Source: Promethearchaeota archaeon (GTDB lineage: Archaea > Asgardarchaeota > Lokiarchaeia > Sigyniarchaeales > SOKP01). Taken from it: a stretch of 64,000 nucleotides of DNA. Positions 1-64,000 of the stretch are shown piece after piece (positions within the stretch are counted from its first letter, which is position 1; each line of letters starts with the position of its first letter). The stretch spans positions 166,465 through 230,464 of the forward strand of contig JAHLWP010000002.1 in the NCBI GenBank assembly GCA_019057865.1, in the 5' to 3' direction. A program made the translations under genes and the position numbers. The notes under the pieces are model-generated. The model was not told the DNA's origin. It worked only from the letters and a program-made list of their open reading frames with translations, and did no database searches.

Positions 1-749
1 AAAGCAGCCCAGCTTTTAGATCTAAACATTTGATTAAATATAACTTCATTAAATATCGAAATATCAGGAACATCTACTGTAGGAAAAGCAACTAGTACAA
101 TCAATATTTTAATGGCATTTATTAGTAAAAAGGGAGTAAATGCACATAACATCATTCTAAATTTATGTGAACCTTCTAAGTGTAACATTGTTCCACCTTT
201 ATAAATGCTAAATGGACTAATCTCTTCTTCTTTATACCTTTCTTTTACTTCTCCTATTGATCCGAAGCGATCTTCCAATCTTTCAGTAAATCCTACAGCG
301 TAATTGGCTCCTTTCGTAACCAACCAAATTAATATTGAAAAAAAGATTAATTGAAAACAAAGTCCAAATATGAAAAAAGCAGCAAAAAAGCTAAAGGTAA
401 AGTAAGCTTTTATAGGTGAATATGTAGAAATACTAGTGAAATTAAAGTGTGAGAATAAAGCTAAACCCATTAGCCCATAAAGTAAAGAGCTCAATAACAA
501 AATTAACCACCCTGGAGCTTTACTGCGTTTATGGTTAATATCCCAAAATCCTCGATTGGGCTGAATGAACAGATAATAAATTTTAATATACCATGGATAC
601 GGATTTGTCCATTCTGCTTCATATCTTCTAAAAAAAGAAATTGTTTCAATTTTTTCGATTTTTAATCGTACACCACAGAAACTACAAGCAAAACTATCAG
701 CACGATTCTCATTTCCACATCTAGGACATCTTTGAATAGCAATGCTCAT
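1..749 (-). CDS. Zinc-ribbon plus multi-pass membrane protein (Yip1-like), runs off the window edge
   Basis: Not in the ORF track. ATG at 749 gives MSIAIQRCPRCGNENRADSFACSFCG (CxxC-x10-CxxC) followed by several hydrophobic helices; the frame stays open to position 1. The Yip1 resemblance is by eye. Confidence 0.75.
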   Translation of the reverse strand, partial: MSIAIQRCPRCGNENRADSFACSFCGVRLKIEKIETISFFRRYEAEWTNPYPWYIKIYYLFIQPNRGFWDINHKRSKAPGWLILLLSSLLYGLMGLALFSHFNFTSISTYSPIKAYFTFSFFAAFFIFGLCFQLIFFSILIWLVTKGANYAVGFTERLEDRFGSIGEVKERYKEEEISPFSIYKGGTMLHLEGSHKFRMMLCAFTPFLLINAIKILIVLVAFPTVDVPDISIFNEVIFNQMFRSKSWAA

Positions 750-872
750 TTTTTGATTACTCCTTAAAATTCATTATAATAATCATATAATAAAATAATC
801 TTATAAAAATTTCTTTTAATTTTCTTATTTAAATAAATTACAATTGCTAAATTAAGAATTATTGTCTTTTCA

Positions 873-1943
873 TTAACTTATTTTTTGAAATTCTATAATA
901 AAATAATTTTTTTCTTTTAAAATGTCATATTTGCGATGTGAGAAGGATTGAATTAATTCTAGATTAGTTTTTGTATGGTTTGTAATTTCAAGTACTTTTA
1001 TTTTTGATGCCCCACTACAATAGGCCATTAAGGGTATTAATTGGTCGCTTAGAAAATTGTCAACAGGGATCTCATTTTTGATATATTTAAGGATTTCATT
1101 AGCAGCTATCGTTCCAAGTTTTTCAGAAGTAATTTGTTTTTCACCTAAAATTGTACCACTGGATATAATGGCTCCTGTATCTGAATGTGCCCATAAAAAA
1201 AGCCCTACACCAGGACTATATGAATTTACAAACTTATATTTTATGTTTGTTTCTAATTTTATATTTTTTCTAACTTGTTGTTCAATTGTTCTTTTTATTC
1301 TTTCATTTATATTACTTTTTTTCAATTGATTAGTTAAAATGATTTCTCCATTAAGATTTTCTAAATTCCCTAAATCTATTAAATTTATTGGCTTTAATTT
1401 GTCGGTTGGTGGATATATTACGCATTTAGCTTTAGCACCTCCCTTAGGATAAAATCCATGTTGATCTATATCAATATCAATTTTCAATCCGGATTTCTTG
1501 AAAATTTGATATGTTACTTCTTGAAGGTAATTGAGACTGGGAGCCCATTTTCCAAACGTACCTCCTCCATTCAATAATAACTCAATTTTTTCTGGTTTAT
1601 TGAATCCTAAACTAGATATTTGAATTGGCTGGAGTAATAACCCAAGGTTTGCTGCTGTATTTATATTAACTTGAATTTTATCTTTTATTTTTTTATTTGG
1701 AATTAAAGTTACTTTTTTCGTACCAACATGACATTCAGATAAGGTACTACTTGTTAATTCTGATAAAGTTTTTAGACCTAACATATGTTGAGTTCTTAAG
1801 CCAGGTTTTGGTCTATTAGCACGAATATTTTTAATTCTGATCGGTTGATTAAATAGAATAGAAAATCCTGCACCTAACCGGAGTATAGCTCCTCCCCCCT
1901 CTCCCATTGCACCATCAATTTCTAAAAACTCTAAATTAGTCAT
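873..1943 (-). CDS. rtcA: RNA 3'-terminal phosphate cyclase
   Basis: IDGAMGEGGGAILR, IRANRPKPGL, GFYPKGG, DQLIPLMA and HTKTN (catalytic His) motifs. Confidence 0.95.
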   Translation of the reverse strand: MTNLEFLEIDGAMGEGGGAILRLGAGFSILFNQPIRIKNIRANRPKPGLRTQHMLGLKTLSELTSSTLSECHVGTKKVTLIPNKKIKDKIQVNINTAANLGLLLQPIQISSLGFNKPEKIELLLNGGGTFGKWAPSLNYLQEVTYQIFKKSGLKIDIDIDQHGFYPKGGAKAKCVIYPPTDKLKPINLIDLGNLENLNGEIILTNQLKKSNINERIKRTIEQQVRKNIKLETNIKYKFVNSYSPGVGLFLWAHSDTGAIISSGTILGEKQITSEKLGTIAANEILKYIKNEIPVDNFLSDQLIPLMAYCSGASKIKVLEITNHTKTNLELIQSFSHRKYDILKEKNYFIIEFQKIS

Positions 1944-3099
1944 CTAATTCACTTTTTTCATATAACATTTTTATTCTCTCAATCCCATTAAAATCTTCAA
2001 TCAAATCAATAACTTCTTTAGGTACTAAGTGCCTCCAGCTATTATTTCCTTCTCTTATTAAGGATCTTATGTTATTCCCATTGAATTTTTTTTTAAATAT
2101 TGTTATTTTTCTTCCAACTTTAAAACCTTCATTCTGAAATAATTCTCGAACCCAATCGCTATTAGAAAAGACAACATTAAAGTCTCCAACTATAGAGACA
2201 ACATGGTCAACCCAATTTTTTGCATTAAAAATGTCTGGGATCTCATATATATTATATCGCTTATTTTCTATTTTCCTTTTCTTTAGGGCTGCTTTGATAA
2301 ATTTTATTCTTTCTTCACTTGTAAATGGATCATTTGGCAAATGGGATAACTGAGAGCTTCCTATTCCTATTTTTACTGTATTATATGAATTAGGAATTTT
2401 ATTTAGTACATAAATATGACCATGATGTAATGGTTGAAATCTTCCTATAAATAATGCTACATTTTCTGTTTTACTATTAATATTATCAAATCCTTGCTTA
2501 AAGTGAGAGATAATATCCATATTTAAGATTTTTCTCCAGATTTTATGTGAATGATCGATGAGTTTCTCATTTTTTAGCAAAACTTCTAATTCTTCCTTTG
2601 TATAAAATTGGCTTCCATCAATTTCTAACTCGTTAGGATTAGGTTTTAATTTAACATCATAATCAACCATTCCAAGAAATATATAAGATATCTCTTTTGT
2701 TAAATTATCCTTTTCTGTACTTAAGTCAAAAAATTTAATGTTTCTAATCTTCCTTGAAGGAATTCCAAATTCTTCTTCAAGTTCTCTTATAGCATTTTGC
2801 TTAACTTCTTTGAGATCTAAAGTTTTTTTCCATATTACATGCCCAGAAGCAGAATCTGTATAATATTCAGGATAAGATTTCTTACTTTTACCACGTTTTT
2901 GTACAAGATAAAGAAGTTTATTATCAGAACTTTTTGAGACTATGAAAAATCTAATAATTAGATGTGTTACTTTTTTTCGATGAGCTTCTTTCCGTTCCAT
3001 AGGAAAGACATATTTAGATATTTGCCCTGATTGCAAATATTTTATATTCTTATCATCAATGCAAGCTAAAAATTCTTTTTCCATAGACTTTTCCTTCAT
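1936..3099 (-). CDS. nadM: NUDIX domain fused to nicotinamide-nucleotide adenylyltransferase
   Basis: N-terminal Nudix box (SASGHV...AIRELEEEFGI); C-terminal FIGRFQPLHHGH...GIGSSQ...PFTSEER NMNAT motifs. Confidence 0.85.
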   Translation of the reverse strand: MKEKSMEKEFLACIDDKNIKYLQSGQISKYVFPMERKEAHRKKVTHLIIRFFIVSKSSDNKLLYLVQKRGKSKKSYPEYYTDSASGHVIWKKTLDLKEVKQNAIRELEEEFGIPSRKIRNIKFFDLSTEKDNLTKEISYIFLGMVDYDVKLKPNPNELEIDGSQFYTKEELEVLLKNEKLIDHSHKIWRKILNMDIISHFKQGFDNINSKTENVALFIGRFQPLHHGHIYVLNKIPNSYNTVKIGIGSSQLSHLPNDPFTSEERIKFIKAALKKRKIENKRYNIYEIPDIFNAKNWVDHVVSIVGDFNVVFSNSDWVRELFQNEGFKVGRKITIFKKKFNGNNIRSLIREGNNSWRHLVPKEVIDLIEDFNGIERIKMLYEKSELDD

Positions 3100-3932
3100 A
3101 AATTAACTTTTATAACATCTCCTACTTTGACTCCTAACTTTTTTACAGCATTTCCTCGATTAATAGAAATTTCAAGATATCCACTTGATCCTCTTAGAAA
3201 TAATAACGATTTTATTGGTATAACTGAGAAATGGGATGTGTATTTACCTTTAAACAACTGATGTTTAATCTGTACTGTAATTATATCATCAATATTTAAT
3301 GAAAATGAAGTTCCCTTAATATTATTATTATCATCTATTTTAATATTAGTAGTTATATTCCCAAAAGAATCTATATATTGAATAGTACATAAGATCTCTT
3401 TTTTTTTCAATATAACTTCATACTTAATTGGAATTCCTACTAGATTGTTTAAACTAAACTTTGGTCCAAAATTTTTAAGTGTTATTCCATTTGAAATATA
3501 TGCTCCAACGGGAGCCATAATATCCCTACCATGAAATGTATTTGATATGGGATGAAGGAAAAAATTCTCATTTTGAAGTTTAACACATTCAGAGATTTTA
3601 TCATTTTCAAGTAAAACTGAAAAAATCCCATTGTTAGGACCCACAAAAAAATAATTTGATTCAGTCTTTAGAGCTAATAGTTCCCTATAACTCCCAACCC
3701 CTGGGTCAACAACAATTATAAATATTGTATATGGAGGGAAATGTTTATACGTGGTTTTAATTATATAAGAAGCTTCAATTATAGAAAATGAAGATATATT
3801 ATGCGAGATATCAATAATTTTTGCTATCGGATTGATTTTTAAAATAACTCCTTTCATACTTGATATATAATGAGAACTTTTAGACCCGAAATCTGTTAAT
3901 AAACCGATTATATTACAATTAGGCTCTGCCAT
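3096..3932 (-). CDS. SAM hydroxide adenosyltransferase (DUF62 / chlorinase-fluorinase family)
   Basis: LLTDFG, VVDPGVG, GPNNG, TFHGRDI, YIDSFGNITTN and GSSGYLEISIN motifs. Confidence 0.92.
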   Translation of the reverse strand: MAEPNCNIIGLLTDFGSKSSHYISSMKGVILKINPIAKIIDISHNISSFSIIEASYIIKTTYKHFPPYTIFIIVVDPGVGSYRELLALKTESNYFFVGPNNGIFSVLLENDKISECVKLQNENFFLHPISNTFHGRDIMAPVGAYISNGITLKNFGPKFSLNNLVGIPIKYEVILKKKEILCTIQYIDSFGNITTNIKIDDNNNIKGTSFSLNIDDIITVQIKHQLFKGKYTSHFSVIPIKSLLFLRGSSGYLEISINRGNAVKKLGVKVGDVIKVNL

Positions 3933-3989
3933 TTTAATAATACTTAAAATTTGATAAATGTTTTAAAAAGTAAGAATTTGAAAAGACTA

Positions 3990-4895
3990 TTACTTTTTAC
4001 CATATTTTTGATCTACATTATAAAAATCTTCTAATGCTTTGGATTTCAACCTATATTCCTCTTCTTTATCAAATTCAACTAACATTTTAGATAACTCGCT
4101 TGCTTTTCTATAGTGCATATAAGCTGAATGAAATTCCTCATTTCTAAGAGCATTGCGCGCTTCTTGTACAACTCTTTCCCTCTCTTTTGAAAATTCAGGA
4201 ACTTGTTGAGAAAAAGATCCTTTCTCTTTTAAAGAAGTAGATATATCCATTAAATAGAGTTTTTCAGCGAGCTCCGCTGCTTTATTGTAAAATTTTGCTG
4301 CTTTTTCATAGTCCGAGGATTTTAATGATGTTTCAGCGGTATTATAATAATCAGAAATTTTTGTATGTTCTCCATCTTCAATTTTTTGTAGTAATTCTTG
4401 AGCGATACTCCTTTCTTTCTTTCCACCACTTATCATAAATTTTGTGATATTCTTGATACTTGCTCTTAATGCATCTGGTTGTAAAATATCAATTAAGGGT
4501 TCCAAATGTTCAAGATATATATCCTTTAATACATTCTCAAATTCATCTTTTGATTTCTTTAAGATGTTAAGGCTTGGCATTTCAAAAGTTTCAGCAGCTT
4601 CTTTAAGAGCGGAACGGAACTTCTCTGGTTTATCATCTTCATTTAATAATAAACCTAAGATAATTCCATTAGCGTTTCTAGATAATTTACCCTTAAATTT
4701 ATAAAAATAAGAAAAAATCCTATGAATTTCTTTTAATTTTAATAGATTAAACTCATTTTTTGAATGATCAAGGTTTAATCTAAGAAATAAATCGCTCGTG
4801 ACTTCGAAATCTGACTTACCCTCTTTAAAATAATATCCTAAAATTTTATAATCTGAATCTGTTGGTAATAATATTGCAAAACAGCCTATTGGCAT
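3990..4895 (-). CDS. Hypothetical protein: possible longin-like N-domain plus TPR/SNAP-like helical repeats
   Basis: 301-aa ORF; beta/alpha N-terminal pattern; repeated YEKAAKFYNKAAELA / FHSAYMHYRKASELS helices. Domain calls are by eye. Confidence 0.55.
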   Translation of the reverse strand: MPIGCFAILLPTDSDYKILGYYFKEGKSDFEVTSDLFLRLNLDHSKNEFNLLKLKEIHRIFSYFYKFKGKLSRNANGIILGLLLNEDDKPEKFRSALKEAAETFEMPSLNILKKSKDEFENVLKDIYLEHLEPLIDILQPDALRASIKNITKFMISGGKKERSIAQELLQKIEDGEHTKISDYYNTAETSLKSSDYEKAAKFYNKAAELAEKLYLMDISTSLKEKGSFSQQVPEFSKERERVVQEARNALRNEEFHSAYMHYRKASELSKMLVEFDKEEEYRLKSKALEDFYNVDQKYGKK

Positions 4896-4963
4896 AGAGA
4901 GAATTACACCTTTATTTTTACTTGTATTAATCTTGTTATCAAATTTAATTATAAAAAATAAAT

Positions 4964-5386
4964 TTAAGTTGGTTTAGCACCAATTAATCTATTGGTTTCT
5001 TCTCTTATAGATTGAATTATTGCTAACAGTTGGGTATAATAAAGATTATCTGATACTGCTTTCGATACCTGCTTTAGAGTTTCAATTGCTTTCTTTTCTT
5101 CATCTGTAATTGCCTCAATGGATTTTTTATCCCATAAATCCTTAACTTTTTTATTAAAATCTTCAGCAAGCTCTTGAATACTCTTACTGGACTGGACTCT
5201 GAATTGTTTTAATACTTCAACGATTAATCTAATATTTTCTGTTAATGCAACGTTCTGTTCAGAGAAGTTTTGGCTCATTTGATCAATTGATGCTCTCATT
5301 TGCCCTATTTGTGCAATAGTTCCACCTAAAGATTGAGTAATTTCATTAATTTTTTGAATCATATGCTCTAAGAGAGCTTCTGCCAT
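4964..5386 (-). CDS. Coiled-coil hypothetical protein
   Basis: 140-aa heptad-rich ORF with a GGGAGTG RBS-like sequence upstream. Confidence 0.75.
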   Translation of the reverse strand: MAEALLEHMIQKINEITQSLGGTIAQIGQMRASIDQMSQNFSEQNVALTENIRLIVEVLKQFRVQSSKSIQELAEDFNKKVKDLWDKKSIEAITDEEKKAIETLKQVSKAVSDNLYYTQLLAIIQSIREETNRLIGAKPT

Positions 5387-5435
5387 TTTTCACTCCCATT
5401 TCCTTTCTTAATTAAATTAATTATTTTAATATATT

Positions 5436-5840
5436 TTAGACTTCTTTTTTAACAGATTTCTTTAGAACTTTTACAGAATCAATTGCCTCTGATAAAAGTA
5501 AATTAACCGTATCTTGGTTAAGAACACCTCCAGAAATTTTAACGATCTCTTCAAGTTTATTAATTAGATTAGTAATAGCATCCAATCCTAACCCTTCTTG
5601 AATCTTTATTAATTCTTTTGTCGTTACTGCTCCAATTTCTTTTACAGTATCTATATGCTTAGTTTGAGTAATCTTAATCTCTGTTGAAAACTCTTGTAAT
5701 TTTAATGTTAAATTAGTTATTTTTTGTTCAATATTTTTGTTAAGTGCATCTAAAGAATTCTTTAATTCTTGTATTGCTTTACCCAATTGGGCTATTCTAC
5801 TATATATATTTTGTAGAAGATCAGTTAACATTTCCGCCAA
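5436..5840 (-). CDS. Coiled-coil hypothetical protein, possibly paralogous to its neighbour
   Basis: 134-aa heptad-rich ORF; N-terminus MAEMLTDLLQNI resembles MAEALLEHMIQKI. Confidence 0.75.
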   Translation of the reverse strand: MAEMLTDLLQNIYSRIAQLGKAIQELKNSLDALNKNIEQKITNLTLKLQEFSTEIKITQTKHIDTVKEIGAVTTKELIKIQEGLGLDAITNLINKLEEIVKISGGVLNQDTVNLLLSEAIDSVKVLKKSVKKEV

Positions 5841-6001
5841 GATATTTCACTTTTTTAATCTTTTTATAAGATTTAATTTTTTTCTTATTATAACTTCAAT
5901 TATTAATATAACAGATTACTACAATAAAAAAATTTTTATGTTTTTATTAGTTCAATTATTAATATTAAATGCATCAAAAAAAGAAAGTCAAGAAGAATTC
6001 A

Positions 6002-6157
6002 TGGACTCGGGGGGATTTGAACCCCCGATTTCCTGTGTCTTCTACAAAAAGTAGAAAAAATTCAGGCTTTTACTTGAACGGACATTTCTTAGAATTTCTT
6101 GTTTGTCCGTCGGTCATTTATAAGACCTGCGCTTTAACCAAACTAAGCAACGAGTCC
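6002..6157 (-). tRNA. tRNA-Ile(UAU) with two introns (about 50 nt at 37/38 or 38/39, 6069-6118; 31 nt at 45/46, 6030-6060)
   Basis: Acceptor GGACTCG/CGAGTCC+A; D arm GCTT/AAGC; anticodon arm CAGGT-CT-TAT-AA-GCCTG; T arm GGGGG-TTCAAAT-CCCCC. The second intron has BHB helix CCTG/CAGG with AA|T and AA|A bulges. Confidence 0.8.
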
Positions 6158-6357
6158 GTATATACTCGAAAATTATAATGTATTAAAAAATAAAAACTTA
6201 ACTTATTCATAGAACTATAGTATATTAATTAATTTGAGCTTATTATTTTTTGAAATTGTGGTGGGGAATTTTACTTTAGGATTTCCTATTATATCTAACT
6301 GCTCAAGATTTTTCAATTTACAAATACCTAATTTTTCAATTTACAGATTTCCGAAAG

Positions 6358-6393
6358 GCAGGGAGATCTGGGGTTCAAATCCCCGATGGCCCA
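6358..6393 (+). tRNA. Orphan tRNA 3' half (positions 38-73), probably tRNA-Pro; no 5' half seen in the window
   Basis: G-CAGGG-AGATC-TGGGG-TTCAAAT-CCCCG-ATGGCCC-A followed by a T-tract; preceded by CGAA-AG| (half of a BHB). Confidence 0.6.
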
Positions 6394-6533
6394 TATTTTT
6401 TTATTGTTTGATAATTGTTAATTTAATCATTATACTTCGTGAAACATCAATTTCACGCTTGTTCATATACATCTATGTAGTATTTAGAGATATCACTAGA
6501 TAATATAAAAAAAGTTCTTGGTTAGGATCAATT

Positions 6534-7229
6534 TCATTTATCTAAACGAGAAGATATTAAATTAAGAAGCCATTTCTTAATTTGAGTTAAATTCTTTAAT
6601 ATTCCAGGCATACGATTTTCAGGATATGTATGCTCTTGTTCTAATCTTTGAGTTGACTCCATCCATTTATTTAAAGCTAATTGGACCAAATTTGAACCTT
6701 CAGCTTCCATAAATAAAGGGATAACAGCAGCACTTTCTCTTGCATCACCGATGGCAAAATAAACCTTTCGATTGATATCCTTTAACATTACAAGATTAAC
6801 ACACTCATCTATTTTTCGTTCTACTAAAATGGCTTTAAGTATTTGTGCTTGAATATCCTTATCTTTATTTTTAAAAATATCTTTTCTTCTTAAAAGAGCT
6901 GGCTGAACTTCTGTAATAACTTTTTCACCAGTGCTTCCTGTGCTAAAATATTTAGCGATTCTTAAATTATCATTTAAAGCTTGGATAGATGTAAATTTTT
7001 TACTATTTGAATATAAAATTGCTTTAGAACCACCTGAAGTTTCGCTTGATGATAATTTAATATAAATATTTCTCATAGCAACGGAATTACAGGTATGATA
7101 TGCTAATTCGAATAACTCTCGTGAACTTAATGGTTTGTAAGGTATTTCAATATGTTTGAAAAGCCATTGAGAAGAAATAACGTCATTAAATTGAATAAGA
7201 AGTCGATTTTCCATAATTAAAATAAACAC
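6534..7229 (-). CDS. Hypothetical protein (start probably ATG at 7214)
   Basis: 231-aa ORF with protein-like composition; no motif recognised. Confidence 0.75.
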   Translation of the reverse strand: MFILIMENRLLIQFNDVISSQWLFKHIEIPYKPLSSRELFELAYHTCNSVAMRNIYIKLSSSETSGGSKAILYSNSKKFTSIQALNDNLRIAKYFSTGSTGEKVITEVQPALLRRKDIFKNKDKDIQAQILKAILVERKIDECVNLVMLKDINRKVYFAIGDARESAAVIPLFMEAEGSNLVQLALNKWMESTQRLEQEHTYPENRMPGILKNLTQIKKWLLNLISSRLDK

Positions 7230-7346
7230 TCAATTACGAATTTATTCTTATAGTGTTGATTAAAATATAGAACTTCTTATTTTTAACCTTTCCCCCATAT
7301 GAATATTTCTATTTGAATAGAAATTTAGATTTCTGAGTGTAAACAA

Positions 7347-8711
7347 TTATTGTTTTATTTGATTGTAAGCTTTTACAAATCTCTCAACAGCTAATTCGAT
7401 ATCTTTCGTTGTTGCACCAATGGCAGCATTCATAACAATATAAGGAGTTGTATAATTTTCACAACATGTTCCAAATGCTGTTTCTTTTGGATTATAGACT
7501 CTTGGACCAGTAACCCGTAAATTGTATAAAGCACCTCCAAGGGCATATAGTTGTTCTTCTTTTAAGTTCTTTAAAGATACTGCTACTGCTATTGGATTAT
7601 AAATATCAAGAATTCTTTCATTAATATTATCTGCAACTATCTTTAATTTTTCTTCTAATATTTTACGATTCTGCTGTTGTTCTTCAATTAATTTTTGATA
7701 TCCATTAATTCCTAATGAAAGAACTGAAATTAAGAAGTTAACAACTGGAGTGGCTGAAGCACGTCCAGCATAAGTTTGACTAATTTCAATTATAATTTCT
7801 TTGCTAGGTGATGCTATTATTGCACCTCCAACCGGAGTTAGAAAGTTTTTGTCAGTTGATTGAATTATCGCATCTACTCTACCAGCATCTATAGCAACTC
7901 TAATTAGTTTCATCCATTCAGGGCTTTGAGCTCCATATGCATTTATAATAATATGTACTAGGTTATTATCTTGCGCAAATTTACTAATTTCTTTGATATT
8001 ATCAGATTCTCTAGGAGGAAAATAACTAGTGGTTGAAACAATAGCAAAGCAATCATTATCTAAATTTTTTTTAATGTCTTCAACAGGTATTCTCACAACA
8101 TCTCTAAAAATTTTTCCTTTAACGATTTTTGCCCGAAAACCCATTAATTCAATTGATTTTAATAATGATTTATGATCAATTTGTGGCAACAACACCTTTC
8201 TCTTATGAAGTAGTTTAGAATCATCCCAATCTGGTCTTAATGCTCCTAAACATAAAGATAATGACATTCCAGTACATAAGGGCACTACAATTGCTTCTTT
8301 TATATTTGGTAATCCAATATTTTTCAATAAGTTTCGCGCTAAATAATTGGTAATTTCATACATTATTGATCCTCCAGGTGCTTTAGGTTGTGGAGCTGTT
8401 AAAAATCCACTTCTACCTACACCATGACAAAATCCAGCCGAAGTTTTCAAATGAAGTTTTGACGCAATTCTAGCCTCTCTTTCACCTACTCTAGCAGCGT
8501 TATCATCCTTGTCTGTATCCATATTTGAAAGTGTTGCAAGTAAGAATTCTATTTGTTCATCACTCCACGGTTCTTTTGGAACACTTTTCTGTTCAAATAA
8601 GTTCTTTATTGGATTTAAGAAATTATTTAATACAACCTGTCCTCGATTCAACATATTTTGAGGAACAGATGAACTTTTAAAATATTTAATAATCTCGTGA
8701 AAATTTACCAT
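7347..8711 (-). CDS. spcS: O-phosphoseryl-tRNA(Sec) selenium transferase (SepSecS)
   Basis: VGEREARI, HGVGRSG, QPKAPG, CTGMSL, QSTDKNFLTPVGG (PLP lysine) and YAGRAS motifs. Start moved to ATG 8711 because the longer ORF overlaps tRNA-Sec. Confidence 0.95.
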   Translation of the reverse strand: MVNFHEIIKYFKSSSVPQNMLNRGQVVLNNFLNPIKNLFEQKSVPKEPWSDEQIEFLLATLSNMDTDKDDNAARVGEREARIASKLHLKTSAGFCHGVGRSGFLTAPQPKAPGGSIMYEITNYLARNLLKNIGLPNIKEAIVVPLCTGMSLSLCLGALRPDWDDSKLLHKRKVLLPQIDHKSLLKSIELMGFRAKIVKGKIFRDVVRIPVEDIKKNLDNDCFAIVSTTSYFPPRESDNIKEISKFAQDNNLVHIIINAYGAQSPEWMKLIRVAIDAGRVDAIIQSTDKNFLTPVGGAIIASPSKEIIIEISQTYAGRASATPVVNFLISVLSLGINGYQKLIEEQQQNRKILEEKLKIVADNINERILDIYNPIAVAVSLKNLKEEQLYALGGALYNLRVTGPRVYNPKETAFGTCCENYTTPYIVMNAAIGATTKDIELAVERFVKAYNQIKQ

Positions 8712-8737
8712 AAAATTCACATCAAAAATATTAAAAA

Positions 8738-8889
8738 TGGCGGCCCCCAGGGGGATATTCTTAAAAAGAGTAAATCTCTTTTCATATCGAACCCCTATCC
8801 CTCCGCAGGATAACTGGGTTTGAAGCCCAGCGTCAAAGACCACTTATCGTCGAGGATCGGAATGACCTCCAATTCGACCGCTAGGGGCC
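8738..8889 (-). tRNA. selC: tRNA-Sec(UCA) with two BHB introns (D-arm 8844-8872, 29 nt; T-loop 59/60 8756-8785, 30 nt) and encoded CCA
   Basis: 9-bp acceptor GGCCCCTAG/CTGGGGGCC + G73 + CCA; after splicing, a 7-bp D stem GTCGAAG/CTTTGAC with a 4-nt loop; CTGGG-CT-TCA-AA-CCCAG; long variable arm; 4-bp T stem (9/4 fold). Confidence 0.93.
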
Positions 8890-8954
8890 ACAAAAATTTA
8901 TTTTTTAATTTAATTTATCAGTTAATTTAAATGAATTTTATGTTTTTGTTTTAT

Positions 8955-9623
8955 TTATTTGATTAGTCGATCTTTTATATCTTCACAATTTATACGTCTA
9001 CAGCCAGGGATCATCAGTCCGATATTGTAAATATTATCTATGAAATTAACTATAATATGTGAAGTTGCACCGAAGACAACATACTTTTTTCCATTAGGTG
9101 CTCTATAATTAAATTTTCCAACACCGATAAGATCTCCTTTAAGCAGGTATGTTCTTTCTCTATAATTTTTTTTTTCTGTGAAAAAAGATATCGGGATTTT
9201 CACTATTTCCTTTACTTCTTCATCTTGCTTTATCATTGTTTGATTTTCATTAATATAAGCAACAAATGCAGTAATTATAAAACCTTTTGGTGTTAAATGA
9301 TCATCAATACAACCTAGTAATTTTACATTCGATTTGGGAATTCCCAGCTCTTCCTCTAATTCTCGTAATGCGGTATCCAAAAATGTTTTATCTAACTTGG
9401 AGTCAAATTTTCCACCAGGAAAAGACATTTCTCCAGAATGTTTATCCCCTTCTCTCTTAGTACGCCTAATCATTACCAAATCAAAAGGTTTATCTTGATA
9501 AGGAATTATTAAGAAGATGATACCGGAATTTATAAAATGTTCATGGTGCATGGAAAGTCTATCTGAAGAATTGAAATCTTTTAATTTACTTTTGATTAAA
9601 TTTGCATCAAAAATAAGATTCAA
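8955..9623 (-). CDS. CoA pyrophosphatase-type NUDIX hydrolase
   Basis: HSGEMSFPGGK...ALRELEEELGI and VFGATS motifs. Confidence 0.9.
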   Translation of the reverse strand: MNLIFDANLIKSKLKDFNSSDRLSMHHEHFINSGIIFLIIPYQDKPFDLVMIRRTKREGDKHSGEMSFPGGKFDSKLDKTFLDTALRELEEELGIPKSNVKLLGCIDDHLTPKGFIITAFVAYINENQTMIKQDEEVKEIVKIPISFFTEKKNYRERTYLLKGDLIGVGKFNYRAPNGKKYVVFGATSHIIVNFIDNIYNIGLMIPGCRRINCEDIKDRLIK

Positions 9624-9649
9624 TATTCCACACCAATTTATTCAAAATC

Positions 9650-10360
9650 TTAAAATTCTTTAGTAATAAGATTTCTATGTTTGATATATTCTTTAACATG
9701 TTTCATTTTATCAATTTTAAATCGCTTTAATCCGAGTTCTGATAAATCAAATTCATATACTCTTTCAATGAAATTAGAAATCATATATGCGGTTGCTCCC
9801 CATACGGTATATTTCTTTCCATTTTCTTTATCTACATAATTAAAATAAAAAACGGGGAACTTATTGCCATTGATATCGATGGCTTGTTCTCGAAAGTTTG
9901 TTTTGTTTATAAAAAAATCAATAGGGATCTTAACAATTTCCTGAACTTCTCTTGGATCTTTTATTAATTTCTGATTCTTATCAATAATTCCAATAAATGG
10001 TGTAATTATAAATTTGGTCATGGTAGGAAAGTCATCTAGACAACCAATTATTCTAACATTTTCTCTGGGAACTCCAATTTCCTCTTCTACTTCTCTTAAA
10101 GCAGTATTTTCTAAGGATTTGTCAAATTGAGATTCATATTTTCCACCTGGAAATGACATTTCACCTTTATGTCTTGTCCCCTTATTTGTACGATGAATTA
10201 GAATTAGATCGTAAGGTTTATTTTTATAAGGTATAATGGAGAATAGAACTGCTGAACTTGTAAAAAAATCATCATTTAAAGAGATTCTTAAAGATGAATC
10301 ACATGGAATTAATTTATTTTTTACTAAGTTTTCATCAAAAGTTAAATCTAAACCATCCAT
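9650..10360 (-). CDS. CoA pyrophosphatase-type NUDIX hydrolase (tandem paralog)
   Basis: HKGEMSFPGGK...ALREVEEEIGV and VWGATA motifs. Confidence 0.9.
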   Translation of the reverse strand: MDGLDLTFDENLVKNKLIPCDSSLRISLNDDFFTSSAVLFSIIPYKNKPYDLILIHRTNKGTRHKGEMSFPGGKYESQFDKSLENTALREVEEEIGVPRENVRIIGCLDDFPTMTKFIITPFIGIIDKNQKLIKDPREVQEIVKIPIDFFINKTNFREQAIDINGNKFPVFYFNYVDKENGKKYTVWGATAYMISNFIERVYEFDLSELGLKRFKIDKMKHVKEYIKHRNLITKEF

Positions 10361-10446
10361 ATTAGAATTAGCAAAAATTTTAAAATATCCAATATTTAAG
10401 AAACATAATCTTTTATCCTAAAAAAGTTTTTAGAAAGTGTATAACT

Positions 10447-10740
10447 GTGAAACTTCCGAAAGAACTGAGAGATAAGAATGATTTAACTAGAGTAGGTAAA
10501 GTAAAAACATGTTCTGTAAAAGGATGTAGTGAGAACGCTATTCGTTCATTATCAGAAAATGCTTGGAAAAAGTATCTTGAAAAAGCCCATCTTAAATTTG
10601 AAAAAAATCGATATCATAAAATTTACTTGTGTAAAGCTCATTATAATCAATCAAATAAGTTTAGAAAATCTCAGGAGAAGATATATCAGAAAAAAGGTTT
10701 TTTAGAAAATGCTACCAAAAAGGGGATAAGGGAGTATTAA
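10447..10740 (+). CDS. Small basic Zn-binding protein
   Basis: CSVKGC...LCKAH motif. Confidence 0.65.
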   Translation: MKLPKELRDKNDLTRVGKVKTCSVKGCSENAIRSLSENAWKKYLEKAHLKFEKNRYHKIYLCKAHYNQSNKFRKSQEKIYQKKGFLENATKKGIREY

Positions 10741-10862
10741 GGAATTACTGCCATCTGTTCATAAGATTGCCTTATTAAGGCAAATTGACCTTCCATAATT
10801 CCTAGGGTAAATAGTGACAATCCTAGTAAGAGTATTATAAGTGCAATTAATTTATTCCTCAT
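10737..10862 (-). CDS. 41-aa single-helix membrane or secreted peptide
   Basis: Below the ORF track cutoff: MRNKLIALIILLLGLSLFTLGIMEGQFALIRQSYEQMAVIP; fills the intergenic gap. Confidence 0.55.
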   Translation of the reverse strand: MRNKLIALIILLLGLSLFTLGIMEGQFALIRQSYEQMAVIP

Positions 10863-10912
10863 TTTTATCAAATTTTGAAATTATTCTTAATTTTAAAAAT
10901 TTTCTTTATAAT

Positions 10913-11809
10913 TTATTTTGTTAATTCTTCTAATGTATCAACCTTAGCTGTTATTTTTTTTAATTTTAAGTCAAAATTTTTATCATTCTCTTTGTATTCT
11001 TCTTCAGATATCTCCTTAGCAGAGAATCTACCTTTATTAAGTTTTCGCTCACTTGCTAATTCTGCTTTTTCCAATTTCAATTCTTGAATCCATAATTTCA
11101 TTCCAACAACTAAGTCTTCTTTCTCAATTTCTAAATCTGTTTTTTCTTGCTTATATTTTTCTCTTAGTTTTTCAAAAGTTTCTCGATCTATTTTATGTAA
11201 CTTATGTTCTCTTGTTAAATTCTCAAGGTGAAAAATTTTAGATTCAATATTAATATTGATCTTCTGAACTAAGAATGGTTCTTCCATTTTTTGCTTAATA
11301 ACTTTTTCATTTTGTTTAAGCTCCTCAATAAATGCTTTAACAGCTTCTAATTTTATATTTAATTCTTTTTTAAAGCTGTTATCCCATTCATACCTTGAAT
11401 CTTTTGTAGATTTTAGAATTTCATCTAATTTTTCAGTTAATACTTTCTTATTTAATTGGATGTCATTATATTCAATGTAAAAAACTATTTGCTCTTTTAC
11501 TTCTTCAGGTAGAGGTTTTACTTCTTTCTTTTCTTTTCCTTTTTTCCATTTTTTCAGCTGTTTTTCTATGCTTTTCTCTTCTAATCGTTCCTCTTTTTCT
11601 ATTTCTTCATCCGATATTAATTCATCTAGTTTCCCCTTAGTTTCTTTCTTTTCTTTCTCTTTTTTAGTATCTTTTATTTCAGGAGCTTTTTCTGGCTTTG
11701 GGATGCCGGGGATGCCGGTAAGCATAGGTTTACCGCATATGATACAAAATTTATCTGTTTGTTTTACAGGGTTTCCACAATATGGACAAAATTTTGGCAT
11801 TTTATTCAA
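10913..11809 (-). CDS. Zinc-ribbon plus coiled-coil protein
   Basis: CPYCG...FCIICG; long charged coiled coils with two SHOCT-like motifs (KIDRETFEKL, EISEEEYKE). Confidence 0.75.
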   Translation of the reverse strand: MNKMPKFCPYCGNPVKQTDKFCIICGKPMLTGIPGIPKPEKAPEIKDTKKEKEKKETKGKLDELISDEEIEKEERLEEKSIEKQLKKWKKGKEKKEVKPLPEEVKEQIVFYIEYNDIQLNKKVLTEKLDEILKSTKDSRYEWDNSFKKELNIKLEAVKAFIEELKQNEKVIKQKMEEPFLVQKININIESKIFHLENLTREHKLHKIDRETFEKLREKYKQEKTDLEIEKEDLVVGMKLWIQELKLEKAELASERKLNKGRFSAKEISEEEYKENDKNFDLKLKKITAKVDTLEELTK

Positions 11810-11993
11810 TTTTTTTTATATTTTTATATGATATTCTAAACTAAAATAATAAATAAAATTAATTGAGACCGATTTTTGAAATTTGAATTTAAAATAATTT
11901 GTTTCTTAATTTTTTTACATTAAATTATTATTATTTTATCGTTTTATATAATGGCAATTTATTTATTTTGCTTATCTTTTTTTGTAATTAGAA

Positions 11994-13412
11994 ATGGAGA
12001 TTGAAAAGAAAATCCCTGTCCATATCGGATTATTTGGTCATATTGACTGTGGCAAAACTGCAATAGCCGAGGTACTAAGTGAGATAATTTCAACCGCTGG
12101 TATCGATGCTCATCCACAAAGTAAAGAAAGAGGAATTACAATTGATTTAGGATTCACTAGTTTTGTCCTTGATAAATATTTAATCACATTAGTAGACGGT
12201 CCTGGTCATGCCGATTTAATTAAAATTAGTGCGTCATCAGTAGAAATTATTGATTGTGCAATTGTGGTTATTGATATAAATAAAGGTCCTCAAGTCCAAA
12301 CTGGTGAGCATTTAGTTATAATTCAATCACTCAAAATTGAAAAAATTATTGTTGTTCTTAATAAAATAGATCTTTTTACTGGAAATGTTAAAAATGAAAT
12401 TGAAAAAACAAGGAGATTTTTCAATTCTACATCATTTGGTTCAGATGTCCCCATTTATGCCGTATCTGCAAGAAGTAAGAGTGGATTTGAAGATTTAAAA
12501 TTGGGAATCTTAGAAATGATTAGCTCATTAGAAATCAAGAGAGCCATTGATGGAAGTATTGTTATTCCAATTGACCATCATTTTCCAATCAAAGGAATGG
12601 GAGTAATTTTAACTGGTACAATTGTAAGAGGAATGTTAAAATTGAATGAAAATCTAAAAATTTTGCCAATAAAATCTTCAGGAAGGGTTAAAAGTATTCA
12701 GATTTTTCATCAGAACGTTAATACTGCAAAAGCAGGTGATCGCATTGGGATTAATATAAAAGGTGTAGACGTTAAAAAAGTATTTAGAGGTTGTTATGCT
12801 ACGAATAATCCAGAATTATTTGATTTTTGTGATATTATTGAAGTAGAAGTAAATTGTAATGAATTATTCAAACCTAAAACTAGTTTTGGAACCCAAATCC
12901 ACATTACGATTGGAATGGTAACGGTTGCAGGAAATATTTATCCATATTACAAGAAAGAAAGCAAAAAAATTCAAACAACAATTTCAAGTAAAGGAGTGAA
13001 TTTTGAAGCAATAATAATGTTAAAAAAAAAGGTTTTAATCAGAAAAGAAAAAACTATAATACTTTTAAGCCGATTAGATTTACCACCTACTACTCTTAGG
13101 ATAATGGGATCTGCCGAAATATTAAAACTACATAAACAACCCCCAGTTTTTTATAAATATAAAACTAAGAAAGGGTATATTAAGAATCCAGAACATCCTG
13201 AAGGAATTATATGTACTGGATTAGCGCAAAGTGGGACTGGTGCGAAAAAGATTGTTGGTAGAAAATTAGAATCCCCTTTTACAAAAGTTTTAAATACCTT
13301 TGGTACCAAGGGTGCTGTAATCGTGGGAATTGAAAATAAAAATATACCCCTTAAGAAAGGAGGTCCCGTTCTACTAAAAGAGTTGAGAAGTTTTCAACTA
13401 AAAAACATTTAA
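11994..13412 (+). CDS. selB: Selenocysteine-specific elongation factor (archaeal SelB/EFSec)
   Basis: GHIDCGKT, ERGITIDLGF, DGPGH, QTGEH, NKID, IDHHFPIKG and LDLPPTTLRI motifs; lies near SepSecS and tRNA-Sec. Confidence 0.93.
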   Translation: MEIEKKIPVHIGLFGHIDCGKTAIAEVLSEIISTAGIDAHPQSKERGITIDLGFTSFVLDKYLITLVDGPGHADLIKISASSVEIIDCAIVVIDINKGPQVQTGEHLVIIQSLKIEKIIVVLNKIDLFTGNVKNEIEKTRRFFNSTSFGSDVPIYAVSARSKSGFEDLKLGILEMISSLEIKRAIDGSIVIPIDHHFPIKGMGVILTGTIVRGMLKLNENLKILPIKSSGRVKSIQIFHQNVNTAKAGDRIGINIKGVDVKKVFRGCYATNNPELFDFCDIIEVEVNCNELFKPKTSFGTQIHITIGMVTVAGNIYPYYKKESKKIQTTISSKGVNFEAIIMLKKKVLIRKEKTIILLSRLDLPPTTLRIMGSAEILKLHKQPPVFYKYKTKKGYIKNPEHPEGIICTGLAQSGTGAKKIVGRKLESPFTKVLNTFGTKGAVIVGIENKNIPLKKGGPVLLKELRSFQLKNI

Positions 13413-13443
13413 ATTTTCAGAAATTATAATATTATTAACAAAG

Positions 13444-13878
13444 GTGGTTAGAATGGAAAAAGCTGAAATTGATATAAGCCAAGAAATTCTAGATGAGTTA
13501 ATGCGGAATTTAGAAAAGCTGGAAGCCTCGACAGATTTAGAAGGGTCTGCAGTTGTTTCAAAAACGGGATTAAGAATCGCAAGTTCTGAAACTGCTGATG
13601 TAGTATGGGATATCTTTAGTGCAAGCCCGGCAACTTTAATTTCACTTGGTGAAAAGATTAGTCAAGGATTAGAACAGGGTGAGTTGAGGGATATTGTCAT
13701 TAGAGGGACTAAAGGATATACGATTATTTTAGTTGGTGCGGCTGACAATAATTTTATGCTTTTTACAAATTGTAAAAAAGGATATAAACTAGGATATTAT
13801 TTTCATAAAATTAGAAAAGCTTTTAGAGAAATGGAACCTGTTTTAAAGAAAATCGAAACTAAAGATATGATATATTAA
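13444..13878 (+). CDS. Roadblock/LC7 domain protein
   Basis: LEGSAVVSKTGLRIAS...GELRDIVIRGTKGY pattern. Confidence 0.85.
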   Translation: MVRMEKAEIDISQEILDELMRNLEKLEASTDLEGSAVVSKTGLRIASSETADVVWDIFSASPATLISLGEKISQGLEQGELRDIVIRGTKGYTIILVGAADNNFMLFTNCKKGYKLGYYFHKIRKAFREMEPVLKKIETKDMIY

Positions 13879-13901
13879 GATTACTTCTTTTTGGTTAACT
13901 T

Positions 13902-15698
13902 TTATCCATAAATCCATTTAACTGTATCTCCATCTCTTAAGTTATATTTATTAGATGATACTCCTGGGAAATCATCGTTAACCGTATACCGCCAATTTCC
14001 TTTTACTCCATCTATTTCCTCTACAAGAATCCCCATATCACCATAATCATGGTACTTAACTTTACACCATGTAATTAATGCATCAAAGGCTGTTGTATTA
14101 TAATCTGTCAAATCAAAATTTTCTATAATTTTTACTGTTCCATTTCCATAATCTACAATTAAAGTAATATCTTCAACTTCTCTTTGTGGTTTATTTACTT
14201 CACCAACTTCTAAACTCGAGGTAAAAACAAAGAAAGAGGTAAAACTTGCTATTGCTATAATTGCTACTAAAATATATTTATTAAATTCCTTAACTTTACT
14301 GTTTACCTTCGAAGCAATCAGAGTAGTTATGGCTGAAATAAAACTTATTGATATGATAATCAAATAAGGTAGAAAATCTAATAAGAAATTAGTTCTTGGA
14401 GGTAACTCTGTTTTAAGTTCCCAAGGAATATATCCATCAATCACCATCTCGAGCAAGTAACTGCCAACAGAAGTTTTAGTCCATAATAAAAGCCCTGTCC
14501 ACTTCTCGTAAATTAAAGAAGTTTCTTGACCTCCTCCATCTTGAATAAACATTATTTTAATTGTTAAATCAGATTCTTCTATATTAACTACTCCGCTTAC
14601 AAACCCTTCAGCTTCTTGTAAAGCTAATTTCTTCACCCTAGTAATATTTTCCATAATCTGAATAAGAATTCCAGGTTGAAATTTGTTATATCCAAGCGTG
14701 AGAGCCCATGCTATTTCACTATTTGAACGATTAGTTAATGTAAAATTAGTTTGTAAAATGCCAGAATTGTTCTCAAATATAGCGATATCAAACCAAGCTA
14801 TTGGATCATCAAAAATATTACCCCAATCATTCGGATCCTTATTATAGAAACCAGTAAAGTTTACAACTATTTCCCCACCAGTATTAGTCTTCCAATCTCC
14901 CTCATATGAATTTCCTGGCCATGGAGTAAAATTATACCAACCTACTGCTCCCCCAAATTGAAGAACATTATAATTAAAACCTGAAGTATAATCTAATGTA
15001 AAATTTAGAGATCTAACTTCAAGAAGGTACCCAAAGACACTAGTTTTAGCCCATACCAATACTCCTGACTTTTTCTCATAAATCAAATATGTTTTTTGAT
15101 TTCCTTCAATTTGTTCAAAACCAATATAAATAAAATTATAAGTCTCTTCGATGTTTACTTCTCCTTTGATATCATATAATCCTCCAGGGTCAGCTTGATT
15201 TAAAGCTAATTGTTCAATATATGTCAAATTACTGATAGGTATTAAAAAACCGGGTTGGAACATGTTATACCCAAGGGTTAAAGCTCTTGCGACTTCACTA
15301 TTTGATCTATTGCTTAAAGTAAAGTTTGTATCTAATATGCCAAGATTATGTTCAAGTATTTCAATGTCAAGCCAAGGAATAGGATCCTCAAACACATTAC
15401 CCCAATCATTAGGATCCTTGGCATAAAATCCCGTAAAATTAATCTTAATCTGACCTCCAGGATTCGTTCTCCAATTACCCTCAAAAGAATCTTCTGGCCA
15501 AGGGGTAAAATTATACCAACCAACTGGATCACCAAATTGAGATACATTATAGACATATGGTTTATTGAACTCGAGATTCTGGTAATATTGAATAGGGATT
15601 TCAGAATTAGCTTTCACATTTGGAGTAAAACTTAAAAATAATAATTGGATTAACATCAAAACAGCAAAAAGGTAAGCACTATTTTTAATTTTTTTCAT
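13902..15698 (-). CDS. Secreted/membrane protein with two tandem ~190-aa repeats and a C-terminal DUF4430 (transcobalamin-like) domain
   Basis: Signal peptide from MKKIKNS (ATG 15698); two TM helices; C-terminal TTAFDAL...GILVEEIDG..WRYTVN...YNLRDGDTVKWIY. Confidence 0.75.
   Translation of the reverse strand: MKKIKNSAYLFAVLMLIQLLFLSFTPNVKANSEIPIQYYQNLEFNKPYVYNVSQFGDPVGWYNFTPWPEDSFEGNWRTNPGGQIKINFTGFYAKDPNDWGNVFEDPIPWLDIEILEHNLGILDTNFTLSNRSNSEVARALTLGYNMFQPGFLIPISNLTYIEQLALNQADPGGLYDIKGEVNIEETYNFIYIGFEQIEGNQKTYLIYEKKSGVLVWAKTSVFGYLLEVRSLNFTLDYTSGFNYNVLQFGGAVGWYNFTPWPGNSYEGDWKTNTGGEIVVNFTGFYNKDPNDWGNIFDDPIAWFDIAIFENNSGILQTNFTLTNRSNSEIAWALTLGYNKFQPGILIQIMENITRVKKLALQEAEGFVSGVVNIEESDLTIKIMFIQDGGGQETSLIYEKWTGLLLWTKTSVGSYLLEMVIDGYIPWELKTELPPRTNFLLDFLPYLIIISISFISAITTLIASKVNSKVKEFNKYILVAIIAIASFTSFFVFTSSLEVGEVNKPQREVEDITLIVDYGNGTVKIIENFDLTDYNTTAFDALITWCKVKYHDYGDMGILVEEIDGVKGNWRYTVNDDFPGVSSNKYNLRDGDTVKWIYG
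14440..15557 (-). repeat. Intragenic tandem duplication (copies at about 15010-15557 and 14440-14978)
   Basis: GWYNFTPWP...NFTGFY.KDPNDWGN.F.DPI.W...NFTL.NRSNSE.A.ALTLGYN.FQPG occurs twice. Confidence 0.9.
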
Positions 15699-15880
15699 AA
15701 TATTGACTCTTTCTATTTTATGGTCTATAGATCTTTTGTTCAAATGTTCGTTTAACTAGGTTAAAATTCCTATATTTAATTAATAAAAAAGTACTATTCA
15801 ATTTAAAACTTTTTCCTTTTTTATAAATTTGCAATGCCTAAGGATTTAAATAGACAAATCTCTTTAATAATATTAGCAAA

Positions 15881-16669
15881 ATGAAAGATGAAAATGGAAA
15901 AGAATTTGTAATTTATAAGGGAAAGAGACATTATGTTAATATCTTACGATTTAGTTCTTTAGAACGATATAAATCCTTAGATCTTGAAGATATAGAAATT
16001 AAGAACATCAGCGAAATTAAAGGATTAGAAGAACTTACAGACTTACAACGTTTAATTTTCTATTACACTCAAATTCCTGAAATAAAAGGTCTAAATAACT
16101 TAAAAAATCTCGAATACTTAGACTTACAAGGAAATCAGATATCTGAAATTAGAGGTCTCGAAAACCTTACTAATTTGCAAGAATTAAACCTTTGTTATAA
16201 TCGAATATCTGAACTGAAGGGATTGGATTCATTAGAAAAATTAAAAATTTTACGCCTATATGGAAATCAAATCAGTGAAATTAAAGGACTTGAAAATCTT
16301 AAAAATTTGGAAGTTTTAGAATTAGGAGCAGCCCGATATCAATCAGGCAATCTTATAAAAGAAATTAAGGGGATCGACAATCTAATAAATCTTAAAGAAT
16401 TACACCTTCCTTACAATCAAATAACAGAGATAAAAGGGCTTGAAAACTTAAAAAATCTTGAATTTTTAGACTTTCATAAAAATGAAATTTCAGAAATAAA
16501 GGGACTGGATAATTTAGAAAAACTATTTTGGTTGAATCTTTCTCACAATCGAATAACTGAGTTTAAAGGTCTGGAGAAGCTTGAAAATTTAACACGGTTA
16601 TTTTTAGAGCCTGAACTTCTGAAAGGCACGGTATATGAATCAAAACCAGCTGATGAATTACTTAAATAA
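15881..16669 (+). CDS. SDS22-like leucine-rich repeat protein
   Basis: About 9 repeats of LxxLxLxxNxISEIKGLENL. Confidence 0.92.
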   Translation: MKDENGKEFVIYKGKRHYVNILRFSSLERYKSLDLEDIEIKNISEIKGLEELTDLQRLIFYYTQIPEIKGLNNLKNLEYLDLQGNQISEIRGLENLTNLQELNLCYNRISELKGLDSLEKLKILRLYGNQISEIKGLENLKNLEVLELGAARYQSGNLIKEIKGIDNLINLKELHLPYNQITEIKGLENLKNLEFLDFHKNEISEIKGLDNLEKLFWLNLSHNRITEFKGLEKLENLTRLFLEPELLKGTVYESKPADELLK

Positions 16670-16705
16670 AAATAGATATATAGAAATGATTTATCAATTT
16701 TAATT

Positions 16706-17170
16706 TTAGAGTAATAACTTATTCTTAACTTTTTCTTTTAATTCTTGTAATGCTTTTCCCCAAGCTTTTTCAAAATAATTTCGTGCTTCTTGCCAGTTTT
16801 CATCTTTTCTCCAACCTGTATGGAAGAGATGAATAGTTGTTTTATTTTTTTCATTGGAATTGGATGAAAAAAATACGATTACATGTGTAAGAGGATCAGC
16901 AACATTCATAAATGATTTGAACTGAACTGGTCCCTTCCAATCAAAAGAAATAAATCTGTTTTCTTCAATTCCAGTAATTTTACATCCAATTGTACTATTG
17001 TTTTCTCTATCTTCTGGTTCCCAAAAAAGTTCATATTTGCCTCCAACCTTAGGTTCTACTTCTGCCTTTTCAGATAACCAAGCTTCCAATAAGTTATTAA
17101 TTGTAAACATTTTAAAAGCATTGTAAATATCACATTCAATTTCTACATTAATTTGAATTATATTTTCCAT
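16706..17170 (-). CDS. SRPBCC/AHSA1-like domain protein
   Basis: VEPKVGGKY, FISFDW, TTIHLFHTGW and W..ALQELK motifs. Confidence 0.88.
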   Translation of the reverse strand: MENIIQINVEIECDIYNAFKMFTINNLLEAWLSEKAEVEPKVGGKYELFWEPEDRENNSTIGCKITGIEENRFISFDWKGPVQFKSFMNVADPLTHVIVFFSSNSNEKNKTTIHLFHTGWRKDENWQEARNYFEKAWGKALQELKEKVKNKLLL

Positions 17171-17369
17171 TAAGAACGACCATTAGTATGATTCTTATAT
17201 ATTTTTTAAATTAGATGTTTGATATTATTGGTTATCATTCTATTCTTAAAAAATTTCTCTATATACGTCTTAGATTTTAAAGATTGGGGAAATAGGAAAG
17301 AAAGCCTATAAATTTTTAAAACTTTATTTATTAATAATCTTAACTAAAAAAGAAGAAGTAAAGATTTAA

Positions 17370-17987
17370 TTGGAATTAGAATCTGAAGTACAGGAACTAG
17401 ATCAAGAAAAAGAAAATCACTCAGCTTGGCTTGAGAGAAAAACTTTTCGAATTGTCTTAAGTAGCACATTTGTAGCGTTAGCTATAGTTTTAGGATATAT
17501 GCTTGCATATATTCCTAACATTGAATTATTTACCTTAACTATATTCTTGTCAGGCTTTATTTTAGGAAAGAGAGATGGGATTATTGTTGGATTTTTTAGT
17601 TCATTAATTTTTTGTTTTTTTAATCCTATAGGTGCTTCTCCTTTGCCACTCTTAACTTTCCAATTGTTTCATTATTCTCTGACGGGTTTTTTAGGAGCCT
17701 TGACCAGAGATTACTTAAAAAGAAAGACTTTTTTTAAACCAGATGAAGATATGTTTGTACTTCCTGTGATGGTGTTATTTGGTCTTATGGGGGCATTAAT
17801 TACAATTAATTTTCAAATTTTTGCTTCGATGGTTGATGTATTATCATTTTTTGGCACTATAGATGAATTTATACCATATTTTCTTACTGGCATAGTGTTT
17901 ACAGTTACCCACATTATTGGAAATACTCTTGGATTTATTTTTATATTACCTGGATTAATTCAACTAACTTACAAAATGCTCGATTAA
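17370..17987 (+). CDS. ECF transporter S component (CbrT-like, possibly cobalamin)
   Basis: IPNIELFT motif, about 6 TM helices, THIIGN. Confidence 0.75.
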   Translation: MELESEVQELDQEKENHSAWLERKTFRIVLSSTFVALAIVLGYMLAYIPNIELFTLTIFLSGFILGKRDGIIVGFFSSLIFCFFNPIGASPLPLLTFQLFHYSLTGFLGALTRDYLKRKTFFKPDEDMFVLPVMVLFGLMGALITINFQIFASMVDVLSFFGTIDEFIPYFLTGIVFTVTHIIGNTLGFIFILPGLIQLTYKMLD

Positions 17988-18002
17988 GTTAGAAGAAACA
18001 CT

Positions 18003-18143
18003 TTAAAAAATAGCAAGTAAAGCTATTGTTGAGGGTAGCATCATAACTAATATTATAATGAGACAAATTATCAACCAAATCTTTCTTTTTTTTGGTTCTT
18101 CATTATTAGATTCAATTTCATTCTCATCTAAGTAATCTTCCAG
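18003..18143 (-). CDS. 46-aa tail-anchored membrane protein with an apparent CTG start
   Basis: GAGGT RBS, 8-nt spacer, then CTG; (M)EDYLDENEIESNNEEPKKRKIWLIICLIIILVMMLPSTIALLAIF; in-frame TAG just upstream. Confidence 0.5.
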   Translation of the reverse strand: MEDYLDENEIESNNEEPKKRKIWLIICLIIILVMMLPSTIALLAIF

Positions 18144-18212
18144 ATTTAACTACCTCATAATATCTAATATTGACAATTAATAGTATATATTATAAATATA
18201 GAAGGAGATGTT

Positions 18213-18701
18213 TTATTTTGTAGTTGAAAGAAGAGTTACCTTACCGCCAGCAGCCTCTACTTTTTCAATCGCACTTTTTGAGGCTTTATTAACTGTAACA
18301 TTTATTGATTTTTTAATTTGTCCTCGTCCTAATATTTTTTGGATATTAATACCATTTAAATTAATAGCATATTTATTTCCAGTTTTTGATGCTTTATTAT
18401 TTAAAACAAGGTTTTCGATCTGATTATCAAGTTCTCTAATATTTAAAGTATTTACCTGGTAGATACGAACCAAATCTTGAGGTTTTTTAAATCCTTTTTT
18501 CCCAATATTCCAATCAGGATCCGGAAATCCTAATTCTTTTTGTTTTAGGTAATAACTCTTTTTACTTTTTTTCCATTGAGTTGTTTTACCTTTTCCTGCG
18601 CGTTGTCCTGCTTTCCTGTGTTGTCCTACTCTACCATAACCCTGAGTGCGGGTTCCTCTTTTTTTACGTATTTTTCTTGGAAACTTTCTCATATATACCA
18701 T
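18213..18701 (-). CDS. rpl15: 50S ribosomal protein uL15
   Basis: RKKRGTRTQGYG, KILGRG and SAIEKVEAAGG motifs; operon position. Confidence 0.95.
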   Translation of the reverse strand: MVYMRKFPRKIRKKRGTRTQGYGRVGQHRKAGQRAGKGKTTQWKKSKKSYYLKQKELGFPDPDWNIGKKGFKKPQDLVRIYQVNTLNIRELDNQIENLVLNNKASKTGNKYAINLNGINIQKILGRGQIKKSINVTVNKASKSAIEKVEAAGGKVTLLSTTK

Positions 18702-18708
18702 TCACCAT

Positions 18709-19251
18709 CTATAACATCTTATAGATTAATTCATTAATATATATACCCACATTTCCGAGAGTTCCTCCTTCCTTATAATGTTTTTTAATAGATCCGCGAT
18801 ATCCTTTTCTTGGAGGGTGTAAACGGAACACAGGTTTGATTTTATATATATCTTTCTCTCTATATTGTATTTCTCCATTTATTAATGATTTTGCTAATTC
18901 TTTAATAGTCTTATATTTTGTTAAATTTTTAATATGTTCATCTGTGAGTGGTTCATTTCCAATTACTCTTCCCCTAACTCTTAATAATCGGATTAGGGTT
19001 TTTTCATCAATTTCTCCAAATGTAATATAATCTTTACATTTAACAAGCATACCCTTATAGGAAGGATTACCCCATACTAAAACTCCATGATTTACTTTAT
19101 GCATTCTTAACATTTTTAACGTATCTAAAATCTTTCTCCGCATACCTGGGCTTCCTCTAATCCTAATTGCAAAAAACAATTTAGGGACCTCTTCTGTTTC
19201 CTTTGATTTTACTTTCTTTTTAGCCATAGCCATTTTCACACCACTCAACAT
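18709..19251 (-). CDS. rpl30: 50S ribosomal protein uL30 (start probably 19233 or 19227)
   Basis: AIRIRG, FRLHPPRKGY and GGTLG motifs. Confidence 0.95.
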   Translation of the reverse strand: MLSGVKMAMAKKKVKSKETEEVPKLFFAIRIRGSPGMRRKILDTLKMLRMHKVNHGVLVWGNPSYKGMLVKCKDYITFGEIDEKTLIRLLRVRGRVIGNEPLTDEHIKNLTKYKTIKELAKSLINGEIQYREKDIYKIKPVFRLHPPRKGYRGSIKKHYKEGGTLGNVGIYINELIYKML

Positions 19252-19866
19252 TTATAAATTAAAGTTAAGTTTATGAGCGTTTTTAAGGGCATCAAATGTT
19301 GCTTTAACAAGATTTTCGCTTGTTCTAGTATCACCGTAAGTTTTACTCCAAATATCTTCAATTCCAGCTAATCTTAAAACTTGTTTAACCTTATCAGCAC
19401 ATGCTAATCCTACTCCTACTGGAGCGGGCATTAGTCGAATCCTCACTGAACCACATTTTCCTTGAATTCTAAAAGGGACACTATGAGTCCCACCACATCC
19501 ACATTCTTTACTTCCACAACCTCTAAGTACAGGTACTACAGCGAGTTTCGCTCTGTCTATTGCTTTCCTAATAGCTGGACCAACTTCTTTACTTTTGGAC
19601 GCACCAACACCAAGAAATCCATCAGCTCCTACAATTACAACTGCTTTAAATCTACTACGTTGACCGCTAGCAGTCATCTTTTGAATCATCTTTATCGTCA
19701 CAACAGCTTCACGTAATTGTGGGAGCAAAATATCAATAATCTCTTTTTCTTTTACCACAAGATTATTTTGATATATCTTATCTATAGTAATCAGCCCTTG
19801 TACCACTAATTCTCCAAGTTTAGTCTTTGGAACCCATTTTTCATCAATATTTCTTAAACGACTCAT
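19252..19866 (-). CDS. rps5: 30S ribosomal protein uS5
   Basis: WVPKTKLG, GQRSRFKA and GKCGSVRIRLMPAP motifs. Confidence 0.97.
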   Translation of the reverse strand: MSRLRNIDEKWVPKTKLGELVVQGLITIDKIYQNNLVVKEKEIIDILLPQLREAVVTIKMIQKMTASGQRSRFKAVVIVGADGFLGVGASKSKEVGPAIRKAIDRAKLAVVPVLRGCGSKECGCGGTHSVPFRIQGKCGSVRIRLMPAPVGVGLACADKVKQVLRLAGIEDIWSKTYGDTRTSENLVKATFDALKNAHKLNFNL

Positions 19867-19880
19867 TTCTATTCACTTAA

Positions 19881-20474
19881 TTAAGCTTTACTTTCAATAG
19901 TTTTTAATGCACTTGAAAACAATTGATTAATCTTTTGAGGATCAATTCCTTGTTTCTTTATATATCCTGAGAAGATTTGTTCATACTTTTCCGGGTCTTC
20001 TCTTTTTAATAGCTTTGCGTAATTTTCAATATGAGAACCTTTAATTCTTTCTTCTAAATTTTCTGGAAAAAATTCCTTTCGATAAGGAATCCCCATACCA
20101 GCATCGATAATACCCTTACAAGCGGCAAGTACTCGGTTTCTATGATAAAAAATACCGAGGTCAAATATACCTTCATTAATTTTTTTAGCTTTTGCTCTAA
20201 ATCCTGCTAAATAACCAGTTAAGTAAGAAGCTGGGAGGTTTCCTGTATTAGCATTCCATGCATATTTTGAAACTAATTCTTTAGAAAATGCGGAGACTAG
20301 AACTTTATCTCCACGCAATTTAGACTGTACAATTTGAACCATAAGATGATTATTTGAGGCTCTTATAACTACTCTTAACTTTCTTGATTTTAATAATTTT
20401 AATCTTTTATGATAATCTGTTTTTCCTTGAACTCTTCGTCGAAATCCTTTTCTATATCGCGGACCTTTTGCCAT
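19881..20474 (-). CDS. rpl18: 50S ribosomal protein uL18
   Basis: RRRVQGKTDY and NLPASYLTG motifs. Confidence 0.97.
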   Translation of the reverse strand: MAKGPRYRKGFRRRVQGKTDYHKRLKLLKSRKLRVVIRASNNHLMVQIVQSKLRGDKVLVSAFSKELVSKYAWNANTGNLPASYLTGYLAGFRAKAKKINEGIFDLGIFYHRNRVLAACKGIIDAGMGIPYRKEFFPENLEERIKGSHIENYAKLLKREDPEKYEQIFSGYIKKQGIDPQKINQLFSSALKTIESKA

Positions 20475-20476
20475 TT

Positions 20477-20938
20477 TTATCTACCTCTCCCCCTTCTTAT
20501 TAATTCTCTTTCTTTAATATATCGATTTAATTGAGCAACACTAGTGAACATTCCACCTTTAGCATTTTTATATAATTTTCGATAGGTAGCGGTAGTGATT
20601 AGTTTACGATCTCTTAATTTTTTCAATTCTCGTCTAAGCGGACGAATTCGTTTAATCCAAGCTCTTTTTTTAGGAGTTCTGGCATACTTAGTACCTTTGC
20701 GTTTTCCTAATCCTCTTGCTCTACCTTTTTTCTTTCTCTCATGTCGTAGATTTTTTCGATATTTAGAAATTCCTTTTTTATATTTCTTCTGTATGGCTCC
20801 TTCCTTTATAAGGTTGCGAATATCCTCCCTAGTAATAGCTAATTTGATATCCTCAATGAAATACGGATCAAAATATACTTTATTAATTCCACATTTAAGT
20901 ATTTCTGAAGCGATTCTTTTCTGAGCATTTAAACTCAA
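20477..20938 (-). CDS. rpl19e: 50S ribosomal protein eL19
   Basis: QKRIASEILKCG, GKRKGTKYAR and WIKRIR motifs. Confidence 0.97.
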   Translation of the reverse strand: MSLNAQKRIASEILKCGINKVYFDPYFIEDIKLAITREDIRNLIKEGAIQKKYKKGISKYRKNLRHERKKKGRARGLGKRKGTKYARTPKKRAWIKRIRPLRRELKKLRDRKLITTATYRKLYKNAKGGMFTSVAQLNRYIKERELIRRGRGR

Positions 20939-20969
20939 TTCAATTCACCTTAATATTTTTCCTTTTAAT

Positions 20970-21473
20970 CTATTCATCCATATCAAGAGCATCTTCTAAT
21001 TCATCTACATCAATAAATTCTTCATCATCTAATTCAGATATTGGACTTCTAACCATCGATTCTAAAGCTTCAATTTCTTTTTGAGAAATACCAAGATTTA
21101 GAATTTTAAAGCCCCTCCTTTGACAATAATCAATAAGAGCTATTCTTTTTTTCGCTCCTAGTTTGCTTGAAATTTTAACAGCATGCTTTTTTTTATTTAG
21201 ATTTTTAAGTTCATTTATTGTATTTATTCTTACCTCTTCATATCCTGATGGATGTAAACCTCTAACTTTTTTTGGACCTCTATAACCAATTGTTGGTGAT
21301 TTAACACCTGATTTAGTCTTTTTACGCGTTTTTGAATCTATTCCTCTCGCCTTTCTCCAAGATTCTTTTACTCTTTTATATCTCCAGGATTCTACTCGTC
21401 TAAAAGACGGTCTTTTCATACTAATTTTTTTCCGAAGTTCCATTAATCTTTTATTTTCTACCATAAATAACAC
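20970..21473 (-). CDS. rpl32e: 50S ribosomal protein eL32 with an acidic C-terminal tail (start probably 21464)
   Basis: WRKARGIDSK and RGLHPSG motifs. Confidence 0.97.
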   Translation of the reverse strand: MLFMVENKRLMELRKKISMKRPSFRRVESWRYKRVKESWRKARGIDSKTRKKTKSGVKSPTIGYRGPKKVRGLHPSGYEEVRINTINELKNLNKKKHAVKISSKLGAKKRIALIDYCQRRGFKILNLGISQKEIEALESMVRSPISELDDEEFIDVDELEDALDMDE

Positions 21474-21474
21474 T

Positions 21475-22053
21475 TTATTTTATTTGCCATATGATTTCTT
21501 CTCCATGCATTTTTTTATAACAATAAACTCCATCTTGAAAAACGCGTGGATCTTTCTTTCGTATTCGACAAGCTCTTTTTATATTTGCTGCCACTTGACC
21601 TAAGCTTTCTTTATCTGGTCCAATAAGATATACATCATCTCCATCAACTTCTACTTTAACATTATCAAAATAATTTGTAACTCTCGGAGCTCTTTCTCCA
21701 AGAAAATTTACAATATGCACCTCTTTTTTATCAGTTTTTACCTCTACTGTACAAGGAAAATGGGAATAAGCTACTTTACATACATATTTATAGTTGGTTT
21801 GTACTCCCATAATTAAATTATTAATAATGCTTACAATCGTTTTAATTAATGCTAGCGTTTCACGTTTAGGAAAATTTGTTGAAAATATTACTTTATTATC
21901 CTTTATTGCAACTTTAATACCTCTAACATGTGAAAAATCTTTTATAATATCTCCATTAGGTCCTCTTACTCTAATTTGGTGACCACCTTCTAATGTGACT
22001 GTTACTCCCTTGGGAATCTCCACTTCTTCTTTAAAGAATGCTATTTTAACCAT
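21475..22053 (-). CDS. rpl6: 50S ribosomal protein uL6
   Basis: YSHFP, NFLGE and DPRVFQDG motifs. Confidence 0.97.
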   Translation of the reverse strand: MVKIAFFKEEVEIPKGVTVTLEGGHQIRVRGPNGDIIKDFSHVRGIKVAIKDNKVIFSTNFPKRETLALIKTIVSIINNLIMGVQTNYKYVCKVAYSHFPCTVEVKTDKKEVHIVNFLGERAPRVTNYFDNVKVEVDGDDVYLIGPDKESLGQVAANIKRACRIRKKDPRVFQDGVYCYKKMHGEEIIWQIK

Positions 22054-22076
22054 TTTTTAATAACCTCTAAATTGAT

Positions 22077-22460
22077 TTAATAAATATAACATAAAGTATG
22101 GCCACCAATATTATTTTCTTCTGCCTCTTTCATTGTCATAATTCCTTGATTCGTTGTAAGAATGATTAATCCAAATCCGGGAGCAAGCAATAACTTTCTC
22201 TCTAATGCTTCATATTGAGAAGTTTTATAATTTAGACGCATTAACCCAGCACAATGATTAATTTTTCCCAATAGTGCAATTTTAAATTTTCCTTGGCGTC
22301 CATCTTCATATCTCTCAAATTCTCCAATATACGCATATTTTTGAAATATTCTTAGAACTTGTTGTAAAATCTTAGAAGCAGGGCTAATAACAACTTCATT
22401 TTTCCGCGCTCTTTCCGCATTTTTTATCATATTCATCGAATCCGCTAATGTATTTGCCAT
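22077..22460 (-). CDS. rps8: 30S ribosomal protein uS8
   Basis: LADSMNMIKNAE, YIGEFE and ILTTNQGIM motifs. Confidence 0.97.
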   Translation of the reverse strand: MANTLADSMNMIKNAERARKNEVVISPASKILQQVLRIFQKYAYIGEFERYEDGRQGKFKIALLGKINHCAGLMRLNYKTSQYEALERKLLLAPGFGLIILTTNQGIMTMKEAEENNIGGHTLCYIY

Positions 22461-22475
22461 TATTTTACACCTCTT

Positions 22476-22625
22476 CTATTCATACCTTTTGAATCCAATT
22501 TCCCTCCCTATTTCAAAAAAACATCTCCGACAAATGTATAATCCATACCTTCGAATCACTCCTCTATGAGTATGACATCTTCTACACTCTCGTTGACCTT
22601 TACCATAACTTTTGCCTTGTGGAAT
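22476..22625 (-). CDS. rps14: 30S ribosomal protein uS14 (Zn-binding) with an apparent ATT start
   Basis: Missed by the ORF track: (I/M)PQGKSYGKGQRECRRCHTHRGVIRRYGLYICRRCFFEIGREIGFKRYE; lies between uL5 and uS8. Confidence 0.93.
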   Translation of the reverse strand: MPQGKSYGKGQRECRRCHTHRGVIRRYGLYICRRCFFEIGREIGFKRYE

Positions 22626-22644
22626 ATCTCTTCACCTTTATTTA

Positions 22645-23238
22645 TTATATATATTCAAGATCTAATACTTTAACGATGTTCACTCCAAAATTTTTTTCTA
22701 GAAAAAATTGAGCCTCCTCACGTGAAACATAATGATATTTTGGGACTTTAGCACGACTTTTCCTTCTATATTTTACACGAATTCCTGGTCTTATTATTCT
22801 ACCGCAAACATCAAGACCCCAAATACCTAAAGTGCTTTCATATTCTATCCCGGGAATGGAGATATGTTCTTTTATTCCAAAACCAAAATTTCCATAATTA
22901 TCAAAACTTTTCCTCAAAATTTTATTATTATTAACTATTAATAATCTTTGTAATAATTTCTCTGCCTCTTTATCCCTAACTGTTATTTTTGTTCCTATTG
23001 GACGACCTTTTCTTAAATTAAATTCTTTTACATTTTTTTTAGATATAGTTTTGATTGCTTTTTTACCTGTAATTGATTCTAATATTGTTACTGCTCGTTC
23101 TAACTCCTCACCTCCAGCTCCAACTCCTATATTTAGAACTAGTTTTTCTAAATATGGTCGTTTCATAGGATTTTCCCACATTTTTTCATATTCTTTCAGT
23201 TGAGCTTTTTGTATGGTTTTTTTGGTTCTGGTTGACAT
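22645..23238 (-). CDS. rpl5: 50S ribosomal protein uL5
   Basis: NPMKRPYLEKLVLNIGVG and FGFGIKEHI motifs. Confidence 0.97.
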   Translation of the reverse strand: MSTRTKKTIQKAQLKEYEKMWENPMKRPYLEKLVLNIGVGAGGEELERAVTILESITGKKAIKTISKKNVKEFNLRKGRPIGTKITVRDKEAEKLLQRLLIVNNNKILRKSFDNYGNFGFGIKEHISIPGIEYESTLGIWGLDVCGRIIRPGIRVKYRRKSRAKVPKYHYVSREEAQFFLEKNFGVNIVKVLDLEYI

Positions 23239-23259
23239 TTAAAATCTCCCATTTTTATG

Positions 23260-24018
23260 TTAATTTGTTATATTTGGTAAATTAATTTCGAGTTGATCTT
23301 CACCAATAATAAATGTATAGTCATATAACGTCTCTGTAATTTGTGAATTTTGCTGGCTGATTGAAACCGTACTTGCTTTAGGACCAAATCTTTTAGTAAT
23401 ATTTAAGATTTTTCCAATTTGTCCGATATTTTTTCCGGACATAATAATTGCTAAATTATTCTCTTTAAATTTTAAAACTTTAATAATTTCTTGCTCGGGG
23501 ATTGAAATTTTTAAGACATCCATTCTTTTGTAGTTATCCTCTTTAGGATTTTTTGGATCATTAACCTTTATTAAAATGTTTCTTCCATCATGAAGATTTA
23601 ATTGAATATGTCCACCTTTAATAGTTCTTTTTTGGATTATTCTACACAATTTATATTGACTTTCTTCTTCGGTAATTTCATGTAAAATTAAATCATGATG
23701 AGAATCTGGTAATATTCGAAAATATTTATTCATTTTTTCGATAGAAAGTACATCCATTAATCCAACCGGAAACGAATTATCTTTACAAACTTTACCATCT
23801 ACTTTAAAATATCCTAATCCAATTATTTTTTTCGCTTCTCTATAATTATCTACAATTTTAAGAAGATCTCTTACTATATGGAGAAGTGGCAAACAAAATT
23901 TACTAGGATGAGTTCCTGGAGATGGCTTTACAAAAAATTTCCCATGCTTTCTTTTAATCTGTAAGAATGCTGGAGTATTTAATCTCTTTAATGTCTTCGT
24001 TTCTCCATGACGAGTCAT
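23260..24018 (-). CDS. rps4e: 30S ribosomal protein eS4
   Basis: LKRLNTP, PVGLMDV and QLNLHDGRN motifs. Confidence 0.97.
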   Translation of the reverse strand: MTRHGETKTLKRLNTPAFLQIKRKHGKFFVKPSPGTHPSKFCLPLLHIVRDLLKIVDNYREAKKIIGLGYFKVDGKVCKDNSFPVGLMDVLSIEKMNKYFRILPDSHHDLILHEITEEESQYKLCRIIQKRTIKGGHIQLNLHDGRNILIKVNDPKNPKEDNYKRMDVLKISIPEQEIIKVLKFKENNLAIIMSGKNIGQIGKILNITKRFGPKASTVSISQQNSQITETLYDYTFIIGEDQLEINLPNITN

Positions 24019-24458
24019 AATTTATCTTCCACCTCTTTTTCTTTCTTTGGACCAGTTAACTCTTCTTCCCAAAATCCATATAATGCTTTTCTCTCAATCA
24101 TCTTAGCACGCCAAGGATCCATTTTCTTTTCTTTTGTAAATTTTGTAATAACTAAATTCGATATGTGTATTGGAGGATTGAATGTCGTCCCATCTGTTTT
24201 TTCGAACTGGGCTTCTTTAATTTTTACTCGCTGATCTTTTGTGATCTCAAGCACAGAGCCTTCAAAATCTTTAAACTCCCCCCGACATACTCTCACTTGG
24301 TCATCCACTCTAAGAGGAAGTCGCTTTATGCCATATTCATCACGTAAAAAATCGGCAACTCGTGTGCTAAGTAATTTTGATCTTTGATGATTTTTGTAAT
24401 TGTATAAAGCTTTTCTTTGCTTACTTGGTTTTTTTGATTCAATTTTCACTTTTACCAC
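24015..24458 (-). CDS. rpl24: 50S ribosomal protein uL24
   Basis: SKKPSKQRK, DQVRVCRGEFK and PIHISNLVI motifs. Confidence 0.96.
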   Translation of the reverse strand: MVKVKIESKKPSKQRKALYNYKNHQRSKLLSTRVADFLRDEYGIKRLPLRVDDQVRVCRGEFKDFEGSVLEITKDQRVKIKEAQFEKTDGTTFNPPIHISNLVITKFTKEKKMDPWRAKMIERKALYGFWEEELTGPKKEKEVEDKL

Positions 24459-24471
24459 TCTAATACTGATA

Positions 24472-24897
24472 TTAAATAATTAATGATGATATTGATGCTA
24501 ATCTTGGAAAGATTTCAGCAGCTTCTCTTGCAATTGGTCCTCTAATCTCTGTACCTCTTGGATCGCCTTCCTTAGATATTAAAACACCTGCATTATCTTC
24601 AAAACACAATCGTGTTCCATCTAAGCGCCTATAAATCATTCTTTGTCGTACGATAACAGCTTTTAAAATATTTCCGCGCATTTCAGGTTTTCCTTTCTTA
24701 ATTGTAACCGTACATACACTCCCAACGGTTGCTTTAGGTAATCTTCTTAATCTTGTTTTACTATGGTCAACATTAATAATTTGAGCAATCTTTGCTCCAG
24801 AATTATCCGTAATGAGAATTCTTGAGCCATTGCACAACCCATAACTCGTTCTTGGCTTAATGACTCTTTTATGACCTAATTTTCTTCTTGTTCCCAT
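24472..24897 (-). CDS. rpl14: 50S ribosomal protein uL14
   Basis: DNSGAK, AVIVRQR and FEDNAGV motifs. Confidence 0.97.
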   Translation of the reverse strand: MGTRRKLGHKRVIKPRTSYGLCNGSRILITDNSGAKIAQIINVDHSKTRLRRLPKATVGSVCTVTIKKGKPEMRGNILKAVIVRQRMIYRRLDGTRLCFEDNAGVLISKEGDPRGTEIRGPIAREAAEIFPRLASISSLII

Positions 24898-25248
24898 TTA
24901 CATCGCCGTACTTGAAAGTTTTTCTAATACAATAAATGCTTTGGTTTTTGATATTTTACGAGACTCACCTACTCTTACCATATCGCCAATTTGAACCTCG
25001 TTATTTAAACATTCTGGTAAATGACATGCAAGTCGTGAATTACGACGTTCATAACGTTGATATTTTCTTACAAATTGAAGATAATCTTGTCTTATAATTA
25101 CGGTATTTCTTGATCTTTTACTTACTATAACTCCTTTGGTAATTTTTCCTCTTATACGAGTAGTACCATGAAATGGACAATATTTATCATTGCATTCGCT
25201 TACTTTGGGAGGATTTACTCCAGGAATACCAATATTTCGTGCACTCAT
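24898..25248 (-). CDS. rps17: 30S ribosomal protein uS17
   Basis: CNDKYCPFHG, KYQRYERR and ISKTK motifs. Confidence 0.97.
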   Translation of the reverse strand: MSARNIGIPGVNPPKVSECNDKYCPFHGTTRIRGKITKGVIVSKRSRNTVIIRQDYLQFVRKYQRYERRNSRLACHLPECLNNEVQIGDMVRVGESRKISKTKAFIVLEKLSSTAM

Positions 25249-25249
25249 T

Positions 25250-25546
25250 TTATTTCTTCAACCATTTTTTCTTTTTTAAACTTCTTAATCTATTTACCGG
25301 AATTCCAACAATCTTAGATCCGTTCACTTCCAAAATTCCTTCTACTATTTTAAACTTAAATATATGATCTTTTTTTATATATTTTCTAATCACATTATTT
25401 TTTTGTGTTATTAACATATTTCTTGTTTCATCAATTACAACACCAACATCCGAGAAATCTGCATTATTTGGTTTTGATTTGGATTTTATATATACATATA
25501 GACCAATTAAATCATGATATATTAGATATTTTGGATTAATAGTCAT
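25250..25546 (-). CDS. rnp1: Ribonuclease P protein component 1 (Rpp29/POP4)
   Basis: HDLIGL, GVVIDETRNML and G.KIVG.P..RL motifs; conserved operon position. Confidence 0.92.
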   Translation of the reverse strand: MTINPKYLIYHDLIGLYVYIKSKSKPNNADFSDVGVVIDETRNMLITQKNNVIRKYIKKDHIFKFKIVEGILEVNGSKIVGIPVNRLRSLKKKKWLKK

Positions 25547-25740
25547 TTCTCTTCATTTATTATGGTTAATATTCTAGCTATTTGCTTTTTTAACATTTTT
25601 GCTTTTGCTGGGTTATCAGAAAGACCGCCACCAGTTTGGGATGAGTATAACATCATTAATTGCTCTCTTAAATCAATTAATGCTCTTTCCCTTTCCCGAT
25701 CATCCATCTCTCGAACTTTATTGGCAGTTATGATATCCAT
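25543..25740 (-). CDS. rpl29: 50S ribosomal protein uL29
   Basis: NPAKAKMLKKQIARILT motif. Confidence 0.95.
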   Translation of the reverse strand: MDIITANKVREMDDRERERALIDLREQLMMLYSSQTGGGLSDNPAKAKMLKKQIARILTIINEEK

Positions 25741-25771
25741 ATCTTAACACAATTTTGTATTTTTATTTTAA

Positions 25772-26597
25772 TTATTTTTCTTTTTCAACTTTTTTATTTG
25801 GCTCTAAAGAAATCTCAGAAATATCTTCTTCATCCACTTCATCGAGCAATGCTCTATCTTCCTCACTTAGAACTCCCTCTTCTTCCACCATTTCATAGTC
25901 TTTTTTCAATTTTTTCTCTGCCCTTGTTTTGGTTAACTCTGCTGCCTTTTTTGCTTGAGCTTGTGCTAAGAGATCATCTTTAATTGTAATGTCATCCCCC
26001 ATTTTAGTATCGGCTCGCATTACTTTTACAATTACTCCTAAAGTTCCTGATTTTAGAATACATTGAGCAACTCCTTTATCTACCCCTTCTTGAGCGGGTT
26101 GTCCCGATTTTGATATGGTTCCAGCGCGAAATATTTGCGTACGTGCACGTTGTGAAGTAACCTTGCCTGATATAATTATTTCCACACCCTTTGCACCAGC
26201 ATCCATTACTTTGCGGAGGATATAGTAACCTGCTCTTCTATAATGCCTTCCTCTATCGAGACTGTATGCAAGCCTTTCAGCCATAATTTGTGCATCTAAA
26301 TCAGGCTGTTCTACTTCTTCCACTTCTATTTGTGGCATTTCTAATTCAAATCTTTCTTGAAGAACATCTGTAATTTCTTGAATTCGCTTTCCACCTTTAC
26401 CTATTACAAGGCCAGGCCTTGATGTTTTGAGCGTAATACGAACTCCAAGGGGAGTCTTCTGGATGTCAATACCTGCAAATCCAGCTCGAACCAACTCAAA
26501 CCTTAGATATTCATTTATTTGCATTAATTTGATACCCTGCTCGATTTCACTTTAGGAAAGTCTTGCTTTACCTAATGAAGTGTTTAGCAAGCGGCAT
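25772..26597 (-). CDS. rps3: 30S ribosomal protein uS3, intron-interrupted: join(26577..26597, 25772..26545), 264 aa
   Basis: KH domain RPGLVIGKGG and GVEIIISGK. Exon 1 MPLAKHF follows a GGTGA RBS; the spliced start MPLAKHFIEQGIKLMQINEYL matches the uS3 N-terminal pattern. Confidence 0.9.
26546..26576 (-). other. 31-nt BHB-type intron in the rps3 coding sequence
   Basis: CACT TC|A TTAGG-T-AAAG-CAAGA-CTTT-CCTAA AGTG AA|A: 4-bp central helix CACT/AGTG, two 3-nt bulges, intron hairpin, outer pairing CTTGCT/AGCAGG. Confidence 0.85.
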
Positions 26598-26680
26598 CAG
26601 TATTCACCAACCATCTTGTTCTTTATCACCAATTATGTTTTTTTTTTTTTATGTTTTTTTTTAATTTTAATAATTCATAC

Positions 26681-27160
26681 CTAACTTGGAAATTCATAGA
26701 TTACAATTTCAACATGGCTCAAATGTTTAAATTTAGCAGTTGATCGACCTTGAGCTCGAGGCATATACCTTTTTATTATTCTTCCCCTATGTGTTGCCGC
26801 ATGGATTATTCTGCATAATTCTGTGTCTAAACCTTTATATTCAGCATTTGATTCAGCAGAGGCAAGAAGCTCGTAAATTATAGCTGCTGCTTTCTGAGGA
26901 TATCTTCCAGCGTACCATTTAAATTGTTTTAGATCTTTTTTATGAGCAAGTTTTTTCTTGTGTCGTCTGAAGGGGACTGATTGCTTTAATTGAATTACAT
27001 TTTCTAAAAAAGCCTTAGCTTGATCGACCTTCATACCTTTTATTACAGCACAGATTTCTCTTCCATGTTTAGGTTTGATTCTTAGATCTCTACCTGCTGC
27101 CTTTGCCAATCTTTCGGCATCATATTTCTGTTCTATGAAAGAATAACCCCAGTTAGGCAT
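26681..27160 (-). CDS. rpl22: 50S ribosomal protein uL22
   Basis: AGRYPQKAA, NAEYKGLD and PRAQGR motifs. Confidence 0.97.
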   Translation of the reverse strand: MPNWGYSFIEQKYDAERLAKAAGRDLRIKPKHGREICAVIKGMKVDQAKAFLENVIQLKQSVPFRRHKKKLAHKKDLKQFKWYAGRYPQKAAAIIYELLASAESNAEYKGLDTELCRIIHAATHRGRIIKRYMPRAQGRSTAKFKHLSHVEIVIYEFPS

Positions 27161-27202
27161 TTAATATCATCTTTCTTATTTGATTAATTATTGTAATAAT
27201 TA

Positions 27203-27724
27203 TTATTTTAAAGGAACATATTTACTTGAACGTGTGGCTCCTATTCCAGGGCTTCCATGCTGAACTCGCCTTCTTGTTAATGAAAATTCTCCAAGATAAT
27301 GTCCAATCATATCTGGTAAGATATCAACGATTTCAAATTGTTTTCCGTTGTAAATACCGATCTTAAGTCCAACCATCTCAGGGAAAATAATCATATCACG
27401 GACGTGTGTTCTTGTAATTAAATCTTTACCTCTTTTCTTAGCACGATAAGCCCTTCTTAATCTCTCGAGCAATTTTTTTTGTCTTGGCGGTAATCCTCTG
27501 CGTAACGATCGTCGTGCTCTTGCTGGTAATATTTGAATAAATTGGTCCATGTTCATCTTCTTTAATTCATCTAGTGTGTAGCTTCGATATTGAAATTGCA
27601 ATTTCCTTCTTGCTTCTTCTAAATCTAACTCTTCCTCTAACTCTTCCTTAATTTCTTCATCAGAGATATCTTCTTTTTCATCTTTTTCCAATTCTTCTTC
27701 ATTAAACTGTTCATCCGGAGCCAT
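27203..27724 (-). CDS. rps19: 30S ribosomal protein uS19 with an acidic N-terminal extension
   Basis: [15 protein letters not shown] and [18 protein letters not shown] motifs. Confidence 0.97.
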
Positions 27725-27965
27725 TTTTAAACCAATCTGCTTGTTCCATTTATTATATTATGTAATTTTTTTTTATAATTTTATTCATTACGGTGAGGTT
27801 TTAAGTAATATATCAAATTTTAATTTTATTAAAAAGAGATATAAATCTAAGAAAAAACATAAAACTTATAAGTCTTAGATACGCATTTGAAAGATTTTTT
27901 GTTTATCTTCAAATCTTAAATTTATCGAATATTCTAATTGCTCTTTTTCAAAATAGGCATAATGA

Positions 27966-28634
27966 TTATGTATAATTATTTGGGTTAAATACTCTTGAAA
28001 TGTCTTCCTCGTTAAAATTTCCACTCCATTGCTCTTTTAAAATGACAAATCTTTTTTTATTTGGATTAATAACTGTGTGAAATGTGTTTGTAGGAATTTT
28101 AAATTTAGTACCGCTTTTTACATTATAATAAACCGTATTTCCATTTAGAATAATAGAATTACCATCTAAAATTTCCCATAACTCATTCCTATACTTATGT
28201 ATTTGAATTGAAAGCCCATATTCTGGTCGAATAAAAATTAAATTATGATCTGGATACGTAAATTTAAAACTGTACCACTTAGGAAGTGTGTTAATATATC
28301 CTTTAGGGATTCGATATTTTCTTTTAAAAAATTCAGCTTTAAAATATATTTTTTCTGAATCCTCATACTTATAAGGATCATAAATAACTTGGTGATTAGA
28401 AATATCCCTACTATATGTGATCTCAATAGGATTTTTTTCTTTATTTATGATCATATAGTGATTGTCTGGTTTTATAATTAAAATAGAACTCAAATTATTT
28501 TCCGTAATAAAAGATGAACCATTAATAATGTATACTTTTTTAGTGTTGTTTTTTTTAAACGAGATTCTTAATTCTTGAGAACCATTTTTTCTCAATGATG
28601 TACTTCTTTCCGGGAAAATTATTTTTTGTATCAC
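27966..28634 (-). CDS. Protein with a C-terminal cupin (mannose-6-phosphate isomerase type II-like) domain
   Basis: GLSIQIHKYRNELW...IPTNTFH...EQWSG.F.EEDISR motif. Confidence 0.75.
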   Translation of the reverse strand: MIQKIIFPERSTSLRKNGSQELRISFKKNNTKKVYIINGSSFITENNLSSILIIKPDNHYMIINKEKNPIEITYSRDISNHQVIYDPYKYEDSEKIYFKAEFFKRKYRIPKGYINTLPKWYSFKFTYPDHNLIFIRPEYGLSIQIHKYRNELWEILDGNSIILNGNTVYYNVKSGTKFKIPTNTFHTVINPNKKRFVILKEQWSGNFNEEDISRVFNPNNYT

Positions 28635-28647
28635 ATTAAATCTCTCT

Positions 28648-29616
28648 TTAATAAAGATTAATATTCAAATTTTTTATTTTTTCTTCAATTTCATTTAAAA
28701 AGGGCATTGATTCTTGAGCTCCTTTTCTAGTAACAGCAATAGATGCTGCTACTGTTGCATATTTAACTGCTTTAACAATTGTTTCACCTTTACTCAATTT
28801 ACTTGCTAAAACTCCAATGAAACAATCTCCAGCTCCAACTGTATCTACTGCCTTAACTTTAGGAGCTGAAATGTCAAGAATCTTATCTTTTTCTCCATCA
28901 TAAATAACACAACCTTTATTACCAAGTGTAGTAATGATAATTTTTGGACCTAAATTGTATATATCTTTAGAAGCTTGAAGAATTTTTTGCTTTCCTTCAC
29001 CAGATAGACCTTTTAACTCTAAAAGTGAATATAAACAAAATAATTCTCCTTCATTAGGGATAATTATATCAATGTTCTTTAAAATACTGAGAGGAATGGG
29101 TTTTAATGGGGCAGGATTTAATATTTTTATTACATCACCTTTAGAAGCTATATTAAATATTTCAATGATAGTTTCAATTGGAATCTCCATTTGAACCACT
29201 AACGATTTAGCATTTTTGATTATATTTGCTTTTAATTTGATTTCTTCTGGAGTTAATTTGAAATTTGCTCCTGGAGCTACACTTATCATATTTTCTCCAT
29301 TATCATCAATGATTATGAATGCTACACCGCTATGTTCTTGTGGATCTCTAAAAATATGTTCTGTATTAATACCCTCAGCAGTTAATCGCGATATCATTTG
29401 TTCACCAAAGGGATCAATTCCAATTTTTCCTATGAAAATTGTACTTGCCCCGGATCTAACAGCTGCAACTGACTGATTAGCTCCTTTGCCACCTAAAAAT
29501 TGTTTAAATCTCCCGCCAGTAACAGTTTCACCAGGATTTGGAAATCGCTTAGAATAAATATTTAGATCCATATTGCTCGAGCCAATTATTAGTACATAAC
29601 CATTTTTACTAGACAT
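28648..29616 (-). CDS. rbsK: Ribokinase
   Basis: GGKGANQ, LNPAP, PNEGE and DTVGAGD motifs. Confidence 0.93.
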   Translation of the reverse strand: MSSKNGYVLIIGSSNMDLNIYSKRFPNPGETVTGGRFKQFLGGKGANQSVAAVRSGASTIFIGKIGIDPFGEQMISRLTAEGINTEHIFRDPQEHSGVAFIIIDDNGENMISVAPGANFKLTPEEIKLKANIIKNAKSLVVQMEIPIETIIEIFNIASKGDVIKILNPAPLKPIPLSILKNIDIIIPNEGELFCLYSLLELKGLSGEGKQKILQASKDIYNLGPKIIITTLGNKGCVIYDGEKDKILDISAPKVKAVDTVGAGDCFIGVLASKLSKGETIVKAVKYATVAASIAVTRKGAQESMPFLNEIEEKIKNLNINLY

Positions 29617-29839
29617 TCTATTAATACAATATTCAGATTCTGTTAAGATTTTTATTATTTCTATATAGTCTAATTATGGATCATCATAATATTTTATTTA
29701 TAATTATATAGTTTTGATCGAATGGTTTTAATTAAATAAATTTTTAAAATATAATATAAAGCAAATTAATCTGCTTAAAATAATAAAGTGTAAAGCAATT
29801 AAATAAAAAATACAAAAACATTTCCTAAAGGTTATTAAT

Positions 29840-30163
29840 ATGGCTAAAGATAAAGTGATTGGAGCTATTGTGATGATTATCGGGATTCTAATCGCTATCG
29901 TCTATACAATGGGTTCTATCTTAGATCTCTTATTTACAACAATTTGGGCTCCTTCCAGTGGTGAGTGGGATGAATGGACACGGATATTTGATATAGATTG
30001 GTTAGATTGGAGACTATTCGTTGTCGCTCCCATGTGGCTCCTGGTTATGCTAATCGCGATTATCGCAATCTGGATTGGATATTCAATGCTTACAACCCCA
30101 GCGCCTGTTCCATTAGAGGAGTTGGAAGAGGAATTGGCAGCAGAAGAAGAGCGCGAAGAATAA
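29840..30163 (+). CDS. Two-TM small membrane protein, DPM2-like
   Basis: DKVIG...YT TM1; AP...WIGYSMLTTP TM2; acidic tail. The resemblance to DPM2 is by eye. Confidence 0.6.
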   Translation: MAKDKVIGAIVMIIGILIAIVYTMGSILDLLFTTIWAPSSGEWDEWTRIFDIDWLDWRLFVVAPMWLLVMLIAIIAIWIGYSMLTTPAPVPLEELEEELAAEEEREE

Positions 30164-30377
30164 AATATAACAAAATTATATTTTTTTTATTTTTCAAATT
30201 TAAATCTTTAAGATTTAATATTGTCTATTATTCATTTGAGAACAACCAATCTAAAAATTGAGTAATCATCTTTTTCTTCAGTATTTTAATACTAATTAAA
30301 GAACTTAATTACAAGATTAGTTCATTTTCTTATCAAATAAAATTTTTTTCCAGAATTTTAGCTGAGTATTAAAAATA

Positions 30378-31495
30378 TTAAGATTCTTCTAAAAAATAGG
30401 CAAATATTGTTCCATTATCATGGCAAGCGATTATAATGTTAAGATTTAAACAATATTTAATAGCATTCAAGCACGATTTATATTTAATATTGAGTAAGAT
30501 TTTACCAGTAATTTCATCCATAATAATCAATTCACCCAGGTAGTTCCTAAGAATATTAAATTTCTTTTATTTTTTTTAACTATATGTATGGCCTCGATAT
30601 TCTTATTTTTTAATTCCCATTTTTGCACTAAATATTCATCTAAATAGACTAATTTTGAAGTGAAAGAAATTTTTTCATTTGGAATTGAGTCATTGAAATA
30701 CGCGAATGAATAAGTACTAACTATTAATTTATTGTAAACACTAGAAGGGAAAGATTTACAATTCCATACGTAGTCATTAAATTTCATAGACTTAATTTCT
30801 TCATGTGAGCTTTTATCTATGAAATGCAGAAGCTTATCGTCTCCACCACATATCACTAAATTCCCTAAATTTGATTTTAAAGTAGTAATACAACGTACTT
30901 TATTTGAGAACTGTTTAAACCAGCTTAATTCTCCACTTTTACCATTAAATACTCTAATAGTGCCATCATTTCCACATGCTATTAATTCTTTATTTCTAAA
31001 TCCATTAATTTCAGACCAAATGATTGCATCTTCAATACCATCTTTAAAAATTTGTCCCCAAACTAAACTACCCTCTAATGGATTTAACACTCTAATAGTT
31101 TTATCTAGTGAGAATGCAATTATATTGTCTAATCCATCATTATTTATATCATCGATAAGTACTCCACTTATCGAAGCCCCAAATTGGTGTGACCAGAGGA
31201 GATTTAAATTATAAGTTAAATCACAGCTAAAACTTCTTAATACACCATCTATTCCAACCAAGATAATTTCTTTTTTTCCATCATTATCGATATCATAGAT
31301 ATATGTTTGCCAAATTGAACTATTTTCTGAAATTTGCTCTTCACGTAATATTTTTCCTTCTAAAGAAATAATTAAAATTTTGCCAGTTTTAGAATAAGCA
31401 ATAATTTTTTTTTGACCATTATTATTAATATCACCGAGCTCAATTCCTAGAATTGAGTCATTGTACTTAACTCTCCAGAGTTCTTTTACTTTCAA
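30378..31495 (-). CDS. Beta-propeller (FG-GAP/WD40-like) protein with a 1-nt deletion frameshift near 30537
   Basis: DINNNG, DIDNDG and DINNDG repeats; ACGNDGTIRVF. After LGTT the last blade (GELIIMD...ACHDNGTIFAYFLEES) continues in another frame to TAA at 30378. Confidence 0.75.
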
Positions 31496-31654
31496 GATTG
31501 ATTTCCATTTAAATATTAAATTTTTTGAAAAAAAATACCTGATTGATAATTCTAAATAAAAACGAAATTTAAATTTTTTATATTATTTTCAAATATAGAA
31601 TTATTTTAAAAAAAGTAGAAAACAAAAAATCACAAAAAAAAGTGTTATTAAGTC

Positions 31655-31852
31655 ATGAGTTTCGATATAAAGCTTGATTTAGATGCCTGTACCGGCTGTG
31701 GAACATGTTATGAAGTCTGCCCTTCAGAATGTTTTGGCGAACCAGAGGGCGGTAAAGTAAATGTTCTCGAGGAGAATCGTGAAGATTGCGTAGGTTGTAT
31801 GGCATGCGAAACCCAGTGCCCTGAAGAAGCAATAGAAATAATCGAAAACTAA
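31655..31852 (+). CDS. 2[4Fe-4S] ferredoxin
   Basis: CTGCGTCYEVCP and CVGCMACETQCP motifs. Confidence 0.95.
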   Translation: MSFDIKLDLDACTGCGTCYEVCPSECFGEPEGGKVNVLEENREDCVGCMACETQCPEEAIEIIEN

Positions 31853-31913
31853 TTTCAAATTAAGTATTTTTCTCTTTTTTTTCTTTAATTATTGTAAATA
31901 AGATGGAGTTCAC

Positions 31914-33032
31914 TTACCATAATAATATTCTACCACAATTCTTACATGTTCCTTCATTTATTTGTGTATTTATGCAGTTTTCATGATAAGGGACTCTACA
32001 TGCTTGGCAAAAATAAATTTTGCCTGAATATTCTATAAAATCATATCCACAATATACACATTTAGATGTAAAAGAAAAGCTTTTACTATTAACATCTGCT
32101 TCTATAATTTGAGAAGTTTCTGTTAATCCTCCTCCAATAGGATTAGGCGTTATATAATTTTCTTGTTGGGGGACCGAAACCCATTGATCTTCTAAAGGTT
32201 GTTGAGGTTGAGATTGCATACTTTCCCAATCAGAAACATATCCAGAAGTAGGTTTCTTTGTTATCCCCATTTTTTTAGATATTTTTTCATCTAAGATATT
32301 TGTTAAAATTAATGCGGAAGCATATTTTCCTTTAGCTCCTCCTTTTTGCAAATGTGTATGGCTAATCATATGAATAATTTTTCCACCTGTTTTACCATAA
32401 TCGAATTCAACTAACACAGGTGCTTCTCCCCATTTATTTTGAATCTCCCATGAGCCAATTAATACCTTAACCGCTTGATGGTTTATAATTTGTATAGGAA
32501 AGGAGCGAGTTTCAAGCCACCATCTAAACTCTTTCTTTTTTGTATTTTTTGATGCTTGTTTCTCCCATTTACTCTGTTGAATTTCATTTATCACTCCTTC
32601 TAGAAAAGGATGATTTGGTTCAAGAATTTGACAAGCCACAACAGCATCAGCAGTTTTAGCGCCATTCCATCTGATATAACCTGGAAAAATATTTTCAATA
32701 ATACTTCGAATGGCCCAATCAGTAGTAATTAACCATCCACCATTTACAACAAAATTTTTAACTTTGGGATGAGCAGAATAAGGAATATCACTTCCTGGAC
32801 ATCCTATAAGTAATACATCATATTGAGATAAATCGACTTTCATAATTTCTTTTTCTTTTATTACTTCCTTTTGAGAGGCATACATGTATTCAATCACTTT
32901 TTTAGGTTTCTCATATTTTCCACTTACAGCTAGAATTTTTCCATGTTTTTCCACCGCTTCTACTACTTCTTTTTTATTCAATGCCTCTATTTTTCGTTTT
33001 TTTACTTCTGAATATAAATCTTTCCAGCTCAT
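31914..33032 (-). CDS. Class I glutamine amidotransferase-like fold protein with a C-terminal C4HC3 RING/PHD finger
   Basis: DLSQYDVLLIGC..FVVNGG.LITTDW; P/Q-rich linker; CVYC..CQAC...HENC..CKNC. Confidence 0.7.
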   Translation of the reverse strand: MSWKDLYSEVKKRKIEALNKKEVVEAVEKHGKILAVSGKYEKPKKVIEYMYASQKEVIKEKEIMKVDLSQYDVLLIGCPGSDIPYSAHPKVKNFVVNGGWLITTDWAIRSIIENIFPGYIRWNGAKTADAVVACQILEPNHPFLEGVINEIQQSKWEKQASKNTKKKEFRWWLETRSFPIQIINHQAVKVLIGSWEIQNKWGEAPVLVEFDYGKTGGKIIHMISHTHLQKGGAKGKYASALILTNILDEKISKKMGITKKPTSGYVSDWESMQSQPQQPLEDQWVSVPQQENYITPNPIGGGLTETSQIIEADVNSKSFSFTSKCVYCGYDFIEYSGKIYFCQACRVPYHENCINTQINEGTCKNCGRILLW

Positions 33033-33119
33033 TTTACTTGCCTTTAAATAAAGTTAAAAGGAATCTAGTGTTATTTTATAATTAATATAAATAAGTTAAT
33101 ATATATTTTTGTATAGGAA

Positions 33120-34625
33120 GTGAAGAAATTGTCAATATTAAAAGAGTTAGGTCCACCATATGAATTTTGGGATTATTTTGAAGAAATTTCTAAAATTCCT
33201 CGTTGTTCGGGTAATGAAGATGAAGTAAGAGACTATATTAAAAATCAAGCAGAGAAATTAGGTTTCAATACAAAGGTTGATAAAGCAGGAAATCTAGTAG
33301 TTAGAATTTCATCAATATCTCATGAAAAACAACGAATTATTTTGCAGTGTCATATGGATATGGTTTGTGAAAAAAATGAAGCCATTTCCCATGATTTTAC
33401 AAAAGATCCATTAAAGTTAAAAACAATAAACATTGATGATGAAATATGGGTTACAGCTGAAGGAACCACTTTAGGTGCCGACAATGGTGTTGGAATTTCT
33501 TATTTATTAACTCTAATGAAAAAGATTTACAAGAAAGAATTAGAGTTTGATTCATTAAGTTTTGAATTATTATTTACTGTTGATGAAGAAGTAGGTCTAA
33601 AGGGTGTTTTCGAGATAGAAACAGATTTAATAAAAGGAGATTATCTAGTAAATATCGATTCAGAAGAAGATAATGCTTTTACAGTCGGATGTGCAGGAGG
33701 TATAGTTACTATCTTTGATATTAAGAAAGAGATATCTAATATAAATCAGAGTGAAGATCGACTAATACCTATAAAAATTTTTATAACTGGCTTATTAGGA
33801 GGACATTCAGGGGCTGATATTCATTTAGGGCGAGCTAATGCTCTAAAAATAATGAGTCAACTTCTCTGGAAGTTAAATGATAAATTTTTAATTCATATCA
33901 ATTCGATAGATGGAGGAAATAGGAATAATGCTATACCTAGAGAAGCTAATGTTATTTTATTAATAAAGAGGGAGAAGTTTTCAGAAATAACCACTTTTAT
34001 TGAGGATCTTATTAAAGATATAAAAATTGCTTTTAATGGTATTGAGCCAAAGATGGAAGTTATTATAAAAAAAATAGAACACGTTGCTGACAACAAGGTT
34101 TTATCAAATAATTTCCAGGAAAAACTCTTGAATATCTTATATTTACTCCCTAGCGGTCCTCATTTGATGCATCCAAAAATTAAAGACTTAATATTTACTT
34201 CAACAAATTTCGCAATAATAAATACTAAAAATAATCATATTGAAATCGTATTTCATCAAAGAAGTATGAGTGAATACTTCAAATACGTAATTTGGGAAAG
34301 ATTAAAGACTTTATTCAAATTATCTGATTTAGAAACTAAAATTATAATAGACAGTGATTATCCGGGGTGGACACCTGATTTTGATTCCAAGCTATTGGCA
34401 TTATCCAAGGATGCTTATAAACAAATATTTAAAAAAGATGTTCACATTAAAGCAATTCATGCTGGTTTAGAATGTGGTATTCTAAAGAAACATTTTCCTA
34501 AAATGGAAATGATTTCATTAGGACCTAACAATGAAGGAGCTCATTCTCCCAATGAGCGATTACAAGTAAAATCTGTTGAAAGGATCTGGAATTTTCTAGT
34601 TAATTTATTCGAGAAATTAGATTAA
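33120..34625 (+). CDS. pepD: Aminoacyl-histidine dipeptidase (M20C)
   Basis: QCHMDMV, TTLGADNG, TVDEE, GGHSG and IHAGLECG motifs. Confidence 0.95.
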   Translation: MKKLSILKELGPPYEFWDYFEEISKIPRCSGNEDEVRDYIKNQAEKLGFNTKVDKAGNLVVRISSISHEKQRIILQCHMDMVCEKNEAISHDFTKDPLKLKTINIDDEIWVTAEGTTLGADNGVGISYLLTLMKKIYKKELEFDSLSFELLFTVDEEVGLKGVFEIETDLIKGDYLVNIDSEEDNAFTVGCAGGIVTIFDIKKEISNINQSEDRLIPIKIFITGLLGGHSGADIHLGRANALKIMSQLLWKLNDKFLIHINSIDGGNRNNAIPREANVILLIKREKFSEITTFIEDLIKDIKIAFNGIEPKMEVIIKKIEHVADNKVLSNNFQEKLLNILYLLPSGPHLMHPKIKDLIFTSTNFAIINTKNNHIEIVFHQRSMSEYFKYVIWERLKTLFKLSDLETKIIIDSDYPGWTPDFDSKLLALSKDAYKQIFKKDVHIKAIHAGLECGILKKHFPKMEMISLGPNNEGAHSPNERLQVKSVERIWNFLVNLFEKLD

Positions 34626-34697
34626 GATATTAAGACTTTTTTTATATCATTTGAAAAAATTAATAAATTTAAATAAATAATCTATCCATAGTTCATT

Positions 34698-35225
34698 ATG
34701 CAAAAGCAATCAGGTTCAAAAAAAAAAATTAAAAAAGAAGAAGTCATAGGCTCCGAAACAATATTAGAAAGAATAAGAAGTAAAACTCCTTGGATTCCAG
34801 GAAAATTATTGAGAAAACCTAAAATCAATTTTCCTAAATTTAGAACTCCTAGAGTTTCTTTACCTATGCCATCAAAATATTTGAGTATTGTGTTAGTATA
34901 CATAATACTATTTATTCTTCAGACAGGAGTAATTTATTTAATGATCAGAAACCCCCCAGCATTAGGATCTGATCCAAATAGCGGTAATCCGATTTTTCTT
35001 TATCCAGATCTTTATGAAAGTTTTATAATAGAGGGTATAGTAGCTTCTATGTTGATGTTTTTTTGCTCAATAGGATTTATCTTTTTATATCAAGCGTCTA
35101 AACACGTCTATAATAAAAGTTTAGCTATACGAATTCTGGCAATTGGTATAGTAATGGTAATTATTACATTTATCATACTCCAATACATGATTGGGGTGAA
35201 AATGGGCACGCTGGATGAACCATAA
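34698..35225 (+). CDS. Oligosaccharyltransferase OST3/OST6-family subunit, OSTC/DC2-like
   Basis: PMPS...GVIYLMIRNPPALGS...FIIEGIVAS...GFIFL; 3 TM helices; no thioredoxin domain. Confidence 0.75.
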   Translation: MQKQSGSKKKIKKEEVIGSETILERIRSKTPWIPGKLLRKPKINFPKFRTPRVSLPMPSKYLSIVLVYIILFILQTGVIYLMIRNPPALGSDPNSGNPIFLYPDLYESFIIEGIVASMLMFFCSIGFIFLYQASKHVYNKSLAIRILAIGIVMVIITFIILQYMIGVKMGTLDEP

Positions 35226-35359
35226 ACAAATTATTAAATTAGATATTAAATTTATTTAAATTAAAAAGATATAGGCTGATACTTTTTTAATTCTAATAAA
35301 GGAGTATGATAAATTGCTTAGTTTTCATTAAAGGGATTAGATTTCAATTTGAATTTATA

Positions 35360-36505
35360 TTATTCCACTTTACAGATTTTTATCTCGTCATAATCTACAA
35401 ATGCTTTATATAATCCTTTCATTTCTTCATCTAATTCAGAATCGCGCGTATCTAATCTTAATATTTGATTAGGAATGGTTTGAAGTTTATATTTCGCACA
35501 TAAAATAATTATATTTTTAGAGCTTATTTTACGTAAGATTCTTGGCGAAATTTGTAAATTACCACGTCCAAAGAGAAATCCTTGCCTTCCAATAGGTGAA
35601 ACAATGATCTTAACTTTTTTATCCTCAATATATTCGAGAATTTGTTGTTCATTTAAATCCATTGCAATAATTTTACCATTTCTAAGCAAATCCACACCTA
35701 AAATTGATTTTTTTTCGTTTAATCTGTCTGTTATTGCCTTAGTTGTGGATCCAGGTCCAATTAAGTAATATATATCTTTTTCTAAGTTTTCCACAACTCT
35801 TTTAGCAATTCTTTCTTGATGAATTAAATCCGAATCAATAGAACCCATCTTAGATAATTGAGAAAAATCTGGATTAAAAGGTGTTAGTAAGTAACCATAT
35901 AATCTTGAGATTAATTTACCTTCTCTATATTCAGTCTCATCAATATCTAAAACCTCTGATTCCTTTAATGGTAATTCATCCCATAGAAATTGTATTATTA
36001 AATAGCTTGCAATTCTTGGATTTAAAGAAAAAACACTTGAATAAATTTTTACACCTGCAGGAATCCCAAGGCATGGGATATTTGTATTAACAACACTAAA
36101 GATGTCACGTGCTGTTCCATCACCTCCAACAAATAATAACAATTTTAGATCTTCAATATTTTTCATCATCTTCGCTGCGATTTTCGTGTGGTCAGCATTA
36201 GTATCTAAAATTCCCTCAATTTTATTAAAAATCGAGTGATCAATAAGTTCATAATCAAAATTCAGATCTTTCAAAATATTTTGACCCATAATTCCCGGAC
36301 AAGTAATGAATTTTAGTTTAGCTTTAATTGATTCTAATTCTATTAAAAGTTCTTTTGTTCTATTTATAGCATTAGGTTTAGCACCTAATCTAATTGCCTT
36401 TTTTAATATTTCCTTACCGTCTGTACCTTTTAATCCTACAGAACCACCCATTCCTGAGATGGGATTTATGATTAAACCTAATTTGAATTTAGTAAGATTT
36501 TTCAT
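35360..36505 (-). CDS. ATP-NAD/AcoX kinase family protein
   Basis: NPISGMGG.VGLKGTDG, GGDGTARD and GIPAGVK motifs. Confidence 0.88.
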   Translation of the reverse strand: MKNLTKFKLGLIINPISGMGGSVGLKGTDGKEILKKAIRLGAKPNAINRTKELLIELESIKAKLKFITCPGIMGQNILKDLNFDYELIDHSIFNKIEGILDTNADHTKIAAKMMKNIEDLKLLLFVGGDGTARDIFSVVNTNIPCLGIPAGVKIYSSVFSLNPRIASYLIIQFLWDELPLKESEVLDIDETEYREGKLISRLYGYLLTPFNPDFSQLSKMGSIDSDLIHQERIAKRVVENLEKDIYYLIGPGSTTKAITDRLNEKKSILGVDLLRNGKIIAMDLNEQQILEYIEDKKVKIIVSPIGRQGFLFGRGNLQISPRILRKISSKNIIILCAKYKLQTIPNQILRLDTRDSELDEEMKGLYKAFVDYDEIKICKVE

Positions 36506-36570
36506 TTATCATCAATATAATTAAAAAAAGAAAAAATTTTTGAAGTTACGTAAAAAAAATCAAAGATGTA

Positions 36571-36984
36571 TTATTCTGCTGTAAATGATTGATAATCTGC
36601 TGCCGAAAGTAAGTTACCTTTTTCTCCGTCCCAATTTGATGGTTCAATTTCATACAACCAGCCTGCTCCATAAGGATCTTCATTCATTTTTTCAGGTTCA
36701 TCCATTAAGTCGTTATTGATATTAGTAACTTTTCCACTAACAGGAGAATATATATCACCTACTGCTTTAGAGCTTTCAACTGTAGCATCAATAGGATCTG
36801 AGGTTGGTTCATCCCCTGACATTTCCACTTGAGTCAATTCTGCTCCCTCAAGACCCTCAACATCTACAAAACTAATTTCTCCAAGTTGTTCAGCAGCGTA
36901 GGCGGTAAGACCTACTTTTTTAGATCCAGGATCGAACCATTGATGAGTTTTAGTGTAAAAAAATCCCTCTTTAACATCAGCCAT
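36571..36984 (-). CDS. gcvH: Glycine cleavage system H protein
   Basis: VESSKAV lipoyl-lysine motif, SPVSG and NEDPYGAGW. Confidence 0.93.
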   Translation of the reverse strand: MADVKEGFFYTKTHQWFDPGSKKVGLTAYAAEQLGEISFVDVEGLEGAELTQVEMSGDEPTSDPIDATVESSKAVGDIYSPVSGKVTNINNDLMDEPEKMNEDPYGAGWLYEIEPSNWDGEKGNLLSAADYQSFTAE

Positions 36985-37119
36985 TTTTTAAATCACAATT
37001 TTTTTATTTTTAATTTATAAATAAAAATTATTAAAAGATATTGAATTTAATGATATTTTAAATTAATTATAGTAAAGATTTAAAATTTTTTTATTTATTA
37101 ATATTAGAAAAAAAGAACA

Positions 37120-37947
37120 GTGACTCTTAAAGAACAAATTGATTTTTATAGAGAATTTAAAGATTGGTACTTTAAAATTATAGAGGATTTTAAGTTTAAT
37201 CATAAAAAAGATTACAAAGCACGTAATTATTTATCTCAAATTTTAGAAAAAAAAGGAAAGAATTGGGATCTGGAATTAAATTTAGTTACTTTTAAAAATC
37301 TTCTTAAAACTAAAAATATCATTTTAATCTATGGGTGCGGACCATCACTAGAAGTTACCGTTAAAATTTTATTGAAAGAACTTAGACCAAAATTTTTTGC
37401 TAATTGTATAAATTTAGCTGCTGATGGCGCCTCGATTTTACTAAAAAATAAAGGCTTACATATCAATGGAATCTTTACTGACTTAGATGGAATAACTAAA
37501 GAAGAATTTTTCTATTCAGAGTTTCTATTTATTCATGCTCATGGAGATAATATTGAAAAATTGAAAAGTTTTAAGGATGAAATACTTATTTTTAAAAATG
37601 TAATTGGAACTACTCAAGTAGAACCATCAAAGAACTTAATTAATCCAGGAGGTTTTACAGATGGAGATAGGATTCTTTATTTTTTACGAACACTTTTAGA
37701 ACCTAAACATCAAATATTTTTAATTGGTATGGATTTTCAAAATATTATTGGCAAATATTCTAAATTGAATATAAATGAAAATCAAGAAGGAAATGCAATT
37801 AAAATAAAAAAACTCAAATTTGCTATAGAATTAATAGAATGGATTATGCATTTAATAAAAAACGAGATATATTTTGTAAATTCAAAATTTATCTCAGATA
37901 AATTCAACTACCTTTCAATAGAGGAATTTAAAAAAATAATTTCATAA
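37120..37947 (+). CDS. mptE: 6-hydroxymethyl-7,8-dihydropterin pyrophosphokinase (DUF115)
   Basis: GCGPSL, AADGA, TDLDG, HAHGDN and GGFTDGDR motifs. Confidence 0.9.
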   Translation: MTLKEQIDFYREFKDWYFKIIEDFKFNHKKDYKARNYLSQILEKKGKNWDLELNLVTFKNLLKTKNIILIYGCGPSLEVTVKILLKELRPKFFANCINLAADGASILLKNKGLHINGIFTDLDGITKEEFFYSEFLFIHAHGDNIEKLKSFKDEILIFKNVIGTTQVEPSKNLINPGGFTDGDRILYFLRTLLEPKHQIFLIGMDFQNIIGKYSKLNINENQEGNAIKIKKLKFAIELIEWIMHLIKNEIYFVNSKFISDKFNYLSIEEFKKIIS

Positions 37948-37954
37948 ATAAAAT

Positions 37955-38782
37955 CTATATCTTATAATCTTGGATACCAGCAGAAGTAATTTTATATAAT
38001 AATCTTTTCTCAGGATTTGCGCTTGAATTGACATTATGAATATAATATTTCCCTTCTTCTTTGCGATTTAGATATAAATATTCTGAGAAATAATTATTTA
38101 TGAAATGGTTACCAACAGGTAATACTCGAATAAATGCATTTTCAAATAGGTTCGGAGCAACTTGTGCTGTTGCTATAGTTATTAGATTATATGTTTTGGT
38201 GAGTGAATTTATTTTCTTTATAATTTCTATAAACGTATCTTTTGATTTTTTATATGAAATTCTCTTTTCACCCTGTTCTGATCTAAAATGATTATTTAGA
38301 GTATCAATAATCAATACTCCATAAGGTTTTTTTTCTATTAAGTTTTCTAGATCATTTAAAGTAAGTAAAAAAGCAGAATTACTTAGAATTTTAGTAACTA
38401 GTATACTTTTTAATACTTTTTTATAGTCATATTTAAATTCATTTGCTATATCCCTTATTCTTTCTGGACGAAAGGTATTTTCTGTATCAAAATAATAAAC
38501 AAATCTTACGTTTTTTAATTTTTCATAAATTCTTGAAAAATTTTTGTATGCTTGAACACATATTTGATGACAGATCTGAGTTTTACCTGTTTTATTAGCT
38601 CCAAAAATCAAATATTTTTTACCCGTATAAAGCCCTCCACCAAAAATTTCATCACAATTTTTTGAACCGGAAGATAATACTAATTTTTCACTTCTTTTTT
38701 TACTATAATCATTTAAAGCATAACGTATGTTGATCAATTGATTTTGTTTAATATTTAGGCTGTTGCAGAGATCCATTTTCAT
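37955..38782 (-). CDS. RadA/Rad51 paralog lacking a full N-terminal domain
   Basis: GANKTGKTQICHQ, FDTENTFRPERI and LIIDT motifs. Confidence 0.85.
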   Translation of the reverse strand: MKMDLCNSLNIKQNQLINIRYALNDYSKKRSEKLVLSSGSKNCDEIFGGGLYTGKKYLIFGANKTGKTQICHQICVQAYKNFSRIYEKLKNVRFVYYFDTENTFRPERIRDIANEFKYDYKKVLKSILVTKILSNSAFLLTLNDLENLIEKKPYGVLIIDTLNNHFRSEQGEKRISYKKSKDTFIEIIKKINSLTKTYNLITIATAQVAPNLFENAFIRVLPVGNHFINNYFSEYLYLNRKEEGKYYIHNVNSSANPEKRLLYKITSAGIQDYKI

Positions 38783-38965
38783 TTAATATTTAATTAATTA
38801 ATTAATTAAGGGTTTTAATATAATTTAACGTATTCATCTAAAAAATTTTTATTGTATTCTCCAATATAAAATCGAAAAATTAATTTTTAGGTAATCATAA
38901 ATATGATCTATCCTAAGATTTGTGAATTTTCTTATAAACTACCACTTATTTATATAATTATAAAA

Positions 38966-39577
38966 ATGGCAAAACGAAAAAAAGAAATTTGTCCGTATTG
39001 TGGAAAGAGTTTCGTTTATTTATCTCGTCATAAATGCAGAATTAAAGAACGAGTTGAAGGTTCTTCAGATGAGAAATCTGAAATGGAGAGAAGAGTTGAA
39101 AGAATGGAAGAAAAGAAGAAAGTATTTAACCGAACATTACGAAAAGATGAGGCAATGATCTTAAGCATTATTAATAGAAAAAAAGATTTATTTTTTAATG
39201 ATCTTTTAGAGTTGAGTAAAAAGAAACGAGATGAATTGGATCAAATCCTAGATGTTTTAGCAATGCAATCAAAAATAAGACTTAGACGAGAATTATTGGA
39301 GGCTTCCTGGACAAAACATATAACTTCAATTGAAGAAATTGATATAAAAACTAAAGAACTTAAAATTAACAAGAAACTGAAGCCTTTCATTTGGAATATG
39401 TTTTCAAGACAACCGTGCTTCATTTGTCCTTTCCGTGAAAAGTGTAATGAAACTAATTCAGATCAGTTTAATCCATATCATTGTCATTGGTTAACAGATT
39501 GGATTGAGGTATCACTAGAAGGAAAAGAATATAATGTCAATTTTGATGAAATTAAAGCAAGATTACAAAAAAGCTAA
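38966..39577 (+). CDS. RPC34/TFE-beta-like protein (Zn finger + wHTH + Fe-S cluster domain)
   Basis: C-terminal PCFICP...C...PYHCHWLTDW four-Cys pattern; central winged-helix-like region; N-terminal CPYC..HKC; likely ATG at 38966. Confidence 0.7.
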   Translation: MAKRKKEICPYCGKSFVYLSRHKCRIKERVEGSSDEKSEMERRVERMEEKKKVFNRTLRKDEAMILSIINRKKDLFFNDLLELSKKKRDELDQILDVLAMQSKIRLRRELLEASWTKHITSIEEIDIKTKELKINKKLKPFIWNMFSRQPCFICPFREKCNETNSDQFNPYHCHWLTDWIEVSLEGKEYNVNFDEIKARLQKS

Positions 39578-40213
39578 TTATATTTTCTGTAAGCCGATAA
39601 GATAAATTTCGTTACTTGTTTTTTTAGATGATTTTGGTTTATAAGATTTTAAATATTTAAATTCTTGCTTTACCTTTTTATAAAAATTATTAAAGTCAGT
39701 TCCTTGAAAAACTTTAATAACTAAACTTCCATTAATTTTTAGATTTTTTTTTGTTAAATCAATAATTTTAAGACAAAGGTTAATTTGTCTTATTTGATCA
39801 CTGAATTTATTACCAGATTTATTAATTGAAGCATCAGATAAGATTAAATCTAATTTCTTTGGAAAAAATGCATTTAATTCATCAATGAATTTTGGTTTAG
39901 TAAAATCCTCTTGGACTAGTTTAATTTTTTCAATTGGTGTTGTTTTTTTTATATCAACTCCCATAATTTTATAATGATCTCGATGATAATACTGATCATT
40001 ATATTTCTCTAAATTTTCTTCAGAGAATTTCCTTGCTACTTGCAACCATGAACCAGGAGCACATCCTAAATCTAAAATATAAAATGCTCGTTTAAAAATG
40101 TTGAATCTTTTTTGAATTTCTAATAATTTAAAAGCAGATCTCGCTCTATACCCTTCTTGTTTAGCACTTTTATAATGTGGATCTCTCCTATGCTCTTTTG
40201 AATTTCTAACCAT
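39578..40213 (-). CDS. rlmE: 23S rRNA 2'-O-methyltransferase (RlmE/FtsJ family)
   Basis: GYRARSAFKL, LDLGCAPGSW, K-D-K-E tetrad. Confidence 0.95.
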   Translation of the reverse strand: MVRNSKEHRRDPHYKSAKQEGYRARSAFKLLEIQKRFNIFKRAFYILDLGCAPGSWLQVARKFSEENLEKYNDQYYHRDHYKIMGVDIKKTTPIEKIKLVQEDFTKPKFIDELNAFFPKKLDLILSDASINKSGNKFSDQIRQINLCLKIIDLTKKNLKINGSLVIKVFQGTDFNNFYKKVKQEFKYLKSYKPKSSKKTSNEIYLIGLQKI

Positions 40214-40230
40214 CTTTTTTCAATAAAGAA

Positions 40231-41460
40231 TTAAATTTTTAAATCTAATAGACTATCCTTTATAAGGTTTAAACCCATATTTGTTTTAATTGAGAGAAAA
40301 TCAAAATGTGTTCTTGAAACCTTGTATCCTTTTTCCTTAATTTTGTTTTGAATTACATGCATCTTTGGAACGTAGGGCAACTTTAAGTTTTGACTCAATT
40401 TATGTATATTGTAATAAGAAACAGGCATATTAATTTCCTCTAATGCTAAATTTAAGAGCTTATCTATTCTATTCTTACATTTATATCCAATTTTTTGGTT
40501 TAAAATTAAAATTTCTTTGATAAATTGAATATCATGAATTTCCTCAAGCCACAATGGTCCTGCATAATCTAATGTATCCTTAGTATTACATAAGGGACAC
40601 TTTTCAAATATATGAAGGGGTTGATTTTTTAGAGTAGTTCTATATCCACAGTATTGGCAATGGATTATATATCCATAATTTTTAATGAATTTAGTTATTA
40701 TTTTTTTATTTTTAAAAGTTAGAGCAAAAATACGGATGAAATGTTTGTAAGAAAAAGTTAAAAGAGGAATGATACCTAAGTTATTGATATTTGCCATTCT
40801 TGAAATAAAATAAATCAAAATTCTTGCTCCAATTTCCTTACAATACTCACTATGAAGTGGCTTAGATAAATACTTTCTTATGCAAGCATTTTGTTTGATT
40901 CCAAACAATACAGGTGTATCTGTAGCAGTTACACATAATAAACCATTTACTTTTTGGATAGCTTTAAAGGCTGAATCTAAGTAGCGATTTGGGGTACCAA
41001 AGGGATCAATGGAGATTATATTTGGTTTATGTTTTTCTTGTTCTGATGTAAAGCAGTCATCTTGAACAATTTCAGACAAAAGGAAATTAGCATCTTTTCT
41101 TGAAATTTCAATTTTATGTTTTGGCTTGTCTAACTTATTTAAAGTGATATTTTTCTTAATTAACTTAATAGCAATGGGATTAATATCATTAATATATATT
41201 TTTTTAACATTTCTACATTCTTTTAGAATTCTAATAGAACTTACTCCCGATGCTGCCATAGAATCTACTATAATGAGACTTTTTTGACTGTAAATTTTAT
41301 TATATGCTGTTATTGCTAGATTAGTTATATCACGATTTATCATCATATTTTTATTATAAAAAACAACCATAGATTTTGAAGGAACTGTGTTTTCATCAAT
41401 AGCAAGAACATAAAAATCTGCTAATCCTTCCCTGTTTATTATGAAATCTTTTACTTCCAT
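40231..41460 (-). CDS. trm1: tRNA (guanine26-N2)-dimethyltransferase
   Basis: VFYN..M..NRD, IDPFGTP, VTATD and YAGPLW motifs; start taken at ATG 41460 (ORF track gives 41505). Confidence 0.93.
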   Translation of the reverse strand: MEVKDFIINREGLADFYVLAIDENTVPSKSMVVFYNKNMMINRDITNLAITAYNKIYSQKSLIIVDSMAASGVSSIRILKECRNVKKIYINDINPIAIKLIKKNITLNKLDKPKHKIEISRKDANFLLSEIVQDDCFTSEQEKHKPNIISIDPFGTPNRYLDSAFKAIQKVNGLLCVTATDTPVLFGIKQNACIRKYLSKPLHSEYCKEIGARILIYFISRMANINNLGIIPLLTFSYKHFIRIFALTFKNKKIITKFIKNYGYIIHCQYCGYRTTLKNQPLHIFEKCPLCNTKDTLDYAGPLWLEEIHDIQFIKEILILNQKIGYKCKNRIDKLLNLALEEINMPVSYYNIHKLSQNLKLPYVPKMHVIQNKIKEKGYKVSRTHFDFLSIKTNMGLNLIKDSLLDLKI

Positions 41461-41491
41461 TTTTTTATGTTTGAAAACATTATAATAATAA

Positions 41492-42181
41492 TTATTCAAA
41501 TCCATTTTCAGTTAAATTCAATGTAAAGTTATTTAACTCAATTTCAGGATCTTTAGTTAAAATTAATTTTCTTTCATTCAATTTTTCTGTTCTTGTTATT
41601 TTTATACTAAATTCCACCCAATATTTCATAACTTTACCGCCACTCTGAACTTCAATGATTTGATCATTGAAATTTTTTCTACTAATTTCGTTAATTATCA
41701 TAATTTCGATACCATAGGTTTTATTTATATAGAATAAATTTGCTAAGATCTGATTTAATTGGTAATTTAAATTATAATTCTTTTCTTTTTTATCTTTATT
41801 TAACTCTATTCGATATAAATTAGTTAAAGAATCTATAACAATTAAGTCAAAATTGATATTACTCTCATTCAGATATTTCAGAATCAAGAATTCAAAATTA
41901 AAAACAATATTATTCAATTCATCAAAATTAGTAGTTTGAATAAATATTATCTTATCTAATATTTTAAAGGAATCCTTTTGAATCATATCAATTTTCTCAG
42001 AAGGAAAGTTAGGTTTAGTATAAATATATATAACTCGTTTTCCAATTTTTGCGGTATTAATTGCTGTCTGAAGAGCAAATGTAGTTTTTCCAACACCGAA
42101 ATCCCCCCAAATAGAAAATATTCCTTTTAAAGGATCGGTGCTTTTGAAATATGCATTTAATTTCTGGGTTGGAAATTTCAT
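41492..42181 (-). CDS. radB: RadB-like recombination ATPase
   Basis: GDFGVGKT, LIVIDS...LYR and SGGKVMKYW motifs; 229 aa. Confidence 0.75.
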   Translation of the reverse strand: MKFPTQKLNAYFKSTDPLKGIFSIWGDFGVGKTTFALQTAINTAKIGKRVIYIYTKPNFPSEKIDMIQKDSFKILDKIIFIQTTNFDELNNIVFNFEFLILKYLNESNINFDLIVIDSLTNLYRIELNKDKKEKNYNLNYQLNQILANLFYINKTYGIEIMIINEISRKNFNDQIIEVQSGGKVMKYWVEFSIKITRTEKLNERKLILTKDPEIELNNFTLNLTENGFE

Positions 42182-42225
42182 TTAATTAAAAATTTTTAAT
42201 TTTATTTAATATTTATAATTATAAT

Positions 42226-43083
42226 TTGAGAAATAAAATTTTATATGTATATACGGAAAATTTAAATTTTTTTTATAGAATAAATAATGAACTTAACCGT
42301 CTAAATATTAAGTTTAAAATTTTAAATATAGGAGCTAAACTTCCATTTCATTCCTCCCTAATCCTTACAACTTCAGAAGATCTCCAACAATATAGAAACT
42401 CTAATAAAAATTTAAATTTCCTCATATATTCTAAAGATGATAATTTCAACCATTATATTCTAAAAGTAATCGCCGCTTATCGAATAGAATATAAAAATTT
42501 TTATTCAGAGCTGACATTTTCTATTGATCCAGGAACAAAACATATTGGAATGGTTGTTTTTTTAGATGATTATTACTTAAATTCTCAAACAACTTATGAC
42601 GAAAAAGCTTTTATCATGGTGATTAGAGATTATGTTGACTGTTTCCAAAAAAATAACCCAAAGTTATTAGAAGTAAACCTTAAATTTGGAAGAGGAATTC
42701 TGCAAATAACTATAAATTTGATAAAAGAAATTTATCAAGTTTTTAATAATAGAAGTCATTTGAAACTTTATTTAATTGATGAATCAAAATCCTCAAAAAT
42801 TAAAATTCAGGATATTAAAAAGAGAATAATGACAAAGCATGAAGTTTCTGCATTAATCTTAGCATTTAGGAATGGAATTGAAATGAATTATGCAAATAAT
42901 TTTGAAAATATTAGACAGAATAAATTTCAAAAGTTAAATACCATGGATAATAAAGAAAGACACATTGAAGAAGTCAATGATTCAGTAATCGATTTAAGAA
43001 ATATAATTGAGAAAGTATTAAACAATGAAATTTCTCTTAGTAAATCAATAGAAATGTTAAAGGATGATAAAAATTGTTTATAA
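42226..43083 (+). CDS. Protein with a YqgF/RNase H-like domain
   Basis: SIDPGTKHIG and IDESKSS motifs. Confidence 0.65.
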   Translation: MRNKILYVYTENLNFFYRINNELNRLNIKFKILNIGAKLPFHSSLILTTSEDLQQYRNSNKNLNFLIYSKDDNFNHYILKVIAAYRIEYKNFYSELTFSIDPGTKHIGMVVFLDDYYLNSQTTYDEKAFIMVIRDYVDCFQKNNPKLLEVNLKFGRGILQITINLIKEIYQVFNNRSHLKLYLIDESKSSKIKIQDIKKRIMTKHEVSALILAFRNGIEMNYANNFENIRQNKFQKLNTMDNKERHIEEVNDSVIDLRNIIEKVLNNEISLSKSIEMLKDDKNCL

Positions 43084-43168
43084 GAAAGTTGTTAACGATA
43101 GAGTCTTTATATCTTTGTGTATAACCCAACCATTAAAATAATTAATAGAACAATCCTTTGAAATTTTT

Positions 43169-44278
43169 ATGAAGAGATTAAAGAGTATCGATATTTTTCG
43201 AGGAATGGGAATGGTCTATATTATAGTAGGCCACATGATTGACTGGTGGACAAGACCTGAAGATGATTTTTTATTTTATATATATGTATCCCTTTTCTCC
43301 GCTATAGGAGCTGCTGGATTTGTATTTATTTCAGGAGTAAGTACTGCGTTATCTTATAGAAATAGGCTTGTTAAAGCTAAAACCTTAGATGATTATAACA
43401 AAAAGGTAATAAAAAAGGAATATCTATTTCGAGCATTTTTAGTTTTAATACTTGGGTTAATATATAATTCTATTGTAGCAATTGAATTTTTAGATCCCCT
43501 TCTAATTTGGAAATGGTTTATTATATTAACTGTTGCAGTTTGCCTTTTTATGGCTTGGCCATTTTTAAAGACTTCAAAATTGTTCAGATTATTAGTTGGA
43601 GCTATAGTATGGATTGTAAATCAATTTGTATTGATATTTTTATTACCCTTTGAAGAGCAAACCAATTTTTTTGGCGTAATATTCTTCATATTATACAATT
43701 CTTTAGATCAAAATCCTATATTGTCTTTTTTTACCTTCTTTTTAATAGGAACAGTAATAGGGGATATTATCTATGATATTTACCTAGTAGATGATGAAAT
43801 TGCTAGAAAAAGAGCTATAAAACAGAAAATTTTAGTTCCGTCATTAATATTTGGTATAGCTATGATTATGTTTAGTTTTTGGTTTTTATTACCTAATTTA
43901 TTTACCGAAAAAATTCTTACGATAAAAACAAACATTTGGTGGTTAATCTATTCATTAGGAATAGAATTAATTTTAATTCTAATTTTATTAGGCATTGAAG
44001 AATTTGAACTCATTAAAACTGAAAAAAGTTATAGATTTTTATATTATTTTTCTTATTATTCTCTAACCCTTTTTCTCGTACAAAATATAAATTACTTTCT
44101 TTTTTATGCTCTATTAAATAGATATAATATCTGGCTTTTTATTGTAGTGACGGTTATAGTATATGGTTTATTGTTAAGATTTTTGTATAAAAAATTAGGT
44201 CCCCAATATTCTTTAAAAGTTCAAATTGGTAGAATGGCGGTTTCTCTTGCAAGAACGGAAGAAGTAAAGAGTAAATAG
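43169..44278 (+). CDS. DUF1624 / HGSNAT-like membrane acyltransferase
   Basis: RLKSIDIFRG..M...H, FVFISGVS and SLTLFL motifs; multi-TM. Confidence 0.85.
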   Translation: MKRLKSIDIFRGMGMVYIIVGHMIDWWTRPEDDFLFYIYVSLFSAIGAAGFVFISGVSTALSYRNRLVKAKTLDDYNKKVIKKEYLFRAFLVLILGLIYNSIVAIEFLDPLLIWKWFIILTVAVCLFMAWPFLKTSKLFRLLVGAIVWIVNQFVLIFLLPFEEQTNFFGVIFFILYNSLDQNPILSFFTFFLIGTVIGDIIYDIYLVDDEIARKRAIKQKILVPSLIFGIAMIMFSFWFLLPNLFTEKILTIKTNIWWLIYSLGIELILILILLGIEEFELIKTEKSYRFLYYFSYYSLTLFLVQNINYFLFYALLNRYNIWLFIVVTVIVYGLLLRFLYKKLGPQYSLKVQIGRMAVSLARTEEVKSK

Positions 44279-44330
44279 AAATGAAATAATTAAGGAATAA
44301 TTAATTGTAAAAAGGAAAAAATTGCTTTAA

Positions 44331-45451
44331 ATGAAACCTCAAAGACTAAAAAGTGTTGATATTTTTCGTGGTTTATGCATGTCTTGGATGGTCTTGGCGC
44401 ATCTTATTGATTGGTGGTTAAAAAGTGAATATAATTGGCTACATAAAGCTTTAATAATGATCCTAGACCCAATTGGAGCTTCTGGATTTTTATTTATTGC
44501 AGGAGTGAGTACAACTTTATCATATCGAAGTAGACTTATTAAAGTTAAAATTTCAGAAGATTATAATTATAGAATGGTAAGAAATTCATACCTATTTCGA
44601 GCACTTTTCATATTTATAATTGCTATATTTTTCAATTTTTGTATAGCAGCACTACTTAGCGATCTTTCATGGATTTGGACTTGGTTTTTTTTATTAACAG
44701 TAGCTGTATCGCTTTTTATGGCTTGGCCCTTATTAAAGACTTCCAAAATGTTTAGAATTATTTTCGGAACAATAATTTTAATTGTAAATCAGTTTATAAT
44801 TGGATTTTTAGTGCCTTATAAAGGTGATTTAAACCTATTTGGAATACTGTTTCGTATTTTATATAGTGATATGCATCAAGATCCAATATTGACATTTTTT
44901 CCTTTTTTTCTATTTGGAACGGTTATTGGAGAAATTATATTCGACTCATATCTTAGAAATAATAAAAACGAAAGAAAAATGGTATTGAAAAAAAATCTTT
45001 TAATTCCGTCATAATAACTGGTATTCTTCTAATAATAATTGGGGTTATCTTTAATTTTCCTAATTTTTTAAATAGAGAAAATTTTTCATGGATAATATAT
45101 TCTTTAGGAATTAATTTAATTTTACTTACAATCTTATTAGCCTTTGAAGAGTTTAAGATTATTAAGACACAAAAAAGCTATAAGGTGTTATTTTACTACT
45201 CTTATTATTCTTTAACTATTTACTTAGCTCATAGTTTATTATATTTTCTATTTTATAATCAATTAAATGCATTTAATATCTGGATCTTAGTAGCAATGGT
45301 GTTTATTATTATATCTATATTATTCAGAGTCATTTATAAAAAATGGGAAGGTTATGCATCTATAAAAGTACAAATAGGGAGATTAAGTTCAGGTTTAACA
45401 ATGAAAATTGAAAATATAAGAGGAAAGAGAATCAATGAAAGAAAGAATTGA
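44331..45451 (+). pseudogene. Tandem paralog of the DUF1624 acyltransferase with a 1-nt deletion near 45012 (pseudogene or sequence error)
   Basis: The intact paralog reads CCG TCA TTA ATA, this copy reads CCG TCA TAA TA. The shifted frame stays open, aligns to the paralog and runs into ORF 45185-45451. Confidence 0.8.
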
Positions 45452-46217
45452 TATTCTATTAGTAGAACCGCGGTTAGTTGAAAGTAGAACTAAAGCGCAA
45501 TGGTTAATAAAGAATGGGTATGTTTTTGTTAAAGGAAAAAAAGTGTTGAAACCTGGAAAGAGAATAGACAATTCCCTTAATATTAAATTAGAGAAAGATT
45601 TCCCTTATGTAGGTCGTGGAGGTCTAAAATTAGAAGTTGCTCTAAAAGAATTTTCAATTACTGTTGAAGGGAAAACATGTATTGATATTGGAGCATCAAT
45701 AGGAGGATTTACAGATTGTTTGGTAAAACATGGAGCTTCAAAGGTATATGCTATTGATACTGCTACTGATCTACTTCATTCCTCATTAAGGTGCGAGAAG
45801 ATGAAAAATAAGGTAATGCCTATGTTAGGAGTTGATGCTCGTGATATAATAAATATTGAAGAGAAGGTTGATATTTGTACTATAGACGTTACCTTTACCT
45901 CCTTAAAAACAATTCTTCCAAATGTAAAAAGAATCTTGTCAGCTAATGGTGATATCATCGCATTAGTAAAACCACTTTTTGAGGCAGCCTTTCAAAATGA
46001 GATTAAATTTAAAATAATTCAAGATTCTAAGAAACTTTACCAAATTCTTTTAAATTTAATTCAATGGAATATTGAAAATCAATTATTCCCTTGTGGAATC
46101 ATTAAGTCTCCAATATCAGGCAAAGAGGGATCAATTGAATTTTTTATTCATCTAAGAGTAGAAAAGTTAAACTCAAACTTTAATTATCAAGGGAGATTAA
46201 AGGAGATCCTACATTGA
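45435..46217 (+). CDS. tlyA: TlyA-family rRNA methyltransferase (S4 + FtsJ domains)
   Basis: YVGRGGLKL, DIGASIGGFTD, LVKPLFE and SPISG..G.IEF motifs. Confidence 0.9.
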   Translation: MKERIDILLVEPRLVESRTKAQWLIKNGYVFVKGKKVLKPGKRIDNSLNIKLEKDFPYVGRGGLKLEVALKEFSITVEGKTCIDIGASIGGFTDCLVKHGASKVYAIDTATDLLHSSLRCEKMKNKVMPMLGVDARDIINIEEKVDICTIDVTFTSLKTILPNVKRILSANGDIIALVKPLFEAAFQNEIKFKIIQDSKKLYQILLNLIQWNIENQLFPCGIIKSPISGKEGSIEFFIHLRVEKLNSNFNYQGRLKEILH

Positions 46218-46241
46218 ACTTCAAGAGTTTTTAAATTTTTT

Positions 46242-47414
46242 TTATGTTTCGGGGTAGCTAGTAAAAATTTTACCCCACCCTGAGTTTAGGAATTTCTTTA
46301 TCAATTTTTTCCCTTTTGTAGGATACCAAAACATATCATGATATATTTTAGATGCATAAATAGGACCTAAAAAGAAGAGTTCACTTCGAAAAAGGGGGTA
46401 AATAAATTGTAGAGGACCTTTTCGAACCATTTGATCTCCCCAAATAACCAAGCTTCGTTTAACTTTGAATTTCCAATTAATTTCAGACATATTTTCTCCA
46501 ATAATTTCAATTTGATCGAAATCTCCACAGCCCAATCCTTCGTCATGCGCCATTTTTATAGCGGGTAATTTTAATGGTTCAAAACCTAGCATATGAGCCA
46601 CAGCTGCATCAACTGCTACTTGATCATATCCCGCTAGCAAAAAATTTTTAATACGCGGAATCATAGTTCTGGGACCTGCACCGTCTCCACAAACTGTACC
46701 ATCTACCACTGCAAATATGCTAGGGTGGATCTGCTTTTGAATAATTAATAGATCCACCAATACTTCAGACATATACTGATGACTAAAATGTCTTCTTTTT
46801 GTTAATAATCCACCAAACGCATTTTTCATTGCACATGTTATTCCACCATGTTTCATTACTCCTTTTGTTTTTTTTAAACTACCTCCTTCTGCACCGGTAT
46901 GGCCATGAGTTTTCATAGTTGGAAGATGAATTATAGGCTTCCCTACATAAAATTTAGGAATTTTAAAACCCTCTGGAAATATTTTTGAATCTAAAGCATG
47001 CAATTGTTTATTTTTTAACGTTATGAACTTAGATTTTAATGATTCATATGGAATAAAAGGAATTCGAGTTAATGGTATAAACCAAACGCCATACCTTTTA
47101 ATAATTGGGTTCCATTTATTTCCTTTTAAGCCTTTTTCAATGTTCGTAACAACAGTTCTATTCTCAGCAGTAAAAAGTTTTTTAGGATCATATCCATCTT
47201 CAATCATTGTTTTAATTAATCCTTCTACTTGCCATGGAGGGCTAGAACAAGCTGGAAAAAATTTAGACCAACTTAAGTTTAATTTAATGATAATTCTTTT
47301 ATCTTTATCGTAATATTTTTCATAATTCGCCATGTGTAATAATTTCTTATAGTCTTCTAAGACTGTTTTAGGAGAAGTTTTAATTACGAATATCTGAGAA
47401 CTTTCTGACTTCAT
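46242..47414 (-). CDS. DUF362 family Fe-S protein
   Basis: IKLNLSW, LPTMKTH, AMKNAFGG, GDGAGP and DQVAVDA motifs. Confidence 0.88.
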   Translation of the reverse strand: MKSESSQIFVIKTSPKTVLEDYKKLLHMANYEKYYDKDKRIIIKLNLSWSKFFPACSSPPWQVEGLIKTMIEDGYDPKKLFTAENRTVVTNIEKGLKGNKWNPIIKRYGVWFIPLTRIPFIPYESLKSKFITLKNKQLHALDSKIFPEGFKIPKFYVGKPIIHLPTMKTHGHTGAEGGSLKKTKGVMKHGGITCAMKNAFGGLLTKRRHFSHQYMSEVLVDLLIIQKQIHPSIFAVVDGTVCGDGAGPRTMIPRIKNFLLAGYDQVAVDAAVAHMLGFEPLKLPAIKMAHDEGLGCGDFDQIEIIGENMSEINWKFKVKRSLVIWGDQMVRKGPLQFIYPLFRSELFFLGPIYASKIYHDMFWYPTKGKKLIKKFLNSGWGKIFTSYPET

Positions 47415-47560
47415 AATTCAATCTGCTTTAATACTTTAACAATTTTATTGGGTTTTTTATATAAATATCTTCAAATCTAATTGTAAATATAATTACAAAA
47501 AAAATGAAATGAAGATTAATAAATAGAATAATAATTATTATAAAAAAAAAGTAAGCAAAA

Positions 47561-49327
47561 TTAATCTGAAATATAATCCATGCCCTTGTAAGACTTATAT
47601 TCTTTTTTAAAAGGGAGACACATCATATAATGATCTCCATCTAGATGAATCTTTCTTGGATTTTCTATATCACAACCTATGTGTTTATCTTTTTCAGGGC
47701 ATCTTGGATGAAAGGCACATCCTTTGGGAGGATTAATTGGACTAGGCACATCACCTTCTAGTATAATTCTAGTCCTTTTTGAAGAAGGATCAAATGTGGG
47801 TCGTGCAGATAACAAAGCTTTCGTATATGGATGACTAGGGTTATAAAATACCTCTTCAATTGTACCGGTTTCTACAAATTTACCTAAATACATTACAGCA
47901 ATTCTATCAGCAATATGTTGCACTACAGTAAGATCATGGGTAATAAATAAAAAGGATAGACCGAATTTTTTTTGAAGATCTTTTAATAGATTCAATATTT
48001 GTGCTTGAACCGATACATCAAGGGCTGATGTGGGCTCATCCAATATAATCACTTCAGGATTACATGCTAAAGCTCTTGCAATTACTATTCTTTGTTTTTG
48101 CCCACCTGAAAATTCATGAGGAAATCTATCTAGATGTTCAGATTTCATAGAAACTATTTCTAAGAGTTCTAGCACTCGACTTCGAATTCTTCTGCCCCTT
48201 TTCATACCTAGAAGAATTTTAAGAGGTTCACCAATAATATCTACAATTTTCCATCTAGGATTTAATGAAGAATCTGGATCTTGAAAAACCATTTGAATTT
48301 TTTTACGGATTTCTATATCAAACCTTAGCTCTTTATTAATTTCCTTAAGAATAGGTTTAAGTTCGTAAAAAATCTTCTTAATCCTTACTTCTTTTATGAT
48401 TTTCTCTGATCTATCCCTCAGAACATCTTTTAATACAGGTATATGAGAAGTTTCTTCTTTCAGCTTGCGAATTCTATCTTTAATTTCGTTTCTTTCCTCT
48501 TTAGCTAATTCTCTTTTATTACTTTTTAGTTGTTCTTTTAATTTTTTAATTTCTTCTTTTTTATTTTTCCTTTTCAAAAAGCGTTCATCCAATTCCCTTT
48601 TTAATTCATCTAGTTGGTCTAATAAGAATACTTCTTTAGAAAAACTTAATAAAATATAACGAAAAAAGATAATTGTTGCAGTCCAAACTTCAATTATATA
48701 GAACGAATATATGTATAGAACTATTGAACTCATTGATGGCAACATTGGGATAATAAAAAGATTTGATACAAATAATATCGTACAAATGACTGGCATCATA
48801 ACTATGAGAATACCATATAAAAGGGTCATGTTGGACAACATATACATAAGTGGTAATGTCGGAAGAAATGCGGGAATAGATATTCTTTTTTTGAATTTTT
48901 TGTTAAAAACTGATGATACGTAAAGAAAAACACCTCTAAGCCATTGAGTCAAAATTTTATATGTTATAGGATTATTTATTAAATTTTTTAGAGGTGATTT
49001 AAGAGGAAATTCTCTTTTCTTCCATATTTGTGTACCCTCTAAACTAATTGAACCATCAGTAGCATCTACTAGATTCAAAATATTGTTTCCTATAGTAGTT
49101 TTCCCACACCCACTCTCACCCACTAATCCAAGAGTTTCTTTTTTATAAAGGTTAAAAGATACATCATCAACCGCCTTAACCTCTCCAATTTTACGCTTGA
49201 AAATTCCACCATAAATCGGGTAATATGTTTTAAGGTGATCAACGGTGATAACTGTTTCTCTTTTCTTTTTTGGTTTTTTTACTTCTTCCAACTCAATTCT
49301 TTTTACTTTTTCTTCTCTTAAAGTCAT
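47561..49327 (-). CDS. dppF: Oligopeptide ABC transporter ATPase (OppF/DppF) with a large TM + coiled-coil insertion
   Basis: GESGCGKT, VFQDP, FSGGQ, LDEPT and GCAFHPRC motifs; about 230-aa insert before the Q-loop. Confidence 0.88.
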   Translation of the reverse strand: MTLREEKVKRIELEEVKKPKKKRETVITVDHLKTYYPIYGGIFKRKIGEVKAVDDVSFNLYKKETLGLVGESGCGKTTIGNNILNLVDATDGSISLEGTQIWKKREFPLKSPLKNLINNPITYKILTQWLRGVFLYVSSVFNKKFKKRISIPAFLPTLPLMYMLSNMTLLYGILIVMMPVICTILFVSNLFIIPMLPSMSSIVLYIYSFYIIEVWTATIIFFRYILLSFSKEVFLLDQLDELKRELDERFLKRKNKKEEIKKLKEQLKSNKRELAKEERNEIKDRIRKLKEETSHIPVLKDVLRDRSEKIIKEVRIKKIFYELKPILKEINKELRFDIEIRKKIQMVFQDPDSSLNPRWKIVDIIGEPLKILLGMKRGRRIRSRVLELLEIVSMKSEHLDRFPHEFSGGQKQRIVIARALACNPEVIILDEPTSALDVSVQAQILNLLKDLQKKFGLSFLFITHDLTVVQHIADRIAVMYLGKFVETGTIEEVFYNPSHPYTKALLSARPTFDPSSKRTRIILEGDVPSPINPPKGCAFHPRCPEKDKHIGCDIENPRKIHLDGDHYMMCLPFKKEYKSYKGMDYISD

Positions 49328-50219
49328 TTTAAATCTTCTTTTAAGTTGTAATTATTTTATTTTTAAATTTTTTTAGCTTTAACAATTTCTTATTCTTCCT
49401 ATTTGTATTTTGGAGAATCCTTATATCTTGGATCATAAAGATGACAAGCAACAAAATATCTATCTCCACTTTCAATTAATTGAGGCTTTACTTTATCACA
49501 AATTTCCATTCGATAATCGCATCTTGGATGAAATCTGCAACCTGAGGGAGGATAAATTAAGTTCGGAACCATTCCACGAATTACTTGCAACTTTTTACCC
49601 TTCTTTTCTATACTGGGGATTGCTGAAATTAATCCTTGAGTATATGGGTGCCGTGGCTTTTTAAATAATTCCTCAGCTGTTGCATATTCTGTGATATTTC
49701 CACTGTACATAACAGCGACTCTATCACACAATTCTGCGATAATTCCTAAATCATGAGTAATTAAAAGAATTGACGTTCTGAATTTCTTTTGTAAATCCTT
49801 CATTAAATCAAGAATTTGCGCCTGAATAGTGACATCTAAAGCTGTTGTTGGTTCATCTGCTATTAATAATCCGGGATTACACGAAAGGGCCATAGCAATC
49901 ATGATTCTCTGCCGCATACCTCCACTCAATTCATGAGGGTATCTTGTTAATATTCCTCTTGCATCAGCAATTCCTACTTCTTTTATGATTTTCTCTGATT
50001 TATCCCTAAGAACATCTTTAAATACAGGTATATGAGAATTTTCTTCTTTCAGTTTGCGAACTCTGTCTTTAATTTCGTTTCTTTCCTCTTTAGTTAATTC
50101 TCTCTTATTATTTTTTAGTTGTTCTGTTAATTCTTTAATCTCTTCTTTTTTATTTTTCCTTTCTAAAAGACGTTCATCCAATTCCCTTTTTAATTTATCT
50201 TGTTGGTGTAATAAGAATA
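48386..50219. repeat. 245-bp gapless direct repeat (48386-48630 and 49975-50219) shared by the two ABC ATPases
   Basis: Both copies encode LKRELDER.L.RKNKKEEIK...SHIPV.KDVLRD.SEKIIKEV; DNA identity is roughly 90% by eye. Confidence 0.92.
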
Positions 50220-50622
50220 TTTCACCCACCTGATCTCCCGCGGAAATTACTGGATTGAGTGAATTAAGTGGATCTTGAAAAATCATGGTGATATTATTAC
50301 CTCGATACGTTCTCATCTGTTGTTTATCTAGTTCTAATAAATTTTCACCTTTAAACCATATCTCGCCTTCAATTATTTTTCCCGGTGCTCTAACTAATTG
50401 TAGTATAGATAATGCTGTAACCGATTTTCCACAACCTGTTTCTCCTACTAATCCAAGTACTTCATCCTCATATATGTCGAAAGAAACACCATCTACAGCT
50501 TTTACTACGCCTTCTTCTGTATAAAAATAGGTTTTTAATCCTTTAACTTCTAATAATTTCTTTTTTTCCTCCACTTTAGATGTTGAAACTTTGGTTTCTG
50601 TAAGCTTTGTACTTTCTACCAT
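49399..50622 (-). CDS. dppD: Oligopeptide ABC transporter ATPase (OppD/DppD)
   Basis: GETGCGKS, LSGGM, ADEPTTALD and GCRFHPRC motifs. Confidence 0.93.
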   Translation of the reverse strand: MVESTKLTETKVSTSKVEEKKKLLEVKGLKTYFYTEEGVVKAVDGVSFDIYEDEVLGLVGETGCGKSVTALSILQLVRAPGKIIEGEIWFKGENLLELDKQQMRTYRGNNITMIFQDPLNSLNPVISAGDQVGEIFLLHQQDKLKRELDERLLERKNKKEEIKELTEQLKNNKRELTKEERNEIKDRVRKLKEENSHIPVFKDVLRDKSEKIIKEVGIADARGILTRYPHELSGGMRQRIMIAMALSCNPGLLIADEPTTALDVTIQAQILDLMKDLQKKFRTSILLITHDLGIIAELCDRVAVMYSGNITEYATAEELFKKPRHPYTQGLISAIPSIEKKGKKLQVIRGMVPNLIYPPSGCRFHPRCDYRMEICDKVKPQLIESGDRYFVACHLYDPRYKDSPKYK

Positions 50623-50687
50623 AATTAATTCATATTCTCCAATATTATATATACTATCTTTTCTTTATTAAAAAAATATAGAACAAG

Positions 50688-51719
50688 CTATAAGTTTTTC
50701 AGTCGAGGATCTAAAGCATCCCGTAATCCATCCCCTAATAACATAAAACCCATAACAGATAATAAAATGAAAAACCCAGGCCACAAGGAAGCCCACGGGG
50801 CATCATAAAGTCTATCCCGAGTATCTGCAATTTCATTGCCCCAGTCAATCATCAGTGGATCGCTGAAACCTAAAAATGAAAGCCCGGCTAAACTCAATAT
50901 TATACCTCCTATATTAAAAGTGACCGAAACGATAATAGGTTGGATAACATTAGGTAAAATGTGTTTAAACATAATCCTCGAATTTCCCGCTCCCGCTACT
51001 TTTGCTGCTTGAACATAAGGTAATTCTCTGGCCTGGAGAACGTTCCCTCTAATTAATCGGGAATAATAAGGTATTCCAAGAATGCCCCAAGCAAGCATAA
51101 TATACTCTATTCTAACTTCTGTTTCTAAAATATTAGTGAAAACAGAAATAAAGACTAAAGCAAGGATCAATCCAGGAAAGGCGAGTAATACATCCATTAT
51201 TCGCATAATTAGTGAGTCCACCCAGCCTCTATAATATGCAGCAATAACGCCAATAAGAACACCAGCCACCACACTAAGAGAGATAGCCGGAAGAGCGACT
51301 ATTAAGGAAGTTCGAGCGCCAAAAATAAGTCTAGAAAGAACATCACGCCCAAATTTTGTCGTTCCTAAGAGATGCTCAGGGGAAGGCGGCTGCCAGTCAC
51401 CCCAGAAAACTGCACTATTAGCGTCCTCATAGGTATATGGAGAAATCCAATGGGGAAAAACCGCTAAAGTGACAATAAAAAAAACTAAACATATACCTAA
51501 TAGGGTTAAAAATGACTTAAATCTTCTAATAAATTTTCTTTTACTGATAGTTTTTTCATATTCATATTCCTTGATAGATAATTCCTCTAATCTGTAAGCA
51601 GGAATGAATATAAATTTAAGATTATTTATAGTCCAGGATAAAATTCTTCTTGCTGTGCTCCTTATTTTCTCAATTTCTTTCTCTTCTTCTCTAATTTCAT
51701 ATAATTCCTCTTTTAACAC
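50688..51719 (-). CDS. dppC: Peptide ABC transporter permease
   Basis: HLLGT..GRDV, HILPN and LGDGLRDALDP motifs. Confidence 0.93.
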   Translation of the reverse strand: MLKEELYEIREEEKEIEKIRSTARRILSWTINNLKFIFIPAYRLEELSIKEYEYEKTISKRKFIRRFKSFLTLLGICLVFFIVTLAVFPHWISPYTYEDANSAVFWGDWQPPSPEHLLGTTKFGRDVLSRLIFGARTSLIVALPAISLSVVAGVLIGVIAAYYRGWVDSLIMRIMDVLLAFPGLILALVFISVFTNILETEVRIEYIMLAWGILGIPYYSRLIRGNVLQARELPYVQAAKVAGAGNSRIMFKHILPNVIQPIIVSVTFNIGGIILSLAGLSFLGFSDPLMIDWGNEIADTRDRLYDAPWASLWPGFFILLSVMGFMLLGDGLRDALDPRLKNL

Positions 51720-51773
51720 ATTTCCTCACTTTTTTGCGTAATTTAATATCTATAATTTATTAATTCTGATAAA

Positions 51774-52793
51774 TTAATATCTAATTCTTGGATCTAACAC
51801 TCCATAAAGAATATCTACTGCTAAATTGGCAACTACAAAAATAATTGCAAAGAAAAATACTAATGCATTAAGCACCCAATAATCACTGGTGACAATAGCT
51901 CGTACTAGCAATTGTCCGACCCCTTTTAAATTAAATGTTGTTTCTGTGAGCACAGCACCAGCTAAAAGTCCTGCCAAATTTAAACCTATTACTGTTACAG
52001 TAGGAATCATAGCATTTTTTTTTGCATGGGTATTTATGACATCCTTTTCTTCACAACCTTTCGCCCTAGCAGTTCTTATATAATCTTGTTCTAAAACTTC
52101 TAGCATACTGGAACGCGTTTGTCTTACTATTCCAGCAAGTGATATAAATGATAAACAAAAAACAGGCAAAACTAAGTGCCATACATAATCGGGTACCATA
52201 TATAACTCACCAGAAAGTAATGCATCAATTATTCTAAAACCTGTTACGTATTTAGGGTCTACATACTCATAAGTTTTAAATCCAGTAGTCGGAAATAATC
52301 CAAGTTGATAACCTAGAAGAAATTGTAAGAGCATACCAAGGAAGAAAACGGGAATTGCTACACCTATAAGTGACATACCCCTAAAAACGGCATCTTTAGT
52401 TTTATTTCTATGTGTAGCGGATATGATACCCGTTTTTATACCGATAAACGAAGAGATGATTACTGAAAAGAGTGCAATATCTACTGTTCTAGGCAAACGT
52501 GTCATTATTAAATCCCATACCATCCCCCCACGCGCGATGGAAACAGAAAGACCCCAATTACCGGTAAATAAATCACCCAGATATCGAAAATATTGGATTA
52601 TAATTGGTTGATCTAGTCCTAATTTATGCTCCCAATACGCGTGTAATTCGGGATTTGGTTTCCCTTCGGGAAGAAATGCTAATATTGGATCTCCTGGCAT
52701 TAATCTTGACAATATAAAAGTTAATGTTAATGCACCAAACAAAACTGGTATCATTGCTACCAATCTTCTTATTATGTAACTAATCAAGCTCAT
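51774..52793 (-). CDS. dppB: Peptide ABC transporter permease
   Basis: PGDP, DYIRTARAKG and LDPRIRY motifs. Confidence 0.95.
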   Translation of the reverse strand: MSLISYIIRRLVAMIPVLFGALTLTFILSRLMPGDPILAFLPEGKPNPELHAYWEHKLGLDQPIIIQYFRYLGDLFTGNWGLSVSIARGGMVWDLIMTRLPRTVDIALFSVIISSFIGIKTGIISATHRNKTKDAVFRGMSLIGVAIPVFFLGMLLQFLLGYQLGLFPTTGFKTYEYVDPKYVTGFRIIDALLSGELYMVPDYVWHLVLPVFCLSFISLAGIVRQTRSSMLEVLEQDYIRTARAKGCEEKDVINTHAKKNAMIPTVTVIGLNLAGLLAGAVLTETTFNLKGVGQLLVRAIVTSDYWVLNALVFFFAIIFVVANLAVDILYGVLDPRIRY

Positions 52794-52819
52794 AATTAAA
52801 TACTTCTTTACCTTTTAAT

Positions 52820-53281
52820 TTAAATTTGCGTTTTTATTTTTTTTCTATATATTTTATATCTTTCTTTGGTTATGGCGGCTAAAATTGCAGTAAAGAGATT
52901 TATTCCGAGTAGTACAAGGATTGTTGTATAACTTTCTATTCTTAAAAAGTAACCTCCAATGATCGTGATATCAAAAGATTCACTTATAAACCAATACCAA
53001 ATCCACGATTCAATTACAATAAATGGAACTAACCAGATACTATTTTTAATTCCGTATTCATAAAATTGTTCTCTAAATACCATTATAAACACTATGACAC
53101 ATAGGATTAAAACTGAAAGAAATGATCTTGGATGAAACATGACTTGATATAAAAATAAAACCCCTTCTCCGATATCTTTCCTATAAACATTTGATAAATA
53201 CCCGAAAAATAAGAAATGCGTCAATAATAATGCTAAAATGAAATTTCCTTGTCTACCAAAATCAATTTTTTTATAAACCAT
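52820..53281 (-). CDS. Four-TM hypothetical membrane protein within the ABC operon
   Basis: 153-aa hydrophobic ORF on the same strand as the operon. Confidence 0.75.
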   Translation of the reverse strand: MVYKKIDFGRQGNFILALLLTHFLFFGYLSNVYRKDIGEGVLFLYQVMFHPRSFLSVLILCVIVFIMVFREQFYEYGIKNSIWLVPFIVIESWIWYWFISESFDITIIGGYFLRIESYTTILVLLGINLFTAILAAITKERYKIYRKKIKTQI

Positions 53282-53618
53282 AAAATCATTCTCATTATTC
53301 TAAATCGTTATACATTTGTAATAACTTATCAAATTCAAGATCACGTATATTATCCATATCTGTAAATTGTTTACTATCTCTCAGTTCAAATAAATTTGAT
53401 CCTTTATTAATTATTTTATAATCTTCGTAAACTTTTAAGTTTATCATTTTTTCTTTATCATTTTTCATTAAAATAGTCTTATTATAAGAGAAATAATTTA
53501 ATAGGGACAATATCTTTTCTAAATGATTTTAATTTTGAGGGAATATCAGATAATGTGAAAAAATTCATTATAAATAAAAAAAAAAAAAAAAATTTTAGTT
53601 AGCTAATTTTTCTGTCTT

Positions 53619-55301
53619 TTACTCACGATATATAGGATATGCTTGCCAGGTACCCATAGCGTTATAAGTTACTCCTTTCAAGTTTGCAGCATGAACAGCA
53701 GTAATAGTGGGATGATATGCATATATGTGGAAGGTACTTTCAGCAAAATACCATTGAGCATGTTTAAACAAATCATTTCTAGTGTCTGGGTCAGTTTCTT
53801 CGACCATCTGTATCATCAAGTCTGTTAGGTATGGATCATCCACTTGTGCAGAATTCGATGATGAGACAGGATTAAATAATGGATCTAACATGTTCCAAGG
53901 ATCGAGATAATCAGGAGCCCAACCTATGAAATAGAGTTCTAATTCATCATATCTTGATGGATCTAGTAAGATGGCAAGGAAGTCATCCCAAATCATTAGA
54001 TTGTTCGTTACTGTAATACCGATTTGGCTGTAAGCGTCTTTGACAACTACCAACATATCTTCTCTAAAAGCATTACCAATATTACCAGTATAGCTATAGG
54101 TGTCAATACCAGCGGCTTTCCATGCAGCATCAGTAGTATCATTATTTACAGGTAAAGTATCAGGAGCGATTCCGGCATCAACTAATATTTTCCTTGCATG
54201 CGCTAAATCATAGTTAGGATAATTAACAGATTCATTATAAACTGCACCGTAACCAGGAGAAATTGGCGAATAAGCTCGTATTGCTAAATACCCTTCTAAC
54301 ATTTCCTCAAGCATATAATCGTAAGGAAAAGCCCAGGCCATAGCCTGTCTCATAGTCTTGTTAATTTTAATATTGTTAAGCCCAAGGTATTGGTAAACCA
54401 AGCTAGCCCTTCCAGTTTCTTCGGTAAATCTTTTTACGGTAATGTCAGGATTTGCTTCAAAAATATCATATAGAGAAGTTAAAGCCCCAGATATGTAATC
54501 AATCTCTTTAGTTAGGAATGCATTACTTCGGGCTGTTGCATCTTCGATGATAACAAAAATCAACGTTTCGAAATATGCTGGTCCTCTCCAATAATTATCA
54601 AATCGTGTAAATCTCACTTCTATATCTGGTGTAAAATAATCATACATAAAAGGACCGGTTCCAACCAAATCTCCTGTTGTAAGATCTATCCAGTCCGTAG
54701 CCGGAGTTGAGGTTGGTGAAAGCATAACAGCGTTTGCATAGCATAGTAAATCTAAGAAAGGTGCAAAGACACCATTCAAAGTGATGGTAATATTATAATC
54801 ACCAACAGTCGCGGTATTATTGATAATCGGTTCGCCATTTGGTAGCCTCCATAATGATTCCGTTTGAGCAACCGGAACAGGTTCGGTTCCTGTAGCGTTT
54901 ATGAAATAATTTATCCTATCGAGATTCCATTTAGCTGCTGCGGCATTAAATGAAGTACCATCGTGAAATCGAATGCCTTGCCTTAATTCTACTTGAAGGG
55001 TCACACTATTTTCCCACCAATAACTTTGGGCGAGTAAATTTATTCTGGGTAAGTCAACCTTTGAAAAATTGTAAGAAAATAGACATTCTGTTACTTGTTC
55101 AATCACATCATTTGAAGCACTATCCCATGAATTAACCGGATCAAGATCACGAGGGCCAGCAGCAGTACCAAACTTTAAGGCTATTACGTCTGGTGCTTCA
55201 AGTTCAAAATACGGTAAAGCAAGTATAACGTTCCCAACTCCAGATGCGGCTAAAACTACAGCTAAAATTATTATTGCTAAATTTTTCTTTTCCATTTCCA
55301 T
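53619..55301 (-). CDS. dppA: Peptide ABC transporter substrate-binding protein (family 5)
   Basis: N-terminal anchor; LRQGIRFHDG, GTGPF and GWAPDYLDP motifs. Confidence 0.93.
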   Translation of the reverse strand: MEMEKKNLAIIILAVVLAASGVGNVILALPYFELEAPDVIALKFGTAAGPRDLDPVNSWDSASNDVIEQVTECLFSYNFSKVDLPRINLLAQSYWWENSVTLQVELRQGIRFHDGTSFNAAAAKWNLDRINYFINATGTEPVPVAQTESLWRLPNGEPIINNTATVGDYNITITLNGVFAPFLDLLCYANAVMLSPTSTPATDWIDLTTGDLVGTGPFMYDYFTPDIEVRFTRFDNYWRGPAYFETLIFVIIEDATARSNAFLTKEIDYISGALTSLYDIFEANPDITVKRFTEETGRASLVYQYLGLNNIKINKTMRQAMAWAFPYDYMLEEMLEGYLAIRAYSPISPGYGAVYNESVNYPNYDLAHARKILVDAGIAPDTLPVNNDTTDAAWKAAGIDTYSYTGNIGNAFREDMLVVVKDAYSQIGITVTNNLMIWDDFLAILLDPSRYDELELYFIGWAPDYLDPWNMLDPLFNPVSSSNSAQVDDPYLTDLMIQMVEETDPDTRNDLFKHAQWYFAESTFHIYAYHPTITAVHAANLKGVTYNAMGTWQAYPIYRE

Positions 55302-55615
55302 ATTGAATTCACTTTAACTTTTTATTTTTTTTTAATTTTTTTTAGATTTGTTGTTAAATAGTTGTTTAAATTTGTATACTTATAAGTTTTATCTTTTTTT
55401 TTAAATCCTTTTATGAAATTATAAAAGGTTTTTTTCGAGATTTTTGGATTCAAAGGTATTCTATATTTAATTATTTATAGTGTAGTGCTTTTTAATTTGC
55501 ACTAAATGCTCAAATTCTTCAAAGAAATAATTAGGATGTTTTTAGGAAAAATTTCAATTAGGAAAAAATAAATTCTTACAAGGGGAAAGAAGTGGGATTG
55601 GTTTTAATTATTTTG

Positions 55616-56563
55616 TTATTTAAATAATTTGTCAAAATAAAACGAGAAAAATAGAATTGCAACAAGTAATAATGCTGCTATTATCATGCCTTTATCTAGA
55701 AAGGCTCTTTCTGTATTACGAGCGATTTTTGGCTTAGCTGAAATTAAATACATATATCTCATGAGAATATATAAAGAAATAGGGATAGTGAGTATTGCAA
55801 TATATTCATAAAGTTCAGGAACACCTGGTTCAGTTGAACCAAGATTAAATGTGATGATTAAATAAAGAGAATAGGTCATAAATAGAGAGCCAGCAATAAT
55901 AACATGAAATTGATCTAATAATTTTAGAGAATATTGGTCATATATTTTCTTATGCTCAACAGCTCTATCTTTTCCAAGAAATTCCAAATCTCCTTTTCGT
56001 TTAGCTATACTTAAAAACATGGCTATCTCAAAAATAGCTAAAAATAACCAAGCTGAAACAAATTCTTCGATTATTGCACATCCTGCCAATGCTCTCCACA
56101 GATATCCGGTAGATAAAACAAGTATATCAATGAAAGCATAATTCTTAAAAAGGTGATTATAAAGTTGACCTGTTATGATTATTAAGACTATCGTAAGAAT
56201 AAAACCCAAATTAGGGATCAAAAAGATCAGAGACGAAACCATTATTACCAATAATGCTATCAACAATAGTATAGCAAGATAAATAGGTAAATCTCCTGAT
56301 GCAAGTGGTTTTTTTCTCAATTTTTCTGGGTGTTTTTTATCAGTTTTAATATCTCTTATGTCATTGATAATGTAATTAAATGAAGAGGCACAACATAACA
56401 AAATAAACCCTACTATTAGAGGAAAATAGAGGGATGTTTCAAATAGTCTTTCACTAAAAAAGATTCCAACGAAAATCATCACATTTTTATAATATTGTCG
56501 AATGCGTAGAAGATATATAATACCTCTGATTTTACTTGTCATTGTTAACTTTTTGAAATACAC
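55616..56563 (-). CDS. UbiA-family transferase (decaprenyl-phosphate phosphoribosyltransferase-like)
   Basis: RQYYKN, YIINDIRD..D..HPEK...PLASG and KRKGD motifs. Confidence 0.85.
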   Translation of the reverse strand: MYFKKLTMTSKIRGIIYLLRIRQYYKNVMIFVGIFFSERLFETSLYFPLIVGFILLCCASSFNYIINDIRDIKTDKKHPEKLRKKPLASGDLPIYLAILLLIALLVIMVSSLIFLIPNLGFILTIVLIIITGQLYNHLFKNYAFIDILVLSTGYLWRALAGCAIIEEFVSAWLFLAIFEIAMFLSIAKRKGDLEFLGKDRAVEHKKIYDQYSLKLLDQFHVIIAGSLFMTYSLYLIITFNLGSTEPGVPELYEYIAILTIPISLYILMRYMYLISAKPKIARNTERAFLDKGMIIAALLLVAILFFSFYFDKLFK

Positions 56564-56580
56564 ATTTATTTTAAACTTTA

Positions 56581-59127
56581 TTAAGTTATTATAATTCTTT
56601 CCGGCTTAAATTTCTTCAAGATTCTATACCCTAAACGACTAGAAAAGCTTGTTGAAGATTTAGTCTGAATCATTGCACTACTGTATTCAAAACTAATTAA
56701 TTCTATCGTTTTATATAGGATTCTTTTATCTTTACCAAATATGTTTTTAATACTAATTATATCTTCATTGTATTCTTCATTCTTATTTGAGCTTTTTTTC
56801 AAATTTTTTAATTCTACATTTACTTGCTGAATATAACCAATTTCTAAATTATTTACAGGTTTTTTCAGATAAATATATGCTCTTATATGATTATCCATCA
56901 ACCATCTAATAATTCTAACTTCAGATTTTCTATATTTAACATTTTTGCTTATGGCTAAATATATCTTTTTAGGGCGGATAATTAACTCACTAAAAGCATA
57001 ATTCAAATGTTCTTGATCATGATTTTCAGCTTTAGTAGAGTCGGAAAGAAAAATCTTAAAATCTTCTAGATTTTCAGCTCCTACAATATTTACACATCTA
57101 TATATATTTAATTCTCCTTTTGATCTTAGAAATACATCTTGATCTTTAAAATTTTGAATTAATACTATTGAATTTGGCAATTTAGTTTTTAAAATCGATT
57201 TTTGAACAATAGAACGATTCTTATTCATAAAGATATAGTATCCATTTTTATTATCATCCTTAAATTCAATATCCGTTAAAATTAAGGGATTATCATTTTG
57301 AAAAAAATATGTTTCATTCAAATCAATTTGAATAAGTGAATACATTGACGAGTTTAACAAATTTATTTCATTGGATTTTAAATTAGAAATAATATATTGA
57401 TCACTATCACATATATCGTCAATAAATTTAATATCATTTAATTTACCAATTACAATTTCATCTGTAATTTTATTTTTAAAGATATAATCTTTCTCAAGCT
57501 CAAATTTGTATATTTCTTTTCTTCCAAGTGTATCCATCAATAATGAGATATCATTAATATTAAAAAATTCTTTAAATTTTTCATTTGCTATATTCTTAAA
57601 TATATCTCTAGAATTTTCAAATTTTTTAGCATATTTTTTTTGTTTTGACTTTTTTAAACAAATAAATGGTAGAATTGCTTCCTTACTTGGTTTTAATTCA
57701 TCGCTTAATATTGCAGCAATTCTATAAAAACTTGGAGGATGTGAATTTAAAAAATTTGATAAAAGTGAAGCCTTAGAGGGTTTTATCATTGAGCCATATA
57801 AATAATTTGCGGTGTTCATATAATCCAGAAGTTGGTTCTCTTTTGAGATCTTTTCTTCACACAAAAGCATAGTGTTAAGCCCAATTTCTCTTCCTGTAGC
57901 ATAGAAACTCTCCAAATTATAGAGGGCTTTAACGAGCTCATATCCATAACCTGATTCTTTTGCCCTCAAATCTGCTTTTCCTTCTAATATTCTGACAAAT
58001 ATAAAAAGGATTATGTATATTATCAAATTTAAGAAGATAAAAGCAATCATTGGAATCTGAGGATTCCCAAAGGTGTAATCATAAAAAGTTGCTGGTATGC
58101 CTAATAACATTCTTAATAATAAATCACCTGTAGTTATGAATGTTAATATAAATGTATGCTTTCCTTTTGTATGAGCCAATTCATGAGCTACTATACCTTT
58201 TAGCTCATCTTCAGGAATTTGATTAATATCTTCAGCAATAATACTAATTCTTTTATCAAAAGTAGACCCATAAGCCATAGCATTTAAAATTGGATATTTC
58301 CCAAAGCCAACCTTAACATCACCTTTTATTCCAATATCTTGTTTTACGCTTTTTACTAATTCTAAAATTTCACTGTTTTCTACTTTTTTAATTCCAAGTA
58401 ATTTATCTAAAATTACACCAGAAATGAAATATATAAGCCAATTGACTATAATCAATATGAAATATATATTCATAAAAAAATCTGATAATCTGAATTCCTT
58501 TAAAGCAAGAGGTTTATTAGTAATAAACTGCAATGGCGTATATTGATTAATAAATACAACTACTAACCAAGCTATTATATATAATAACAAAATTAAATAT
58601 TCGGGGCTCATAAATCGCCAAACTACTATATATTTCCTACCAAATAGTATAAACCCCAGGATGAGAATAATCCAGAAAGAAAAGGCAAAGCTTGTATTTA
58701 TATAGAAAGGATTATCTAAATAATAAGAAAAGATTCCAGCTATAAAGATGGTATTATAAGTCACTAAAGAGATTATTAATATCTTATTAATAATAGGATA
58801 ATCCTTTAACTCAAAAATCCCTATCCATAAATATATTGAAAATGCTCCCATTAATGAGGTTAATATATCTTTTGAAAAGAAAAAGATGAGAAAAAAAAAG
58901 AATAAAATGGCAACAAAATCACTCATTTCACTTCTTTTTCCATTCTTTACCCAATGATAGAATTCTTCAATTGTTAACAAATATAATAAAATGGATACTA
59001 AAAAAATCCAGTCTTTTAGAAGATCAAGTAAAGAGTAATGAAGTATTACAAGATTTAATAAGAAAAATGAACTGATTGAACAAGAAAGATATATAATAAA
59101 TAGAGCATACCTTGTGAACTTTTTCAA
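56581..59127 (-). CDS. M48-family (HtpX/Ste24-like) membrane metalloprotease with long N- and C-terminal extensions
   Basis: NAMA, AHELAH, E.KAD and SHPP..RI motifs; 848 aa. Confidence 0.85.
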   Translation of the reverse strand: MKKFTRYALFIIYLSCSISSFFLLNLVILHYSLLDLLKDWIFLVSILLYLLTIEEFYHWVKNGKRSEMSDFVAILFFFFLIFFFSKDILTSLMGAFSIYLWIGIFELKDYPIINKILIISLVTYNTIFIAGIFSYYLDNPFYINTSFAFSFWIILILGFILFGRKYIVVWRFMSPEYLILLLYIIAWLVVVFINQYTPLQFITNKPLALKEFRLSDFFMNIYFILIIVNWLIYFISGVILDKLLGIKKVENSEILELVKSVKQDIGIKGDVKVGFGKYPILNAMAYGSTFDKRISIIAEDINQIPEDELKGIVAHELAHTKGKHTFILTFITTGDLLLRMLLGIPATFYDYTFGNPQIPMIAFIFLNLIIYIILFIFVRILEGKADLRAKESGYGYELVKALYNLESFYATGREIGLNTMLLCEEKISKENQLLDYMNTANYLYGSMIKPSKASLLSNFLNSHPPSFYRIAAILSDELKPSKEAILPFICLKKSKQKKYAKKFENSRDIFKNIANEKFKEFFNINDISLLMDTLGRKEIYKFELEKDYIFKNKITDEIVIGKLNDIKFIDDICDSDQYIISNLKSNEINLLNSSMYSLIQIDLNETYFFQNDNPLILTDIEFKDDNKNGYYIFMNKNRSIVQKSILKTKLPNSIVLIQNFKDQDVFLRSKGELNIYRCVNIVGAENLEDFKIFLSDSTKAENHDQEHLNYAFSELIIRPKKIYLAISKNVKYRKSEVRIIRWLMDNHIRAYIYLKKPVNNLEIGYIQQVNVELKNLKKSSNKNEEYNEDIISIKNIFGKDKRILYKTIELISFEYSSAMIQTKSSTSFSSRLGYRILKKFKPERIIIT

Positions 59128-59154
59128 AATAAATACCTTTAAATTTTAATCACA

Positions 59155-60522
59155 TTAATTAGGTTTTTTTGTTTTCATTTTGTTAATTTGTTGCCAAAAA
59201 TATCTGATTGTAATATAATACCACACGATGAATCCAATAATAAATAGGAAAAAAACGAAGAGTAGATTAATAGGAAGTTCTATTACGCCTAAATCAATTA
59301 TCCCAAAAGGAAGTGGAAGGATTAAAAATTCAACAATCATTAGGAATATGATTCCAGAAACTAATAAAATTATCATTAATGCAATTATCCCTCGAATTCG
59401 AGGAAATTTATATAATAGGAATGAAGTTGGAACACCAAATATGAGGATGATAAGAAAAATAGTAAATATATTATAATTCCCTAAAGTCCATTGCATAAAT
59501 AAAATAGATACAATAGAAAACAATCCACAAATAATAGAAATTACATAAAAATTTTTAACTAATTCTGGTTCTGTTAACGCTCCTTTTGCTAATATTAACC
59601 TTGGTAATGTAAGAGCAGCATCTTTTTGATCTGATGCCTTTATTCGATCATCTTCTAGTAGGATAATATCCTCCTTTTTCTCTCTTATATCACTGCTTTC
59701 AAGGAAACCACGAACTGAATAAATTACATAGAAGCTATTGAATATATGTATTAAAAGGGCGCAAAAGGTAGCAACTTCAAGTGATCCGAATAATGCAATA
59801 CCTGCAATCATTGCTCCCATACTTAATGTTCCTATATCTCCTGGAAAAACTTTGGATGGGAATTTATTGTATATGAAAAATGGTATAATAATGGCAATTA
59901 CTGGAATAGAAAAAATAACTGCTTCAGCAGAATTCCATAAAAGACCACATATAAATAAAAAACATACTGCAATTAAGCATGTTCCAGAACCTTCACCATT
60001 ATAACCTTCTAACATATTCACAGTATTTGTAAATACTGCCACAATTATAGGTAAAACTAGAGGATAAATAATGGTTAATCTTGTTCTATCTAGAAATGGA
60101 ATTATTGGAGAAGGGATGTTTATAAAGTTGAGATAATTAGCTAAAAATATAGCACTACCAGAAAATAGGGATAAAATAATTTTATATCGCGATTTGAATT
60201 TTATTCTATCATCAATAAATCCTATTAATCCCGCTAATAAAACTGTTAGTAAAAAAATAAAAGTTACTTTGAAAAAATTAGAAAAGAATATCATTACCAA
60301 AATCGAGGCAATTACAAATCCAATAACCATACTAAGACCACCAGATTCAGCAATTTCAGGGCGTGCGTTTTTATGGATGTCATATCCTACATATTTTTTC
60401 TTTTTCATAAATTCTATTATATAAGGGAGGATGAAGTATGTAGCGAAAAAAGATACAATAAAAATAATTATTAGATAGAGTATTTCTATTAAACTCCAAT
60501 TTAATTCAGATAACGGAATCAT
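59155..60522 (-). CDS. UDP-GlcNAc:dolichyl-phosphate GlcNAc-1-phosphotransferase (AglH/DPAGT1, MraY-like family)
   Basis: GYDIHK..PEIAESGG, GFIDD, NTVNMLEGYNG and VFPGD motifs. Confidence 0.85.
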   Translation of the reverse strand: MIPLSELNWSLIEILYLIIIFIVSFFATYFILPYIIEFMKKKKYVGYDIHKNARPEIAESGGLSMVIGFVIASILVMIFFSNFFKVTFIFLLTVLLAGLIGFIDDRIKFKSRYKIILSLFSGSAIFLANYLNFINIPSPIIPFLDRTRLTIIYPLVLPIIVAVFTNTVNMLEGYNGEGSGTCLIAVCFLFICGLLWNSAEAVIFSIPVIAIIIPFFIYNKFPSKVFPGDIGTLSMGAMIAGIALFGSLEVATFCALLIHIFNSFYVIYSVRGFLESSDIREKKEDIILLEDDRIKASDQKDAALTLPRLILAKGALTEPELVKNFYVISIICGLFSIVSILFMQWTLGNYNIFTIFLIILIFGVPTSFLLYKFPRIRGIIALMIILLVSGIIFLMIVEFLILPLPFGIIDLGVIELPINLLFVFFLFIIGFIVWYYITIRYFWQQINKMKTKKPN

Positions 60523-60761
60523 GATTTTATAAAATGTTTAAATTTATTATGAAGTTATCAATAACTGAACTTTCAAGATGAAAAAATAAAATACTTGATT
60601 TATTATATTTTTTTATTTTTTTTTTTTAATGTTTTATATATTAAATAGATTGAAATTAATTCTTGAACTCATTTAAATTATTTTCATTAATTTTTATGAG
60701 ATTAATTGTACTTTTAAGAGTTAAATTATACAACTCTATAAATATTTATTATATAAAAAAT

Positions 60762-60866
60762 TAGCCCGACACGGATTTTCGAGACAATAGCCGATATGCC
60801 TAAGATTTTCGAACCGTGGTCCAGGGGTTCAAGGCCCCCGATGCTTGGCCACTACACCATCGGGCT
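60762..60866 (-). tRNA. tRNA-Gln(UUG) with a 32-nt T-loop intron (59/60; 60776-60807)
   Basis: AGCCCGA/TCGGGCT+A acceptor; GGGGG-CC-TTG-AA-CCCCT anticodon arm; T arm CACGG/CCGTG; intron helix TTCG/CGAA with AA|A and AA|T bulges. Confidence 0.85.
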
Positions 60867-60889
60867 TTAATTTATAATTTTCAATATAA

Positions 60890-61513
60890 TTATATATTAA
60901 AAGGTTTTAGATCTTGATTAAAAAACTCTTCATCTAATAAATTTTTTTTGGTTTTAAGAAAGTCAACTTCTTTTATTTCATCTCGATATTCATCAGGTAG
61001 CATTTGTGGAATTGTTTCTATTATAGGATACCAACGATAGCAATTTTTACAAAACAATAATCCTGATTCAATTTCAATTTCTAATTTTATTTTATTTATA
61101 AAAAAGAGCTCAGGAAGTAAATCTTCAATTTGATTAGGATTTACATTTTCGGAGAATTTAATAATCTTTGGTTTTATCTCTGATTTAATAATTTTAAAGC
61201 AGTTTTTGCTAATATCAAGATTAGTTTTGTCAGTAATGTTATCTAATTCATTAATACTTGCAATAATCAGTTCAAGGTATGTTGTACTTGGGCTTTTTTC
61301 CATAATAATATTATCTTTTAAAAAGAGTTTTTCGTTTTCCATTGAGATTTCAACTATTTTTTCTTGTTTAATATAATTTATATCTCTATTCCTGTATACA
61401 TTAATTATCGATTCGAATTCTTCTGGTTTAGTTTCAAAAGAAAAAATATATAATTCCAATGGGAAATGTTTATCAATAGGACAAGCCAATATATCGAATA
61501 ACCAAGGTTTCAT
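60890..61513 (-). CDS. Trm112-like protein with a long central insertion
   Basis: MKPWLFDILACPIDK...IESGLLFCKNCYRWYPIIETIPQML. Confidence 0.85.
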   Translation of the reverse strand: MKPWLFDILACPIDKHFPLELYIFSFETKPEEFESIINVYRNRDINYIKQEKIVEISMENEKLFLKDNIIMEKSPSTTYLELIIASINELDNITDKTNLDISKNCFKIIKSEIKPKIIKFSENVNPNQIEDLLPELFFINKIKLEIEIESGLLFCKNCYRWYPIIETIPQMLPDEYRDEIKEVDFLKTKKNLLDEEFFNQDLKPFNI

Positions 61514-61712
61514 TTTTTTTCTACACTCTTCGATTTGATAAATGATCTTTAAAATTTCTATGTTTTAATCAAACAAATAGGTGCTCAAGATATATTGAAA
61601 ATTTAATTAAGGTAATAAAATTTTTTTAGATAATCAAGAGCATGTTTAATAAATATTTCAATCGATTATAATATAATAATCTTGATATTTTTAAAATAAT
61701 TTTATAATCAAA

Positions 61713-63557
61713 TTATATAAGATAGCTTCTTAATTGTTGAATAAATTTATTGATATTTCTATCAATTTTCTTTCTCCTTTTCTTGAAATCATCTGATAAT
61801 TTCAAATAAGCTGCTCTTGAAGGCAGTCTTCCCCGTTTATACCGAGTTTCTAAAAGATTCAAGCCATCTTTAACACTTATTCGCTCAGCTTCTAGAACAT
61901 CCAATTTTTTTACAATATTATTAAAAGTTTCATTTGTTTCCATTACAACTTTTTTAAATGGAATTATTTCTTTTTGAATTTCCTCGATTTTTTTTGTGTT
62001 TTTATTTAAAATACTTTGATACTTCTTTTTTGCCATTTTTTTTCTTTTTGCATCTTCTTCTGCTTGTCTAATTTCTAGAGCTATAGCGTTTTTTTCCTCA
62101 TATAAAGAGCAAAATTCTCGGATTTCATCTATAGGGATGAATTCCTTCTTAATTGCAGCTGAGTCATATTCTCTCTTTCTTGTTTTTATTAGTAAAACGT
62201 AAAAAGATGCAATTGAAGATATAACTATTATAAAAATGATAGGTCTTAAGAGCATATCAAATAGATCAATTGTAAATGTGAATTGTATTAATTTATTTTC
62301 TAAGGGACTTACATAATTAGACCTATAGATCAATATAGTCTTACCTTTAGAATTTTTAATGGCATCTGGAGGATCGGTGATATCATCGATTTTATAGCAT
62401 CCATCAATAACAATTTTAACGGTTTGTTCTCTTCCCAAAAAATCATATTTAGTTGTTAAAATATCGATTTTAATTGATTCTTGGAACCAATTTAATGAAC
62501 AAAATTTTTCAAAAGGTAAATAATATTCTACTGTAAATTTAAATGTTGAATTTGGTGCCATTGTCACTCGATTTTCTTCTAAATCAATGGTTAAAATACC
62601 AGAGGTATCAATTGTTGCTCCTAAAATTTCACCTAAATCATCTGAGATATATACATTTCTTGCAGATTTAAGAAGTTTCAATGAATATGCCTTAACATCT
62701 ATCAATCCATCATTTTTTAGTAAGAAATCTTCTTTAACTCTTAGGATCCCCCAGGGTGAAATGAAAATTTCTCGAATAATTTCTTTCGCTTCTAACCTTG
62801 CATAGCTATTATCAATGAGAGAGATTGATGTATATCTATAATTATTCAAATTTTCTAAGAAGGGTTCTATATAATTGTCACCAAGTTCACTTTCGATATA
62901 TTCCAAATCATAAATAACTAATTGATAACCTGGAACTATAGAGTGCCACTCATCATTTGTTTTTAATTCTTGAGCAGAATCTGGAAAATCAAAAACAGCT
63001 CTCATATTTTTTCCTGATTTGTACGGTAGAAGTGGAAAAATATAACCTGTGAAATAAACTCCTTGTCTTGGACCTGGTTCAATTTGAGTATACAAAAGAT
63101 TTCTAAATGTCTGACTAAAGATTATAGTTTTTGATTGGTGTGGTAATAGAGGAGAATCGAAATATATTGCTATCATTTCATAAGCATCCATTACCATATA
63201 GGAACGCTCAGTTAGTAATGTGTTCCCCCCAATTCCAGTACCTTCCAAAAAAACTAGATAATCTGAATATTCTTTAGGAATTGCAATAAAAACTGATGTA
63301 ATAGGATTACTGTTTAAATTTTTAAATATTATTTCATCTCTAAAATGCATTAAATCATATTGACTTATATTGACTGCGCGACTAATATTAGTAATTAAAA
63401 TATTCTCTGCCCCTTCCAAATTAGGTGAGAGTTTTGGATTTTCTGTACTGTTTTGATTAATATAATTTATTTCAGATGAATTTGAGATAAATGAAAATAT
63501 TGCAGTAATTAACAGAATTACTGTGAAAACAAATAAAATATTTTTTCTTTTTAACAT
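61713..63557 (-). CDS. Ribophorin I (RPN1/Ost1) homolog
   Basis: Signal/anchor; REIFISPWG.L.VKE and DDLGEI luminal motifs; single TM; cytosolic helical tail. Confidence 0.8.
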   Translation of the reverse strand: MLKRKNILFVFTVILLITAIFSFISNSSEINYINQNSTENPKLSPNLEGAENILITNISRAVNISQYDLMHFRDEIIFKNLNSNPITSVFIAIPKEYSDYLVFLEGTGIGGNTLLTERSYMVMDAYEMIAIYFDSPLLPHQSKTIIFSQTFRNLLYTQIEPGPRQGVYFTGYIFPLLPYKSGKNMRAVFDFPDSAQELKTNDEWHSIVPGYQLVIYDLEYIESELGDNYIEPFLENLNNYRYTSISLIDNSYARLEAKEIIREIFISPWGILRVKEDFLLKNDGLIDVKAYSLKLLKSARNVYISDDLGEILGATIDTSGILTIDLEENRVTMAPNSTFKFTVEYYLPFEKFCSLNWFQESIKIDILTTKYDFLGREQTVKIVIDGCYKIDDITDPPDAIKNSKGKTILIYRSNYVSPLENKLIQFTFTIDLFDMLLRPIIFIIVISSIASFYVLLIKTRKREYDSAAIKKEFIPIDEIREFCSLYEEKNAIALEIRQAEEDAKRKKMAKKKYQSILNKNTKKIEEIQKEIIPFKKVVMETNETFNNIVKKLDVLEAERISVKDGLNLLETRYKRGRLPSRAAYLKLSDDFKKRRKKIDRNINKFIQQLRSYLI

Positions 63558-63714
63558 ATAATTATTTAATCTTCCTTAAATTATCTAAAAATAATTAAAA
63601 CAATTTATAAAAATTTATTAAAATTTTATTTTTAAACTTTCAGATAAAATTTTATATTTTCTTGGTTATTTATTTAATACATAGTTTTTAATTAATTGTT
63701 GGATTTTTTTAAAA

Positions 63715-63936
63715 ATGTCGTCTCGTACAAGTCAATCAAGGCGTAAGAAAAGAAGAAGCGGGAGTGCTCCAATGCCAATGGGAGGAGCTGGATTAATGAG
63801 ATTCTTTGAGGATAGTTCAATAGGCATTAAAGTGGGACCTATAAGTACACTAATATTATCTGTTTCATTAATTCTAATCGTAATCCTTGCTCATGCGCAT
63901 ATCTTTGATTGGTTATTTACTCCTGGAGGAGGTTAA
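63715..63936 (+). CDS. secG: Preprotein translocase subunit Sec61beta
   Basis: AGLMRFFED...IKVGP motif followed by a TM helix ending in LAH. Confidence 0.92.
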   Translation: MSSRTSQSRRKKRRSGSAPMPMGGAGLMRFFEDSSIGIKVGPISTLILSVSLILIVILAHAHIFDWLFTPGGG

Positions 63937-64000
63937 AGTTACTTCTTTTTTTTAATTTAGTATTTAAGTATTTATTTTTTTTTAATGTTTTTCCAATGAT

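What the first reader, a model, noticed from the sequence alone, without database searches (positions are those of the whole stretch)
26546..26597. Candidate BHB pre-mRNA intron in the essential ribosomal protein uS3 gene
Seen: on the minus strand a GGTGA RBS precedes ATG CCG CTT GCT AAA CAC TTC, then a 31-nt insert (ATTAGGTAAAGCAAGACTTTCCTAAAGTGAA), then ATC GAG CAG GGT ATC AAA TTA ATG. The junctions fold as a bulge-helix-bulge: central helix CACT/AGTG, bulges TC|A and AA|A, intron stem TTAGG/CCTAA plus AAAG/CTTT, and outer pairing CTTGCT/AGCAGG. Cutting after the second base of each bulge joins the exons in frame as MPLAKHFIEQGIKLMQINEYL. The unspliced RNA reads MPLAKHFIR-stop. Established: EndA cuts BHB motifs and RtcB ligates them; the well-known archaeal mRNA intron precedent is crenarchaeal cbf5. 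Inference: this Asgard-like archaeon splices an r-protein mRNA with its tRNA splicing machinery, possibly as a switch tying ribosome synthesis to splicing capacity. Gene callers would simply truncate the gene at Met15, which could hide such cases.
Basis: partly seen in the sequence, partly recalled or inferred. Interest (0 to 1): 0.95.

Follow-up and report, generated by a model that had tools for sequence, protein, structure and literature searches.

The report
tRNA-type intron in uS3 gene
A 31-base insert breaks the essential ribosomal protein uS3 gene of an Asgard (Promethearchaeota) archaeon; it has the shape of a tRNA-type intron and is almost certainly cut out of the mRNA by the tRNA-splicing enzymes, as part of what looks like widespread mRNA splicing in this lineage that I found no paper describing.

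Summary
On the minus strand, ATG CCG CTT GCT AAA CAC TTC (26597-26577) is followed by 31 nt (26576-26546) and then the rest of uS3 in the +1 frame. The insert carries stops in all three frames.

Three close relatives lack the insert (91-95% identical). Their proteins start MPLAKHFIEQGIKLMQINEYL, exactly the predicted spliced product, and the DNA alignment shows a clean 31-nt gap.

21 contigs from many samples carry the insert. Its only varying base among these lies in the hairpin loop.

The bulge-helix-bulge (BHB) geometry holds: CACU/AGUG, UC|A, AA|A, and a 5+4 bp inner hairpin. Shuffled inserts reach this with P~6e-5. The 3' bulge is relaxed.

A 31-nt tRNA-Ile intron in the same window obeys the same rule. 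The genome encodes an alpha/beta EndA with the broad-specificity loop (K-P-R) and one RtcB.

Congeners carry 30-31-nt BHB inserts at two other uS3 sites, one with strong covariation. This genome's aEF-2, rpoA1 and a leuS-like gene are also interrupted.

No RNA data covered the site, so splicing itself is inferred. The "regulatory switch" idea is untested.

This scan had already flagged similar micro-introns elsewhere in this genome (cooS, leuS, acs). The paper search found no description of them.

The parts
26604..26608 (-). Shine-Dalgarno-like GGTGA, 6 nt upstream of the uS3 start codon
   Evidence: Read directly. It is invariant in all 21 insert-bearing contigs. TTG-start congeners have the same GGTGA context.
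26577..26597 (-). Exon 1 of uS3: ATG CCG CTT GCT AAA CAC TTC = MPLAKHF
   Evidence: Intron-less relatives P0003/P0004/P0007 begin MPLAKHF|IEQGIK. The NCBIfam profile lacks exactly 7 N-terminal residues when exon 2 is scored alone.
26546..26576 (-). 31-nt intron. It consists of b3 (A, 26576); h' UUAGG (26575-71); bulged U; AAAG (26569-66); loop CAAGA (26565-61); CUUU (26560-57); CCUAA (26556-52); Hc AGUG (26551-48); AA (26547-46)
   Evidence: It is a clean 31-nt gap against intron-less relatives (alignment A2). Geometry. Shuffle test P~6e-5. Among the 21 contigs the only variable base is loop position 26565, C/U; one short minority contig of a DNA run has a stem change at 26571. The sequence is unique in the genome.
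26579..26582 (-). Central BHB helix H, 5' strand (CACU, exon nt -6..-3). It pairs with AGUG at 26548-26551. The 5' bulge UC|A is 26578-26576
   Evidence: 4/4 Watson-Crick pairs at the canonical offset. The tRNA-Ile intron in the same window shows the same rule.
25772..26545 (-). Exon 2 of uS3 (IEQGIKLMQINEYL...EKEK, stop included). The annotated 250-aa ORF starts at Met15 (26524)
   Evidence: It is the only uS3 match in a 99.7%-complete genome.
26530..26543 (-). 3' strand of the outer exon-exon helix. CGAGC (26543-39) and GGUAUCA (26536-30) pair with GCUUG (26592-88) and UGAUGCC (26599-93). The alternative register is AGCAGG (26541-36) with CUUGCU (26591-86)
   Evidence: MFE and evaluated structures. 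In the MFE register the start codon lies inside this helix. Its function is inferred only.

Best explanation
The 31 nt are an archaeal bulge-helix-bulge (tRNA-type) intron inside the coding region of the single-copy uS3 gene.

Proposed mechanism (inferred):
1. In the primary transcript, exon nt -6..-3 (CACU) pair with intron nt -6..-3 (AGUG).
2. The 5' splice site sits in the 3-nt bulge UC|A, next to the intron hairpin.
3. The 3' splice site (AA|A) sits in a looser bulge or internal loop that is closed by an exon1-exon2 helix.
4. The two-subunit (alpha-beta)2 splicing endonuclease cuts after the second nucleotide at both sites. Its catalytic subunit carries the broad-specificity loop.
5. RtcB joins the exons to give ...CAC UUC AUC GAG..., and probably circularises the intron.
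6. Only the spliced mRNA encodes full-length uS3 (MPLAKHFIEQGIK...). Unspliced RNA gives a 9-residue peptide.

Shown here: the insert, its exact boundaries, its geometry, its conservation, the presence of the enzymes, and sister cases.
Inferred: cleavage and ligation in vivo.
For: (1) Boundaries. Three intron-less relatives (91-95% identical, metagenome DNA contigs with the same operon) encode MPLAKHFIEQGIKLMQINEYL. They align with a clean 31-nt gap.

(2) The insert is real and fixed. G000, G012, G056 and 18 further contigs from NCBI, JGI, ENA and Logan samples all carry it. DNA runs X5 and X9 span it, and no joint across it is listed.

(3) Constraint. In the stretch from just downstream of the SD to Met15, 3 of 85 columns vary. 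In the CDS, 55 of 251 third positions vary. The only variable intron base in these contigs is in the hairpin loop. By my calculation from the counts, the binomial P of at most 1 variable site in 31 at the third-position rate is about 0.005.

(4) Geometry. H is 4/4, and h' is 5+4 bp. The cut after the second bulge nucleotide restores the frame. That cut rule is stated in PMC2738675. Shuffles reach this geometry with P = 6e-5.

(5) In-genome calibrator. The tRNA-Ile(UAU) at 6002-6157 was placed by the Rfam tRNA model. It has a 31-nt variable-loop intron with CCUG/CAGG, AA|U and AA|A.

(6) Enzymes. There are two EndA paralogues. One is most similar to the A. pernix catalytic subunit and aligns K-P-R with K44/R46 of the Crenarchaea-specific loop. 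There is one RtcB. Asgard EndA was reported as (alpha-beta)2 with the L1 loop (PMC5829648).

(7) Sister cases.
- uS3 site B (VIG|KGGK, 30-31 nt; 5 genomes, including a U-A to A-U swap in H).
- uS3 site C (GLE|MPQIE, 30 nt; 8 sequences): 88% of cells paired, 8 of 9 h' pairs with compensatory changes, 0/500 shuffles as good.
- uL14 of G022: 29 nt, ACUG/CAGU.
- In G000 itself: an aEF-2 copy with a 30-nt insert, UCAG/CUGA and a 9-bp h'; rpoA1 with a 65-nt insert; a leuS-like gene with a 28-nt insert, GACC/GGUU.
Against: There is no RNA-level evidence. The two metatranscriptome runs that hold parts of the operon do not cover 26400-26700. No spliced-junction string was found in JGI contigs.

The 3' bulge is not canonical. 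The helix next to it is a single A-U pair or is absent.

The site A intron is nearly invariant, so it offers no covariation of its own. Support for pairing comes from other sites.

The intron lies 21 nt after the start codon, so translation of unspliced RNA could compete with folding. How the cell orders the two processes is unknown.
Confidence: 0.85

Rival explanations
1. No splicing occurs. In this lineage uS3 is made from Met15 (250 aa, as annotated). The upstream 73 nt are a leader holding a remnant of the old N-terminus plus a hairpin, for example a translational operator.
For: An ATG exists at codon 15 and all gene callers use it. No RNA or peptide data contradict it. The conserved leader could be conserved for regulation.
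Against: There is no Shine-Dalgarno before Met15. The GGTGA sits before the exon-1 ATG.

Exon 1 and the 7 pre-Met15 codons remain intact. They are identical in protein to the intron-less relatives, and the only change in them is synonymous.

The N-terminal 14 residues are conserved in all ~100 relatives examined and in the NCBIfam/TIGR profiles.

This idea cannot explain sites B and C, aEF-2 or rpoA1. There the insert lies mid-gene in essential motifs.
Confidence: 0.07
2. Programmed translational bypass of the T4 gene 60 type. Peptidyl-tRNA-Ile takes off at AUU (codon 8), skips 28 nt and lands on AUC, which gives the same protein without RNA splicing.
For: The AT repeated at both borders means that AUU and AUC Ile codons flank the gap. 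A stop lies two codons after the take-off codon, and a hairpin starts at the gap.
Against: The stop is not adjacent to the take-off codon.

The other inserts have no matched take-off and landing codons. Site C needs A|UG to be rebuilt across the junction, and aEF-2 has GAU...AAA|GAC.

All inserts share BHB geometry, which bypass does not need. The same geometry and size occur in tRNA genes, which are not translated.
Confidence: 0.03
3. Assembly artefact, or a decaying pseudogene.
For: None beyond the broken frame.
Against: 21 contigs from independent studies and two DNA runs carry the identical insert. It is the only uS3 copy in a 99.7%-complete genome. The rest of the gene is under purifying selection: variation is concentrated at third positions.
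Confidence: 0.01

Closest known systems
BHB intron in the cbf5 pre-mRNA of Crenarchaeota (Watanabe 2002; Yoshinari 2006; Yokobori 2009, PMC2738675)
   Same: It is a short intron inside a protein-coding gene. The exon-intron borders lie in a mostly relaxed bulge-helix-bulge. The cut falls between the 2nd and 3rd bulge nucleotides. It depends on a hetero-oligomeric EndA, and it is patchily present among relatives.
   Different: The host gene is a ribosomal protein, and the lineage is Asgard/Promethearchaeota. The intron sits 21 nt from the start codon. The same gene has three alternative intron sites within one genus, and other genes of the genome are interrupted too. For cbf5 splicing was shown by cDNA; here it is not.
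Non-canonical-position tRNA introns cut by (alpha-beta)2 EndA, e.g. the 31-nt variable-loop intron of tRNA-Ile(UAU) in this window
   Same: The length (31 nt) is identical. H is at exon -6..-3, the 3' bulge is AA|A, there is an intron hairpin, and the enzyme set is the same.
   Different: The substrate here is an mRNA coding region, so removal must restore a reading frame. The helix closing the 3' bulge is weaker.
BHB intron in the 5' UTR of Haloferax volcanii HVO_1309 mRNA (PMC7714728)
   Same: EndA processes an mRNA, and the intron is released as a circle.
   Different: That intron is in the untranslated leader, in a euryarchaeon with a homodimeric EndA. It does not interrupt the ORF.
HAC1/XBP1 unconventional mRNA splicing (Ire1 plus tRNA ligase/RtcB)
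   Same: It is non-spliceosomal: an endonuclease and a ligase remove a short intron and change the reading frame. RtcB is the ligase in metazoans (established knowledge).
   Different: The endonuclease is Ire1, which recognises twin stem-loops, not EndA on a BHB. It is a regulated stress response, and no regulation is shown here.

Membership tests
Archaeal BHB (EndA/RtcB) intron | 4-bp central helix between 5'-exon nt -6..-3 and intron nt -6..-3 | tested here: met
   CACU/AGUG, 4/4 Watson-Crick.
Archaeal BHB (EndA/RtcB) intron | Two 3-nt bulges on opposite strands; a cut after the 2nd nucleotide of each gives the functional junction | tested here: inconclusive
   The 5' bulge UC|A is clean. 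The 3' site AA|A is a 3-nt bulge only with a lone A-U pair; otherwise it lies in a 5x4 or 3x6 internal loop. The cut rule gives exactly the junction seen in intron-less orthologues. The motif is relaxed (HBh'/BHL-like), as in most cbf5 introns.
Archaeal BHB (EndA/RtcB) intron | Flanking helices h' (intron) and h (exon-exon) | tested here: met
   h' is UUAGG/CCUAA plus AAAG/CUUU with one bulged U. h is either 6 bp, or 5+7 bp beyond the loop.
Archaeal BHB (EndA/RtcB) intron | Precise removal restores the conserved product | tested here: met
   MPLAKHF|IEQGIK equals the N-terminus of P0003/P0004/P0007, with a clean 31-nt gap.
Archaeal BHB (EndA/RtcB) intron | Host encodes a splicing endonuclease able to cut relaxed motifs, and an RtcB ligase | tested here: met
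   There are two EndA paralogues. The catalytic one aligns K-P-R with K44/R46 of the A. pernix specific loop. RtcB scores 561 bits.
Archaeal BHB (EndA/RtcB) intron | Pairing supported by covariation | tested here: inconclusive
   Site A is nearly invariant: one loop change and one U-G to U-A change in h. Site C in congeners has 8/9 h' pairs compensatory and 0/500 shuffles as good.
Archaeal BHB (EndA/RtcB) intron | Spliced RNA and excised (circular) intron exist in vivo | not testable with these tools
   RNA runs X19 and X20 do not cover the site. Junction-string scans found nothing relevant.
Programmed translational bypass (T4 gene 60 type) | Matched take-off and landing codons, with a stop directly after take-off | tested here: not met
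   AUU and AUC flank the gap, but the stop is two codons later. Sister inserts lack matched codons.
Group I / group II intron or any Rfam family | Ribozyme core detectable by a covariance model | tested here: not met
   The insert is only 31 nt. The only Rfam hit is CrcZ at 14.5 bits against a gathering score of 95, which is chance.

The most novel reading that the evidence does not exclude
The uS3 intron is one visible case of routine, genome-wide EndA/RtcB splicing of mRNAs in a Lokiarchaeia-type Asgard genus. Inserts of about 28-34 nt (occasionally longer) with BHB geometry interrupt many protein-coding genes, including core translation and transcription genes (uS3, uL14, aEF-2, RpoA1, an aaRS). 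They are gained and lost at recurrent sites. If so, a prokaryote without a nucleus must order mRNA splicing before translation for essential genes.
Probability: 0.65. Interest if true: 0.92.

Novelty: new member of a known kind. Interest (0 to 1): 0.8.

Why it matters
According to a 2020 paper, only one archaeal coding-gene family (cbf5) and one 5' UTR were then known to be spliced by the tRNA endonuclease (PMC7714728). My searches of the paper library found no later coding-gene case.

Here an essential, single-copy ribosomal protein gene in a close archaeal relative of eukaryotes appears to need such splicing. Sister introns lie at two other sites of the same gene in congeners. Further interrupted core genes occur in the same genome.

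If RNA data confirm it, three things follow.
- Current annotations of these MAGs systematically truncate or split genes. uS3 is called 14 residues short in 13 of the 15 members of its protein cluster.
- mRNA splicing in a cell with coupled transcription and translation becomes directly testable.
- Protein-enzyme splicing of mRNAs in Asgard archaea bears on ideas about how intron-rich genes, and the separation of splicing from translation, arose.

Tried and rejected
(1) RNA evidence. The look-up of sequencing runs gave two metatranscriptomes with small shares. When laid, they cover only 24400-24770 and 25017-25307, not the intron. This is no evidence either way.

(2) Spliced-junction strings in JGI contigs. 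The 36-nt pattern gave no hit. The 20-nt pattern gave 5 hits, all chance matches in unrelated DNA.

(3) Genome-wide scans combining BHB geometry with an ORF-joining filter. There was no enrichment over decoy or mirror geometry, because junctions between adjacent genes swamp the filter. I dropped this as a way to count introns.

(4) ARAGORN intron calls as BHB calibrators. Their boundaries are unreliable. I used the Rfam tRNA alignment instead.

(5) Mobile-repeat idea. The 31-mer has no other copy in the genome.

(6) Single frameshift. It is excluded by stops in all three frames.

(7) Conservation among only G000, G012 and G056. It was not clearly above background. The signal became clear only with 15 distinct sequences.

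(8) Precise intron loss by reverse transcription as proof of splicing. Intron-less P0003 nests among intron-bearing sequences in a quick FastTree. However, its whole 5' region, UTR included, is of the intron-less type. Recombination explains it as well, so I draw no inference from it.

Full report
**What is in the sequence**

On the minus strand a GGTGA (26608-26604) lies 6 nt before ATG CCG CTT GCT AAA CAC TTC (26597-26577). Then come 31 nt (26576-26546). Then comes ATC GAG CAG GGT ATC AAA TTA ATG..., which runs on as a complete uS3 to 25772. Read straight through, the first frame gives MPLAKHFIR-stop. The exon-2 frame is closed by TAA inside the insert. The third frame is closed by TAA and TAG. 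One frameshift therefore cannot join the parts.

Exon 2 alone matches the archaeal uS3 models, starting at profile position 8 of NF003219. So exactly seven N-terminal residues are missing. This is the only uS3 match in a 99.7%-complete genome.

**Organism and relatives**

The window is contig C41 of a Promethearchaeota (Lokiarchaeia-type Asgard) MAG. In 22 congeners fetched first, uS3 starts MSPLVKNF|IEQGIKLMQINEYL or (TTG)PLVKNF..., without any insert. Only G000 and G012 have the 31 nt. A third species, G056, has it too.

The protein search then found three closer relatives, P0003, P0004 and P0007 (91-95% identical). Their genes are uninterrupted and begin MPLAKHFIEQGIKLMQINEYL. They lie on metagenome DNA contigs with the same operon (uS19 and uL22 upstream, then uS3, uL29, Rpp29, uS17). 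The DNA alignment shows a clean 31-nt gap between ...TTC AT and C/T GAG....

The 90%-identity cluster of the truncated protein holds 15 variants, 13 of them called at 250 aa. Gene callers do start at Met15. Eighteen contigs encoding four of these variants, from JGI, ENA, Logan and NCBI samples, all carry the insert. Two DNA runs from independent studies span it, and no joint across it is listed. The insert is therefore real and fixed in a small clade.

**Constraint**

Among 15 distinct sequences of this clade, 82 of 753 columns after Met15 vary, and 55 of 251 third positions vary. Only 3 of the 85 columns from just downstream of the SD to Met15 vary:
- one UTR base;
- one synonymous CAG/CAA change, which turns a U-G pair of the outer helix into U-A;
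- one intron base, the first nucleotide of the hairpin loop.

At the third-position rate about 7 changes would be expected in 31 nt. Seeing one or fewer has a binomial P of about 0.005 (my calculation from the counts). Both the insert and the two short coding pieces around it are under selection.

**Geometry**

The rule for archaeal BHB introns is this. The last six exon nucleotides are a 4-nt helix strand plus two bulge nucleotides. The last six intron nucleotides are the complementary 4-nt strand plus two bulge nucleotides. The cuts fall after the second bulge nucleotide. PMC2738675 states the cut position. The helix placement follows from the anticodon-intron pairing of pre-tRNAs, which is established knowledge.

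Here H is CACU/AGUG (4/4). The 5' bulge is UC|A. The intron hairpin is UUAGG/CCUAA plus AAAG/CUUU, with one bulged U and a CAAGA loop. The 3' site is AA|A. Of the three junction positions that give the same mature RNA, only this one has the geometry. Shuffled inserts reach it at a frequency of 6e-5.

The 3' side is relaxed. The outer helix is either CUUGCU/AGCAGG after a 3x6 loop, or GCUUG/CGAGC plus UGAUGCC/GGUAUCA after a 5x4 loop. The second form, combined with the canonical core, equals the MFE of -23.0 kcal/mol, and it encloses the start codon.

**Calibrator in the same window**

The Rfam tRNA model places a tRNA-Ile(UAU) at 6002-6157 (minus strand) with two inserts. The variable-loop insert is 31 nt. 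Its boundaries are fixed by the need for a 5-nt variable loop. It shows CCUG/CAGG, AA|U and AA|A. That is the same rule, the same length and the same 3' bulge as the uS3 insert.

ARAGORN finds only 18 tRNAs in this genome, 12 of them with introns. That fits heavily interrupted tRNA genes.

**Enzymes**

The genome has two EndA paralogues of 200 and 207 aa and one RtcB.

The 200-aa protein is most similar to the catalytic subunit of the A. pernix and other crenarchaeal heterotetramers. It keeps the Y/H/K catalytic positions. It aligns N-K-P-R with E-K44-P-R46 of the Crenarchaea-specific loop. That loop confers cleavage of relaxed BHL motifs (PMC3241643).

The 207-aa protein lacks the His, from my reading of the sequence. 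It is presumably the structural subunit.

Asgard EndAs were reported as (alpha-beta)2 with this L1 loop (PMC5829648).

**Sister cases**

Within the genus (54 genomes) uS3 carries inserts at two further sites.

Site B is VIG|KGGK, in the KH-domain loop, with inserts of 30-31 nt. It occurs in G018, G022, G042, G047 and G060. With the junction placed three nucleotides right of the alignment's placement, it shows UGGU/GCCA, UGGU/GCUA or AGGU/GCCU. The last is a U-A to A-U swap. The bulges are AA|U and AA|A.

Site C is GLE|MPQIE, with a 30-nt insert that is in frame but contains a stop. It occurs in eight sequences. There is an exon-exon helix GGGC/GCCC and a 3-bp H plus an invariant A.G. The 9-bp hairpin has a different sequence in nearly every species. 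Overall, 88% of cells are paired, 8 of 9 hairpin pairs show changes on both sides, and no shuffle of 500 does as well.

uL14 of G022 has a 29-nt insert with ACUG/CAGU.

In G000 itself I chose four long core genes in advance: aEF-2, rpoB, rpoA1 and ileS.
- One aEF-2 copy has a 30-nt insert with UCAG/CUGA and a 9-bp hairpin. Removing it restores DSDDEEQERGITI.
- rpoA1 has a 65-nt insert between GHFGH and IKLARPV, with less canonical geometry.
- rpoB and ileS are intact.

A leuS-like gene on C49 is in pieces. One 28-nt insert (GACC/GGUU) restores VPAHDQRDFEFA.

Earlier notes of this scan list many more such cases in this genome. I treated them as leads only.

**Interpretation**

The simplest account of all these facts is EndA/RtcB splicing of the uS3 pre-mRNA.

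The rivals fare badly.
- A Met15 start leaves unexplained the intact, selected exon 1, the SD placed before it, and the mid-gene inserts elsewhere.
- Translational bypass could formally work at site A, where AUU and AUC flank the gap. It cannot work at site C or in aEF-2.
- An artefact or a pseudogene is excluded by the independent assemblies and the selection pattern.

What is not shown is any RNA. The available metatranscriptomes miss the site, and junction strings are absent from JGI contigs.

The start codon does lie in the outer helix, but a similar AUGCC/GG(U/C)AU pairing exists in intron-less relatives. Inserts in unrelated genes argue for a general phenomenon rather than a uS3-specific regulator.

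**Literature**

Searches of the paper library found four relevant items:
- the cbf5 intron;
- the HVO_1309 5' UTR intron;
- the EndA structural work;
- a 2026 preprint on Asgard tRNA introns (10.64898/2026.10.13.758758), which covers tRNA genes only.

Nothing was found on BHB introns in Asgard protein-coding genes. The library lacks most subscription journals, so prior description cannot be excluded.

**Evolution (low confidence)**

The intron-bearing sequences form one clade in a quick nucleotide tree. Intron-less P0003 nests inside it. However, P0003's whole 5' region is of the intron-less type, so recombination is as likely as precise loss.

In the intron-bearing haplotype, synonymous choices in exon 1 and exon 2 (CUU, GCU, CAG) give 6/6 pairs in the outer helix. 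The intron-less relatives have 4/6. This is suggestive of exon adaptation to the motif, but it rests on one lineage.

Noticed in passing
L023, L024, L035, L037, L038 (uS3 of G022, G018, G042, G060, G047): A 30-31-nt BHB insert lies inside the KH-domain VIG|KGGK loop of uS3 (site B). It includes a U-A to A-U swap in the central helix.
   Followed up: partly
L017, L023, L024, L032, L035, L037, L038, L114 (uS3 site C, GLE|MPQIE): A 30-nt in-frame insert that contains a stop. It has full hBHBh' geometry, an invariant A.G at H4, and a hairpin whose sequence differs in nearly every species but stays paired.
   Followed up: yes
G000:C82:38858-41038 (-): One of two aEF-2 copies carries a perfect 30-nt BHB insert (UCAG/CUGA, 9-bp hairpin) between MTDSD and DEEQERGITI. 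The other copy (C87) is uninterrupted.
   Followed up: partly
G000:C27:30415-30475 (-): RNA polymerase subunit A' (rpoA1) is split by a 65-nt insert between GHFGH and IKLARPV. It is longer than the other inserts and its BHB is less canonical.
   Followed up: partly
G000:C49:5000-8000 (+): A second, leuS-like gene lies in four or more frame-shifted pieces. One 28-nt insert (GACC/GGUU) restores VPAHDQRDFEFA. An intact leuS lies on C1.
   Followed up: partly
L023:150-180 (uL14 of G022): A 29-nt insert lies between GDPKGTE and IRGPIAREAAE, with ACUG/CAGU, AA|C and AA|A.
   Followed up: partly
window 6002-6157 (-): tRNA-Ile with anticodon UAU and two inserts: 51 nt after the anticodon and 31 nt in the variable loop. 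ARAGORN on the window alone missed it.
   Followed up: partly
window 26597-26614 (-): A five-codon uORF, ATG GTT GGT GAA TAC TGA (MVGEY), spans the SD. Its stop overlaps the uS3 ATG (TGATG). It is kept in all insert-bearing contigs seen, with one synonymous TAC/TAT change in G056. Its meaning is unknown.
   Followed up: no
window 26571 (+ strand C>T): In DNA run X5, one short minority contig (47 of 144 depth) changes the last G of UUAGG to A. This breaks the innermost pair of that helix.
   Followed up: no
L073/L033 and L113 (uL22); L109 and L112 (Rpp29): tblastn gives split matches or in-frame stops in these neighbouring genes of other species. They may be further introns.
   Followed up: no
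whole genome G000: ARAGORN finds only 18 tRNA genes in a 99.7%-complete genome, 12 of them with introns. This suggests that most tRNA genes are too interrupted to be detected.
   Followed up: no
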